A stretch of DNA of 39,744 nt from Dehalococcoidia bacterium. GTDB taxonomy: Bacteria; Chloroflexota; Dehalococcoidia; Dehalococcoidales; BS750m-G39. The notes under the pieces were generated by a model. It was not told the origin of the DNA and did not search any database. It saw nothing but the letters and a program-made list of their open reading frames with translations. The stretch spans positions 1 through 39,744 of the forward strand of contig DAOWJM010000080.1 in NCBI GenBank assembly GCA_030640325.1. Direction: 5' to 3'. The translations under genes and the position numbers were made by a program. Shown here one piece after another: positions 1 through 39,744 of this stretch. Position 1 is the stretch's first letter; each line of letters starts with the position of its first letter.

Positions 1-624
1 AGCAATATCATGAATAACAATGCCATCATCCTTGGTAGCCAGTATGTCTATGTTATGTGCAGCGCCAGACCTACCGTTAACCTTAGCATCTTCCCTTACC
101 TCGTAGCCATGCCGCTTCAAGTATTCTATAAGCTGTGATTTGGGCTTGACCTCAAACTCCAGCCAGCCTCTCTTTGCCTCATTGAAACCATAAGAATAGA
201 TATTTACCTCGGTAACCTTATCCTGAGGGGTAAGCGTGCCGCATTTTAGGCAGCGCCATTGTATCTCCAGCTGGCTGAATATCTCATAGCAATCATGACA
301 CTTGCACATCAATCCCAGGCTCTGGTAGTCACCACCTCTAACCCGCAGTTCCAGACCACACCTAGGGCATATATACCCCCCACCAGCAACAAACTCATCT
401 TCCAGCCCAACGAACTTGCAGGAGAGATGTTCAAAAACCCTGCCCCGGGCAAAATTCCCCGAACCACATTTAGGACAACGGTTAGATGGTCTTAAATTTA
501 CTGACCAGCACTGGGGACAGCGGAGAAGCGTATCAAAGAAATCCCTTCTCAACGTGCCCTTATCAACCAGGGATTCCAAAATTGATGTGGAGATAACCTT
601 TATTGACTTTATCGGTAGAAGCAT
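1..624 (-). CDS. partial CDS (C-terminus beyond left edge): multi-zinc-ribbon protein with a restriction-endonuclease-like (Mrr-type) C-terminal region
   Basis: My own reverse-strand translation; it is absent from the ORF track because it runs off the edge. Sequence: MLLPIKSIKVISTSILESLVDKGTLRRDFFDTLLRCPQCW..CPKCGS..CPRCG..CKCHDC..CLKCG..LIEYLKRHGYEVREDAKVNGRSGAAHNIDILATKDDGIV. An in-frame TAG lies just upstream of the ATG at 624-622. There are five CxxC pairs, and the tail resembles the Mrr_cat core. The function call is tentative. Confidence 0.55.
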   Translation of the reverse strand, partial: MLLPIKSIKVISTSILESLVDKGTLRRDFFDTLLRCPQCWSVNLRPSNRCPKCGSGNFARGRVFEHLSCKFVGLEDEFVAGGGYICPRCGLELRVRGGDYQSLGLMCKCHDCYEIFSQLEIQWRCLKCGTLTPQDKVTEVNIYSYGFNEAKRGWLEFEVKPKSQLIEYLKRHGYEVREDAKVNGRSGAAHNIDILATKDDGIVIHDIA

Positions 625-641
625 ACAAAATAGAGACCGCG

Positions 642-1451
642 ATGGAAGCTATTTTTATAGTTGTTTTCGCCCTATTAGGGATGACCGTGGCTAGCTTCCT
701 CAATGTCTGTATGGACCGTTTGCCCAGTAATGAGTCGCTCCTCTTCCCTGCCTCTCATTGTGCTTCTTGTCATCACCGCCTAGCGATAAAAGACCTAATT
801 CCTATTTTCAGCTACTTATGGCTACATGGTCGCTGCCGCTACTGCCGAGCTCCTATCCCCAGACGTATACTCGGGGTGGAAATTGGCACTGGGCTCCTGT
901 TCGGTTACCTCTATTGGCACTATGATTTGAGCATTGAATTGGCAGTTGCTGCTCTCTACTGCTGCCTGTTCATCGTTCTTATGGTTGTTGATTTGGAGCA
1001 CGGGCTTATTCTCAATAAGGTGGTTTATCCCACTATGGCAGTGGCTTTGCTCATCAGCGTCTTTTTACCTCCGTCTAAGGTGGCTTATCCTGGCGAGGCA
1101 GCGACCTTACTTTTCAATACCTTTTTACCTGAGCCAGGGATTGCTCAATCTGCTATTGGCGGTGGCATTGGACTGGGGCTATTCCTATTAGTGGTTCTCA
1201 TTTCCAGGGGGGGAATGGGGTGGGGAGATGTTAAAATGGCAGCCCTGATAGGCTTGGTTACTGGCTATTTGATACTTGTTGCCTTATTTATGGCGGTAAT
1301 TCTTGGCGCTTTGGTAGCCGGGAGCCTGCTCCTGCTTAAGATAAAGAGGCGGAAGGAGGGCATTCCCTTCGCTCCCTTCCTCTCTTTAGCCACTATAGTT
1401 ACCCTGTTGTGGGGAAGTAACATCCTTAACTGGTATCTGGGACTATTTTAG
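642..1451 (+). CDS. prepilin peptidase (A24 family, PilD-like)
   Basis: N-terminal Cys box DRLPSNESLLFPASHCASCHHRLAIKDLIPIFSYLWLHGRCRYCRAPI. A24 motif GGMGWGDVKMAALIG. Multiple TM segments. I prefer ATG 642 over the track's TTG 603. Confidence 0.9.
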   Translation: MEAIFIVVFALLGMTVASFLNVCMDRLPSNESLLFPASHCASCHHRLAIKDLIPIFSYLWLHGRCRYCRAPIPRRILGVEIGTGLLFGYLYWHYDLSIELAVAALYCCLFIVLMVVDLEHGLILNKVVYPTMAVALLISVFLPPSKVAYPGEAATLLFNTFLPEPGIAQSAIGGGIGLGLFLLVVLISRGGMGWGDVKMAALIGLVTGYLILVALFMAVILGALVAGSLLLLKIKRRKEGIPFAPFLSLATIVTLLWGSNILNWYLGLF

Positions 1452-1473
1452 CCGCTGTATTATGGCTAACCTC

Positions 1474-1502
1474 TTGACAACTTCCTTTATCTAGGGTAGC
1501 AT
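1474..1502 (+). promoter_or_regulatory. putative sigma70-type promoter (TTGACA-17-TAGCAT)
   Basis: TTGACA at 1474-1479, a 17-nt spacer, TAGCAT at 1497-1502. The -10 ends 22 nt upstream of ATG 1524, and no SD is visible. Confidence 0.4.
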
Positions 1503-1523
1503 AATAGTACTAGGTCAAAAGTA

Positions 1524-1811
1524 ATGGATGGTAGGCAGATAATTAAGATAGAACGCCGAAGGTCTAGCATTGAAGTGATAGCCGATATGTTAAGGCTAGG
1601 TGAAGCTGGCAAGACTGAAATAATGTATAGTGCCAATATGAGCTATAGCCAGCTACAAAAATATCTCAACTTCTTGCTGCAACTGGGGCTAATAAATAAA
1701 GTAACGGTGGGAAATCCAATTGTGACCTATAGAGTGACCAGGAAAGGTCTCAGGCTACTAAGAAATATAGATAGTATCCTAGAAATGCTTGAGTTAGTAG
1801 AGGAGGACTGA
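1524..1811 (+). CDS. winged helix-turn-helix protein (archaeal-type HTH_45 / COG3432-like)
   Basis: RRSSIEVIADMLRLGEAGKTEIMYSANMSYSQLQKYLNFLLQLGLINKV..YRVTRKGLRLL fits the small wHTH regulator pattern. Confidence 0.7.
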   Translation: MDGRQIIKIERRRSSIEVIADMLRLGEAGKTEIMYSANMSYSQLQKYLNFLLQLGLINKVTVGNPIVTYRVTRKGLRLLRNIDSILEMLELVEED

Positions 1812-1957
1812 CCTTTAGGCTTTTGGAGTCTTTTGAATAAATGTGGAGAAAGGCAAGCGCGCTACTAGCATTCATCAACAAGGTGGTAGCGCTAAAAATT
1901 GTCTTAATTCCTTAAACGCTACTATCGATAAGTAACACCAATTGAGGGAGAGATTTT

Positions 1958-2305
1958 ATGGGTGAAAAAAGAATGTTGATAATGCCGGCGGAGCTTATTA
2001 AGAAAATTGATGATAACCGTGGAGATATGAGTCAAGCTGAATTCGTTGATTTTTTGATTGATAGTCAACTAAAAGAAGAGGTCAAAGACCAACAGTATGC
2101 CACCAAGGAAGAATTCCGTTCTTTTGAGCAGGATACGAGGAAGCTTCTGAGGAGCTTCCTCGACTTCTTTGTCAGCTATGGGCTTGAGTTGGGCAAACAA
2201 TCACCCAAAGCTGAATTTGAAGAGCTAAGCAGCAAGCTAGAAGAGCTGGAAAATCACCTAGCCCCTGAAAGCAAGGACAAAGAGGCTAAGATTAAATGGA
2301 AATAG
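1958..2305 (+). CDS. hypothetical protein with an N-terminal ribbon-helix-helix-like segment and an acidic coiled-coil tail
   Basis: SD GAGGGAG lies 7 nt upstream. MLIMPAELIKKIDDNRGDMSQAEFVDFLI resembles a CopG/Arc strand-helix start. A terminator follows the gene. Confidence 0.55.
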   Translation: MGEKRMLIMPAELIKKIDDNRGDMSQAEFVDFLIDSQLKEEVKDQQYATKEEFRSFEQDTRKLLRSFLDFFVSYGLELGKQSPKAEFEELSSKLEELENHLAPESKDKEAKIKWK

Positions 2306-2354
2306 TTTATCGAGCTTAGATAGAAAACTCTCGTTTCCCACGGAAGCGATTTTG

Positions 2355-2384
2355 AACCCCTTCTCCTTTGGAGAGGGGTTTTTT
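2355..2384 (+). terminator. intrinsic terminator
   Basis: AACCCCTTCTCC / GGAGAGGGGTT stem (one bulge), TTTG loop, then a T-run (2379-2384), about 50 nt after stop 2305. Confidence 0.6.
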
Positions 2385-2513
2385 AGTTAACTTCAAGGGT
2401 AGAACATTGTTCTAGAACATAATACCTTCCCTTTGCTAGCGCAATCTGCCATATTCAGAATAGGGAATCGCCATTTGGCGAATATGAGGATATAGATAAA
2501 TGGCGGTGCTAGC

Positions 2514-3086
2514 ATGAACTATATAGCTTTAGGTAGCCTTGGCTTCCTAGTAATACACGTTTTTGACATCGTCTCCCTAAAAAGGATTCCAGCGGCAAAA
2601 CCAGTTACCTGGATAGTAGGTAGTGGCTTACTGGCTTACTCAGTTATAATGGTATGCTTTACTCCAGATAAGCTGCCATTGCCCATTTGGTCAACCTGGT
2701 TAGGCTGGGCATTACTTTCAATCTCCTTCTTTCTGTTGATATATTCCCTGTTTATTCATCTCCCTTTCCGCAAGACATATGTTGCCACTGGTGTTGGGGA
2801 CAAGCTAATAACAACCAGGCTGTATGCCCTTGTCCGTCACCCGTGGATGCATTGGCTTATCCTGGTCATGCTCTCTCTAATTCTAGTTTCAAGGTCAAGC
2901 CTACTGCTTATAGCCTCACCGATATGGATTTTGCTGGATATCCTGTTAGTAGCTATTCAGGACAAGTTCTTCTTCGGCAGGATGTTTGAGGGATATGACA
3001 CCTATAGACGGGAAACACCAATGCTTGTGCCAAATCGACGGAGTATAAGCGCCTTCATAAACTCTCTAAAGCAGGCTGGAGCCTGA
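2514..3086 (+). CDS. membrane methyltransferase family protein (ICMT/PEMT-like)
   Basis: Polytopic protein. RLYALVRHPWMHW and the C-terminal FGRMFEGYDTYRRETPMLVP match the ICMT/phospholipid methyltransferase signature (G.Y..VRHP.Y ... Y..Y...P). Confidence 0.6.
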   Translation: MNYIALGSLGFLVIHVFDIVSLKRIPAAKPVTWIVGSGLLAYSVIMVCFTPDKLPLPIWSTWLGWALLSISFFLLIYSLFIHLPFRKTYVATGVGDKLITTRLYALVRHPWMHWLILVMLSLILVSRSSLLLIASPIWILLDILLVAIQDKFFFGRMFEGYDTYRRETPMLVPNRRSISAFINSLKQAGA

Positions 3087-3111
3087 AATCTGGACCCAAG
3101 GAGGAAATAAA

Positions 3112-4761
3112 ATGACTACAGAAGCTGAATTACTCGTCCAAGGTAAAAATGAAGAACTATGGCAAAGGTGTTGTGGCTTTATTGACCTGAGCTTAGAGGA
3201 TTGCATGAGCATTCAGCGGCGGCTACTAATGGAGCAGCTGGAGCTACTTAAAAGGTGTAAGCTGGGTAAGAGTATCATGCGTGGGGCTGAGCCCAGAACC
3301 GTGGAGGAATTCCGGAGGCAAGTGCCATTAACCACCTATGCTGATTATGAACCATTCCTCTTAACCAAAAATGAGCGTGCCCTACCACAGAAACCGATGC
3401 TTTGGCAACACACCTCAGGCAGGTCTGGTGAGTATCCTTTCAAGTGGGTCCCGGTCACTGCCAGGCAGTTTAAAGAATTACAAGCACTACTGTTTGCCTG
3501 TTTAGCCTTCTCCTGCTGCCAACAAAAGGGCGAAATTGCATACAAGAGAAAGGACAAATTCCTTTATGCTCTAGCCCCTCCACCCTACACTACAGGCTCG
3601 CTAATCCACGCTGCCCCTCATGAATTGTTTGACTTTCTGCCGCCAGTAAAGGCAGCAGAAGGTATGTCTTTTGAGGACAGAGTGCAGCTCGGTTTCAAAC
3701 TGGCTCTATCTGAGGGACTGGACTTATTTTTCGCCTTGTCCAGTGTACTGGTAGCTATTGGTGAACGCTTCAGCCAAAGAAACAGGAGAATCGATATTAA
3801 ACCTCTACTGGGTAATCCTAAGGCTCTATCTCGACTACTAAAAGGATTAATGAAAAGCAAACTAGCTCGCCGTCCAATACTACCCAAGGATATCTGGAGG
3901 CTTAAGGGACTAGTCTCAACCGGCTCAGATGGCTCAGTATTCAGGGAAAAGGTCAAGGAGATGTGGGGGAGGTATCCCCTGGATGTCTATGGTGGCACCG
4001 AGGGCATAATTATGGCTACACAAACATGGGATTATCAGGGTATGACTTTCATACCTCACCTCAACTTCCTAGAGTTTATTCCTCAGGAAGAAAGCCTAAA
4101 ATCCAGAGCTGACCCCTTTTACCAACCAAGCACACTACTTCTAGACGAGGTTAAGCCGGGAGAAAGGTACGAACTCGTAATTACCAACTTTCTCGGTGGA
4201 CCGCTTATTAGGTATAAGCTCGGCGATATGATTAAGATAACATCACTGCGCAATGAACAGCTCAACATAGACATCCCTCAGATGGTATTTCACTCTCGGG
4301 TGGATGATATGATTGACATCGCTGGTTTCACTCGGTTAACAGAAAGGGTCATCTGGCAGGCTATAGAGAACTCAGGGGTAGCCTACAAAGAGTGGACAGT
4401 GCGCAAGGAGGTCAGGGAGAAACCAATACTACACCTATACCTTGAGCTCAGGGAAAACGGGTATGTTACTGAGGAGCAAGTAGCTGAATCGGTACATCAC
4501 GAACTCAAAAGGTTGGATGCTCCCTATGCTGACTTGGAAGTATTTCTAGGTTTAAGACCATTAGAGGTTACTCTACTTCCCGAAAATGCCTTTCAGGGCT
4601 ATATGTCAAGACAGCAAGCAGCTGGTGCTGACCTGGCTCACCTGAAGCCGCCACATATCAACCCGTCTGATAGCATAATAGATTGCCTAGTCAATGGCAC
4701 AGGCAAGATACCAGTAACTAGCAAGCAAAAGCGCCAGCCAGAAACCATTCATAGTAAATAA
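3112..4761 (+). CDS. GH3-family (auxin-responsive-promoter-like) acyl-adenylate-forming enzyme
   Basis: SD AAGGAGG upstream. N-terminal RRQVPLTTYADYEPFL and a WQHTSGRSGE..FKWVP adenylation-type motif. The 549-aa length is typical of bacterial GH3 proteins. Confidence 0.7.
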   Translation: MTTEAELLVQGKNEELWQRCCGFIDLSLEDCMSIQRRLLMEQLELLKRCKLGKSIMRGAEPRTVEEFRRQVPLTTYADYEPFLLTKNERALPQKPMLWQHTSGRSGEYPFKWVPVTARQFKELQALLFACLAFSCCQQKGEIAYKRKDKFLYALAPPPYTTGSLIHAAPHELFDFLPPVKAAEGMSFEDRVQLGFKLALSEGLDLFFALSSVLVAIGERFSQRNRRIDIKPLLGNPKALSRLLKGLMKSKLARRPILPKDIWRLKGLVSTGSDGSVFREKVKEMWGRYPLDVYGGTEGIIMATQTWDYQGMTFIPHLNFLEFIPQEESLKSRADPFYQPSTLLLDEVKPGERYELVITNFLGGPLIRYKLGDMIKITSLRNEQLNIDIPQMVFHSRVDDMIDIAGFTRLTERVIWQAIENSGVAYKEWTVRKEVREKPILHLYLELRENGYVTEEQVAESVHHELKRLDAPYADLEVFLGLRPLEVTLLPENAFQGYMSRQQAAGADLAHLKPPHINPSDSIIDCLVNGTGKIPVTSKQKRQPETIHSK

Positions 4762-6036
4762 ATGATGATAGCAGATATAAATCACAATGGCAGGCGAGCA
4801 GTCGTTACCGGTATAGGGGTTATTAGCCCTATTGGGCTCACAGTTTCCAGTATGTGGGAAGCTCTTGTTTCCGGGAAATCGGGAATTGATTATATTGCTA
4901 GCTTTGACCCTGCGCCCCTTGAGACTAAATTTGCCGCTGAAGCCAACGGGTTTGACCCAAGGGTGTATGTCAACCGAAAAGAAGCGCACCGGATGGATAG
5001 GTTCACCCAGTTTGCTGTAGCTGCCAGTCTCCAGGCAGTGGAATCAGCAGGTTTGAGGATAAACAATGGTAATGCTGAGGAGATCGGCGTTATCATTGGG
5101 AGCAGCGTCGGTGGACTGCTTTCAATTTCTGAACAACTTAAGGTGTTAAGCGAGGCCGGCCCAAGACGGATAAGCCCTATTCTGGCACCGACTATGACCG
5201 GCGATGCTGCCTCGGTACAGGTTTCCTTAATATTGGGTGCCAAGGGACTGAGCTACTCCCCATCTTCAGCCTGCTCCAGCGGCAGTGATGCTATTGGGCA
5301 AGCATATCAGGCGATTAGAGCAGGCGATGCCAAGGTGATGGTAGCTGGCGGCACTGAAGCCCCCGTCGTCCCTCTCATCCTTGCCGCCTTTAACGCTATC
5401 CGTGCCTTATCAACAAGCAATAACGGAGTGCAAGCGGCATGCCGACCGTTTGATGCCGAGCGTGATGGCTTCGTCTTGGGCGAAGGTGCTGCCGTTATGG
5501 TCATTGAAGATGCCAGCCACGCCGCTGAGCGTGGAGCTCCTATCCTGGCTGAAATCGTGGGCTATAGCGCCACTAGCGACGCTTTTCACCTCACTCAGCC
5601 TTCGCCTGATGGTGAGGGTGCCGCCAGAGCATTAAGGTTAGCCCTGAAGAGGGCTAACCTCAGTCCCAGCGATATTGACTATATCAACGCCCATGGCACA
5701 GCTACATTGCTTAATGACCGAACTGAAACCCAGGCTATTAAAAGCGTATTTAACGGAAACGGACATGATGCCTACCGTATTCCCATCTCAGGCACCAAAT
5801 CTATGATAGGGCACCTTATAGGGGCAGCAGGTAGTATTGAGGCTGTGATATGCATCCTGGCCATAAATCATGGCATCGTGCCACCAACTATAAACCTCAC
5901 CCACCCCGACCCCGAGTGTGACCTGGATTATGTGCCTAATAAGGCACGTCCGGTCAAGGTAAAGACCGCCATGTCAAATTCTTTCGGCTTCGGCGGACAT
6001 AACTCTGTGCTCATCTTTCGCCACTACTCGGAATAA
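4762..6036 (+). CDS. fabF: beta-ketoacyl-ACP synthase II
   Basis: RRAVVTGIGVISPIG. Active-site Cys context SSACSSGSDAIGQA. HGTATLLND and GHLIGAAG His motifs. FGFGGHNSVLIF C-terminus. The ATG abuts the GH3 stop (TAAATG). Confidence 0.93.
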   Translation: MMIADINHNGRRAVVTGIGVISPIGLTVSSMWEALVSGKSGIDYIASFDPAPLETKFAAEANGFDPRVYVNRKEAHRMDRFTQFAVAASLQAVESAGLRINNGNAEEIGVIIGSSVGGLLSISEQLKVLSEAGPRRISPILAPTMTGDAASVQVSLILGAKGLSYSPSSACSSGSDAIGQAYQAIRAGDAKVMVAGGTEAPVVPLILAAFNAIRALSTSNNGVQAACRPFDAERDGFVLGEGAAVMVIEDASHAAERGAPILAEIVGYSATSDAFHLTQPSPDGEGAARALRLALKRANLSPSDIDYINAHGTATLLNDRTETQAIKSVFNGNGHDAYRIPISGTKSMIGHLIGAAGSIEAVICILAINHGIVPPTINLTHPDPECDLDYVPNKARPVKVKTAMSNSFGFGGHNSVLIFRHYSE

Positions 6037-6088
6037 CAGCTCACCCCTCAAACCTTCCCTTGATAAACACCCCTATCTAATATTCCTA

Positions 6089-6117
6089 TTGACAACTCTG
6101 AAGCCATAATACATAAT
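6089..6117 (+). promoter_or_regulatory. putative sigma70-type promoter (TTGACA-17-CATAAT)
   Basis: TTGACA at 6089-6094 and CATAAT at 6112-6117, upstream of the GGDEF/HD-GYP gene. Confidence 0.45.
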
Positions 6118-6182
6118 TGCTATTAACAATACATAATGATTTTTTCTATTAGTCGCACCGAGTATCGGAGAAGAATCTCACA

Positions 6183-8690
6183 ATGAATATATGGGCTGTA
6201 ATACCACTCATCAGTTTCTCTACATTTGCCGTCTTAGTTGTAGTAGTCCTACAGCAAGCCCAAAGACGGGCAAATAAAATATTTGCTCTATTTCTTCTTG
6301 CCTCTGGTGTATGGAGTTTTACCTCTTTCATGCTCGTCCGCGATCCATCCTCACCGCATCTAATCTTCTGGAACGTAATGGTTATCGCCGCGATTCCATG
6401 GGTAGCCGTTTGTTATTACCATTTCGTCAGGGCTTACAATAATAAACCGGGGGGAATAGGGTTATATATCGGATATGCTCTTGTTCTAGCTGTTCTAGCA
6501 CTTGGCCTTGGTGGTTATATAGTTAAGAGCGCTTATTTTATTGACGGATTCCTACACCATGATATTGGACCCTGGCCCTATATTATAGGTGGCATCCTTT
6601 TCCCCTTTCTCCTTGCCGCAATGCTGATGCTGGTGCAGAGGTACCGCAGCTCTACAGACCCCACTGACCGCAATAGAACAATGTATTTAATAGCCGGCTC
6701 AGGTATAGCAATGGTGATAACCTATGTTAATCCCCTTACCCCGGCTCTAGCTGGCTTACCCACAGACCACCTCGGTAACCTAGCTAATGCCTTAATAATT
6801 GCCTATGCCATCCAGAGATACCAACTGCTTAACATCAGGCTTGTGGCGCGAAGGGGGCTGACATACCTCATCGCAATAACCTGTCTCATTGGCATTTATG
6901 CAGGTGCGATATTACTGGGGCAAAGGTTCATCCCTGACCAGCCACTTTACAGTATTTTATTACTTGCCTCTGGTTTAGCCCTCTTGCTGGCGCTGCTGGC
7001 TCGCCCGCTAAGGCATTCCATTCAAGAAGGGGTTGACCGTTTCTTCTATCGGGAAACCTATGAGTACCGTCAGACGCTACTCAGCTTCAGCAGTAAAATG
7101 GGCAATATCATCAACTTGAATGAACTGGCGAGCGAAATGTTGCCCGCAGTAACTAAGGCTCTAAATATTACACAAGCAAAATTGCTATTTGAGGATATTA
7201 ATAGTGGTGATTTCACCACGCAATTTGCCTACCCTGAAGCGGAAGGTGAGTCAAGTGAGGAACCTAGATTTAATGTTGATAACCCGATTGTAGTCTGGCT
7301 GGAGAAAGAAGCTAGCCCCCTTGACCTAAAGCAAATTGATAGCATCCCAGAACTTAAGGGATTGTGGCAGGCAGAAAAGGAAAGCCTGGCTGCCTTCAAC
7401 TTAGAAATCCTGTGCCCCATTAAGAGCGGGGGCGGGCTAATTGGCATTCTAGCCCTAGGCAAAAAACAGCGGGGCAACATTTACTCTCATGAAGATATAG
7501 AACTAGTAGTAAATATAGCAAGTCAAGCTAGCATTCTAATTGAAAATGCCCAGCTTTATGCTCAGGCGACAATAAGGGCAAATACCGATGGACTGACAGG
7601 GTTATATAATCACCGCCATTTCCATGAGCGTCTGGAGCAGGAGATTGCCAGAGGTTCTCGCTTCGGCAGCATGTTTTCCCTAATAATGCTAGACATAGAC
7701 CTTTTTAAGGCTTATAACGATATTTACGGACATTTAGCTGGGGATGACGTTCTGCGAAGAACTGGGAGGTACATTGAAAGCTCAATTCGAAGTATAGACC
7801 TAGCCTTTCGTTACGGGGGTGAGGAATTTACCATTATTCTGCCTGAGACACGGATTGATGACGCTTACAGAGTAGCCGAGCGTATTCGTAAAACAATAGA
7901 GTCAAAAACAAGTTCCAGAGCAATGCCTATAACTGCCAGCCTCGGCATAGCCAGTTGGCCAACCGATGGCGTGATGAAAGAAGAAATCATCGCCCGTGCT
8001 GATGCAGCACTGTATCAGGCTAAACAAGCAGGAAGAAATAGAACATGCTTATCCTCGGATGTAGTGAAACCAGAAACGCCCAATATAGGCACAGAGCTTG
8101 AGGCGAGGCCAAGAGCCCTAAGTATTATCTACGCTCTAGCCGCTACTGTTGACGCTAAAGACCACTACACCTACGGTCATTCTAGAAAAGTTAGCGACTA
8201 TTCAGTAGCAATGGCTGAGGCGCTCGGCATGCCTCAGGACAGAATAGCCACAATTCGCGCTGCTAGCTTGCTTCATGATATAGGCAAAGTCGGTATCCCC
8301 GATTCTATACTCAGTAAAGAGGGACCTCTAACTGATGAGGAGTGGGAGCCGGTTAGAGCCCACCCTAAGCTTGGTGTAGAAATACTTAGACACGTCATTG
8401 ATTTAGTTAACTGCCTACCAGCTATCTTGCATCATCACGAACACTATGATGGTAAGGGCTATCCTTCCGGTTTGAAAGGTGATAGTATTCCCATAGAGGG
8501 TCGTATCTTAGCTATAGCCGATGCTTACGATGCCATGACTTCTCCACGACCTTACCGTAAGCAGCTATCATCACAACAAGCCCTTAATGAGTTAAAACGC
8601 TGTGCTGGAACTCAATTTGACCCTGAGCTGGTAGATATCTTCTGTAGGATTATCGAGTCAACCCCATCAAGAAGATTAGAAATAAAGTAA
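6183..8690 (+). CDS. membrane sensor with 7TM N-terminus, GAF-like region, GGDEF diguanylate cyclase and HD-GYP phosphodiesterase domains
   Basis: Seven or more N-terminal TM segments. GGDEF domain with an intact GGEEF and an RSID I-site 5 residues upstream. HD-GYP domain with LLHDIGK and HHHEHYDGKGYP. Confidence 0.9.
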   Translation: MNIWAVIPLISFSTFAVLVVVVLQQAQRRANKIFALFLLASGVWSFTSFMLVRDPSSPHLIFWNVMVIAAIPWVAVCYYHFVRAYNNKPGGIGLYIGYALVLAVLALGLGGYIVKSAYFIDGFLHHDIGPWPYIIGGILFPFLLAAMLMLVQRYRSSTDPTDRNRTMYLIAGSGIAMVITYVNPLTPALAGLPTDHLGNLANALIIAYAIQRYQLLNIRLVARRGLTYLIAITCLIGIYAGAILLGQRFIPDQPLYSILLLASGLALLLALLARPLRHSIQEGVDRFFYRETYEYRQTLLSFSSKMGNIINLNELASEMLPAVTKALNITQAKLLFEDINSGDFTTQFAYPEAEGESSEEPRFNVDNPIVVWLEKEASPLDLKQIDSIPELKGLWQAEKESLAAFNLEILCPIKSGGGLIGILALGKKQRGNIYSHEDIELVVNIASQASILIENAQLYAQATIRANTDGLTGLYNHRHFHERLEQEIARGSRFGSMFSLIMLDIDLFKAYNDIYGHLAGDDVLRRTGRYIESSIRSIDLAFRYGGEEFTIILPETRIDDAYRVAERIRKTIESKTSSRAMPITASLGIASWPTDGVMKEEIIARADAALYQAKQAGRNRTCLSSDVVKPETPNIGTELEARPRALSIIYALAATVDAKDHYTYGHSRKVSDYSVAMAEALGMPQDRIATIRAASLLHDIGKVGIPDSILSKEGPLTDEEWEPVRAHPKLGVEILRHVIDLVNCLPAILHHHEHYDGKGYPSGLKGDSIPIEGRILAIADAYDAMTSPRPYRKQLSSQQALNELKRCAGTQFDPELVDIFCRIIESTPSRRLEIK

Positions 8691-8718
8691 AATCACAAGT
8701 GCTGCACTATTTACACTA

Positions 8719-8795
8719 TGGTGGGCGATACTGGACTTGAACCAGTGACCTCTGCGATGTCAACGCAGTGCTCTAACCAACTGAGCTAACCGCCC
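8719..8795 (-). tRNA. tRNA-Val (GAC)
   Basis: Hand-folded canonical cloverleaf: GGGCGGT..GCTC AGTTGGTTA GAGC..CTGCG TTGACAT CGCAG..ACTGG TTCAAGT CCAGT ATCGCCC A CCA. 77 nt with CCA encoded. Confidence 0.95.
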
Positions 8796-8816
8796 ACCGA
8801 TACAATAGTAATTCTA

Positions 8817-10211
8817 CTAGATACCCTTCCCCCGGTCAAACCGCTTGCCTCTTATCCTATTTTCAATGAAACTCACCATGAAAAGAAGTAAGCCGCCAAT
8901 CAGCAGACCGCCCAAATCCAAATAGTTTATGTCAAATAATTTGCTGATAAGCGCCACCGATCCCCCACCTATAATCGCCACCAATGCCCCCAAGGGGGTG
9001 ACTTTCAGCCTGTTCTTATAGAAGCCAGCAATTACTGGCAGAATCAAGCCACAGGTATATACGGTATAGGCAAAAAGAAGGGCATTTATTACCCCCTTCA
9101 GGGTTAATGCCAGGAGTAGAGAACCCAGCCCCAGAACTACTATCCCCCAGCGGGAAAGAGACAGGATTTTTCTCTGGCTAAGGGAAGGTTTGAAGCGCCC
9201 CACTATATCCACAGTTAATATTGTGCTGGCAGTTAATAAACAGGTATCGGCTGAAGACATAACGGCACCGAGTAATGCAGCCAGGACTACAGCACCAAGA
9301 AATGGAGGCAAAACCTCATTTATCACTGTGGGGAAGGCTTGCTCTGGCGAAATCTGGGGGAATAAAGCAGATGCCCCCATACCAATCAAGGTAATACAAA
9401 AGGCAAAAGGGATAATAAGCAATGCCGTCCAGAATACTGATACCCTGGCTGTTTTAGTATCCTTGGCACAGAATAGCCGGGAATACATATCAGGTCCCAC
9501 GACGTAGGTTAAACCGACCAGTAAGAGAAGCTTAATTAAATCATACCCGCCAAAATGAGCGCTGAGGGGAAAAGCAAACTGCTCTGGTGAAAGAGACGCC
9601 TGCAACCCGCTCAACCCTCCCAAACGAGACAGGAGTAAAGCCAAGCCACCAAGGATTCCAGCAAATATTATTCCTATTTGCAAGGCATCGGTGCGAATAA
9701 TGGCATACTGACCGCCCAACAAGGTATAAGCGACAAAAATTGCGCTAAACACTATCATCCACATAACCGGGCTGCCCATTCCCAGCACACTCAATATCTT
9801 TCCCGAGGCTACAATCTGACCAGCGATAATACCCATCCAAGAAACAACAATGAGGACTGAAGCGGCTAAGGCTATGCGGCTATCATATTGCTTTCCCACC
9901 AGCTCGGGCAGGGTATAAAGCCCGAACTGCCTCACCTTCTTGGCAAAGAAAAGTCCCAAAACCACCAGCCCAACGCTGCCCACCAATAACCACCATACCC
10001 CGGTCAGACCCTGGGTAAAGCCTAACCCAGCCATACCAACCGTGGCTGAGCCGCCAACAATGGTAGCTAACAGTGAGCTGGTAATAAGCAGAGAGGAACC
10101 CTTCCTCCCAGCCACAAAAAAATCATCAGCCCCCCTCGCCCTCCTCCGGCTCACCAGCCCGATGGCAATCATACCCAAAAAATAGAGAACAATAATTATC
10201 AGCCCCAGCAT
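8817..10211 (-). CDS. sodium:solute symporter family transporter
   Basis: About 13 TM segments. N-terminal FFVAGRKGSS motif typical of the SSS family. Substrate not assignable. Confidence 0.85.
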   Translation of the reverse strand: MLGLIIIVLYFLGMIAIGLVSRRRARGADDFFVAGRKGSSLLITSSLLATIVGGSATVGMAGLGFTQGLTGVWWLLVGSVGLVVLGLFFAKKVRQFGLYTLPELVGKQYDSRIALAASVLIVVSWMGIIAGQIVASGKILSVLGMGSPVMWMIVFSAIFVAYTLLGGQYAIIRTDALQIGIIFAGILGGLALLLSRLGGLSGLQASLSPEQFAFPLSAHFGGYDLIKLLLLVGLTYVVGPDMYSRLFCAKDTKTARVSVFWTALLIIPFAFCITLIGMGASALFPQISPEQAFPTVINEVLPPFLGAVVLAALLGAVMSSADTCLLTASTILTVDIVGRFKPSLSQRKILSLSRWGIVVLGLGSLLLALTLKGVINALLFAYTVYTCGLILPVIAGFYKNRLKVTPLGALVAIIGGGSVALISKLFDINYLDLGGLLIGGLLLFMVSFIENRIRGKRFDRGKGI

Positions 10212-10388
10212 CTTATATCCATCCTTTGGTTGAGAATGCTTTTGAGATGACCAGTGTGCAGAGAGGACAAGGAGGGTTTGATAGCTTTATCAAAATAGGA
10301 AGATTGAGTTGGACCAATATCACATCCAGGTGATTTAATATAAGCTAAAAGGGTACTTAACTATTCTCCGGGATTTCATACTTCGGCA

Positions 10389-10712
10389 CTATCTGCTTGG
10401 CTTTTCACTACCTATAATGGCAATCTCTATATTCTTGCCGCAGTGGGGGCAGGTTATAATAAAGGCAATGGGCTGCTTCATCACCCGTTCAGCAACAGCG
10501 GTAACCATTGAGTCAATACTATCTAGACGGTGGTCTAACATATCAAGACGCCGTTTAATACGTTCAATATCCTGCGCTTGCTCCTGCCCTACCGCCGTGA
10601 GTTCATCTTTCTCCGCCAAGAACACACCTCTAGGGAGATTATAACCAGACCAATTATATGGGTTAGACGGCACTATGTCAAAGACCGATTCCAGAATTCT
10701 ATGCATAATCAT
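10389..10712 (-). CDS. hypothetical protein (coiled-coil plus C-terminal CPHC knuckle)
   Basis: 107-aa ORF with a plausible coiled-coil (QDIERIKRRLDMLDHRLDSIDSM). The competing plus-strand ORFs look like antisense artefacts. No recognisable family. Confidence 0.4.
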   Translation of the reverse strand: MIMHRILESVFDIVPSNPYNWSGYNLPRGVFLAEKDELTAVGQEQAQDIERIKRRLDMLDHRLDSIDSMVTAVAERVMKQPIAFIITCPHCGKNIEIAIIGSEKPSR

Positions 10713-10716
10713 AATA

Positions 10717-10746
10717 TTGATTTACTCAAACCGGATGGCGTATACT
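10717..10746 (+). promoter_or_regulatory. putative promoter (TTGATT-18-TATACT)
   Basis: TTGATT at 10717-10722 and TATACT at 10741-10746. Followed by SD AAGGAGGG and ATG 10780. Confidence 0.4.
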
Positions 10747-10779
10747 ATAGGCAACAAAAACATATAAGGAGGGAGCCAA

Positions 10780-11034
10780 ATGCCTGAGGAGGTAATTGGA
10801 CAGGTGAGCGACTTCTTTGCCCACCCGGTGGTTGCTGGTATTGATTTGACCGCACCGTTAAACGTGGGCGACAAAATCCATATCAAAGGTCACACTACTG
10901 ATATGGAATTAACTGTTGACTCAATGCAGATTAACAATGTGGACGTTAAAGAGGCTAAAGCAGGAGATGCCATTGGAGTCAAGGTTAGCGAGCGGGTAAG
11001 AAGGGGGGATACAGTCTATAAGGTTATCGACTAA
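10780..11034 (+). CDS. translation elongation factor-like small protein (EF-Tu domain-2 type beta-barrel)
   Basis: GDKIHIKGHTTDMELTVDSMQINNVDVKEAKAGDAIGVKVSERVRRGDTVY matches the GTP_EFTU_D2 pattern. Strong SD. Confidence 0.6.
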   Translation: MPEEVIGQVSDFFAHPVVAGIDLTAPLNVGDKIHIKGHTTDMELTVDSMQINNVDVKEAKAGDAIGVKVSERVRRGDTVYKVID

Positions 11035-11066
11035 AGCAAATTTCCGGAGTTATAGAAAGTAAAGAA

Positions 11067-11354
11067 ATGACAGTAAAGGTATTGATAGAGCGTCATGTGA
11101 AAAAGGGCACGGAAGGGGATTTGATTGAGCTACTAAATAAATTACGAATTGAGTTAATCTCACAGCCAGGCTATGTCTCAGGTGAGTTGCTACAGAGCCT
11201 GGAAGATAAATCTATCATCTTCGCCCTTAGCACCTGGTTAAGCGTACTTGACTGGAAATCTTGGGAAGGTAATCCCAGACGTCTAGAAATTGAGTCCAAG
11301 ATTGAACCGCTATTGACTGAAGCGCCAAAGTTGACTATTGCTACATCTTTTTAA
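11067..11354 (+). CDS. antibiotic biosynthesis monooxygenase (ABM) domain protein
   Basis: About 95 aa with a ferredoxin-like ABM pattern (..QPGYVSGELLQS..ALSTWLSVLDWKSWE). Confidence 0.6.
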   Translation: MTVKVLIERHVKKGTEGDLIELLNKLRIELISQPGYVSGELLQSLEDKSIIFALSTWLSVLDWKSWEGNPRRLEIESKIEPLLTEAPKLTIATSF

Positions 11355-11371
11355 GAACTTGCCTTTAAAAA

Positions 11372-11839
11372 TTAGCCTATGCTTTTAACCAAGTTAGCCA
11401 TTTCAATGGCACTTGCCGCCGCTCTAAAGCCCTCATTCCCCTCTTTAGTTCCTGCCCGCTCAATAGCTTGCTCCAGGGTATCGGCAGTGATTACACCATA
11501 AATAACCGGCAGCCCGGTCTCCAAGCCCACTTTAGCGATACCCTTACTCACCTCAGCAGCAATGTATTCAAAGTGAGGTGTTCCACCACGAACCACGGCT
11601 CCCAAGCAGATAACAGCGTCATATCGCTCGGTTTGGGCTAATTTCTTGGCTATTAGCGGGATTTCAAAGGAACCTGGCACCCAGGCAACCTCTATATCTT
11701 CCTCGCCAACGCCGTGGCGAAGCAAGGCGTCCTGTGCCCCCTCAAGTAGCTTCTTGGTAATAAACTCGTTGAAACGGGAAACAACCAGCCCAAACTTCAG
11801 CCCCTTCCCCAGTAACATTCCTTCAAAAGACTTGCTCAT
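11372..11839 (-). CDS. ribH: 6,7-dimethyl-8-ribityllumazine synthase
   Basis: [54 protein letters not shown]. Confidence 0.93.
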
Positions 11840-11859
11840 TGCTTTCTCCTTATTCTAGT

Positions 11860-13077
11860 TTAATTATCGGAAGCATCCGGTATTTCTAACAGATGACCTA
11901 ACTTTTTCTGCTTTGTCTCCAGGTAATCACGGTTATAGGGATTGGGAGTGATGATAATAGGTATTGTCTCCACCACCTTTAGCCCATAACCCTCCAAACC
12001 TATCACCTTTTTGGGGTTGTTGGTGAGCAGCCGAATCTCATGTAAGCCCAGCTCAGCCAGGATTTGGGCACCTATGCCATAGTCCCGCAGGTCTGAAGGA
12101 AAGCCCAAGGACAGATTAGCCTCCACCGTATCCAGCCCCTCATCTTGAAGGGCATAGGCACGAATCTTGTTATGGAAGCCAATGCCTCGCCCCTCCTGCC
12201 TCATATACAGGAAAACACCCCGCCCCTCGTCGGCGATACTTTGCATGGCTAGGGCAATCTGCCCACCGCAATCACAACGAAGGCTACCGAATACATCGCC
12301 AGTAAGACACTCACTGTGAACTCGGACTAACACCGGCTCCTCGGTAGATATATTCCCCATCACCAATGCCAAGTGCTCATCCGGGTCTATATCACTCTTG
12401 TAGGCGATAGCGGTAAATTCGCCATATCTTGTTGGCAGCTTAGCCTCAGCCACTCGGTGCACCAGCCTTTCATGGCGGCGGCGATAGGCAATAAGGTCAG
12501 CTATAGTTACAATTTTGATTCCAAATCGCTCTGCCATTGCCTCAAGTTGAGGTAGCCGCGCCATAGAGCCGTCTTCACTCATAATCTCACAGATAACCCC
12601 GGCGGGATAGAGCCCAGCTAGCCTGGCTAAATCAACTATTGCTTCGGTATGCCCGGCTCGAACTAGGACACCCCCCTCCCTCGCCTGCAGCGGGAATATA
12701 TGCCCTGGTCGGGCTAAATCGTCAGCCCCAGTAGCTGGGTCAACTATGACTTTGATTGTCTCCGCTCTATCTGCCGCCGAAATGCCTGTGCTTGCCCTAT
12801 GTTTAGCATCAACAGACACAGCAAAGGCAGTGGAAAACTTTGAGGTGTTCTGCCCCACCATCAGAGGAATCCCCAACTCGTCTAACCGCTTGCCTATAAT
12901 AGGTAGGCAAATCAATCCCCTAGCATGCTTTGTCATAAAGTTAATAGCTTCGGGGGTAACCTTCTCAGCAGCTAGCGCCAGGTCACCCTCGTTTTCCCTA
13001 TCCTCATCATCAACGATGATAACAGATTTGCCCTCTTTTACATCCTCAATAGCTTCAGCAATGCTTGATAAGCCCAT
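11860..13077 (-). CDS. ribBA: bifunctional 3,4-dihydroxy-2-butanone-4-phosphate synthase / GTP cyclohydrolase II
   Basis: DHBP synthase half ([15 protein letters not shown]). GCH II half ([27 protein letters not shown]). Confidence 0.95.
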
Positions 13078-13095
13078 GCTTATCCCTCCCGTAAG

Positions 13096-13731
13096 TTAAC
13101 CTACCAGAAAACCGCGCTCCTGTAGAAAATCTAAAGTTATGCCCGGGGAGCGAGCCTGAGAGAGTTGTTCCACATATTTGGCAACGATATCCACCTCCAG
13201 ATTAACCAAGTCACCCACTCGCCTGCCGCCCAGAGTAGTGTGTTTCCGGGTATAATCAACCACAGAAACCTGAAATGAGCTGGGAGCCTTGGTCACAATA
13301 GTCAGACTAACCCCATCAACGGCAATAAAACCCTTCTCCACCATATAGTACATTAGCTGAGGCGGGGCTTCAAATCCGAGCATCATTGCCCCACCACCCC
13401 GGGCGACAGAGGTTACCCTTCCGGTATCATCGACATGTCCCTGCACCAAGTGCCCACCCAGGCGCCCGCCTAAAGGTAGAGGTCGTTCTATATTAACTCC
13501 ATCCCCAGCCCTCAAGAGTCCAAGATTAGTCCTCTTTGATGTCTCAGGCATTACATCGACAGAAAACGAATTGCTATCAAAATTGGTTACCGTCAGGCAC
13601 ACGCCGCTAACAGCCATACTTGCGCCGCTTTCCATTCCCTGGAGAACATCGCCGGCGGCGATAACCAGACTTCCAGATTGCGCTGAAATAACTCTACCTA
13701 CCTCTCCTATAATCCCGGTAAACACCTTCAC
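13096..13731 (-). CDS. ribE: riboflavin synthase
   Basis: MKVFTGIIGEVGRV start. Duplicated lumazine-binding repeats (GVCLTV / GVSLTI). Confidence 0.93.
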   Translation of the reverse strand: MKVFTGIIGEVGRVISAQSGSLVIAAGDVLQGMESGASMAVSGVCLTVTNFDSNSFSVDVMPETSKRTNLGLLRAGDGVNIERPLPLGGRLGGHLVQGHVDDTGRVTSVARGGGAMMLGFEAPPQLMYYMVEKGFIAVDGVSLTIVTKAPSSFQVSVVDYTRKHTTLGGRRVGDLVNLEVDIVAKYVEQLSQARSPGITLDFLQERGFLVG

Positions 13732-14831
13732 TCCCCTTTCGCCACAACATATCCGCTAACCATCAAATCATCGCCCAGCTTTTCCACCCTAACCCGCTCT
13801 AACCTAAATGATTCTGCCACCTTGCTAACCCCTCTGCCAGCGACCGCTGTCTTTGCCACCTCTCCACCAATGATAATAGGGGCAATAAAGGCGATAACCT
13901 TATCCACCAGCCAGCGGTCAAATAGAGAACCAAGCAGAATTCCACCGCCCTCGACTAAAACACTGGTAATTTCCCGCTCACCCAATGCCCTTAGCAACTT
14001 CTCCAAATCTACCAACCCCTCTGCTGTGGGCGATTCCAGTATTTCAGCACCAGCCTGAGCAAAAGCTGCTTTCTCCTTTAGCGTAGCCGTCCTGCCCAAT
14101 GCCAGAAGTGTTCTCCCCGGCTCATTAAATACTTGAGCAGTTAATGGCGTTCGCCCTTTACCATCCACAATCACTCTGAGCGGTTGCTTTCTGGCTGTGC
14201 CCCCCCTCCCACCGGAGCATCTGGTTGTAAGGTGAGGGTCATCTGCCAAGAGGGTATTCACCCCAGCCATAATAGCATCAGTGGTATAGCGGAGACAATG
14301 GACATACTTCCTCGCCTCCCTGCCGCTAATCCACCGAGAATCACCCTTTCTGGTGGCAATCTTCCCATCCAGGCTTACAGCAAATTTGGCGGTCACAAAA
14401 GGGATGCCGGTAGTAATGAATTTGGTATAAGCCTCGTTAATCTCTTTAGCCTCCTCTTCATGCTCACCAAGATATATTTCAATGCCTTCCCTCTCCAGCT
14501 CGTCTTTACCCCGCCCTGAAACCGAAGGATTGGGGTCAAGCATAGCCATATGAACCTCTCTGATGCCAGCAGAAATTATTGCCCCAGTACACGGTGGAGT
14601 CCGACCATGATGGCAGCAAGGTTCCAGAGTAACATACATCACGCCCCCCCCAGCCTGCTCACCCGCCTGCTTCAGGGCTAATACCTCGGCATGATGGGAG
14701 CCCGGTGGCTGGGTATAGCCTTGCCCTACAACCACACCTTCCTTAACCACCACCGCTCCCACTGCCGGGTTAGGGCTAGCCTGCCCCAGAGCTAGTTTAG
14801 CCAAGGAAAGCGCCTGCTCCATATAGTCCAT
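13728..14831 (-). CDS. ribD: bifunctional diaminohydroxyphosphoribosylaminopyrimidine deaminase / 5-amino-6-(5-phosphoribosylamino)uracil reductase
   Basis: Deaminase zinc motifs HAEV..PCCHHGRTPPC, followed by the reductase domain. 4-nt overlap with ribE. Confidence 0.95.
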   Translation of the reverse strand: MDYMEQALSLAKLALGQASPNPAVGAVVVKEGVVVGQGYTQPPGSHHAEVLALKQAGEQAGGGVMYVTLEPCCHHGRTPPCTGAIISAGIREVHMAMLDPNPSVSGRGKDELEREGIEIYLGEHEEEAKEINEAYTKFITTGIPFVTAKFAVSLDGKIATRKGDSRWISGREARKYVHCLRYTTDAIMAGVNTLLADDPHLTTRCSGGRGGTARKQPLRVIVDGKGRTPLTAQVFNEPGRTLLALGRTATLKEKAAFAQAGAEILESPTAEGLVDLEKLLRALGEREITSVLVEGGGILLGSLFDRWLVDKVIAFIAPIIIGGEVAKTAVAGRGVSKVAESFRLERVRVEKLGDDLMVSGYVVAKGE

Positions 14832-14840
14832 GGCATTGCC

Positions 14841-14870
14841 ATTCTAGCATCTCCATCAAAAAAAGTGCAA
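14841..14870 (-). promoter_or_regulatory. putative rib operon promoter (TTGCAC-18-TAGAAT), -10 only 9 nt from the ribD ATG
   Basis: On the minus strand: TTGCAC (14870-14865), an 18-nt spacer, TAGAAT (14846-14841), then GGCAATGCC and ATG. No SD. Confidence 0.4.
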
Positions 14871-14940
14871 CATTAGCTCGATTGTTATTAACCCCATCCT
14901 CTATTATTAGTTTTATTAAGTGACCCTCCCCCTTTATGCA

Positions 14941-15072
14941 CCCTAAAAAATCAAAGATTTTTTAGGGAACCCGCTTTATCCCCCTCCCTTAGATAAGGGA
15001 GGGGGAATGGTGTCTAAGAGAGGCGGAGCTCTCTTAATTAAATATTTCCCCCTTCCCCTGAGGGGAAGGGGG
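14941..15072 (+). repeat. cluster of four consecutive perfect GC-rich hairpins (intergenic repeat element, copy 1)
   Basis: Hairpins are 14941-14967 (12 bp), 14979-15006 (12 bp), 15015-15036 (8 bp) and 15048-15072 (11 bp). The modules recur in the same order at 18753-18876. Confidence 0.7.
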
Positions 15073-15214
15073 TCAGGGGGATGGGGTCAATGCCACGGAG
15101 AAACGAAACATGATAATCTGTGTCACTAATCTATCTGAACTAGCTCACATCAACTCCTCTAGAATGATGAAGTCGGATAGGGTATAATTAGGATTAACTA
15201 GGGGTAACTACTAA

Positions 15215-15784
15215 ATGAGAACCTTTTTCCGCGACATTCTAATAACGCTAATACTGGCAATAGTCATCTTCTTCCTGCTACAAGTCACAGTTCAGAGTTT
15301 TATTATAGTAGAGCGTTGCATGGAGCCCGAGTTTCAAGAAGGAGAACGACTATTAGTTAATAAAGTGGTTTATTATTTCCACGAACCTGAAAGGGGCGAT
15401 GTGATTATACTACACCCGCCCTTTAACCCCGAAGCAGTCTATATCAAACGCATCATTGCTTTACCCGGCGATACGGTAGAGGTGAAAGAGGGGGCGGTAT
15501 ATGTTAACGACACCGAGCTAGACGAGCCCTATATTAAAGAGCCTCCCACCTATACCTACGACCAGGAAGAAATCCCTGAGAATGAATACTTTGTTCTCGG
15601 CGACAACCGCAATAATGCCAATGATTCCCATAAAGGCTGGACAGTGCCCCGCGAGAATATAATTGGCAAAGCCTGGCTATCATTCTGGCCACTAAAGGAA
15701 TGGGGGCTGGTTCCTCGCTACCCACTACAGGAGCAACTTGCCAGCTCTATCAAGCACATAACTGCCCTCTTAGGGGTAGATTGA
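15215..15784 (+). CDS. lepB: signal peptidase I (with Cys at the nucleophile position)
   Basis: N-terminal TM segment. Boxes RGDVII, YIKRIIALPGDTV and FVLGDNRNNANDSH are present. Box B reads CMEPEF instead of SM.PT. Confidence 0.85.
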   Translation: MRTFFRDILITLILAIVIFFLLQVTVQSFIIVERCMEPEFQEGERLLVNKVVYYFHEPERGDVIILHPPFNPEAVYIKRIIALPGDTVEVKEGAVYVNDTELDEPYIKEPPTYTYDQEEIPENEYFVLGDNRNNANDSHKGWTVPRENIIGKAWLSFWPLKEWGLVPRYPLQEQLASSIKHITALLGVD

Positions 15785-15789
15785 AGGGG

Positions 15790-16365
15790 GTGAGGTCGAT
15801 AGAAATAGAAAATGTAGAGGAAATCTTCGAAAAATCGGGGGCTATACTAAAAGGGCACTTCCTGCTCACCTCCGGCCTGCACTCCCCGGTCTATTGGGAA
15901 AAGTTCCGAGTTTTGCAATTCCCCCACTACACCCAGCAGCTTTGTCGGCTGATTGCTAACCACTTTCGGAAGCAAAAAATCCAGGTAGTGGCTGGACCAA
16001 CAACTGGTGGCATTATCCTAGCTTTTGAAGTGGCTAGACAGTTAGGAGTAAGGGGTATATTCGCTGAAAAGGAAGGCGACCAAGAGCGGGCTTTCAGGCG
16101 GGGCTTCAACATTGACCCCGGCGAGCGAGTCCTTATCGTGGATGATATTCTCACCACCGGCAGCTCCATACGCCAAGTTATGGCGGCAGCGACCAGGCAA
16201 GGGGGCATAATAATAGGCATAGGGGTATTGGTTGACCGCTCCGAGCAAAAGATGGAATTTGGTGTCCCCCTTTTTAGCTGTCACCGGACAGAAACCATAA
16301 CCTACCCAGCACAGGATTGCCCTCTGTGTGCTGCCAAAATCCCCCTGGTCAAACCCGGCGGCTAA
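15790..16365 (+). CDS. pyrE: orotate phosphoribosyltransferase (start uncertain: GTG 15790, TTG 15781 or ATG 15700)
   Basis: ILKGHFLLTSGLHSPVYWEKF and the PRPP loop VLIVDDILTTGSS. ATG 15700 would overlap lepB by 85 nt. Confidence 0.8.
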   Translation: MRSIEIENVEEIFEKSGAILKGHFLLTSGLHSPVYWEKFRVLQFPHYTQQLCRLIANHFRKQKIQVVAGPTTGGIILAFEVARQLGVRGIFAEKEGDQERAFRRGFNIDPGERVLIVDDILTTGSSIRQVMAAATRQGGIIIGIGVLVDRSEQKMEFGVPLFSCHRTETITYPAQDCPLCAAKIPLVKPGG

Positions 16366-16382
16366 AATGTCCTAAAGGGCTA

Positions 16383-16411
16383 TTGACAAAACGATAGCAA
16401 GCTCATATACT
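16383..16411 (+). promoter_or_regulatory. putative pan operon promoter (TTGACA-17-TATACT)
   Basis: TTGACA at 16383-16388 and TATACT at 16406-16411. Confidence 0.55.
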
Positions 16412-16418
16412 AAAATTG

Positions 16419-16535
16419 ATAATAGTTATTAGCTATCGACCCATAGGGCGGTAAGCTTTTTAAGAAGTTTTTTAATAACCCGGGTCGCTTGGATCGGATA
16501 CGACCGAGACGGCAAAAATAGAGTTTGTATTTGGG
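16419..16535 (+). ncRNA. structured 5' leader of the pan operon with two look-alike bulged-A hairpins (candidate pan-motif-like cis-regulator)
   Basis: Hairpin 16434-16453 and hairpin 16488-16508 share one architecture: 5 bp (third pair T/G), a bulged A, 3 bp, then a 3-4 nt loop. See findings. Confidence 0.45.
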
Positions 16536-16570
16536 ATGCCTTCTCTGGCTGTGTCGGAGAAGGCATTTTT
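16536..16570 (+). terminator. intrinsic terminator/attenuator inside the pan leader
   Basis: 10-bp stem ATGCCTTCTC / GAGAAGGCAT, an 11-nt loop, then TTTT. It ends 15-24 nt before the first pan-operon start codon. Confidence 0.65.
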
Positions 16571-16584
16571 AGTATAAATCTGGC

Positions 16585-17457
16585 TTGGCTAAAATGCTCA
16601 AATTGGGATTCATCGGAGCAGGAACTGTAGGCACTGCCCTCTCTGTGAGGCTGAACAGCAAGGGCTATCCCATAGTAGCAGTATCCAGCCGAAGCCGAAC
16701 CTCAGCCCAAAATCTGGCACGGGCAGTTGATGGCTGCCAGGTGTCCGATAATAACCAAGGTGTGGCTGACAATGCTGAGCTTATCTTCATTACTACCTCC
16801 GATGATGCTATCGCCTCGGTAGCTTCTCAAATACAGTGGCACCCCGGACAGAGTGTGGTTCATTGCAGCGGTGCTGCCTCCACAGACATTCTGCAACCAG
16901 CCAGGGAATTCGGGGCACAGGTTGGTGCCTTCCACCCCCTGCAGACCTTCGCCAGTGCCAAACAAGCCATAGAAAATATACCGGGCTCAACCTTTGCCCT
17001 TGAGGCTGAGGAGCCTTTGCTAAATATACTCAAGGATATGGCTTTTGCCCTTGATGGTCACTGGGTAGAGCTGAAGGCAAGCGATAAGGTAATCTATCAC
17101 GCCTCAGCAGTCATCGCCTGCAACTATATGGTAACCGTGGTCAAGCTAGCCACTGACCTGTGGCAAAGCTTCGCTGTCCCACCGCATCAAGCTACCCAGG
17201 CATTGCTGCCACTGTTGCGAGGGACACTCAATAACATTGATACCGTGGGAATACCCCAATGCCTCACCGGACCAATCGCTCGCGGAGACATCGGGACTAT
17301 TAAGAAGCACCTTGATGCTTTGCAAGAAAAAGTCCCTTCCCTGCTCCCCACCTACCGAGAGCTTGGTCTGCAGACTATCCCCATTGCCCTGGCAAAGGGA
17401 AAAATAAATCAACATCAGGCACAGGAGCTAAGGGCTGTCCTAGAACAACCCGACTAA
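16585..17457 (+). CDS. Rossmann-fold / DUF2520 oxidoreductase, likely the ketopantoate reductase of this operon (PanG-type, tentative)
   Basis: LGFIGAGTVGTALS dinucleotide fold. C-terminal CLTGPIARGDIGTIKKHLDAL is typical of DUF2520. It is the first gene of the panD-panB-panC operon. Start is TTG 16585 or ATG 16594. Confidence 0.75.
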   Translation: MAKMLKLGFIGAGTVGTALSVRLNSKGYPIVAVSSRSRTSAQNLARAVDGCQVSDNNQGVADNAELIFITTSDDAIASVASQIQWHPGQSVVHCSGAASTDILQPAREFGAQVGAFHPLQTFASAKQAIENIPGSTFALEAEEPLLNILKDMAFALDGHWVELKASDKVIYHASAVIACNYMVTVVKLATDLWQSFAVPPHQATQALLPLLRGTLNNIDTVGIPQCLTGPIARGDIGTIKKHLDALQEKVPSLLPTYRELGLQTIPIALAKGKINQHQAQELRAVLEQPD

Positions 17458-17482
17458 ATAAAAAATAGTTATGGAGGGTGTG

Positions 17483-17860
17483 ATGAGAGTAATGCTTAAA
17501 AGCAAAATCCACCGAGCTCATGTCACCGAGGTCAATATCGACTATGAAGGGAGCATTACCATTGACAAGAGGCTTATGCAAGAAGCCGACATTCTTCCTT
17601 ATGAGCAGGTTCAAGTGCTAAATATCAACAATGGTGCCCGTTTTGAGACCTATGCTATTGAAGCTGAGCCTGATAGTGGGGAGATTGGCATCCAGGGGGC
17701 TGCTGCCAGATTAGCCACCGTCGGAGACACGGTAATCATCCTTTCCTACTGTCAGGTTGAGGATAAAGAAGCCCATAATTTCGCCCCCAAATTGGTATAT
17801 GTTGATGACAAAAACGCCATCACTGAAACCAAGCGAGTGGTCGGGGCTACACCATTCTAG
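17483..17860 (+). CDS. panD: aspartate 1-decarboxylase
   Basis: [25 protein letters not shown] includes the Gly-Ser self-cleavage site. SD GGAGGG at 17473-17478 favours ATG 17483. Confidence 0.93.
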
Positions 17861-17871
17861 GAGAGGAATAA

Positions 17872-18702
17872 ATGCGTATAACCATAAATCAGATAAAAGA
17901 GATGAAGCAAAGGGGCGAGAAAATCACCATGCTCACCGCCTATGATTATTCCACCGCCAAGCTCGTTGATGAGGCGGGGATACCGCTAATTCTGGTGGGA
18001 GATAGTCTGGGCATGGTAGTCCTGGGTTACGAATCAACCATACCGGTAACTATGGAGGAGATGCTGCACCATACCAAGGCTGTGGTTAGAGGCACCAAAC
18101 AGGCGATGGTAATTGGTGATATGCCTTTTATGACCTACCACATAAGTGTTGATGATGCCCTATATAATGCCGCCCGTTTTATTCAGGAGGGTGGCGCCCA
18201 GGCAGTTAAGCTTGAGGGTGGTGTAACTGTGGCGGAAAAGGTAAGCCGAATTGTGGAATGCGGCATTCCGGTTATGGGTCACATAGGACTTACCCCCCAG
18301 TCAATCTACCAACTAGGTGGCTTCACGGTGCAGGGTAAAACCCAGGAGGCAGCCGCCAGGCTGCTTGAAGACGCCCGGGCTCTGGAGGAGGCTGGAGCCT
18401 TTTCCATTGTCCTGGAGACAGTCCCCGCCCAGCTAGCCAAGATAATCACGGAAAAGGTCAACGTCCCCACCATCGGCATTGGTGCCGGCATAGACTGCGA
18501 TGGTCAGGTTCAGGTCATCAACGACATTCTGGGTTCGTTCACCGATTTTGTCCCCAAGCACGCCAAGCAATATGCCAAGCTCACCGATATTATCTCCAAA
18601 GCAGTCACTCAATATCACGACGAGGTGAAAGCGGGCAGCTTCCCCACCGAGAAGCAAAGCTTCTCTATAGATGAAAGCGTATTGGCTGAGCTAACCAAAT
18701 AG
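17872..18702 (+). CDS. panB: 3-methyl-2-oxobutanoate hydroxymethyltransferase
   Basis: [49 protein letters not shown]. Confidence 0.95.
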
Positions 18703-18752
18703 TCCACTTTTTCTGAAGAAACCAATTCTCCCCCAATCCTTTTACATCTATT

Positions 18753-18876
18753 CCCACCCGCCTCCCTTAAGGAGGGGGACAAAAGGAAGAGTTTTAGAGA
18801 GGCGAAGCCTCTAATGGGCGGGTGGGTGGGAAGAAAGACACCTAAAAATGGAGGGACAAAGGGGGTGAGGTAGATA
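18753..18876 (+). repeat. GC-rich hairpin repeat element, copy 2, inserted between panB and panC
   Basis: 10-bp long-range stem CCCACCCGCC (18753-18762) / GGCGGGTGGG (18817-18826). Inner hairpin AGAGGC GAA GCCTCT (18798-18812). Terminal module AAGGGGGTGAGGTAGATA (18859-18876). Confidence 0.7.
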
Positions 18877-18885
18877 ACATTCTCT

Positions 18886-19719
18886 ATGATGGTCGTTGAA
18901 ACAATAGCCGATATGAAAAGGTTGAGGCTCAAGCTCACCGAGCCGGTTGGCTTTGTTCCCACCATGGGCTATCTCCACGAGGGTCATCTGGCTCTAGTCA
19001 GACAAGCCAGAGCAGAAAACCCCTCGGTAGTGGTTAGCATCTTTGTTAATCCCACCCAGTTTGGTCAAGAGGAGGACTTTACTAAATACCCCCGCGACCC
19101 CCAGCGTGACCTGGCTCTGCTACAAAAGGAACGGGTTGATATTGTCTTTATGCCCTCAGTAGATAAGATGTATCCGCCAAAGTTCAAGAACTGGGTGGAG
19201 GTTGGGAAGGTCGCCGAAAGATTGGAGGGTGCTTCCCGCCCCGGTCATTTCAGGGGTGTTGCCACAGTGGTTGCCCGGCTATTTGACATCATCCAGCCAG
19301 ATAGAGCCTACTTCGGGCAGAAGGATGCCCAGCAGCTACTGGTTATCAAAAAGATGGTGGTTGACCTTAATCTGAGCGTGGAGATAGTCGCCGTGCCCAC
19401 GGTGCGTGAGCCCGACGGTCTAGCGATGAGCAGTCGCAATACCTACCTCAATCCTGAAGAACGAAAGGCAGCATTAGTTTTATATCAGGCACTTAGCTTG
19501 GCTCAAAAGCTATGGTCGCAGGGTGAAAAGGATGCTGAGCGCCTGCGCCAAGAGATGACAGACCTCATTCAGAAACAGCCCTTGGCGGAAATTGATTATA
19601 TCAGCATAGCCGACGCCGAGACCCTGGACGAACTGGACACAGTCAGACCCCCGGCACTGGTGTCACTGGCAGTAAAAATCGGCAAGACGAGGTTGATAGA
19701 TAATGTTGTGGTGGGATAA
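18886..19719 (+). CDS. panC: pantoate--beta-alanine ligase
   Basis: GFVPTMGYLHEGHLALVRQA (HIGH-type motif) and the remainder typical of PanC. Confidence 0.95.
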   Translation: MMVVETIADMKRLRLKLTEPVGFVPTMGYLHEGHLALVRQARAENPSVVVSIFVNPTQFGQEEDFTKYPRDPQRDLALLQKERVDIVFMPSVDKMYPPKFKNWVEVGKVAERLEGASRPGHFRGVATVVARLFDIIQPDRAYFGQKDAQQLLVIKKMVVDLNLSVEIVAVPTVREPDGLAMSSRNTYLNPEERKAALVLYQALSLAQKLWSQGEKDAERLRQEMTDLIQKQPLAEIDYISIADAETLDELDTVRPPALVSLAVKIGKTRLIDNVVVG

Positions 19720-19838
19720 GATTTGAATAGGACTTCAAGCTCTACTCCGTTATTATTAACTAATGTACTTACTTTCACTTGGTGTCACTTTGGGTTATAC
19801 TTTATCTATAAGTAGCAACACAGACGAGGTGCCGATAA

Positions 19839-20570
19839 GTGTTTCGTTATACATTACTAGTTTTAGCATGGATTTTCCTTTTGGTAATTAACATCATTTT
19901 GTGGGTTAATAATGGTAGCCCAAATATTGTAGCGTTAGGCATCCTAGCGACGCTCTCCATCGTACCCGTAGTTAATTGGCTAAAAATAGGCAATTTGTTT
20001 GAGTTTCGAAAGAAAGCCGGTGATGAAGTTACTAGCATGCAAGATAGAATAGTCAATATAGGTCATTTAAACCTTGAATTAACGAGCGAAGAAGCAGCAA
20101 GAGCTTTTGCTAAAAGTCTTGTTCCCGAATCCAAAGAGGAATTGACTGAAGAAAACAAACAATTAATAGAATTTATTTATAATGCTGACCAAGCAATTGC
20201 ATCAATACTACCGTTACTACGGATATGGTATATTGCTGTCGAGGTAAAAATTAAAAATAAACCAGCGATGCCTAAAGAGCTGGCGAAAGTTATAGACATA
20301 GATGCTCTGTCACTCGTCAACGAAGTCAAAGCAAATGCCGATAAAATATTAACACTTAATGATAGTGACAAAAAACTTGAAGAATTACTAAAACCCGCTG
20401 AAAGACTGATAACGTTGCGGCAAGCTATTGACGAAAATACGGCTTTGCCACCTGCTATGGAAGAAGCCAAGAAACTAGTTCGCGACGTCTATAAGGCTAC
20501 AACTTTTCTAACAGGTGCAGTTTCGCAAGCAGTGGCAATTTTACTTACGCCACCTCGCAGAAAAACCTGA
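19839..20570 (+). CDS. hypothetical membrane protein (2 N-terminal TM segments plus a helical soluble domain), AT-rich orphan
   Basis: GTG start. Two hydrophobic helices are followed by about 170 aa of charged helical sequence. I recognise no family. Local G+C is visibly lower than in the flanks. Confidence 0.5.
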   Translation: MFRYTLLVLAWIFLLVINIILWVNNGSPNIVALGILATLSIVPVVNWLKIGNLFEFRKKAGDEVTSMQDRIVNIGHLNLELTSEEAARAFAKSLVPESKEELTEENKQLIEFIYNADQAIASILPLLRIWYIAVEVKIKNKPAMPKELAKVIDIDALSLVNEVKANADKILTLNDSDKKLEELLKPAERLITLRQAIDENTALPPAMEEAKKLVRDVYKATTFLTGAVSQAVAILLTPPRRKT

Positions 20571-20609
20571 CTATTAAAAAATTGCATCCCCCACCTATTG
20601 TTTACACCC

Positions 20610-21833
20610 CTACTCCCTCACCAGCCCCATAATCCCCAGCATAGCTATAAAAGCAAGACCGGCGCCAAAGTAGAAGGGAGCGGCAGGACTGTAAGCCTGC
20701 CATAGCCAGCCAGCAATGAGGCTAGCGGGCAAAAGGGTGAGACCCACCACCCCGTGATATAGTCCGTAGGCGGTGCCTCTCTTCTCCTCGGGAACCAAAT
20801 CAGCGACAAAGGCTCGTGCCACCCCTTCTACTATTCCATAATAAACTCCGTAACAGGCAAACAGCAGCCAGACCTGCCACATCTCTGATGCCATGGCAAA
20901 TCCCAGATAAACCAGGGCATAGATAAACCAGCCCAGGGTGATAACCCGCCGCCTCCCCAGCCGGTCAGAAAGCATCCCCGCCGGTAAAGAGGTAGCTGCA
21001 TAGGTAATATTAAACAGGACCAGCATCAATACCACATAGATAACCGATGAGCCCAGATTTTGCGCCCTTAAGATAACAAAGAAATCGCTGGAATTACCCA
21101 GGGTAAATACCGCCATAATCGCCAGAAATAGCTTGAAGCGGGTATCAAAGCCACCTCCCCCTTTGAAACCCACCTGAGAGCCAATATCACCTGACGAAGG
21201 TTTCCTTCGCTCCCTAACAAAAAATAGCAGCACCAATACCGCCAGCACTGCCGGCACCACGCCCACCAATACCAGCCATTGGTAAGTCTCCCGGCTGAGC
21301 GCCAGCTCTCCACCCTGAACCAAGTATATAATGATAGCGGCTATTGCCAGCCCCAGGACAGCACCAAAGGTATCCATAGCCCGGTGCAAGCCAAAGCCCT
21401 TGCCCCTTTCCTCGGCGGAGACCGAATCAGCAATCAGGGCATCACGGGATGAACTGCGGACGCCCTTCCCCACCCTATCGCCGAATCTAATCCCCAGCAC
21501 TGCGCCCCAGCTACTCGCCAGATACATAAAGGGCTTAGCTATGGTAGAAATACTGTAGCCCAATACTGCCAGAGGCTTGCGCTTTCCCAACCTGTCGCTG
21601 AGCCAGCCACTAAATATCCTGAAGATAGCGTCAACACTTTCAGAAAGCCCTCCGATGAGACCTATAATAGTGAATGGTGCTATTAACACATTGCGCAAAA
21701 AGAGGGGAACGAGGGTAAAAATCATCTCGCTTGAGACATCAGTCAGCAGACTGACTATACCCAGAAAGAAGACATTTGGGTTAAGACCCCAGATTCTCTT
21801 GCGGCTGGTATCAGCGGTTGAAGGTTCTACCAA
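20610..21833 (-). CDS. MFS transporter
   Basis: 12 TM segments. GWLSDRLGKRKP and MLSDRLGRRR loop motifs. Confidence 0.9.
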   Translation of the reverse strand: MVEPSTADTSRKRIWGLNPNVFFLGIVSLLTDVSSEMIFTLVPLFLRNVLIAPFTIIGLIGGLSESVDAIFRIFSGWLSDRLGKRKPLAVLGYSISTIAKPFMYLASSWGAVLGIRFGDRVGKGVRSSSRDALIADSVSAEERGKGFGLHRAMDTFGAVLGLAIAAIIIYLVQGGELALSRETYQWLVLVGVVPAVLAVLVLLFFVRERRKPSSGDIGSQVGFKGGGGFDTRFKLFLAIMAVFTLGNSSDFFVILRAQNLGSSVIYVVLMLVLFNITYAATSLPAGMLSDRLGRRRVITLGWFIYALVYLGFAMASEMWQVWLLFACYGVYYGIVEGVARAFVADLVPEEKRGTAYGLYHGVVGLTLLPASLIAGWLWQAYSPAAPFYFGAGLAFIAMLGIMGLVRE

Positions 21834-22151
21834 CTACTTCTCCTCAATGACCTCGGTAACCAACTCCCGGATTTTTTCCCGGGCTTCATTCAGAGCACCT
21901 ATGCCCTTTTCGGTGATGGCATAATAGTTGCGCACCTTCCCCGCTACCACCCTAGACTGCCGCTTCAAATAGCCGTCCTTTTCCAACCGATGCAGCGTGG
22001 GATAAAGAGTCCCTGGACTGAGCCGATACCCATGCCGACCAAGTTCTTCTCCAATCTCAACGCCGTAGATTGGCTCCTTTGAAGCGTGATATAGGATGTG
22101 AATCTTTATAAATCCCAAAAAGAAATCCTTCAGCACGCTAGCCTCTTTCAT
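21834..22151 (-). CDS. PadR family transcriptional regulator
   Basis: PIYGVEIGEELGRHGYRLSPGTLYPTLHRLEKDGYL. The stop abuts the MFS start. I prefer ATG 22151 because a consensus promoter lies inside the longer track ORF. Confidence 0.85.
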   Translation of the reverse strand: MKEASVLKDFFLGFIKIHILYHASKEPIYGVEIGEELGRHGYRLSPGTLYPTLHRLEKDGYLKRQSRVVAGKVRNYYAITEKGIGALNEAREKIRELVTEVIEEK

Positions 22152-22202
22152 TATCGTATAACGATATCGCCTTATGATATCACGGTCAGCCCTGCCTGTC
22201 AA
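22152..22202 (-). promoter_or_regulatory. putative padR promoter (TTGACA-17-TGaTATCAT) plus a 15-nt palindrome abutting the start codon
   Basis: On the minus strand: TTGACA 22202-22197 and TATCAT 22179-22174. Palindrome TATCGTATAACGATA at 22152-22166 sits directly 5' of ATG 22151. Confidence 0.45.
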
Positions 22203-22230
22203 GCCCTTCATAAGACTCAAACACAGTTGC

Positions 22231-22259
22231 TTGACACTGATATGGTTAATAGCTACAAT
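22231..22259 (+). promoter_or_regulatory. promoter of the tRNA array (TTGACA-17-TACAAT)
   Basis: TTGACA at 22231-22236 and TACAAT at 22254-22259. tRNA-Phe starts 10 nt downstream. Confidence 0.6.
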
Positions 22260-22268
22260 AATTTCTGC

Positions 22269-22344
<76 letters not shown>

Positions 22345-22352
22345 AAATAAAA

Positions 22353-22427
22353 GCGGAAGTGGCTCAGCGGTAGAGCATCTCCTTGCCAAGGAGAGGGTCA
22401 CGAGTTCGAATCTCGTCTTCCGCTCCA
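22353..22427 (+). tRNA. tRNA-Gly (GCC)
   Basis: GCGGAAG..TCTCC TTGCCAA GGAGA..ACGAG TTCGAAT CTCGT CTTCCGC T CCA. Confidence 0.95.
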
Positions 22428-22439
22428 TTTGGGTTATGA

Positions 22440-22525
22440 GCCGAAGTGGCGGAATAGGCAGACGCGGCAGTCTCAAAAACTGTTGGAGGGCGACCTCCAT
22501 GTCGGTTCGAGCCCGACCTTCGGCA
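22440..22525 (+). tRNA. tRNA-Leu (CAA), type II, no encoded CCA
   Basis: GCCGAAG..GCAGT CTCAAAA ACTGT, variable arm GGAGG GCGA CCTCC, GTCGG TTCGAGC CCGAC CTTCGGC A. Confidence 0.93.
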
Positions 22526-22535
22526 CTATATAGAA

Positions 22536-22609
22536 TGCCGAGTTGTGTAGTGGTAGCACGGGGGACTTTGGATCCCTTAGCCCTGGTTCGAATCCAGGCT
22601 CGGCAGCCA
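22536..22609 (+). tRNA. tRNA-Gln (UUG)
   Basis: TGCCGAG..GGGGA CTTTGGA TCCCT..CCTGG TTCGAAT CCAGG CTCGGCA G CCA. The U1:A72 pair is typical of bacterial tRNA-Gln. Confidence 0.93.
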
Positions 22610-22633
22610 GTGCCTCCTACGGAATACATCAAC

Positions 22634-23230
22634 TTAAATTAGACCAAAAAGATAAAAGGCAACAACCACAATCGCAGCCGCCAGGGTAGCACCGGCAGCT
22701 ACCTGAGCCGGTGAGTGATGACCCGATTCTATCCTTGCCCAGGCTATCAGAGGCAAGAAAGCCACGCTTATCGCACCTATCAAGCCATATAAAATAACCA
22801 ATATTGTCGCTGAAGCAGCTACAAAGGCGATATGAAGGCTTATCTTCCACAAAAGATTTACACACATAAACACGACTATTGCTGAAAGTCCAGCTACAAA
22901 TGTAGCCCTCAGCACCAACGGCGCCCCAAGATAGGTGATAATGACACCACCCACAACAGCACAAACACCCGCCAGCAAGTATATCTTAGTCCTCTGCTTA
23001 CGAACATTGGTGAAGATACCATCAAGCCTACCCCTTCTAGCCAGATAAACCACAACTAAAAAAACTGGCAGTATACCGACAGCTATTAAAATCAGCGACC
23101 ATTTGAGGGCATCAACTATGCTAGACGCTGATTCAAACGAAAGCAAAAGGATTATTATCAGACTCACCGAGAAGGGATTCAGGATATTAGAGGTCAGGTT
23201 AGCTATCTGCTTTCTGGTCTCAATTTGCAT
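22634..23230 (-). CDS. polytopic membrane protein, weakly PAP2-phosphatase-like (tentative)
   Basis: Six hydrophobic segments. WARIESGHHSPAQVAAG resembles PAP2 motif C3 (SR.....H...D) but has Q at the Asp position. Confidence 0.5.
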   Translation of the reverse strand: MQIETRKQIANLTSNILNPFSVSLIIILLLSFESASSIVDALKWSLILIAVGILPVFLVVVYLARRGRLDGIFTNVRKQRTKIYLLAGVCAVVGGVIITYLGAPLVLRATFVAGLSAIVVFMCVNLLWKISLHIAFVAASATILVILYGLIGAISVAFLPLIAWARIESGHHSPAQVAAGATLAAAIVVVAFYLFGLI

Positions 23231-23366
23231 CTTCCAAAGGCTCTACCAAGTCAGTAACAACCATGCATTATACAGTATTAACCTGTGGTATGTCTTTTAC
23301 CAAGAGGTCATTTATCGGGGGAAGTTTTGAAAGGGGTGAGGTCGATAAACAATCTCATAAGCGTGC

Positions 23367-23395
23367 TTGACTAATCCGGTACCTCATTATATCCT
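23367..23395 (+). promoter_or_regulatory. putative promoter (TTGACT-17-TATCCT) just upstream of the ABC ATPase
   Basis: TTGACT at 23367-23372 and TATCCT at 23390-23395. ATG 23407 follows 11 nt later with no SD. Confidence 0.35.
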
Positions 23396-23406
23396 TGTTT
23401 GCAACT

Positions 23407-24165
23407 ATGGTAAAGAAGGAACTTGCCAGACTAGCGGTTGAGGTAAATAAGGCTTCGTTCAGCTACAATAATATAAAGGCAATTGATGAGCTATCACTAC
23501 AGGTGCCTAGCGGTATAAGCTTCGGATTACTTGGACCAAATGGTGCCGGAAAAACCACGCTTATTCGGCTGCTGGTCGGTCTCTTAAAGCCAAAATCCGG
23601 CAGCGTTCGGATATTAGGAAAGACACCCTCCAGAAAAACTGCTCACCTTATTGGCTATATGCCACAACTCCATTCCCTCTACACTGAGCTGTCGGTTATC
23701 CAGAATGTAGACTTCTTTGCCCGGGTTTATCAGTTAACCGATAAGCACAAGCGAGCCCAGCGGGTAGAAGACGCCATCAGATTGGTTGACATGTGGCAGC
23801 GCCACAAAGACCCTGTGCTAAAGCTGAGCGGCGGAATGAAACAGAGGGTTAGCCTGGCTTGCGCTATAGTTCACAACCCACCCCTACTTTTCCTTGATGA
23901 GCCCACTGTTGGTCTTGACCCTGAGCTAAGGGTTACCTTCTGGGAGCATTTTGCCACTCTGACCAAACAGGGCATTACCCTTGTTATTTCCAGTCATACT
24001 ATGGATGATGCTGCCCACTGTGACCGCCTTGCCTTTATGCGTGATGGCAAGGTCATTGCCCAGGGCACTCCCAGTGAGCTACAACAAGCTACCGGCAAAC
24101 CCGGCGCCACTCTAGAAGACGCCTTTCTCTATTTTATCCACCGTGAGGATAGAAGTGATTCCTAG
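23407..24165 (+). CDS. ABC transporter ATP-binding protein
   Basis: Walker A GPNGAGKTT, signature LSGGMKQR, Walker B LLFLDEP. The track start TTG 23395 is possible. Confidence 0.93.
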   Translation: MVKKELARLAVEVNKASFSYNNIKAIDELSLQVPSGISFGLLGPNGAGKTTLIRLLVGLLKPKSGSVRILGKTPSRKTAHLIGYMPQLHSLYTELSVIQNVDFFARVYQLTDKHKRAQRVEDAIRLVDMWQRHKDPVLKLSGGMKQRVSLACAIVHNPPLLFLDEPTVGLDPELRVTFWEHFATLTKQGITLVISSHTMDDAAHCDRLAFMRDGKVIAQGTPSELQQATGKPGATLEDAFLYFIHREDRSDS

Positions 24166-24892
24166 CCAAGTGTTTACCATTGCCACCAGGATTATACACC
24201 AGCTAATACGAGACCGCAGAACAATGGCCTTGATTCTGATTGTACCATTGGTGGTAATGACCCTCATCGGTTTAAGCTTCCCCGAAAGCAGTGTTCTGGA
24301 TTATATAGCCCCGGCACTGCTGGCAACACTGGCGCTATTCTTCAGTTTCTTGCTTACCGGGATTAGCTTCCTGAGGGAACGCTCTCAGGGTACTATGGAG
24401 CGCCTGATGGCATCACCAGTGTCACGCCTGGATATAGTGGTTGGCTATCTATTTGGCTTTTTTATATTCGCTTTGACCCAGACGCTAATTGTACTCCTGT
24501 TCACTATTTATGTACTGGATGTCCACTACTACGGGGATTTGTGGCAAATTTTCGTTTTTCAGATTGTGGTAATAACTGGTGCGGTTAATTTAGGCATATT
24601 TATATCGACCTTTGCCCGAAACGAGTTCCAGATGGTTCAGTTCATCCCCTTAATCATACTCCCTCAGATATTCCTCTGCGGGGTTATCTGGCCGGTGGAG
24701 CAAATGCCCAATTACCTACAGTGGCTATCAGCAATACTACCTCTGACCTATGCCGTGGATGGACTCCGGGATATTATGCTCGCTGGCAAGAGCTTGCTCG
24801 ATGTCGGATTTGAGCTAGCAGTTCTGGTTGGCTTTGCTGTCATCATATCAATCGTGGCAGCTATTACCATCAGGAGAGGTGCTGCCAGCTAG
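24143..24892 (+). CDS. ABC-2 type transporter permease
   Basis: Six TM segments, overlaps the ATPase 3' end, ABC-2 family layout. Confidence 0.85.
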   Translation: MRIEVIPSQVFTIATRIIHQLIRDRRTMALILIVPLVVMTLIGLSFPESSVLDYIAPALLATLALFFSFLLTGISFLRERSQGTMERLMASPVSRLDIVVGYLFGFFIFALTQTLIVLLFTIYVLDVHYYGDLWQIFVFQIVVITGAVNLGIFISTFARNEFQMVQFIPLIILPQIFLCGVIWPVEQMPNYLQWLSAILPLTYAVDGLRDIMLAGKSLLDVGFELAVLVGFAVIISIVAAITIRRGAAS

Positions 24893-24909
24893 CACAAGAA
24901 CTCAGTTCC

Positions 24910-24939
24910 TTGACAGTGCATATATTGATATGCTATTCT
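24910..24939 (+). promoter_or_regulatory. putative promoter (TTGACA-18-TGcTATTCT)
   Basis: TTGACA at 24910-24915 and an extended -10 TGcTATTCT ending at 24939. Upstream of the DUF134 gene. Confidence 0.4.
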
Positions 24940-24994
24940 AATTACGAACGTATGTCCATAATTAGCTTTTGGACTTTCAGGGAGAACGAGCACT

Positions 24995-25459
24995 ATGGGT
25001 AGAACGCCGAAATGGCGCCGGGTTACCTTTATACCAGAGATAACCTACTTCAAGCCTGTCGGGTCTCACCTCAAGATTCCCGAAGAGGTCAATCTCTCCA
25101 TTGAAGAAGCCGAGGCTATACACCTCAACGACCTTAAGGGGCTGGTGCAGGAAGAATGCGCTCAGAGGATGAGCATCTCACGACCAACCTTTCACCGGGT
25201 GCTGGCATCGGCTCGAAGTAAGCTAGCTGATGCCCTGCTCAACGGGAAGGCGATACGGATTGAAGGGGGCAACTTTGAGATGGCAATTCGCCGCTTCCAC
25301 TGTCTTAACGGTCACGAATGGGATGTTCCCTTTGAGACCCTGATAGCTGCGCCTCCCCACTTCTGCCCTACATGTAACACTCCCAACATCCTGCCCCTCC
25401 AGCCCCATGCACCTGGCTGGGGAAAGCGCCGCAGAGGGAGACACAGCCAAAGTAGTTAA
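24995..25459 (+). CDS. DUF134 (UPF0251) predicted DNA-binding protein with a C-terminal zinc-ribbon extension
   Basis: MGRTPKWRRVTFIPEITYFKP..LSIEEAEAIHLNDLKGLVQEECAQRMSISRPTFHRVLASARSKLADAL is the DUF134 core. The tail carries HCLNGH..FCPTCN. Confidence 0.8.
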   Translation: MGRTPKWRRVTFIPEITYFKPVGSHLKIPEEVNLSIEEAEAIHLNDLKGLVQEECAQRMSISRPTFHRVLASARSKLADALLNGKAIRIEGGNFEMAIRRFHCLNGHEWDVPFETLIAAPPHFCPTCNTPNILPLQPHAPGWGKRRRGRHSQSS

Positions 25460-25507
25460 GACCAGAGGCTATTTGAGACAGTAAGAAGGTGGTGCGGAGG
25501 ATTTTTC

Positions 25508-26236
25508 ATGGGAATTAGGGAAAATGTTCAGCAATTATTGAATGAGTTACCCGGCGGGGTTGAATTGATAGCAGCAGCAAAAACAAGGACGGTTGAAGAA
25601 GTGCTTGAAGCAGTGGAATCTGGCATAAAGATTGTTGGGGAAAATTATGTCCAAGAAGCAGAAAAAATTCATGGGGTGATAGGAAATAAAGCAAAATGGC
25701 ACCTGCTGGGACACCTCCAAAAAAACAAGGTGAAAAAAGCGGTAACACTGTTCGATATGATAGAAACCGTTGATTCTGTTGACCTAGCCACAGAGATTGA
25801 TAAGCGATGCGCTCAAATTGGCAAAGTGATGCCGGTATTAGTAGAGATAAACAGTGGCAGGGAGAAACAGAAATCAGGCGTATTGCCAGAAAATGCCGAA
25901 CAACTAATAAGGGCAATTTCGAGCTTGCCAAACATAAAAATAATGGGGCTGATGACTATGGGTCCTCGCTTTGGAAACCCTGAGGATTCAAGACCCTATT
26001 TCGTAACTACCAGAAAAACATTTGACAGGATTAAAGCGCTTGAACTACCCGATATAGAGATGACACATCTTTCAATGGGAATGACAAACTCTTACAAGAT
26101 TGCTCTGGAGGAAGGGGCAAACATGGTAAGAATAGGGACTAAAATATTTGGAGAGAGAAACTATCTGAACCAGATATCGGACAGAACAAGTGCTCAAGAG
26201 TTAAGAACAGCGGGAGGGAAATTCTATGGCGGCTGA
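25508..26236 (+). CDS. yggS: YggS-family pyridoxal-phosphate homeostasis protein
   Basis: AAAKTRTVEEV..GENYVQEA..WHLLGHLQKNKVKK..LSMGMTNSYKIALEEGANMVRIGTKIFG. Confidence 0.9.
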   Translation: MGIRENVQQLLNELPGGVELIAAAKTRTVEEVLEAVESGIKIVGENYVQEAEKIHGVIGNKAKWHLLGHLQKNKVKKAVTLFDMIETVDSVDLATEIDKRCAQIGKVMPVLVEINSGREKQKSGVLPENAEQLIRAISSLPNIKIMGLMTMGPRFGNPEDSRPYFVTTRKTFDRIKALELPDIEMTHLSMGMTNSYKIALEEGANMVRIGTKIFGERNYLNQISDRTSAQELRTAGGKFYGG

Positions 26237-27227
26237 AGAGCAAGTAAGGGAGAGCTTGGAACAGGTAATAGTTCCTGGGGTTATGCGTAGCCTGAATGGG
26301 CTGAATCTGGTTCGTCAAGTCACTACATCTGACCAAGAAGTCAAAATCACTCTGGCTTCTTCAGCCCTGAATGCAGAGACTCAGGAATGGATTAGGTCCA
26401 AGACCAAAGCCGTCGTGGAGAAGCTGCATGAGGTAAATAAGGTAGAGGTAGAGTTTATCGAGGCTAAGCCCACAGAGCTAACCCAAATTGGACATATCAT
26501 TGCCGTAATGAGTGGTAAAGGGGGGGTGGGCAAATCCCTGGTAGCCAGCCTGGCAGCAATTGCCCTCAAACGCCAGGGCTATGAAGTGGGCATACTAGAT
26601 GCTGACCTAACCGGTGCCAGCATCCCCAAGATGTTTGGCATCATCGCTCGACCTACCGGCAGCGATACTGGAATTCTGCCCGTGCTCTCAAGGTCAGGGA
26701 TTGAACTCATGTCCATCAATCTGCTATTGCAACAAGAGGATGATGCCGTTATCTGGCGTGGACCTCTCATCAGCAACACCATTAAGCAATTCTGGGAGGA
26801 TGTACTTTGGGGCAAGCTAGATTACCTGATAATAGACTTGCCCCCAGGCACCGCCGATGCTCCACTTACTGTACTGCAATCATTCCCTATCTCTGGGGTT
26901 ATCATCGTTTTCACCCCCCAAGACTTAACCGCCATGATAGTTAGAAAAGCGGTAAACATGGCTCAGAAAATGGATAAGCCCGTCCTGGGCGTGGTTGAGA
27001 ATATGAGCTACTTATATATACCTGAAATAGACAAACGAATTGAACTCTTTGGCAGAAGCAGGGGAGAGGAAATGGCAGAGGCAGCCAGGGCGCCTTTACT
27101 GGGGCAATTGCCCCTGGACCCAGAGCTAGCCAAGCTTTGTGACCAGGGCGATATCGAGCGCTACGACTCAGAGATTACGAACAGCCTTGGTCAATCTCTT
27201 CTTCAAGCCATATCGGCTAAGGTATAA
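26226..27227 (+). CDS. Mrp/NBP35 (ApbC-type) Fe-S cluster carrier ATPase with an N-terminal DUF59-like domain
   Basis: P-loop VMSGKGGVGKS. Deviant Walker A family. SD GGGAGGG 8 nt upstream. Confidence 0.92.
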   Translation: MAAEEQVRESLEQVIVPGVMRSLNGLNLVRQVTTSDQEVKITLASSALNAETQEWIRSKTKAVVEKLHEVNKVEVEFIEAKPTELTQIGHIIAVMSGKGGVGKSLVASLAAIALKRQGYEVGILDADLTGASIPKMFGIIARPTGSDTGILPVLSRSGIELMSINLLLQQEDDAVIWRGPLISNTIKQFWEDVLWGKLDYLIIDLPPGTADAPLTVLQSFPISGVIIVFTPQDLTAMIVRKAVNMAQKMDKPVLGVVENMSYLYIPEIDKRIELFGRSRGEEMAEAARAPLLGQLPLDPELAKLCDQGDIERYDSEITNSLGQSLLQAISAKV

Positions 27228-27295
27228 GAAAGGTCTCCTCAATAGAAGGACAACAAGCGCCCCTTGACGAAGTGAAGCCTTAGACTTAATCTATA

Positions 27296-27634
27296 ATGGT
27301 AGATAAAGAGAAAATACGAGAAATATACCAAGCTCTGCCCAAATTAAACTGTGGTTTTTGCGGCTACAAAAATTGTGGGCAATATGCTAGAGCAGTAGCC
27401 GAAGGTAAAGCATCACCTTATCGTTGTATAGGGGGCTTCTACATAGGTTACAAAGTGAGTGAAATTCTGGGAATAAAAGCGCCTGCATTCGCCTACGGAT
27501 TTTATAGTATGCCTTTTGCTAAAGTAACAGGGACTCCCGTTTCAGCGGTATCACTAAGGAAAGAAGTAGCGGCTCTGCATGAGAAAACCGATGCTATCAT
27601 AGCCAGGCTGGAAAAGTTGAAACTAAGCAAATGA
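27296..27634 (+). CDS. small Fe-S binding protein (RnfB-N-terminal-type 4Fe-4S domain)
   Basis: LPKLNCGFCGYKNCGQYARAVAEGKASPYRC matches the C-x2-C-x4-C-x16-C Fe-S domain. Confidence 0.65.
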   Translation: MVDKEKIREIYQALPKLNCGFCGYKNCGQYARAVAEGKASPYRCIGGFYIGYKVSEILGIKAPAFAYGFYSMPFAKVTGTPVSAVSLRKEVAALHEKTDAIIARLEKLKLSK

Positions 27635-27649
27635 AGTGACTTAAGAGGT

Positions 27650-27952
27650 GTGGGGAAAATGGCTCAAGAAGAGGAAACGGTAACAGAAAGAATAGCTCAG
27701 GAGGAGCTAATCAGAGAAAGAATGGACGAAAAGGGAAATAAGTGGAGAAAGGTTTACTTCGGTGGAGGAGAACACTTCAGAAATTGGTTAGAGCAATGTC
27801 GGGAATTAGGCGAGGTTGAGGTGGAAGAAGTAGACTCCACAGGATTTAAGTGCTTCGAGGAGGGTGGTGAAAAATTATATAGAATTTGGATGAAGGTGGG
27901 AGGAGAATCGCCCACTGCTGACTTAGAAGGGGATGAAGACAAGCAGAAATGA
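27650..27952 (+). CDS. hypothetical acidic protein
   Basis: 100-aa ORF (GTG 27650 or ATG 27659) following a GAGG-type SD. I recognise no family. Confidence 0.45.
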   Translation: MGKMAQEEETVTERIAQEELIRERMDEKGNKWRKVYFGGGEHFRNWLEQCRELGEVEVEEVDSTGFKCFEEGGEKLYRIWMKVGGESPTADLEGDEDKQK

Positions 27953-28055
27953 GAAAACTGCGTTATCCCTGTTGGCAGTTTAAGAGGGTGAATAAAAAGG
28001 TGCATTGAATAGGAGCAAATGGTAAAATAAGCCATAATCAGAGTTAGGAGGTTAG

Positions 28056-28325
<270 letters not shown>

Positions 28326-28349
28326 AACCCTTTAGCCGTAACTGCCAGC

Positions 28350-28378
28350 TTGACTCCAACTTCGGCAAAGGCAATAAT
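28350..28378 (+). promoter_or_regulatory. putative promoter (TTGACT-17-AATAAT) for tRNA-Asn
   Basis: TTGACT at 28350-28355 and AATAAT at 28373-28378. The tRNA begins at 28403. Confidence 0.4.
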
Positions 28379-28402
28379 GATAAGCACGCCTTCTCTGTGC
28401 GT

Positions 28403-28477
28403 TCCCCGATAGCTCAATGGTAGAGCGGGCGGCTGTTAACCGCTAGGTTCGAGGTTCGAGTCCTCGTCGGGGAGCCA
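28403..28477 (+). tRNA. tRNA-Asn (GUU)
   Basis: TCCCCGA TA GCTC AATGGTA GAGC G GGCGG CTGTTAA CCGCT AGGTT CGAGG TTCGAGT CCTCG TCGGGGA G CCA. Confidence 0.95.
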
Positions 28478-28508
28478 ATTGTTTCTATTCTGACCATGCC
28501 CCGATTAT

Positions 28509-28537
28509 TTGAGCGCCAACTATGCCTATGTTATAAT
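28509..28537 (+). promoter_or_regulatory. putative promoter (TTGAGC-17-TGtTATAAT)
   Basis: TTGAGC at 28509-28514 and an extended -10 TGtTATAAT ending at 28537. Upstream of prfA. Confidence 0.45.
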
Positions 28538-28560
28538 TTCAGCATAGGAGCAAATCGGTT

Positions 28561-29631
28561 ATGTGGGACAGATTAGAGCAAATAGACAGGCATTACGAAG
28601 AGCTAAACCAGCGAATAGCTACGCCTGAGGTTGCAACTGACCTGAAGCAATTGCAGACATTGGCTCAGGAGAAGGCTAGTATTGAGGGCTTGGTAACTAA
28701 GTATAGAGAATACAAGGCAACCTCCAAGGAGCTAGAGGAAATAAAGGCAATGCTAGCCAGTGGGCTAGATGAAGACATGAGCGCCCTGGTCAAGCAGGAA
28801 ATAGAAAGCCTAGAGACACAACTAGACCGTCAACTTCGTGAGCTAAAGCTCGCCCTCCTGCCCAAGGATGCCAATGATGAGAGAGACATCATTATGGAAA
28901 TCCGGGCTGGAGCTGGTGGTGACGAAGCCGGCCTATTTGCTGCCGACCTCTTCCGCATGTATACTCGCTATGCTCAATCCAAAGGTTGGGAAATAGATAT
29001 TATTGATAGTAATGAGAGCGGAATAGGCGGTTTTAAGGAAATTATATTTGAGATAAAAGGTAAAGGCGCCTTCAGTCGTCTGAAGTATGAGAGGGGGGTG
29101 CATCGGGTGCAGCGAGTGCCCGTTACCGAATCTTCAGGTAGAATTCACACCTCAACAGCTACAGTAGCTGTTCTCCCCCAAGCCGATGAGATAGAGGTCG
29201 CCATCAATCCTAACGACCTTAAAATTGACTTCTACCATAGTCGGGGGGCTGGGGGACAAAATGTAAATAAGGTAGCCACTGCCGTCCGTATCACCCACTT
29301 GCCTACCGGCATAGTAAGCATCTGCCAGGATGAGCGCTCACAGCTAAGAAACAGGACAAAGGCAATGTCTGTGCTCCGAGCCCGACTCCTAGATTCAGAG
29401 CAGCGCAAACAAGAAGAGGAAATAACCAAACAGCGTCGTTCCCAGGTGGGCACCGGCGACCGGGCAGAAAAGATAAGAACCTACAACTTCCCTCAAGACC
29501 GCATTTCCGACCACCGCATTGGTCTAACCCTCCGTAATCTTCCTCGAACCCTAGACGGGGAGCTTGATGAGCTCATCGACGCCCTAGCCACCAGTGACCA
29601 GTCAAAACAGCTAGAGGGGCAACTGGCGTGA
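28561..29631 (+). CDS. prfA: peptide chain release factor 1
   Basis: PVT tripeptide (RVPVTES) and GGQ motif ([12 protein letters not shown]). Confidence 0.96.
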
Positions 29632-30509
29632 CCCTAAAACAGGCTCTCGGCTGCGCCAGGGGCATTCTTGCTGGAAATAATATTGAGGATGCCCTTCTGG
29701 AGTGCGAGCTTCTGCTTAGGCATGCCCTAAAAATAAGCCGAACCCGGTTATATCTAGACCTGGACCATGAATTAAGCCCCAAACAAGAGGAGGCCTTCTG
29801 GCGACTGGTTGAACGCCGCCTAAATGATGAGCCCACAGCCTATATAACAGGACATCGCGAATTCTACGGGCTTGATTTCTATGTCGACCCCCGCGCTCTC
29901 ATCCCCCGACCGGAAAGTGAGCTACTGGTAGAAACAGCTCTCGGTCTGGCTCAAAATCACCCTTTGTTCACTATAGCTGAGATTGGCACCGGCTGTGGAG
30001 CTATCGCCATCAGCCTGGCGCTAAGCCTACCAGAGACCAAGATTTACGCCACTGATATATCAGCCGCCGCCCTCGAAGTCGCCCTAGTTAACTGCCAAAA
30101 ACATGGGGTGATAGATAGAGTTCATCTCCTCCAGGGCGATATGCTTGACCCTGTACCTGAGCCTGTTGACCTCATAATAGCCAATCTCCCTTATGTCAAG
30201 CAATCGGAATTAGCCCCAATGAGTCCAGCCAGGTTTGAGCCGCTGCTGGCGCTTGACGGAGGCTCAAACGGAACGGAAAGAATACGCCAGCTATGCCGAC
30301 AGGTAGATAGCAAGCTGCCACCCGGCGGCTTTCTGCTTCTGGAGATTGGACAAGGACAGAGAAGAGCTGTAACCGCCTTCCTGCACACCATCTTCCCCCA
30401 TGGCGAAATAGAGGTCGTGCCTGACTTGAGCGGCATAGACCGGGTGATAAGCCTCAGCCCCATTGCCAGCAAACATGAGCTGGCTAACGCCCAACCAAGT
30501 CAACTATAA
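29628..30509 (+). CDS. prmC: release factor glutamine N5-methyltransferase
   Basis: HemK layout with SAM motif EIGTGCGAI. The catalytic tetrapeptide reads NLPY rather than NPPY. 4-nt overlap with prfA. Confidence 0.9.
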
Positions 30510-30523
30510 AAAGGAGCCAGATA

Positions 30524-31426
30524 ATGGCGACTCCAAAATTAGGCTACCTGCTAAAGTTGCCCAAATTTGACCATCTAGAAGCTAAGACTATTGAGGAAGC
30601 GTGCTCTCTACTGGCTAAATACAAAGACAAAGCCAGGGTAATTGCTGGCGGCACTGACCTGCTGGTGTCAATGAAAGGAAGGGAGATAAGCCCCCAGTAT
30701 ATAATCAACATCAAAGCTATCCCCAACCTAGATGGCATAAACTATAGCCAGAAAGACGGGTTGGTGATTGGCGCCCTGACCACCCTGGCTGAGATAGAAA
30801 GCTCACCCATAATTGGGGAGAGGTTTCCCATACTATCTTCTGCCGCTCATCAAACCGGCTCTCCCCACATCCAAAATATAGGCACAATAGGGGGTAATCT
30901 ATGTAATGCTGCCCCTTCAGCCGATATGGCTCCGTCCCTAATTGGATTAGAAGCCAAGGCAAAGATAAAAGGGCTTACGGGAGAAAGAGCCGTCACTGTT
31001 GAACAGTTCTTCCTCGGTCCTGGTGTGAGCGTCCTTAAAGCTGGCGAAATACTGACCGAAATCCAGGTGCCAAACCCACCGCCTCACACCCGAGGGGTAT
31101 ACCTGAAATTGCCCGCCAGAACAGCAATAGACATCGCTGTGGTGGGGGTGGCGGTTGTGGTTACCCTGGATACCAAAGGCGTAAATATAGCTGATGCCAA
31201 GATAGTCCTCGGTGCGGTTGCCGCCACTCCGATTAGGGCTCGCCAAGCCGAGGACATAATAAAGGGAAAGGCGCTCGACGATGAATTGATACAGAAGGCA
31301 GCCCAAGCCGCAGCAGATGAGGCAAAACCTATATCTGACGTTCGTGGCTCAGCTAGCTACCGCAAAGAGATGGTCAAAGTATTAACCAATCGAGCGCTAA
31401 AGCAGGCAACCACGCAGGAAGGTTGA
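30524..31426 (+). CDS. molybdenum hydroxylase FAD-binding (medium, CoxM/XdhB-like) subunit
   Basis: AGGTDLLVSMK, IGGNLCNAAPSADMAP and a CO_deh_flav_C-type C-terminus (SDVRGSASYRKEM). Confidence 0.88.
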   Translation: MATPKLGYLLKLPKFDHLEAKTIEEACSLLAKYKDKARVIAGGTDLLVSMKGREISPQYIINIKAIPNLDGINYSQKDGLVIGALTTLAEIESSPIIGERFPILSSAAHQTGSPHIQNIGTIGGNLCNAAPSADMAPSLIGLEAKAKIKGLTGERAVTVEQFFLGPGVSVLKAGEILTEIQVPNPPPHTRGVYLKLPARTAIDIAVVGVAVVVTLDTKGVNIADAKIVLGAVAATPIRARQAEDIIKGKALDDELIQKAAQAAADEAKPISDVRGSASYRKEMVKVLTNRALKQATTQEG

Positions 31427-31428
31427 TT

Positions 31429-31893
31429 ATGAAGCAACTGATTCAGTTAACGGTGAATGGAGAACTCCATGAAGTGAGGGTGGAGCCCTGGAAAACACTG
31501 CTGGAGGTGATTAGAGACGATATCGGATTGACCAGTCCTAAAGAGGCGTGTAGCACCGGTGAGTGTAGTGCCTGCACTGTCCTGCTCAACGGAAAGCCGG
31601 TCAATTCATGTCTGGTGCTGGCAGTAGAAGCCCAAAGTAAAGACATTCTGACTATTGAGGGATTGAGCCAGGGCAGCAAGCTACACCCGCTCCAGGATGC
31701 CTTTATCAGGCACGGCGCCATTCAATGTGGGTTCTGCACCCCGGGGATGCTGCTATCGGCTAAAGCCCTGCTTGATGAGAATCCCCAGCCAACAGAGGAA
31801 GAGATAAGGGAGGCGATTTCGGGCAACCTTTGCCGTTGCACCGGCTATAACAAAATAGTTGAAGCCATACTCGAGGTAGCCCAAAGTCAATGA
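31429..31893 (+). CDS. molybdenum hydroxylase 2x[2Fe-2S] (small, CoxS-like) subunit
   Basis: CSTGECSACTV and QCGFCTPGM..CRCTGY motifs. ATG 31429 with SD AGGAAGG is preferred over TTG 31423. Confidence 0.92.
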   Translation: MKQLIQLTVNGELHEVRVEPWKTLLEVIRDDIGLTSPKEACSTGECSACTVLLNGKPVNSCLVLAVEAQSKDILTIEGLSQGSKLHPLQDAFIRHGAIQCGFCTPGMLLSAKALLDENPQPTEEEIREAISGNLCRCTGYNKIVEAILEVAQSQ

Positions 31894-31906
31894 AAGGGTG
31901 AAAGCG

Positions 31907-34279
31907 ATGCAACAATACTCTGTAGTCGGTAAACCAATACCCAGGGTAGATGGTAGCTTAAAAGCCACCGGCGAGGCAAAATTCACCGTTGATATTGCGC
32001 TACCAGGGATGTTATATGGCAAAATCCTCAGGAGCCCCTATCCACATGCCAAGATTCTAAGCATTGATACCAGCAAGGCAGAAGCCCTACCCGGCGTGAA
32101 GGCGGTCATTACCGGCAAGGATACTGGAGAAGTTAGATTTAGTTTTATAGACACCCCCCGTTATCCCGCCGACCAATGTCCCCTGGCTATAGATAAGGTG
32201 CGCTTTATCGGTGAGGAGGTAGCTGCGGTAGCTGCCGTCAGTGAAGACACTGCCCAAGAGGCTCTGGGCTTAATCGAGGTAGAGTATGAGGAACTCCCAG
32301 CCGTCTTTGACCCTGAGGAGGCAATGAAGGATGGTGCCCCCAGAATACATGACAAAATTACACCCACCACTACTACCGCTTGGGAGGACTTTGGTGTCAC
32401 CCGGGAAGCCAGACCTTATGACGCGGTAAACAATATATCAAATCAAGTGTTAATAACCGTTGGTGATGCCGAGCAGGGATTCAAGGAATCAGACCATATC
32501 CGCCAGAACAGGTTTGTGATTCCAACCACATCCCACATTGCCCTGGAACCCCATGGAGCCCTAGCCAGTTTTGATTCCGCAGGGAAACTGAATGTGTGGT
32601 TATCACACATGGGCTATGAGCACAAGCGCTATTGGCTAGCCAAGACACTTGGCATTCCCATAAGCAAGGTAAGGGTAAATAAGACATATGTTGGCGGCGC
32701 TTTCGGTGGCAAAATCAGCCTGTTTCCCTACGAGCTCCTGGCTGCTTTCCTGTCCAAAAAGACCGGGCGACCGGTAAAGATAATCCTGTCCCGAAGTGAA
32801 GTGCTATCTACCTGCCATACCAGCCGCCGTTTCATCGTGGATGTCAAGACCGGAGTCAAGCGTGACGGGACAATAATGGCACAACATATTAAAATCATTG
32901 ATGATGCTGGTGCCTACCGAAGCAGTTCACCAACCGCCTTGTATCTCGCCCATGTCTTCCGCCACGCCATATATAACATACCCAATGTCAGGCATGAGGG
33001 GGTGGGAGTTTATACCAACAAATTATTCACCGGACCAAAGAGAGGGCACTCCTTACAACAAATAAGCTTTGCTGTTGAATCTCAACTGGACATGATAGCT
33101 GAGGAGCTGGGAATAGACCCATTGGAGCTAAGGTTAAAGAATCTGAGAAAGAAGGGTGACATCCTACCTAATGGAGACAGACTGGATAGCTATGGTCTCC
33201 CAGAGTGCCTGAGGCTGGCAGCCGAGTCCAGTGGCTGGAAACAGAAGTGGGGCAAGCAACCAAACAGGGGTATGGGCATAGGCACTGGTGGTATGTTCTC
33301 CGGGGGACATAACTACCCCTTTGGCAGTGCCGCCTTTGTCAAGCTCAACCCTGATGGCAGATTTACCCTGTTCACCGGTCAGACAGAATTCGGCGGTGGC
33401 GTTGATACCGTTATGGCTCAAATCGCTGCCGAAGAGCTGGGACTAACCATAGACGATATAGTTGTGGTTTCCGGCGACTCTGAGCTATGTCCCTATGATA
33501 TCGGCAACTGGCTAAGCGGTGGCGTCTATGTATCAGGACAAGCAGTGAGAAGAGCAGCCGCTGATGCCAAGCAGCAGCTATTAGCTTATGCCACCGAAGC
33601 GCTGGAGACAAAAATTGACCAGTTAGAAATAAATAACGGGCGTATCTATGTTAAAGCCAACCCAGATAAGGCGGTATCCCTCTCTGACATGTATAAGTAT
33701 GGCATCCAGATGCGTGGTGGAGACCCTATCCTAGGCAAAGGTTATACCAAAGCAGTGCAAGATGTTGGATTCTGGGGTGGTAGCTTCAAGGGCACTGCTG
33801 CCCTTTCCCAGGGCAGAGGTCGCTTTACTGATGCCTATGGTCTAGCTGCCGCCATTGCCGAGGTCGAGGTTGATAAAGAGACCGGTAAGGTTAAGGTATT
33901 ACATATAGTGGTAGCCGATGATTGTGGTACTGATATAAACCCACTAAACGTAGAGGGGCAGCTAGAGAGCCAGGCGGCTATGGCGATAGGAGATGTGCTA
34001 TTTGAAGAGGTGGTGATTGAGGAGGGGCGGGTGATAAACCCTACACTCGGTGACTATAAGATACCCGGGGCGCTTGATATACCAAAGCTAACCACAATCA
34101 GTGTCCAAGATTACGAACCTAAGGGTCCCTTTGGTGCCAAAGAGGTTGGTGAAACCGCCCGCGGCGCCGTAATTCCAGCCATTGCCAATGCCATCTGCAA
34201 CGCCATTGGTGGTAGAATTTACAGCTTGCCTATGACCCCAGACAAAATCCTAAAGGCAATGAAGGATGAGAAAGGCTAG
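31907..34279 (+). CDS. molybdopterin-binding (large) subunit of a xanthine dehydrogenase/aldehyde oxidoreductase-family enzyme, substrate unknown
   Basis: VDGSLKATGEAKFTVD start, GGAFGGK motif, C-terminal GAKEVGE active-site Glu context. No CoxL VAYRCSFR signature was seen. Confidence 0.9.
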   Translation: MQQYSVVGKPIPRVDGSLKATGEAKFTVDIALPGMLYGKILRSPYPHAKILSIDTSKAEALPGVKAVITGKDTGEVRFSFIDTPRYPADQCPLAIDKVRFIGEEVAAVAAVSEDTAQEALGLIEVEYEELPAVFDPEEAMKDGAPRIHDKITPTTTTAWEDFGVTREARPYDAVNNISNQVLITVGDAEQGFKESDHIRQNRFVIPTTSHIALEPHGALASFDSAGKLNVWLSHMGYEHKRYWLAKTLGIPISKVRVNKTYVGGAFGGKISLFPYELLAAFLSKKTGRPVKIILSRSEVLSTCHTSRRFIVDVKTGVKRDGTIMAQHIKIIDDAGAYRSSSPTALYLAHVFRHAIYNIPNVRHEGVGVYTNKLFTGPKRGHSLQQISFAVESQLDMIAEELGIDPLELRLKNLRKKGDILPNGDRLDSYGLPECLRLAAESSGWKQKWGKQPNRGMGIGTGGMFSGGHNYPFGSAAFVKLNPDGRFTLFTGQTEFGGGVDTVMAQIAAEELGLTIDDIVVVSGDSELCPYDIGNWLSGGVYVSGQAVRRAAADAKQQLLAYATEALETKIDQLEINNGRIYVKANPDKAVSLSDMYKYGIQMRGGDPILGKGYTKAVQDVGFWGGSFKGTAALSQGRGRFTDAYGLAAAIAEVEVDKETGKVKVLHIVVADDCGTDINPLNVEGQLESQAAMAIGDVLFEEVVIEEGRVINPTLGDYKIPGALDIPKLTTISVQDYEPKGPFGAKEVGETARGAVIPAIANAICNAIGGRIYSLPMTPDKILKAMKDEKG

Positions 34280-34856
34280 CTCTACCAAGGTCTCGGCAAT
34301 ACTCCTGGCTGCCGGCGAATCGAAGCGCATGGGTAAGCTCAAGCAACTGATGCCCCTGGGCAACACTACTATGGTAGAACAAACAATTGATACCCTTTTG
34401 GGTTCCAGGGTAAGCGAGGTCATCGTAGTGCTGGGGCATAGAGCCGAAGATGTGATGAAGAGAGTAGCCACCAGGCCTATTAAGATTGCGGTAAATCCAA
34501 TTTACCATCAGGGGATGGGCACATCCATAGCGGCTGGACTAAACCTGGTTGATAGCAGAGCACAGGCAGTTGTGCTCGCCCTGAGCGACCAGCCGTTTGT
34601 TGATAGCCAGACTATCAATAGGCTAATAGAGGAATTTGATGCCCATGATAAAGGTATTGCCATCCCAACCTACCAGGGTAGAAGAGGACACCCACTTATC
34701 TTCTCTATAAAATATAAAGCGCAGTTATCCGGGTTAAAGGGCGATATAGGTGGCAGAGAGATAATCAAAGAGCACCCCGAGGACATCCTTGAGGTGGCAG
34801 TTGAGTGTGAAGGCATCGTTATAGACATCGACACTACGACCCAAAGTTCAGCTTGA
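34266..34856 (+). CDS. mocA: MobA-like nucleotidyltransferase, likely molybdenum cofactor cytidylyltransferase
   Basis: SAILLAAGESKRMG..KQLMPLG N-terminal motif. Overlaps the large-subunit stop. Confidence 0.8.
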   Translation: MRKASSTKVSAILLAAGESKRMGKLKQLMPLGNTTMVEQTIDTLLGSRVSEVIVVLGHRAEDVMKRVATRPIKIAVNPIYHQGMGTSIAAGLNLVDSRAQAVVLALSDQPFVDSQTINRLIEEFDAHDKGIAIPTYQGRRGHPLIFSIKYKAQLSGLKGDIGGREIIKEHPEDILEVAVECEGIVIDIDTTTQSSA

Positions 34857-34941
34857 CACACAACCGCCCCAATGCTAAATTAATCAATTGGGCTTTTACT
34901 TCAAGGCTAAAGGCAAGTAGTAAGCAGGAGGAATAGGCATT

Positions 34942-35742
34942 ATGAATATGATTGTCTGCATCAAGCAAGTGACTGACCCTGAGGCACCGCCAGCCAGCTT
35001 CAAGATTGACCCTTCCAGCAATAAGGTGGTGCCACCCCAGGGTGTATCGCCGGTAATTGATCCCTATGCTGAATATGCTGTAGAGGCAGCGCTAAGAATT
35101 AAGGATGCCCTAGGGGGCAAAATCACTGCTATCAGCCTGGGCACAAACCAGCTCAGAGATATAGTAAAAAAACCGCTAGCTATGGGGGCTGATGAGCTCA
35201 TCCTACTGGAGGATGAGTTCTTTGATGAGGGCGATAGTTGGTCAACAGCCTATGCCCTGGCTATGAGCATCAAAAAGCTCGCTGACTATGATATCGTCTT
35301 CTGTGGCAGGGAGGCTTCTGACTGGAATGCAGGACAGGTAGGCTCAGGCATTGCCGAGCTCCTGGGGCTACCCAGTGTAACCCTAGCCAAGAAAATAGAC
35401 ATCACCGATGGTAAGGCAAGGGTAGAGCGGGTAACTGATGAGGGCTATGAGGTGATTGAGGTATCCCTACCTGCCTTGATTACAGTAAGCAATGAGCTTG
35501 GTGAGCCTCGTTACCCCACCATAAAGGGGATTATGGGAGCTAAAAAGAAGGAGGCGGTTATCTGGAAACCAGCCGATATCGGGGTCGAGGTCTCCCAGAT
35601 AGGGGCTGCTGGCAGGCACACCAAGCTGCTCAAGCTATTCCAACCAGTTCGCGAAGGGAAATGCGAGATTGTTGAAGGGGAGAGTCCTGAGGAGGCAGCG
35701 GTTAATCTAGCTTTAAAACTAAGGGAAGCCAAAATACTATAA
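34942..35742 (+). CDS. etfB: electron transfer flavoprotein beta subunit
   Basis: MNMIVCIKQVTDPEAP.. typical EtfB start and length. Confidence 0.92.
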   Translation: MNMIVCIKQVTDPEAPPASFKIDPSSNKVVPPQGVSPVIDPYAEYAVEAALRIKDALGGKITAISLGTNQLRDIVKKPLAMGADELILLEDEFFDEGDSWSTAYALAMSIKKLADYDIVFCGREASDWNAGQVGSGIAELLGLPSVTLAKKIDITDGKARVERVTDEGYEVIEVSLPALITVSNELGEPRYPTIKGIMGAKKKEAVIWKPADIGVEVSQIGAAGRHTKLLKLFQPVREGKCEIVEGESPEEAAVNLALKLREAKIL

Positions 35743-35821
35743 AAAAATTTAGGGAAACAATTCATATCTGGTTAGCTTTGAGAATTGTTTTTCAAGTTAT
35801 GTCAACTAAGGAGGTAAATCT

Positions 35822-36820
35822 ATGGCTGAATATAAAGGTGTAATGGTTTTTTGCGAGGCTACGGAAGGAAAACTGGCGGCAATCGCCACCGAGCTATTGG
35901 GCTGCGGTAGAAAGCTGGCTGATGACCTGGGGCAGGAATTATCGGCTGTGTTAGTAGGCAGTGGCATAAGCGGTTTGGCTCAGGAAGCTATTGCCTTTGG
36001 CGCTGATAAAGCCTATGTAGTTGATGACACACTGCTCCAAGATTATCAAACAGATTCCTACGTATCAGTTATGGAAAAGGTAGTCAAGCAGGTGATACCC
36101 CAGATTCTCCTTCTGGGGCAGACCTCTATCGGTCGTGACCTGGCACCCAGGCTAGCTTTCAGGCTGAACACGGCTGCCTCTATGGGCTGCCTGGAGCTGG
36201 CTATCGACCCTGAGTCAAAGCTACTGCTGCAGACCAAGCCTGTCTACGGAGGGAACGCTCAAGCTGTCTTCATCTGTGAGTCCTACCCACAGATAGCTAC
36301 CGTTAGAGCCAAGGCAATGGCGCCTCTGGAGCGAGACGAATCAAGGCAGGGCGAAGTAATCACTGTTGACGCTGGTCTAGACCCCTCGGCAATAAGGACC
36401 AAAGTGCTGGAAAAGGTGCCAGAGGAAGTGGCGGGGATAAGGCTTGAGGATGCTGAGGTGGTAGTAAGCGGAGGTAGAGGCATCGGCAGTGCTGAAGGTT
36501 TTGAGCAGTTAGAGGAACTGGCCAGGATGCTGAAGGGGGCAGTAGGAGCTACCAGACCTCCCTGTGATAATGACTGGGTGCCAGCTGGGGCACAAGTAGG
36601 GCTTACTGGTAAGATTATCGCCCCTGAGCTCTACATTGCTGTAGCTCTGTCTGGTTCCAGCCAACATATGTCCGGTTGCTCTGGCTCCAAGACCATAGTA
36701 GCTATAAATAAAGACCCGGAGGCAAATATCTTCAGGGAAGCCCGCTTCGGCGTAGTGGGCGACTGGAAAAAGGCGCTACCCGCCTTCGCCGAGAAGGTTA
36801 AGGAGCTTCTGGCTGGATAG
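35822..36820 (+). CDS. etfA: electron transfer flavoprotein alpha subunit
   Basis: C-terminal FAD motif PELYIAVALSGSSQHMSG..IVAINKDPEANIF. Confidence 0.92.
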   Translation: MAEYKGVMVFCEATEGKLAAIATELLGCGRKLADDLGQELSAVLVGSGISGLAQEAIAFGADKAYVVDDTLLQDYQTDSYVSVMEKVVKQVIPQILLLGQTSIGRDLAPRLAFRLNTAASMGCLELAIDPESKLLLQTKPVYGGNAQAVFICESYPQIATVRAKAMAPLERDESRQGEVITVDAGLDPSAIRTKVLEKVPEEVAGIRLEDAEVVVSGGRGIGSAEGFEQLEELARMLKGAVGATRPPCDNDWVPAGAQVGLTGKIIAPELYIAVALSGSSQHMSGCSGSKTIVAINKDPEANIFREARFGVVGDWKKALPAFAEKVKELLAG

Positions 36821-36970
36821 GATTAAGCCTTCTCGGCTTGTTCCCTCTTTAAGGGCTTAGTAGCAGCTTTGAGAACTGCCTCCAAGTCGCTCTTGGCAAA
36901 GGGGCGCTTAGGCTGCCTTTTCTCATGTTTTGTAGCTTGCTTATTCTTGCTCTTATCCATGACATAAAAC

Positions 36971-37000
36971 TTGACAAAAAACCAACTTTTGTGATAGGAT
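36971..37000 (+). promoter_or_regulatory. putative promoter (TTGACA-18-TGaTAGGAT) upstream of the tRNA-like gene
   Basis: TTGACA at 36971-36976, TG at 36992-36993 and TAGGAT at 36995-37000. Confidence 0.4.
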
Positions 37001-37055
37001 AATAGCCAGATAGTGATTATGGTCGGACAACCTTTCACCATCTGGCTATTATTTT
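37001..37055 (+). terminator. long hairpin plus ATTTT (probable etfBA terminator)
   Basis: 16-bp stem 37001-37016 / 37035-37050 with one A/C mismatch, an 18-nt loop, then ATTTT. Confidence 0.45.
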
Positions 37056-37059
37056 GCTT

Positions 37060-37150
37060 GGAGAGCGTGGTCTCATGGCTGAGAACCCTCTCTTAAAAAG
37101 AGCGGACACGTGCTCATACCACGTGTGGGGTTCAATTCCCCCACTCTCCT
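37060..37150 (+). tRNA. non-canonical tRNA-like gene: 8-bp acceptor / 4-bp T stem, 7-bp variable arm, anticodon UAA, U73, no CCA
   Basis: Hand fold, with full pairings given in the findings. It has a canonical T loop (TTCAATT), GG in the D loop and U33. The 7/5 alternative needs two mismatches. Confidence 0.5.
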
Positions 37151-37245
37151 TCGCAATATAATCGTATAATATGATGATGTTGTTTGTAAATTAGTCAATT
37201 TGTCTTACATATATATGCTTGTTACACCAAGCAGGAGGATAAACA

Positions 37246-37887
37246 ATGAATACCATAAGTTCATGGGAAGCTCAGACAAGAGAGCTGCTTAGTCGGATTG
37301 AGCGTGAGATGCAGGAAATACAAGTTGACAGTGAGAGGCGCCTAGCAATCTTGCAAGAAAAGCAATGGGGAATTCTGCAAGCGCTAGAGGCATATGCAGA
37401 ATTCATCGGCTCCGGCCAAAGTGAGCCGCCTCAATTACTGAGCCCAACTGATATAAAGGGGAAAAGCCACAGAGAGATACTGCACCTTATCGCAGAGCGG
37501 AATGATGGGCGTCTTATTGCCAGAAATGCTATTAAGCTTATGAAAGAAAGTAATATTTTCGGAGATTCGCCTAATGCTGATTCGATAGTTTATGCTGTCC
37601 TGAATAGGAGCCCAGAGTTTGTCAAACTAGGTAGCGGGGTGTATAGATTAAACGGCACCCAAGTAAAGAGCCAAGCTAAAACAAAGAGGCACAAACGAAG
37701 AGGACTAAAGCAGGCTGTCAAAGAACTGAAGAAAAAGAACCCACAAATGACTAAGAAACAAGCTAAGAATACCTTGATTCGGCAAGGTTTTGACTTTCAG
37801 GGTAAAAACCCTGGTCAGGCAGTCCATATGGCTTGGGTTAATTTGGGTTCTACTAAGAAAGAGGGACAGCAGAGTTTGCTTAGGTAG
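37246..37887 (+). CDS. hypothetical protein: N-terminal coiled coil, central winged-helix (HARE-HTH-like, tentative), basic C-terminal region
   Basis: SD AGGAGG upstream. SHREILHLIAERNDGRLIARNAIKLMKES..DSIVYAVLNRSPEFVKLGSGVYRL resembles the HARE-HTH ending F.r.g.G.y.L. Confidence 0.5.
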   Translation: MNTISSWEAQTRELLSRIEREMQEIQVDSERRLAILQEKQWGILQALEAYAEFIGSGQSEPPQLLSPTDIKGKSHREILHLIAERNDGRLIARNAIKLMKESNIFGDSPNADSIVYAVLNRSPEFVKLGSGVYRLNGTQVKSQAKTKRHKRRGLKQAVKELKKKNPQMTKKQAKNTLIRQGFDFQGKNPGQAVHMAWVNLGSTKKEGQQSLLR

Positions 37888-37912
37888 CCGAATTTAGGCA
37901 TGGAATGACCAT

Positions 37913-38167
37913 ATGAAATTTCCCAAGAATGTCTGGGACCAACTCAAGAATAAATCTCCGAGAGATTTAATGTCCGCTTTGGAGAAAGATGGTGCAATAC
38001 CTGAAGGGTCGAGGCAAGCAGTCATAGGATTTCGGTATCCTGATGGTAGGCGGGTGGTTATTCACTACCATCCCAACAAAATTTACGGACCTAGACAAAT
38101 AAAAGCTCTAATTGAAGAAATAAACTGGACAATAGATGACCTTCAGCGATTGAAGCTCATCAAATAG
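37913..38167 (+). CDS. HicA-family (YcfA-like) toxin homologue with Arg at the usual catalytic His position
   Basis: SPRDLMSALEKDGAIPEGSRQAVIGFRYPDGRRVVIHYHPNKIYGPRQIKALIEEINWTIDDL aligns by eye to the HicA pattern (..LekdGw....GSH......dGr...vp.Hp.k.l....l..Il...gl...ef). Confidence 0.65.
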   Translation: MKFPKNVWDQLKNKSPRDLMSALEKDGAIPEGSRQAVIGFRYPDGRRVVIHYHPNKIYGPRQIKALIEEINWTIDDLQRLKLIK

Positions 38168-38450
38168 CACATGCCACTTTTACTTCTTGGGTATGACGGT
38201 TAGCACGGCTCCTAGTAATTTGGGGTATATCCTTGAAAGTCTGCATGGAAACACCTAATGGAATTGGGTCGCCATGCTTAATCAAAGATTGTATATAAAC
38301 AATAGTCGCATCTGCCGCATTTTGTAGAGCTACTTCCTTTGTATCCCCACCAACATGTAAACCTTTGAGAGCAGGACAGTAAGCGTGAAAGCCATCATCA
38401 TCGGGTTCCACAACCACTTCAATTGTGAACTCAATGACCAGCTTTGTCAT
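38160..38450 (-). CDS. HicB-family (UPF0150) antitoxin-like protein
   Basis: VEPDDDGFHAYCPALKGLHVGGDTKEVALQNAADATIVYIQSLIKHGDPIP is the HicB N-domain pattern. Strong SD AAAGGAGGA. The 3' end overlaps the hicA-like 3' end by 8 nt. Confidence 0.7.
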   Translation of the reverse strand: MTKLVIEFTIEVVVEPDDDGFHAYCPALKGLHVGGDTKEVALQNAADATIVYIQSLIKHGDPIPLGVSMQTFKDIPQITRSRANRHTQEVKVACAI

Positions 38451-38486
38451 ACATATCCTCCTTTCTTGTTTTCCGTGTTCCCACAG

Positions 38487-38548
38487 CTATAGTGACTATA
38501 GTCACTATAGCAATTGTAACATATACCATAGTAAACTGCCACTGTCAA
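38487..38548 (-). promoter_or_regulatory. putative hicB-like promoter (TTGACA-17-TATATG) followed by a perfect 24-nt palindrome (operator candidate)
   Basis: On the minus strand: TTGACA 38548-38543 and TATATG 38525-38520. Palindrome CTATAGTGACTATAGTCACTATAG at 38487-38510 lies between the -10 and the SD. Confidence 0.5.
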
Positions 38549-38699
38549 TACTTGATAGCTATATAAAATAATAAATAATGTAATGTTATAATTATATTTA
38601 TTATATTACCTGTCTAAATGGGATAGTTGCCTTATTTATTAAAGGTAACCGCCTTCTTGCTTGAAGATGCGATATTGACTTTATGGACGGGCGGCGAGG

Positions 38700-39744
38700 T
38701 CAGCCCTTCTCGGCTTGTCGTGCGGCAATAATCTTCTGGGCAATATGAGCAGGCACTTCCTCATAGTGGCTAAACTCTGCCTTATAGCTGCCTCTACCCT
38801 GGGTTATTGATTTCAGGTCTATGGCATAGCGTAAAATCTCAGCCAGTGGCACCTGAGCCTCAATAATATTGACTCCACCCCCGGGGTTCATCCCCTGCAC
38901 TCGCGCCCGCTTGGTATTAAGGTCGCCAATAATATCACCGGTGAAGCCCTCAGGGATGGTAACCTCGATATTCATTATCGGCTCAAGCAGGATAGGTTGC
39001 CCCTGTGATAATCCCTTCTTCAGCGCCCCCGCCCCGGCAATCTTGAAGCATATATCTGAGGAATCAACCGGGTGAAAGCTGCCATCATAGACTCTTGTCT
39101 TTATGTCAATAACTGGGTAGCGAGCTAAAACCCCTTCCTGAATGGCTTCATTAACCCCCTTTTCCACCGATGGAATATAATTCTTTGGTATACGGCCACC
39201 TACTACCTTATCAACGAACTCACGACCACTGCCACGAGGTAAAGGCTCAAGTTCCAGAAAGACATGCCCATATTGACCATGCCCTCCCGTCTGCTTTTTA
39301 TGCTTATACTCAGCCTTGGCTGGCACAGTAATCGTCTCTTTATATGGAACCTTAGGCGTTTCCAGTCTCACCCCGACACCAAACTTACGCAGCATCTTCT
39401 CTGCTGCCACCGCAAGGTGGGACTCACCAATTCCTGATAGAATTGTCTCGTTGGTATCAGCTTCACGATGCACCGCAAGGGTGGGGTCTTCCTCAGACAA
39501 TCTGGATAGCGCCGCTCCCAGCTTATCCAGGTCAGCCTTGGTCTTGGGATGCACCGCCAGGCTAAACGCCGGCTCGGGGAATAGAACAGGGGCAATCTTC
39601 ATTGGTTGAGCCTGACTACATAATGTATCCCCGGTGCTGGTCAGACCTAATTTAGCTACCGCTCCCATATCTCCTGCTCTGAGCTGAGATACTGGCTCCT
39701 GGGTCTTGCCCCTCAGTATAAATAGCTGACCGATGCGCTCAGCG
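38700..39744 (-). CDS. fusA: elongation factor G family GTPase, C-terminal about 347 aa (N-terminus beyond right edge)
   Basis: Domains III-V: ..GESHLAVAAEKMLRKFGVGVRLETPKVPYKETI..GGHGQYGHV..PVDSS..ITQGRGSY. My reverse translation continues in frame to the window end (AERIGQLFILRGKTQEPVSQLRAGD-MGAV). It may be an EF-G paralogue. Confidence 0.93.
   Translation of the reverse strand, partial: AERIGQLFILRGKTQEPVSQLRAGDMGAVAKLGLTSTGDTLCSQAQPMKIAPVLFPEPAFSLAVHPKTKADLDKLGAALSRLSEEDPTLAVHREADTNETILSGIGESHLAVAAEKMLRKFGVGVRLETPKVPYKETITVPAKAEYKHKKQTGGHGQYGHVFLELEPLPRGSGREFVDKVVGGRIPKNYIPSVEKGVNEAIQEGVLARYPVIDIKTRVYDGSFHPVDSSDICFKIAGAGALKKGLSQGQPILLEPIMNIEVTIPEGFTGDIIGDLNTKRARVQGMNPGGGVNIIEAQVPLAEILRYAIDLKSITQGRGSYKAEFSHYEEVPAHIAQKIIAARQAEKG

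Follow-up and report, generated by a model that had tools for sequence, protein, structure and literature searches.

The pan RNA motif (Rfam RF01749) was described by Weinberg et al. (2010, Genome Biol 11:R31; PMC2864571) in Chloroflexi, Firmicutes and Deltaproteobacteria, where it is tied to pan genes. Most members are tandem stems with two conserved bulged adenosines each, and the deltaproteobacterial members consist of a single hairpin. The discoverers favoured a binding site for a dimeric protein; for a Geobacter pan RNA, the same work lists in-line probing assays in which pantothenate, CoA and beta-alanine were supplied at 1 mM, and no binding is reported (PMC2864571). In the searchable literature, 16 years on, no ligand is reported for the motif and no defined OFF-switch logic was found; beyond the 2010 description, only transcriptome papers merely naming the motif were retrieved.

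Two groups of described leaders are of particular relevance here. The three Dehalococcoides leaders of the 2010 seed alignment (NC_002936.3/736022-736109, NC_007356.1/635641-635728 and NC_009455.1/714742-714829) contain a first hairpin UGCCACCGACC...GGCGGUGAGC, a second hairpin CCGCUUGGAUCG...CGGCCGAGACGG and a GAUGCCUUCUUCGG...CCGGGGAGGGCAUC hairpin which, as in other members, the alignment marks as a predicted terminator; their first gene encodes a Rossmann/DUF2520 protein. The Firmicute leaders (Bacillus subtilis panB and relatives) also display tandem bulged-A hairpins; the terminator after these has ATCCTTCTG as its 5' arm. A second hairpin, which sequesters the Shine-Dalgarno sequence, follows this terminator and their first gene is panB.

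The region under study lies at positions 16383-16584 of a window of 39,744 nucleotides, the whole stretch of DNA that was analysed. It is an ordinary member of the catalogued pan motif and, as such, already known. The RF01749 model matches positions 16431-16516 over its full length (model positions 1-92 of 92) with 43.5 bits against a gathering score of 36.2, the E-value being 2e-4 when the whole window is searched and 2e-6 when the search covers 401 nt. The gathering score is also passed by 7 of 20 sampled orthologous loci, with 40.7-48.2 bits. Each stem carries two bulged adenosines (A16439 and A16454, A16493 and A16509), the tandem arrangement is present and a DUF2520-panD-panB-panC gene set is located directly 3' of the leader. 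The host fits the phylum range of the motif as well, since the nearest proteins and loci carry the names Dehalococcoidia, Dehalococcoidales or Chloroflexota. The consensus purine tail GAaGG, which follows hairpin 2 in RF01749, is replaced here by GGCAAA at the same model positions. This tail belongs to the Rfam consensus and is not stated as defining by the authors of the motif; it is not needed for membership because the Dehalococcoides seed members also do without it (GGUAAA). Nothing essential differs from the family, and the layout is that of the Dehalococcoides seed leaders with the same type of first gene. The present leader differs from these by its origin in an uncultured cold-seep or marine-sediment Dehalococcoidia and by a clean T-run, which is poor in strain 195. 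The features of the locus are collected in Table 1.

Table 1. Positions of the leader elements and of the downstream genes in the window
Feature	Positions	Strand	Description
Sigma-70-type promoter	16383-16411	+	-35 box TTGACA 16383-16388, 17-nt spacer, -10 box TATACT 16406-16411
pan hairpin 1	16431-16457	+	3 bp, bulged A16454 (3' strand), 5 bp, bulged A16439 (5' strand), 3 bp, loop ATA
Linker 1	16458-16483	+	A/T-rich; variable in length and sequence
pan hairpin 2	16484-16513	+	4-bp outer helix, bulged A16509, 5 bp, bulged A16493, 3 bp, loop GATA
Candidate switching (antiterminator) strand GAGACGGCA	16506-16514	+	Hairpin 2 3' strand and one further base; nearly identical to GAGAAGGCA, the terminator 3' arm
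Linker 2	16515-16532	+	Variable; alternative pairing possible between TAGAG (16519-16523) and CTCTG in the 5' arm of the terminator
Intrinsic terminator	16533-16570	+	Core stem 16536-16548 with 16554-16566, optional G-U extension from 16533, T-run 16566-16570
Terminator 5' arm TGCCTTCTC	16537-16545	+	Complementary to both 16506-16514 and 16557-16565
First gene, Rossmann-like and DUF2520 oxidoreductase	16594-17457	+	Predicted PanG-type ketopantoate reductase, 287 aa; Pfam PF10727, PF10728; homologues 287 aa
panD, aspartate 1-decarboxylase	17471-17860	+	PF02261, E 2.8e-49
panB, ketopantoate hydroxymethyltransferase	17872-18702	+	PF02548, E 8.8e-120
panC, pantoate-beta-alanine ligase	18886-19719	+	PF02569, E 4.6e-111

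A model working on the sequence alone (hereafter the sequence-only reading) had identified a pan motif in front of a pantothenate operon, and this identification is borne out by the Rfam score and by the conservation and covariation of both hairpins in orthologous leaders. The facts which it gave about the motif (three phyla, bulged adenosines, an often tandem arrangement, no ligand demonstrated) agree with the original description (PMC2864571). Its promoter, its terminator arms followed by TTTT and its distance of 15-24 nt to the first gene also correspond to the sequence at every coordinate. The two hairpins had been placed at 16434-16453 and 16488-16508; these coordinates and the T/G wobble at the third pair hold, while the hairpins themselves are longer than described. 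Only one bulged adenosine per hairpin had been noticed, the second one being located on the 3' strand (A16454 and A16509), and further outer pairs were missed, 3 in hairpin 1 and 4 in hairpin 2. With these elements added, each hairpin has the pan design with 'two bulged A'. Finally, the terminator had been presented as an explicit expression platform added to the motif, a claim that does not stand since the annotated alignment of 2010 already marks the homologous hairpin as a predicted terminator.

The promoter matches 11 of the 12 consensus positions, and 3 promoter-like sites are found in the region against 0.9 +/- 0.9 in shuffled sequences. Transcription would be expected to start near 16418. 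The two hairpins, separated by 54 nt from start to start, fold with energies of -10.7 kcal/mol (z -3.0) for hairpin 1 and -11.7 kcal/mol (z -4.3) for hairpin 2, and no shuffled sequence folds as well in either case. In the central helix, each strand consists of 5 nt followed by a bulged A, so that a local two-fold symmetry can be read from the sequence. The terminator, with arms ATGCCTTCTC (16536-16545) and GAGAAGGCAT (16557-16566) and TTTT through 16570, reaches -24.2 kcal/mol (z -6.7), again unequalled by any shuffled sequence; its stem is extendable to 13-17 bp with a loop of 3-5 nt. The predicted stem followed by TTTTT corresponds to the usual definition of an intrinsic terminator, a G+C-rich stem-loop followed by a U-run. 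A simple terminator scan of the region did not list the terminator at 16533-16570, probably because the T-run is absorbed when the stem is extended greedily by G-T pairs, and a custom finder was positive in 73 of 74 leaders. From the end of the T-run, 15 nt separate the terminator from the first possible start codon (TTG 16585) and 24 nt from the ATG at 16594 used by the homologues.

The comparative analysis was based on 80 orthologous loci, 74 Dehalococcoidia leaders at the species level and about 64 Firmicute leaders. The promoter, the two hairpins and the terminator recur as a unit: hairpin 2 is found in 73 of the 80 orthologous loci and a strict descriptor is satisfied by both hairpins in 66. 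Upon alignment of the 74 leaders these elements stand in register, TTGACA and a TATAMT-like -10 box being present in every one, and the linkers drift. RNAalifold recovers all three helices with the bulge columns retained, and adds the pair G16484-C16513 to hairpin 2. Within the helices 95.4% of the cells are paired, against 32-49% in slid controls. Compensatory changes are observed at 23 of 36 pairs, and none of 500 shuffles reaches the observed covariation value on any of five measures. Such changes affect 10 of the 11 pairs of hairpin 1 and 10 of the 13 pairs of the terminator stem. Hairpin 2 is near-invariant, with stems 96-97% identical and 6 of its 12 pairs never varying. Mean column identity falls to 0.54 in linker 1, where the distance from one hairpin to the next varies by about 20-33 nt, and to 0.55 across 16515-16535. 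The 5' arm of the terminator is more conserved than its 3' arm (mean identity 0.93 versus 0.82).

The strand GAGACGGCA nearly copies the 3' arm of the terminator and can therefore pair with the 5' arm as an antiterminator, 8 of the 9 positions of 16506-16514 being paired with 16537-16545. The sole freely covarying position of the 5' arm, 16541 (T/C), is the one which is mismatched in this antiterminator. Pairing potential is retained in 96.1% of the cells, against 45-69% when the strands are slid, and the percentage paired is reached by 39 of 500 shuffles. The two strands are near-invariant: compensatory changes are confined to one pair in 3 cells (GGTA with NACC), and changes without compensation are present in about 8 leaders (GACGAC tails, TACC arms). 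The antiterminator pairing is kept through invariance, with no real covariation support. The best upstream partner of the 5' arm is the 3' strand or tail of hairpin 2 in 66 of 73 leaders, versus about 17% expected. The same relationship recurs with a different sequence in the independent Firmicute set, which was fetched by the hairpin-1 pattern only. There, CAGAGGGAT, formed by the outer 3' strand of hairpin 2 and its tail, is complementary to the 5' arm ATCCTTCTG, with CAGAAGGAT in addition, and in 48 of 63 leaders the hairpin 2 3' strand or tail holds the best partner of the 5' arm (about 5% expected). The proposed switch logic is the same and a CCTTCT core is common to the terminator arms of both groups. 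In Firmicutes only the outer 3 bp of hairpin 2 need to open and the AGGGAT tail is invariant, whereas the switching strand is situated more inside hairpin 2 in the Dehalococcoidia lineage. The Firmicutes further differ in the Shine-Dalgarno-sequestering hairpin after the terminator and in having panB rather than the DUF2520 gene as first gene.

Folding of nascent transcripts was carried out with nearest-neighbour energies, kinetics being ignored. In the absence of any constraint the outer helix of hairpin 2 forms with a median probability of 0.21 in Dehalococcoidia and 0.02 in Firmicutes, and the 5' arm is paired upstream with a probability of 0.56 and 0.72, respectively. Clamping hairpin 2 reduces the latter values to 0.33 and 0.47 at a cost of 1.4 and 0.6 kcal/mol; for the present leader, upstream pairing decreases from 0.73 to 0.46 at a cost of 2.2 kcal/mol. 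The explicit antiterminator of this leader is weaker (-8.9 kcal/mol) than hairpin 2, and in its free nascent fold the core of hairpin 2 is kept and the 5' arm is sequestered partly through linker 2 instead, by the alternative TAGAG/CTCTG pairing. Another reading, according to which hairpin 2 always beats the antiterminator and the default state is OFF, was rejected on the basis of these partition-function folds, where the outer helix is predominantly open and only about 1-2 kcal/mol separates the two states.

On balance, we lean towards a pan leader that acts as a transcription attenuator of the panG-panD-panB-panC operon, by means of an effector-driven OFF switch between hairpin 2 and the terminator. 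A transcript started at the conserved promoter would carry the two bulged-A hairpins, then the strong intrinsic terminator, and the 3' strand of hairpin 2 would compete with the 3' arm of the terminator for the 5' arm. Its position beyond a bulged A probably leaves the outer helix of hairpin 2 with marginal stability only. In the free nascent RNA the 5' arm would consequently be captured, the terminator would fail and the operon would be read through. An effector signalling pantothenate/CoA sufficiency may then bind the bulged-A hairpins, hold hairpin 2 closed and free the 5' arm. Since the two states lie so close in energy, an effector closing hairpin 2 would cause termination: the terminator would form and transcription would halt about 24 nt upstream of the start codon, which amounts to feedback repression.

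The most speculative step of this model is the nature of the effector, for which a protein is somewhat more likely than a small molecule. It would be a symmetric oligomer contributing one subunit pair per hairpin. The simplicity of the hairpins, the variable linker, the local two-fold symmetry, the view of the discoverers and the lack of reported binding for metabolites all point toward a protein. Known precedents are PyrR in pyr leaders and TRAP in trp, where an effector-loaded protein binds the leader RNA, blocks the antiterminator and lets the terminator form. The proposed working of the pan leader is similar, although no protein is known for pan and the gene upstream of this leader is pyrE, not pyrR. 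The preference for a protein is slight because tandem small hairpins with a variable linker proved to be a true riboswitch in the case of guanidine-II. Sequence words of the organism were found only in DNA runs, from cold-seep and marine-sediment metagenomes, and were absent from the three RNA runs examined.

The candidates for such a protein found next to the operon were all rejected. The upstream phosphoribosyltransferase was considered as a PyrR-like RNA-binding regulator and is PyrE (TIGR01367, 194 bits versus a cutoff of 150), which is present upstream in only 22 of 80 loci. The weak match to the Rfam PyrR site (24.1 bits versus a gathering score of 54) reflects a generic terminator only. 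The open reading frame at 19839-20570 (orf243), envisaged as an operon-encoded regulator, has no family match. No candidate RNA-binding protein was found beside the operon, where this sole extra open reading frame has no homologue in any of the 80 related loci. As to the operon itself, DUF2520 proteins have been linked to the Francisella PanG (PMC4572677), and the PanG of B. subtilis (YkpB) is a PanE-like protein outside the DUF2520 family (PMC11487621).

The same expression platform could also be operated by a direct metabolite riboswitch, whose hairpins, singly or docked, would bind a compound of the pantothenate/CoA pathway without any protein. This explanation is judged rather unlikely: no binding was claimed for the three compounds assayed on the Geobacter RNA (PMC2864571), and no ligand has emerged in the searchable literature since. 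The logic of the platform does suit a classical OFF riboswitch with a ligand stabilising the closing helix, and no protein gene of the operon is obviously co-inherited with the motif, which occurs in three phyla. The RNA has a very simple structure in which few conserved bases are unpaired, and the deltaproteobacterial members manage with one hairpin; hairpin 2 is on the other hand conserved in sequence as well as in structure, as for a binding pocket, and two bulged adenosines on opposite strands, with 5 bp between them, could come to face one another over a groove. Guanidine-II (mini-ykkC) provides a precedent, with two small tandem hairpins joined by a linker variable in length and sequence, long suspected of binding a protein. 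Its hairpins dimerise loop to loop around the ligand by way of conserved loop bases (ACGR), whereas pan conserves the bulged adenosines and stem sequences and its loops vary.

A far less probable explanation is that no regulation takes place, the terminator being a leaky insulator or the terminator of pyrE, and the hairpins being elements for the stability or processing of the pan mRNA. At equilibrium the full leader does fold into hairpin 1, hairpin 2 and the terminator, and pyrE ends only 18 nt upstream of the -35 box, so that pyrE transcripts would also meet the terminator. However, a promoter conserved in 74 of 74 leaders separates pyrE from the hairpins, and the leader persists in spite of the scarcity of pyrE upstream. 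Its presence moreover tracks the pan operon, since 71 loci have both the leader and downstream pan genes, 5 have neither and none has the leader without pan genes, in keeping with the three phyla in which the motif is associated with pan genes. From a generic terminator or stabiliser one would not expect hairpin 2 and the 5' arm to be near-invariant amid drifting linkers.

The weakest explanation, attenuation by translation of a 13-codon leader peptide (ATG 16536 to TAA 16577, MPSLAVSEKAFLV) which overlaps and would control the terminator, could account for the conservation of the latter, for the ATG, GTG or TTG found in that column in 59 of 74 leaders and for the coincidence of the variable position 16541 with a third codon position (CCT/CCC), but it is rejected as highly implausible on account of non-start codons in the other 15 leaders, of 58 distinct peptides with no common stop, many running into the main gene, and of 1-nt loop indels that shift the frame, the ATG moreover lacking a preceding Shine-Dalgarno sequence and the peptide a run of regulatory codons or any link to pantothenate.

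Returning to the attenuator model, a broader version can be put forward with some hesitation, at slightly less than even confidence. One switching strand, made of the outer-helix 3' strand of hairpin 2 and a few following bases, may be common to the whole pan motif, and an effector at the bulged adenosines would always close that helix. In Chloroflexi and Firmicutes this strand would act as an antiterminator capturing the conserved CCTTCT-containing terminator arm; in single hairpins of the Anaeromyxobacter type, the same tail would be the Shine-Dalgarno sequence (GGAGG, which the published alignment shows about 8 nt upstream of the AUG). In 98% of leaders, only 5 weak pairs, but a conserved potential, can link hairpin 1 (3' strand) to hairpin 2 (5' strand), so that the tandem hairpins might also form a trp-like chain (1:2, 3:4, 5:6 against 2:3, 4:5).

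For annotation purposes, the consequence is routine: the region should be entered as a pan (RF01749) leader with an attenuator terminator, in front of a complete four-enzyme pantothenate operon. The comparison of leaders narrows the mechanism to a testable model in which closure of hairpin 2 would lead to termination. This model points to the bases to be mutated and to the RNA to be used as bait, including the tractable panB leader of B. subtilis. The pan motif is still an orphan since 2010, and the identity of its effector would reveal how vitamin B5 and CoA are sensed in many anaerobes and Firmicutes.

The leader in front of the pantothenate operon matches the Rfam model of the pan motif over its full length and is followed by pan genes, which confirms the identity proposed in the sequence-only reading, where a scan with this model had been suggested. 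The promoter agrees exactly with that reading, and the arms and T-run of the terminator lie where it had placed them. The design of the two hairpins was also correctly described, but their extent was underestimated (P1, 16434-16453; P2, 16488-16508): neither the further bulged A in the 3' strand nor the outer helix beyond it had been noticed. Both hairpins are in fact built of an outer helix of 3-4 bp, a bulged A, 5 bp, a bulged A, 3 bp and a loop. The hairpins, the terminator and the leader as a whole are all predicted to be far more stable than shuffled versions. The terminator is absent from the output of a simple terminator scan, which we attribute to a G-T stem extension that uses up the T-run.

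Coordinates, scores and predicted fold energies (z relative to shuffled sequence) of the features in the window
Feature	Position	Strand	Details
tRNA gene, isolated	8722-8795	-	
Signal-peptidase ORF	15215-15784		overlapped by the longest pyrE ORF by 85 nt (region 15700-15811)
Promoter	16383-16411	+	-35 TTGACA 16383-16388; 17-nt spacer; -10 TATACT 16406-16411; 11/12 consensus positions
Rfam pan (RF01749) match	16431-16516	+	all 92 model positions; 43.5 bits, gathering score 36.2; E = 2e-6 (local search)
Hairpin 1	16431-16457		second bulged A, A16454; -10.7 kcal/mol, z -3.0
Hairpin 2	16484-16513		second bulged A, A16509; -11.7 kcal/mol, z -4.3
Hairpin-1/hairpin-2 cross-pairing	16452-16456 with 16487-16491		
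Candidate antiterminator	16506-16514 with 16537-16545		GAGACGGCA with TGCCTTCTC
Terminator	16533-16570	+	5' arm ATGCCTTCTC 16536-16545; 3' arm GAGAAGGCAT 16557-16566; T-run end 16570; -24.2 kcal/mol, z -6.7
Entire leader			-62.4 kcal/mol, z -5.9
13-codon ORF	16536-16577		MPSLAVSEKAFLV
First gene	16594 (ATG)	+	TTG 16585 permitted by ORF list; ATG taken as real start since homologues have 287 aa
panB-panC gap	18703-18885		183 nt
Inverted repeat in gap	18754-18763 with about 18817-18827		CCCACCCGCC with GGGCGGGTGGG
ORF after panC	19839-20570		243 aa
tRNA genes, cluster of four	22269-22606		within 340 nt
tRNA gene, isolated	28403-28474		

The observation is thus correct and the element is of a known kind. 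The pan motif was published in 2010, and the annotated Stockholm alignment of its discoverers contains Dehalococcoides members (NC_002936, NC_007356, NC_009455) with both hairpins, in which the GAUGCCUUCUUCGG...CCGGGGAGGGCAUC hairpin is labeled a predicted transcription terminator and precedes a Rossmann-type first gene; a terminator is annotated in other members as well, such as Caldicellulosiruptor NC_009437 (PMC2864571). Both hairpins, the terminator hairpin and the Rossmann-type first gene are common to these leaders and to that of the window. The record of 2010 therefore already covers the motif, its terminator and gene context, and its occurrence in the Dehalococcoidia class; the explicit expression platform is not the addition it had been taken for. 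A literature search retrieved no later work on the mechanism of the motif, which two Firmicute transcriptome papers simply list.

In order to assess conservation, 80 orthologous loci (54-89% protein identity) were collected by scanning species-representative genomes. The closest relatives of the first gene belong to uncultured Dehalococcoidia/Dehalococcoidales, and the window DNA is found in cold-seep and marine-sediment metagenomes. Using a structural descriptor, hairpin 2 was located upstream of the gene in 73/80 loci and both hairpins in 66/80; all 73 hairpin-2 loci display a hairpin and T-run before the start codon. Of 20 loci sampled, 7 scored above the threshold of the Rfam model. Promoter, hairpins and terminator constitute alignable blocks in the Dehalococcoidia-type leaders, with a mean column identity of 0.96-0.97 for hairpin 2, whereas both linkers (0.54 and 0.55) and the post-terminator spacer (0.47) drift. 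Unguided RNAalifold recovered all three helices with their bulges, and the named structure is paired in 95.4% of cells, against 32-49% in slid controls. The covariation sought in related leaders was found for the structure taken as a whole, with compensatory changes in 23 of 36 pairs and none of 500 shuffles reaching the observed value on any measure, though it is free in hairpin 1 and the terminator while hairpin 2 is close to invariant. Four loci labeled Deltaproteobacteria or Calditrichales (L019, L022, L023, L074) carry a Dehalococcoidia-type leader and a DUF2520 protein 77-78% identical to that of the window; these contigs are probably mis-binned.

The leader tracks the operon and not the neighbourhood: leader and downstream pan genes coexist in 71 loci, the leader is absent from five loci whose DUF2520 gene has no pan genes after it, and no locus displays the leader without pan genes. 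The gene upstream in the window is pyrE, of which the leader terminator could have been the unregulated terminator; this explanation was rejected because the internal promoter is conserved and the leader persists where pyrE is missing (pyrE is upstream in only 22/80 loci). The 13-codon ORF exactly covers the terminator hairpin but was dismissed as a conserved coding unit, with a non-start codon in 15 of 74 leaders, 58 distinct peptides and a frame shifted by loop indels.

The downstream gene order is Rossmann/DUF2520 oxidoreductase, panD, panB, panC. PMC4572677, citing Miller et al. 2013, places DUF2520 oxidoreductases with the ketopantoate reductases of the Francisella PanG type; if so, the operon would encode the complete pantothenate pathway. 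The true pyrE start is probably near 15811, since the NCBIfam match begins at residue 38 of the longest ORF. Among relatives, the distance between panB and panC varies from -1 to about 2030 nt; in the window, this gap contains a G+C-rich inverted repeat with an ordinary fold (z -0.9) and no second copy elsewhere in the window. Pieces of it recur in four related loci (L019, L022, L024, L040) at unrelated positions on both strands, and the element resembles a small dispersed repeat or an insertion hot spot. The ORF following panC, hydrophobic at its N-terminus, matches no Pfam or NCBIfam family, and none of the 80 related loci contains a homologue of it. Either the gene is restricted to this strain or the ORF is not a gene.

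The hairpin-2 3' strand, extended by one base, is a near copy of the terminator 3' arm GAGAAGGCA, and the 5' arm is therefore able to pair with either. Across the 74 leaders, 96.1% of cells allow this antiterminator pairing, against 45-69% in slid registers. Changes were compensatory in three cases (GGTA with NACC) and uncompensated in about eight; the pairing is unprovable by covariation because both strands barely vary. The only freely covarying position of the 5' arm (T/C at 16541) is exactly the antiterminator mismatch, and the mean column identity of this arm (0.93) exceeds that of its 3' partner (0.82). In a best-partner test over all upstream 10-mers, the one scoring highest against the 5' arm lay in the 3' strand or tail of hairpin 2 in 66/73 leaders (about 17% expected). 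The hairpin-1 3' strand, including its bulged A, can likewise pair with the hairpin-2 5' strand in 98% of leaders (1-59% in slid registers); these five weak pairs, beyond the reach of covariation, would make a trp-like series of alternative pairings possible.

An independent set was obtained by a metagenome scan on the Firmicute hairpin-1 pattern, leaving hairpin 2 and everything downstream unselected. The outer 3' strand of hairpin 2 and the invariant tail read CAGAGGGAT and the terminator arms ATCCTTCTG and CAGAAGGAT: the relationship between strand and arm is that of the window, with a different sequence. The best-partner test pointed to it in 48/63 leaders (about 5% expected), and the B. 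subtilis panB leader of the 2010 alignment displays it too. In L096 and L141, of a Firmicute sub-lineage, GAGAAAACC replaces the invariant AGGGAT tail, and TTTTCTGCCCT, just before and within the terminator 5' arm, can pair with the new tail, which may represent a lineage-level compensatory change. In the single hairpins of Anaeromyxobacter, the equivalent tail is GGAGG, about 8 nt before AUG (PMC2864571), suggesting that in translational versions this strand acts as the Shine-Dalgarno sequence. A second conserved element lies about 20-60 nt past the terminator in Firmicute leaders (L083, L087, L088 and most of L081-L156). This element, a pyrimidine stretch (e.g. CATCTCCTCTCTCC) with complementarity to the panB Shine-Dalgarno sequence AAGGAGGAG, is a possible translational layer; being similar to the terminator 5' arm, it could also pair with the AGAGGGAT tail.

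In the window, hairpin 2 (-11.7 kcal/mol) is more stable than the explicit antiterminator (-8.9 kcal/mol). The objection that hairpin 2 would outcompete the antiterminator and prevent switching was dropped once nascent transcripts spanning hairpin 2 to the terminator loop had been folded with a partition function. According to these model energies, the median probability of the hairpin-2 outer helix is 0.21 in Dehalococcoidia and 0.02 in Firmicutes. Clamping hairpin 2 lowers the median probability of upstream pairing of the 5' arm from 0.56 to 0.33 and from 0.72 to 0.47, respectively, at a median cost of 1.4 and 0.6 kcal/mol (window: 0.73 to 0.46, 2.2 kcal/mol). On these figures, the two states are predicted to be nearly balanced, as needed for a switch. 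The modeled logic is most likely feedback repression: effector binding at the bulged-A hairpins would close hairpin 2 and release the 5' arm, the terminator would form and transcription would halt about 24 nt before the start codon.

We lean slightly toward a protein effector rather than a small molecule. The inter-hairpin linker varies in length and sequence, and each strand of the central helix consists of five bases then a bulged A, conferring local two-fold symmetry. To the discoverers, the simplicity of the structure and its dimeric arrangement suggested a site for a dimeric protein; they list pantothenate, CoA and beta-alanine as tested, with binding not reported (PMC2864571). Against a protein, no candidate gene accompanies the operon in the 80 related loci. 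The tandem mini-hairpins of guanidine-II, moreover, proved to be a true riboswitch. The sole added value of the present analysis is a sharper, testable model for a still-orphan RNA motif.

Follow-up and report, generated by a model that had tools for sequence, protein, structure and literature searches.

An (8/4) allo-type tRNA gene with a UAA anticodon and its linked protein gene on a strain-specific islet

What is the role of a tRNA-like gene that carries a leucine anticodon on a body unlike that of tRNA-Leu? The question is raised by positions 37060-37150 of a 39,744-nucleotide stretch of DNA from a Dehalococcoidia bacterium, the whole of which we call the window. The original prediction, folded by hand from the letters alone, divided the acceptor branch of this gene 8/4 instead of 7/5, read the anticodon as UAA and proposed an allo-tRNA-like species. 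Allo-tRNAs have been known since 2017 and serve as a chassis for genetic-code engineering. Their natural role was still speculative according to a 2020 review. Our main explanation, to which we assign a probability of roughly 60%, is that the gene encodes an allo-tRNA, inferred to insert serine at UUA/UUG, which is carried by a mobile cassette and is inferred to be controlled by the product of the gene downstream, protein X.

ARAGORN calls a 91-nt tRNA-Leu(taa) at the predicted coordinates and strand, with the predicted anticodon. Its parts are the following.

37060-37150, + strand: 8/4 allo-type tRNA gene (ARAGORN; Rfam tRNA-Sec model; family model R1; pair counts)
37060-37067 / 37142-37149, + strand: acceptor stem
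37070-37085, + strand: D arm, with the tetraloop at 37076-37079
37086-37104, + strand: anticodon arm, with the anticodon UAA at 37094-37096
37106-37126, + strand: V arm
37127-37141, + strand: T arm
37150, + strand: discriminator U, with no CCA encoded

Read from the sequence, the acceptor stem (GGAGAGCG / CACUCUCC) has eight positions, of which C7.A66 is mismatched, and the T stem, GGGG / CCCC, encloses the loop UUCAAUU. The V stem (ACACGUG / CACGUGU, 37106-37126) is a perfect 7-bp helix with a 7-nt loop; one nucleotide separates it from the preceding arm and none from the T stem, which it abuts as had been predicted. The discriminator U37150 is followed directly by TCG, so that U73 and the missing CCA also hold; five of the six host tRNAs of the window encode CCA. 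The anticodon loop is CUUAAAA, and the six positions of its stem match the predicted arrangement of 4 bp, a C.C mismatch and 1 bp, the irregularity becoming a bulged C in the Rfam alignment. As for the D arm, the proposed stem is present, but 4 bp with a 6-nt loop is not its best description: a Sec-like reading, with 5 bp (UCUCA/UGAGA), a G.A apposition and the tetraloop UGGC, whose last position is a pyrimidine as in Sec-like arms, fits better, and the tRNA-Sec model aligns the arm as a long stem with a tetraloop. The minimum-free-energy fold of the single sequence contains the same helices (z = -3.0). A diagnostic pattern found once in the window did not occur in 100 shuffles, and the tRNA-like match is not due to chance.

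One candidate is an ordinary 7/5 tRNA-Leu(UAA), acting as the normal UUA decoder of the host. The ARAGORN label agrees with it, as does the lack of any other tRNA-Leu(UAA) on the 39.7-kb contig. However, the general Rfam tRNA model, RF00005, found the six other tRNAs of the window at its cut-off of 29 bits but did not detect 37060-37150. Folding the gene as 7/5 leaves 49:65 and 7:66 mismatched, a cost that had been foreseen, and the discriminator is U73, whereas bacterial LeuRS relies on A73. In a pattern scan of a genome collection, canonical tRNA-Leu(UAA) genes made up most of the matches listed, none of which was a close homologue; viral-contig scans with the RNA pattern yielded Leu-like tRNAs with A73, none of them 8/4, and BLAST of the RNA against phage genomes produced no match. 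In contrast to the window gene, the canonical tRNA-Leu(UAA) genes retrieved by these scans carry A73 and an ordinary D arm, and most of them encode CCA.

Covariation among relatives favours the 8/4 geometry. Pairs were counted in a V-trimmed, ungapped tRNA alignment, and a covariance model was built besides. Pair 8:65 forms in 14/14 relatives (GC in six, AU in four, UA in three and UG in one), whereas its 7/5 alternative, 49:65, forms in only 2/14. When genes are divided by their D arm, 12/16 of those with a Sec-like arm pair 8:65 alone, as against 0/28 of the others (full counts 12/2/0/2 and 0/11/17/0), and all five D-stem pairs covary across the family. Our family model R1, a covariance model made from nine related metagenomic genes with the window sequence left out, scores the window tRNA at 60.9 bits (E ~1e-12); held-out 8/4 relatives reach 54-79, the best ordinary tRNA of the window 31.1 and its tRNA-Leu(CAA) 15.6. 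The 8/4 geometry is thereby borne out by homologue covariation and by two covariance models, R1 and that for tRNA-Sec, and the ordinary tRNA-Leu, already contradicted, is very improbable.

The tRNA-Sec model (RF01852) gives the best Rfam match (44.3 bits, E = 1.2e-7), which brings up selC, that is, a selenocysteine tRNA with a sense anticodon. Its alignment combines a long acceptor stem with a 4-bp T stem; as the outermost (ninth) pair of the model falls on mismatched U/U, the geometry is again 8/4. The long acceptor, the 6-bp-type D stem with tetraloop and the long V arm are indeed shared with bacterial tRNA-Sec (selC) and with selC* tRNA-Cys. In four relatives (L168, L127, L138 and L144), the 5' strand of the T stem ends on its outer side in a nucleotide that is additional or mismatched, an irregularity reminiscent of the bulged 8/4 forms of selC* and of minor tRNA-Sec species. 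Yet selC and selC* have a 13-bp branch (8/5), the anticodon UCA or GCA and a selB or cysS context, whereas the window tRNA has a 12-bp branch, the anticodon UAA and a location on a strain-specific islet. Moreover, its score lies below the family cut-off of 47 bits (its relatives score 46-58), and no selA, selB or selD occurs among the ORFs and called genes examined beside the cassettes. A selC gene is scarcely credible here.

The closest likeness is to the (8/4) allo-tRNAs (Mukai et al. 2017, Nucleic Acids Res 45:2776; PMC5389517): a 12-bp branch split 8/4, a Sec-like D arm with tetraloop, a long V arm, a discriminator of the G73/U73 type with a non-serine anticodon, and a setting beside toxin-antitoxin genes or transposases, in short arrays with other irregular tRNAs. 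The class also has an anticodon stem exceeding the canonical 5 bp; the window tRNA offers six positions, which, given the C.C mismatch, may or may not amount to such a stem. The original prediction was right that U73 is present, but not in treating it as an oddity, since most allo-tRNAs have G73 or U73, and both have been read as compatible with SerRS (PMC5389517). As the published class already includes U73, leucine anticodons and toxin-antitoxin neighbours, the RNA is one further member. Judged by covariation, the two covariance models and its neighbours, 37060-37150 is a genuine allo-tRNA gene, as had been proposed. It differs from earlier reports, which concern Clostridia, Proteobacteria and Acidobacteria, in its Dehalococcoidia-like host, and from the text of PMC5389517, where UUA/UUG anticodons belong to the 9/3 form, in bearing UAA on an 8/4 body. 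The 7-bp V stem distinguishes a subgroup formed by the window tRNA and its closest homologue, L168, from the (8/4) allo-tRNAs, and neither a promoter, an inverted repeat nor a partner such as X appears in the main text of that paper.

What would such a tRNA do? Allo-tRNAs as a class are charged with serine (or alanine) whatever their anticodon and can serve the ribosome; of this, the window tRNA shows the sequence features only. The acceptor of the window tRNA is tRNA-Ser-like (G1:C72, G2:C71, A3:U70). Taken together with the UAA anticodon, the 7-bp V arm and U73 in place of A73, this makes serine insertion at UUA/UUG, after charging by SerRS, the most likely activity, both the charging and the use in translation being inferred from sequence alone. 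UUA and UUG are ordinary leucine codons in the host, so the tRNA would be a missense suppressor, and its function is probably regulated mistranslation, which is again inferred and not demonstrated. Recoding of UUA by the host was considered and ruled out: TTA codons in ETF-alpha fall at positions that are leucine in 117-118 of 118 orthologues. A precedent for a dispensable tRNA with this anticodon is Streptomyces bldA, a canonical tRNA-Leu(UAA) whose high-GC host genome seldom uses TTA. As with bldA, the supply of the window tRNA could control a subset of genes through their UUA codons; unlike in that system, TTA is common in the host genes analysed (23/162 leucine codons, 12 per 1000 codons) and the tRNA does not resemble a leucine acceptor. 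The allo-tRNA(UAA) of Silvibacterium bohemicum, with the same anticodon and the same predicted consequence, inserted serine at UUA in E. coli and was toxic upon induction, which for a 9/3 allo-tRNA(UAA) halted growth and killed cells (PMC5389517). That tRNA is, however, 9/3 and acidobacterial, whereas the window tRNA is 8/4 and its activity is only inferred.

The surroundings of the gene indicate how it came to be there. It lies in an islet with the following features.

36826-38631, no strand: strain-specific islet, 1,806 bp, 41.8% GC, at a variable spot flanked by the ETF-alpha and EF-G genes
36899-36921, + strand: predicted terminator-like hairpin with T run, upstream of the promoter (consensus scan)
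36971-37000, + strand: predicted sigma-70-like promoter, TTGACA, 18-nt spacer, TAGGAT, extended -10 TG (consensus scan, 10/12)
36999-37052, + strand: leader inverted repeat, 18-nt arms 36999-37016 / 37035-37052, 94% complementary
37246-37887, + strand: protein X, 213 aa, uncharacterised family, downstream of the tRNA
37913-38167, + strand: HicA-family toxin gene, 84 aa (Pfam PF07927, 29.4 bits, cut-off 27)
38160-38450, - strand: HicB-like antitoxin ORF, 96 aa (Pfam PF15919, 25.4 bits, below the cut-off of 27)

The islet, which holds the tRNA, its promoter, the inverted repeat, X, HicA and the HicB-like ORF, is AT-rich as had been noted (41.8% GC, against 48.1% for the whole window); the tRNA gene lies inside it and not at its edge, where it had been placed. 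Homology to seven syntenic loci of relatives ends at about 36815-36825 and restarts at 38632-38705, and none of the seven has a tRNA at the ETF-alpha/EF-G spot. Since flanking genes of relatives without the gene retain 91-98% protein identity, the tRNA cannot be the sole UUA decoder, which could not be dispensable; this is a further point against the ordinary tRNA-Leu. Conversely, the islet is identical over 1806/1806 positions in L183, a locus from a diverged strain, whose flanks differ (96.1% identity on the EF-G side). Such comparisons establish, as far as sequence can, that the islet is mobile and that the tRNA is cargo of a cassette and not a housekeeping gene. The toxin-antitoxin-like character of the neighbours holds in full for HicA, which passes its Pfam cut-off, and only in part for the HicB-like ORF, which falls just below; the two are convergent with an 8-nt overlap and not co-directional. 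Related cassettes adjoin DDE transposases, a SocA-Panacea gene and an NYN/HEC-09 gene. A truncated EF-G pseudogene at the contig end was ruled out, the frame being open to the end of the contig.

Within the islet, promoter, inverted repeat, tRNA, a gap of ~95 nt and the X gene follow one another on the same strand. An X homologue lies downstream of the tRNA in the window, in L168 and in at least 10 other loci, and a search started from X alone found a tRNA 94-112 nt upstream in 5/6 independent loci, the single exception being L195, an X locus without a tRNA. The linkage of tRNA and X is thus demonstrated at the level of gene order. Near-consensus promoters occupy the equivalent place in seven related loci (L129, L145, L151, L188, L192, L194 and L196). 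The left arm of the leader repeat begins inside the -10 box and a T-rich run follows the repeat, while the motif in its loop recurs between loci. Stem finding in individual sequences detected a repeat with 11-17 bp uninterrupted in 12/14 related loci; the outer arms are conserved and the inner arms differ yet remain complementary, a pattern more in keeping with a hairpin than with an operator for a protein. RNAalifold found no consensus for these leader hairpins because their loop lengths differ. This context of promoter, repeat, tRNA and X, together with the islet, appears to be new: we found no earlier description of the cassette in the literature on suppressor or missense tRNAs, on defence and toxin-antitoxin systems, on HARE-HTH with tRNA, or on the context of HicA.

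Little can be learned about X from known families. Its own family has 433 representatives at E <= 1e-10. No match was found in Pfam, PADLOC or NCBIfam; a PDB sequence search with X returned coiled-coil noise only, and viral-contig scans for X found none. As a known defence or phage family, X has only a marginal PHROGs match to a head scaffolding protein (E = 1.5e-4, residues 144-191 of the X of the window), which is not convincing. The AlphaFold2 model (pLDDT 80) shows a long helix at the N terminus, then a winged-helix domain, and a three-helix unit at the C terminus; fold matches of the winged helix, SelB among them, are all weak (E >= 0.046). A conserved TTA 'sensor' codon in X was also excluded, as the leucine of the YRL motif is TTA in the window copy only and half of the X genes lack TTA altogether. 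In the main explanation, X is inferred to dimerise through its long N-terminal helix and to hold down a potentially toxic tRNA by acting at its promoter and at the inverted repeat, the binding of X to that repeat being conjecture; mistranslation would then stay low or be released conditionally.

The same layout admits a different reading, doubtful in our view but not to be dismissed, in which the RNA is tRNA-shaped without taking part in translation: a folded element at the 5' end of the X transcript, serving as a processing signal for RNase P or RNase Z, as a stabiliser, as a decoy for (or ligand of) a nuclease that targets anticodons, or as the RNA partner of X. The original prediction had likewise named a tRNA-derived regulatory RNA as its alternative, which stays possible. 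The tRNA does lie between promoter and X, with no terminator-like site between tRNA and X in the consensus scan; winged-helix domains can bind RNA, as the SelB match recalls; and RNases often adjoin (HicA, the NYN/HEC-09 gene). Many family members have a weak anticodon stem, in which 27:45 and 28:44 are mostly unpaired. Furthermore, six allo-tRNA(UAU) variants of Mukai et al. were translationally inactive, and non-translational roles were suggested for them (PMC5389517), so activity is not assured by class membership. Against this stands, besides an acceptor stem, a T loop and a D-loop GG as in working tRNAs, the constancy of the anticodon. Cassette tRNAs may have an 8/4 Ser-like, a 7/5 Ser-like or a class-I body with the G3:U70 mark of alanine (L192 is of this Ala type), or be of amber or ochre type (L194 and L196 are suppressor-type versions). 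At least five unrelated architectures occur, among them a class-I tRNA that is otherwise regular (G3:U70/A73) and suppressor-type tRNAs of regular form, yet all keep UAA or its one-step neighbours CUA and UUA as anticodon. Decoding is the easiest explanation of such constancy.

The tRNA might also be a decaying pseudo-tRNA, left over from an allo-tRNA that was once active and now only a passenger of the mobile islet, a reading that we judge improbable. Among 14 copies, only that of the window has an unpaired 7:66 (C.A) and only that of the window has U73, the others having G and, in one case, C. Added to the C.C mismatch of the anticodon stem, these peculiarities make reduced function or early decay possible. 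The seven syntenic loci without the gene and the degraded state of related cassettes (X is fragmentary in L141 and L145, and the tRNA is missing from L195) point the same way. On the other hand, 23/25 pairs are intact over the acceptor, T, V and D stems, the T and D loops are canonical, and promoter, inverted repeat and full-length X ORF are all preserved. The defect at 7:66 is mild, as a C.A apposition can form a wobble-like pair. L168 has ~90% identity inside the gene despite unalignable flanks, a compensatory change from U:A to A:U in the D stem and a paired C7:G66. The position of the C.C mismatch in the window tends to be weak in relatives too.

A more far-reaching version of the allo-tRNA reading, which we put forward tentatively and consider unlikely on present evidence, makes the tRNA itself the effector of a mobile module. 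A strong promoter would drive a mis-decoding tRNA that X represses or sequesters; according to the cassette, serine or alanine would be inserted at UUA/UUG, or amber or ochre codons read through. If control were lost, for instance upon infection or loss of the element, proteome-wide mistranslation would follow and the cell would be arrested, as in addiction or abortive infection. AT-rich invaders, which use UUA and UAA most, would be hit hardest. In CreTA, the toxin is an RNA that sequesters a rare tRNA, and a CRISPR complex represses it. The proposed cassette would resemble modules of this type, since it too would place on mobile DNA a small RNA that disturbs translation and, linked to it, a component that represses this RNA. 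We know of no description of a mis-decoding tRNA as a toxic component. Were the proposal correct, the toxic component of an addiction or abortive-infection system would be a tRNA, and allo-tRNAs would gain a natural function.

The window gene extends the allo-tRNA class to a Dehalococcoidia-like organism, and the evidence for its 8/4 form comes from natural covariation and not from folding by hand. Across cassettes the tRNA body has been exchanged while the anticodon remains UAA, CUA or UUA, which suggests, from comparison of genes only, that mis-decoding of UUA, UAG or UAA is the trait under selection. If the main explanation is true, the cassette would be a natural device for regulated mistranslation on mobile DNA, relevant to tRNA biology, to research on toxin-antitoxin and defence systems and to the biosafety of recoded organisms. 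Small, recently transferred and fixed in architecture, with a dedicated, uncharacterised partner, it is a clonable test unit and offers a way to test what allo-tRNAs are for.

At 37060-37150 (+), ARAGORN calls a 91-nt tRNA-Leu with anticodon taa, in line with the coordinates and UAA anticodon of the original prediction. The general Rfam tRNA model, at curated thresholds, detects every other tRNA in the window, six in all (Val, Phe, Gly, Leu-CAA, Gln and Asn), and misses this RNA. With permissive thresholds, its top Rfam match is the selenocysteine-tRNA model RF01852 (44.3 bits, E = 1.2e-7; curated cut-off 47), which aligns it with a long acceptor stem and a 4-bp T stem; the ninth, outermost pair of the model is a U/U mismatch here, leaving an 8/4 split. 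That the gene is a true tRNA-Sec, as this top match could suggest, is scarcely credible given a score below the cut-off and a UAA anticodon. The single-sequence minimum-energy fold has the same helices (z = -3.0 versus shuffles), and direct reading gives the following elements:

Acceptor: GGAGAGCG / CACUCUCC, with one C7.A66 mismatch
Linker after the acceptor strand: two nt
D arm: five pairs UCUCA/UGAGA plus a G.A apposition, tetraloop UGGC
Anticodon arm: loop CUUAAAA, one C.C mismatch
Variable stem: perfect 7 bp after one spacer G, abutting the T stem
T arm: stem GGGG/CCCC, loop UUCAAUU
3' end: discriminator U, CCA not encoded

The 8/4 fold, the abutting 7-bp variable stem, the U discriminator and the missing CCA had all been predicted and hold on this reading; the description is amended only in the D arm, which reads better as Sec-like, having a 5-bp stem and a tetraloop. 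CCA is encoded by 5/6 host tRNAs of the window, the exception being Leu-CAA. Four canonical genes (Phe-GAA, Gly-GCC, Leu-CAA and Gln-UUG) are tightly clustered at 22269-22609 (+), and a "pan motif" (RF01749) matches at 16431-16516 (+) with 43.5 bits (gathering score 36.2).

The gene has the hallmarks of the allo-tRNAs of Mukai et al. (2017, PMC5389517), which came to light as false positives of the tRNA-Sec model: their acceptor branch has 12 bp, divided 8/4 or 9/3, their D arm is Sec-like and ends in a tetraloop, and their variable arm is long. The RNA is therefore a new member of that class, in a Chloroflexota lineage; hosts reported so far are Clostridia, Proteobacteria and Acidobacteria (PMC5389517; a 2020 review likewise). 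The allo-tRNA-like interpretation thus stands, but U73 is not, for this class, the oddity it had been taken for: the published discriminator is "G73 or U73", which the authors read as SerRS-compatible. Published anticodons correspond to 35 distinct codons, and toxin-antitoxin systems and transposon-related genes often lie nearby, and arrays of irregular tRNAs occur (PMC5389517). Since U73, leucine anticodons and toxin-antitoxin neighbours are all on record, the RNA alone leaves the picture unchanged. The 2017 text puts UUA/UUG anticodons on the 9/3 form, whereas here UAA sits on an 8/4 body.

A first homologue scan of genome contigs was too loose, the matches listed being mostly canonical tRNA-Leu(UAA). 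It also contained type-II tRNAs of ordinary 7/5 appearance that combine a tRNA-Ser-like body with anticodon UAA, in MAGs of several phyla and groups, including Chloroflexota/Dehalococcoidia, Alpha- and Gammaproteobacteria, Paceibacterota and Binataceae. Most carry G73 (loci L033, L047, L053, L055, L056, L065, L074, L075, L078, L091, L107 and L113), others U73 (L004, L073, L117) or A73 (L026, L070, L072, L095); L070 and L113 are near-identical except for A73 versus G73. These may be Leu-to-Ser missense tRNAs of canonical shape.

A tighter pattern fixing the Sec/allo register, which matched the window once and shuffles never, retrieved 51 metagenome loci. The closest homologue, in locus L168, is ~90% identical over the RNA with both flanks unalignable; it differs by a compensatory D-stem change (U:A to A:U), pairs C7:G66 properly and has G73. 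A larger group shares the layout with a shorter variable arm. Three loci (L160, L174, L134) hold 9/3-like allo-tRNAs with anticodon UAA that resemble the published 9/3 allo-tRNA(UAA), one with GGGAGCAGA / UCUGCUCCC and a 3-bp T stem GGG/CCC.

Pairs were counted over 14 unique 8/4-type sequences in an ungapped alignment of fixed-length 5' and 3' parts. Nucleotide 8 pairs with the nucleotide preceding the 7-nt 3' acceptor strand (8:65, diagnostic of 8/4) in 14/14 sequences (GC 6, AU 4, UA 3, UG 1), and that 3' nucleotide pairs with the one preceding the 4-bp T stem (49:65, diagnostic of 7/5) in only 2/14; covariation extends to every one of the five pairs in the D stem and to the outer pairs of the T stem. 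Because the ranking had partly used the 8:65 contact, and was to that extent circular, all 44 unique pattern hits were re-split by D arm alone:

Pairing of 8:65 and 49:65 by type of D arm
Sec-like D arm (16 sequences): only 8:65, 12; both, 2; only 49:65, 0; neither, 2 (9/3-like)
Ordinary D arm (28 sequences): only 8:65, 0; both, 11; only 49:65, 17; neither, 0

A family covariance model built from nine short-variable-arm members, leaving out the window and L168 copies, recovers the full length of 37060-37150 (60.9 bits, E about 1e-12). Scores lie at 54-79 bits for 8/4 relatives left out of the model, at 31.1 for the best-scoring ordinary tRNA in the window and at 15.6 for the window's tRNA-Leu(CAA). 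Five relatives reach 46-58 bits on the Rfam tRNA-Sec model. A confident 7/5 tRNA-Leu alignment with homologues conserving that fold, which would have refuted the prediction, did not emerge, and an ordinary tRNA-Leu, despite the ARAGORN label, is very improbable. Decay to a pseudo-tRNA is somewhat easier to entertain, the window copy being the sole member with an unpaired 7:66 and the sole one with U73; we nonetheless judge it improbable. The RNA is shown to have allo-tRNA 8/4 architecture and to belong to a family under structural constraint.

The gene lies between ETF-alpha and a convergent EF-G gene; ETF-alpha has its closest named relatives, at 91% and 88% identity, in Dehalococcoidales and Dehalococcoidia MAGs. 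In seven syntenic loci fetched through ETF-alpha orthologues of 91-98% identity, no tRNA follows ETF-alpha (7/7). Nucleotide homology ends at ~36815-36825, the ETF-alpha end, and resumes at 38632-38705, the 3' end of EF-G. Every relative (L120-L126) carries a different cargo in this gap: small ORFs, a methyltransferase-Mrr fusion with a DUF3800 protein, a 789-aa unknown protein, or an ABC transporter with an NPCBM-associated protein. The gap is a hypervariable spot, an integration hotspot, and because homology breaks there and all cargoes differ, 36826-38631 (1,806 bp; GC 41.8% versus 48.1% for the window) is a strain-specific islet. It contains:

Terminator-like hairpin
Promoter-like site: TTGACA, 18 nt, TAGGAT, with extended -10 TG
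Inverted repeat: 18-nt arms
37060-37150 (+): tRNA
37246-37887 (+): ORF X, 213 aa, no Pfam match
37913-38167 (+): HicA gene, 29.4 bits, above its cut-off
38160-38450 (-): HicB-like ORF, 25.4 bits, just below its cut-off

HicA and the HicB-like ORF converge, with an 8-nt overlap of their 3' ends; the usual hicA/hicB arrangement is a co-directional operon. The islet is present in five metagenome contigs of one sample series. In one of these (L183) it is identical to ours (1806/1806) next to an EF-G segment of 96.1% identity, and all 79 mismatches of the 3.9-kb alignment fall outside it; since mismatches are confined to the flanks, this indicates, on alignment evidence, a recent horizontal spread. 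That the tRNA travels as cargo on an islet mobile until recently is thus shown. A direct repeat of 14 nt, CCTTCTCGGCTTGT, is found in exact copies at 36828-36841, just past the ETF-alpha stop codon, and at 38705-38718, in the EF-G coding 3' end; by rough estimate the chance of such a repeat in 1.9 kb is p about 0.007, and it may be a trace of the insertion.

Homologues of X lie directly downstream of 8/4 tRNA(UAA) genes, on the same strand, in L168 and at least 10 other independent loci; in several short-variable-arm loci the next gene is a DDE transposase. Bar one marginal hit, X was not found in the 119 listed genome-scan loci with canonical or Ser-like 7/5 tRNA(UAA), nor did any of the Ser-like MAG loci have X nearby. 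For an unbiased test of linkage we started from the X protein family and examined six loci besides the window's own, five of them with a tRNA gene 94-112 nt upstream of X:

Loci found from X alone (identity of X to that of the window; upstream tRNA; distance; neighbours)
L188: 83%; regular 7/5 type-II Ser-like tRNA, G73, UAA; 95 nt; phage-like (terminase)
L192: 46%; regular class-I tRNA, G3:U70 and A73 (alanine set), UAA; 96 nt; DEAD helicase, NYN/HEC-09
L193: 51%; 8/4 tRNA, UAA; 112 nt; housekeeping genes
L194: 56%; regular class-I tRNA, CUA (amber); 95 nt; NYN domain
L196: 22%; class-I tRNA, UUA (ochre); 94 nt; SocA-Panacea, DDE transposase, ParB
L195: 53%; no upstream tRNA

In L195 (3650-4000, a Chloroflexota MAG), a promoter-like site and a CGCGAAC motif precede X, and a terminator-like hairpin stands where the tRNA would be. 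The NYN gene after X in L192 (4748-5362) is a full-length PADLOC match to HEC-09, a candidate defence gene (E = 9e-70); the L194 gene (4728-5339) has the same Pfam NYN domain (no PADLOC scan).

Cassette loci share a near-consensus sigma-70 promoter upstream of the tRNA and an inverted repeat, which in 12/14 loci measures 11-17 bp without interruption. It has conserved outer arms, ATAATAGC / GCTATTAT, that overlap the -10 box, and inner arms that vary between loci with complementarity kept; the motif G-[CA]-R-A-A-C-C recurs in its loop, and it is followed by a T-rich stretch. Inner arms of this kind are a better fit to a hairpin (which could be a terminator, an insulator or a leader RNA) than to a simple operator, a point against the mechanism proposed below. 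In four loci another irregular tRNA separates the UAA tRNA from the repeat: a class-I tRNA with loop CCUUAAA (L168, 65-136), type-II tRNAs of 91-94 nt with anticodon UGG (L131, 1850-1940; L127, upstream of 3383, seen only by reading partial upstream sequence) and a tRNA with anticodon GCU (L144, 983-1055). They recall the polycistrons of irregular tRNAs that Mukai et al. mention. Linkage of the window tRNA to promoter, inverted repeat and X is shown.

Pfam, PADLOC and NCBIfam contain nothing that matches X, and PHROGs gives no more than a marginal hit (head scaffolding protein, E = 1.5e-4). A word-indexed profile search gave 47 relatives, and full HMMER over 1.84 billion representatives gave 1,178 (E <= 1e-3), of which 433 reach E <= 1e-10; the proteins come in two lengths, short (~145 aa) and long (~210-250 aa). 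The AlphaFold2 model of X (mean pLDDT 80) has a long N-terminal helix at residues 6-54 and a winged-helix domain at 75-135, and ends in a unit of three helices. Foldseek matches are each weak (best E = 0.046), yet they agree in being winged-helix proteins that bind nucleic acids: forkhead, the Rok DNA-binding domain, the RNA-polymerase delta N-terminal domain, the DpnI winged helix and SelB. We infer that X is probably a dimeric winged-helix protein.

With its tRNA-Ser-like acceptor (G2:C71, A3:U70), long variable arm and non-A discriminator, the window tRNA would likely be charged by SerRS and would then insert serine at UUA/UUG, though we have no expression or charging data. TTA makes up 23/162 leucine codons in five conserved host genes, and in ETF-alpha it stands at positions that are leucine in 117-118/118 orthologues; UUA means leucine in this host, so that a Ser-charged UAA tRNA would mistranslate host proteins. 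A 9/3 allo-tRNA(UAA) inserts serine at UUA in E. coli, where its induction leads to growth arrest and cell death, and six allo-tRNA(UAU) variants are translationally inactive (PMC5389517). Inactivity of that kind and the place of the gene between promoter and X leave it possible, if unlikely, that the X transcript carries the RNA as a tRNA-shaped element with no role in translation. A role in decoding is argued for most strongly by the comparison of cassettes: the anticodon is UAA, or one step away as CUA or UUA, on five or more unrelated tRNA bodies, while identity marks shift from Ser-type to the alanine G3:U70 mark. The unpaired 7:66 and the U73 of the window copy, each unique in the family, speak against the serine reading. 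By inference, X would control the strong promoter or the RNA itself. A bolder reading, to which we give a probability of only about 0.2, is that the cassette is a module with a mis-decoding tRNA as effector, held in check by X. The main text of PMC5389517, the 2020 review and targeted full-text literature searches yielded no description of a fixed cassette with a dedicated partner protein, or of anticodon conservation across swapped tRNA bodies. With a fixed cassette, a partner protein and a kept anticodon in hand, the natural role of allo-tRNAs, open so far, becomes directly testable.
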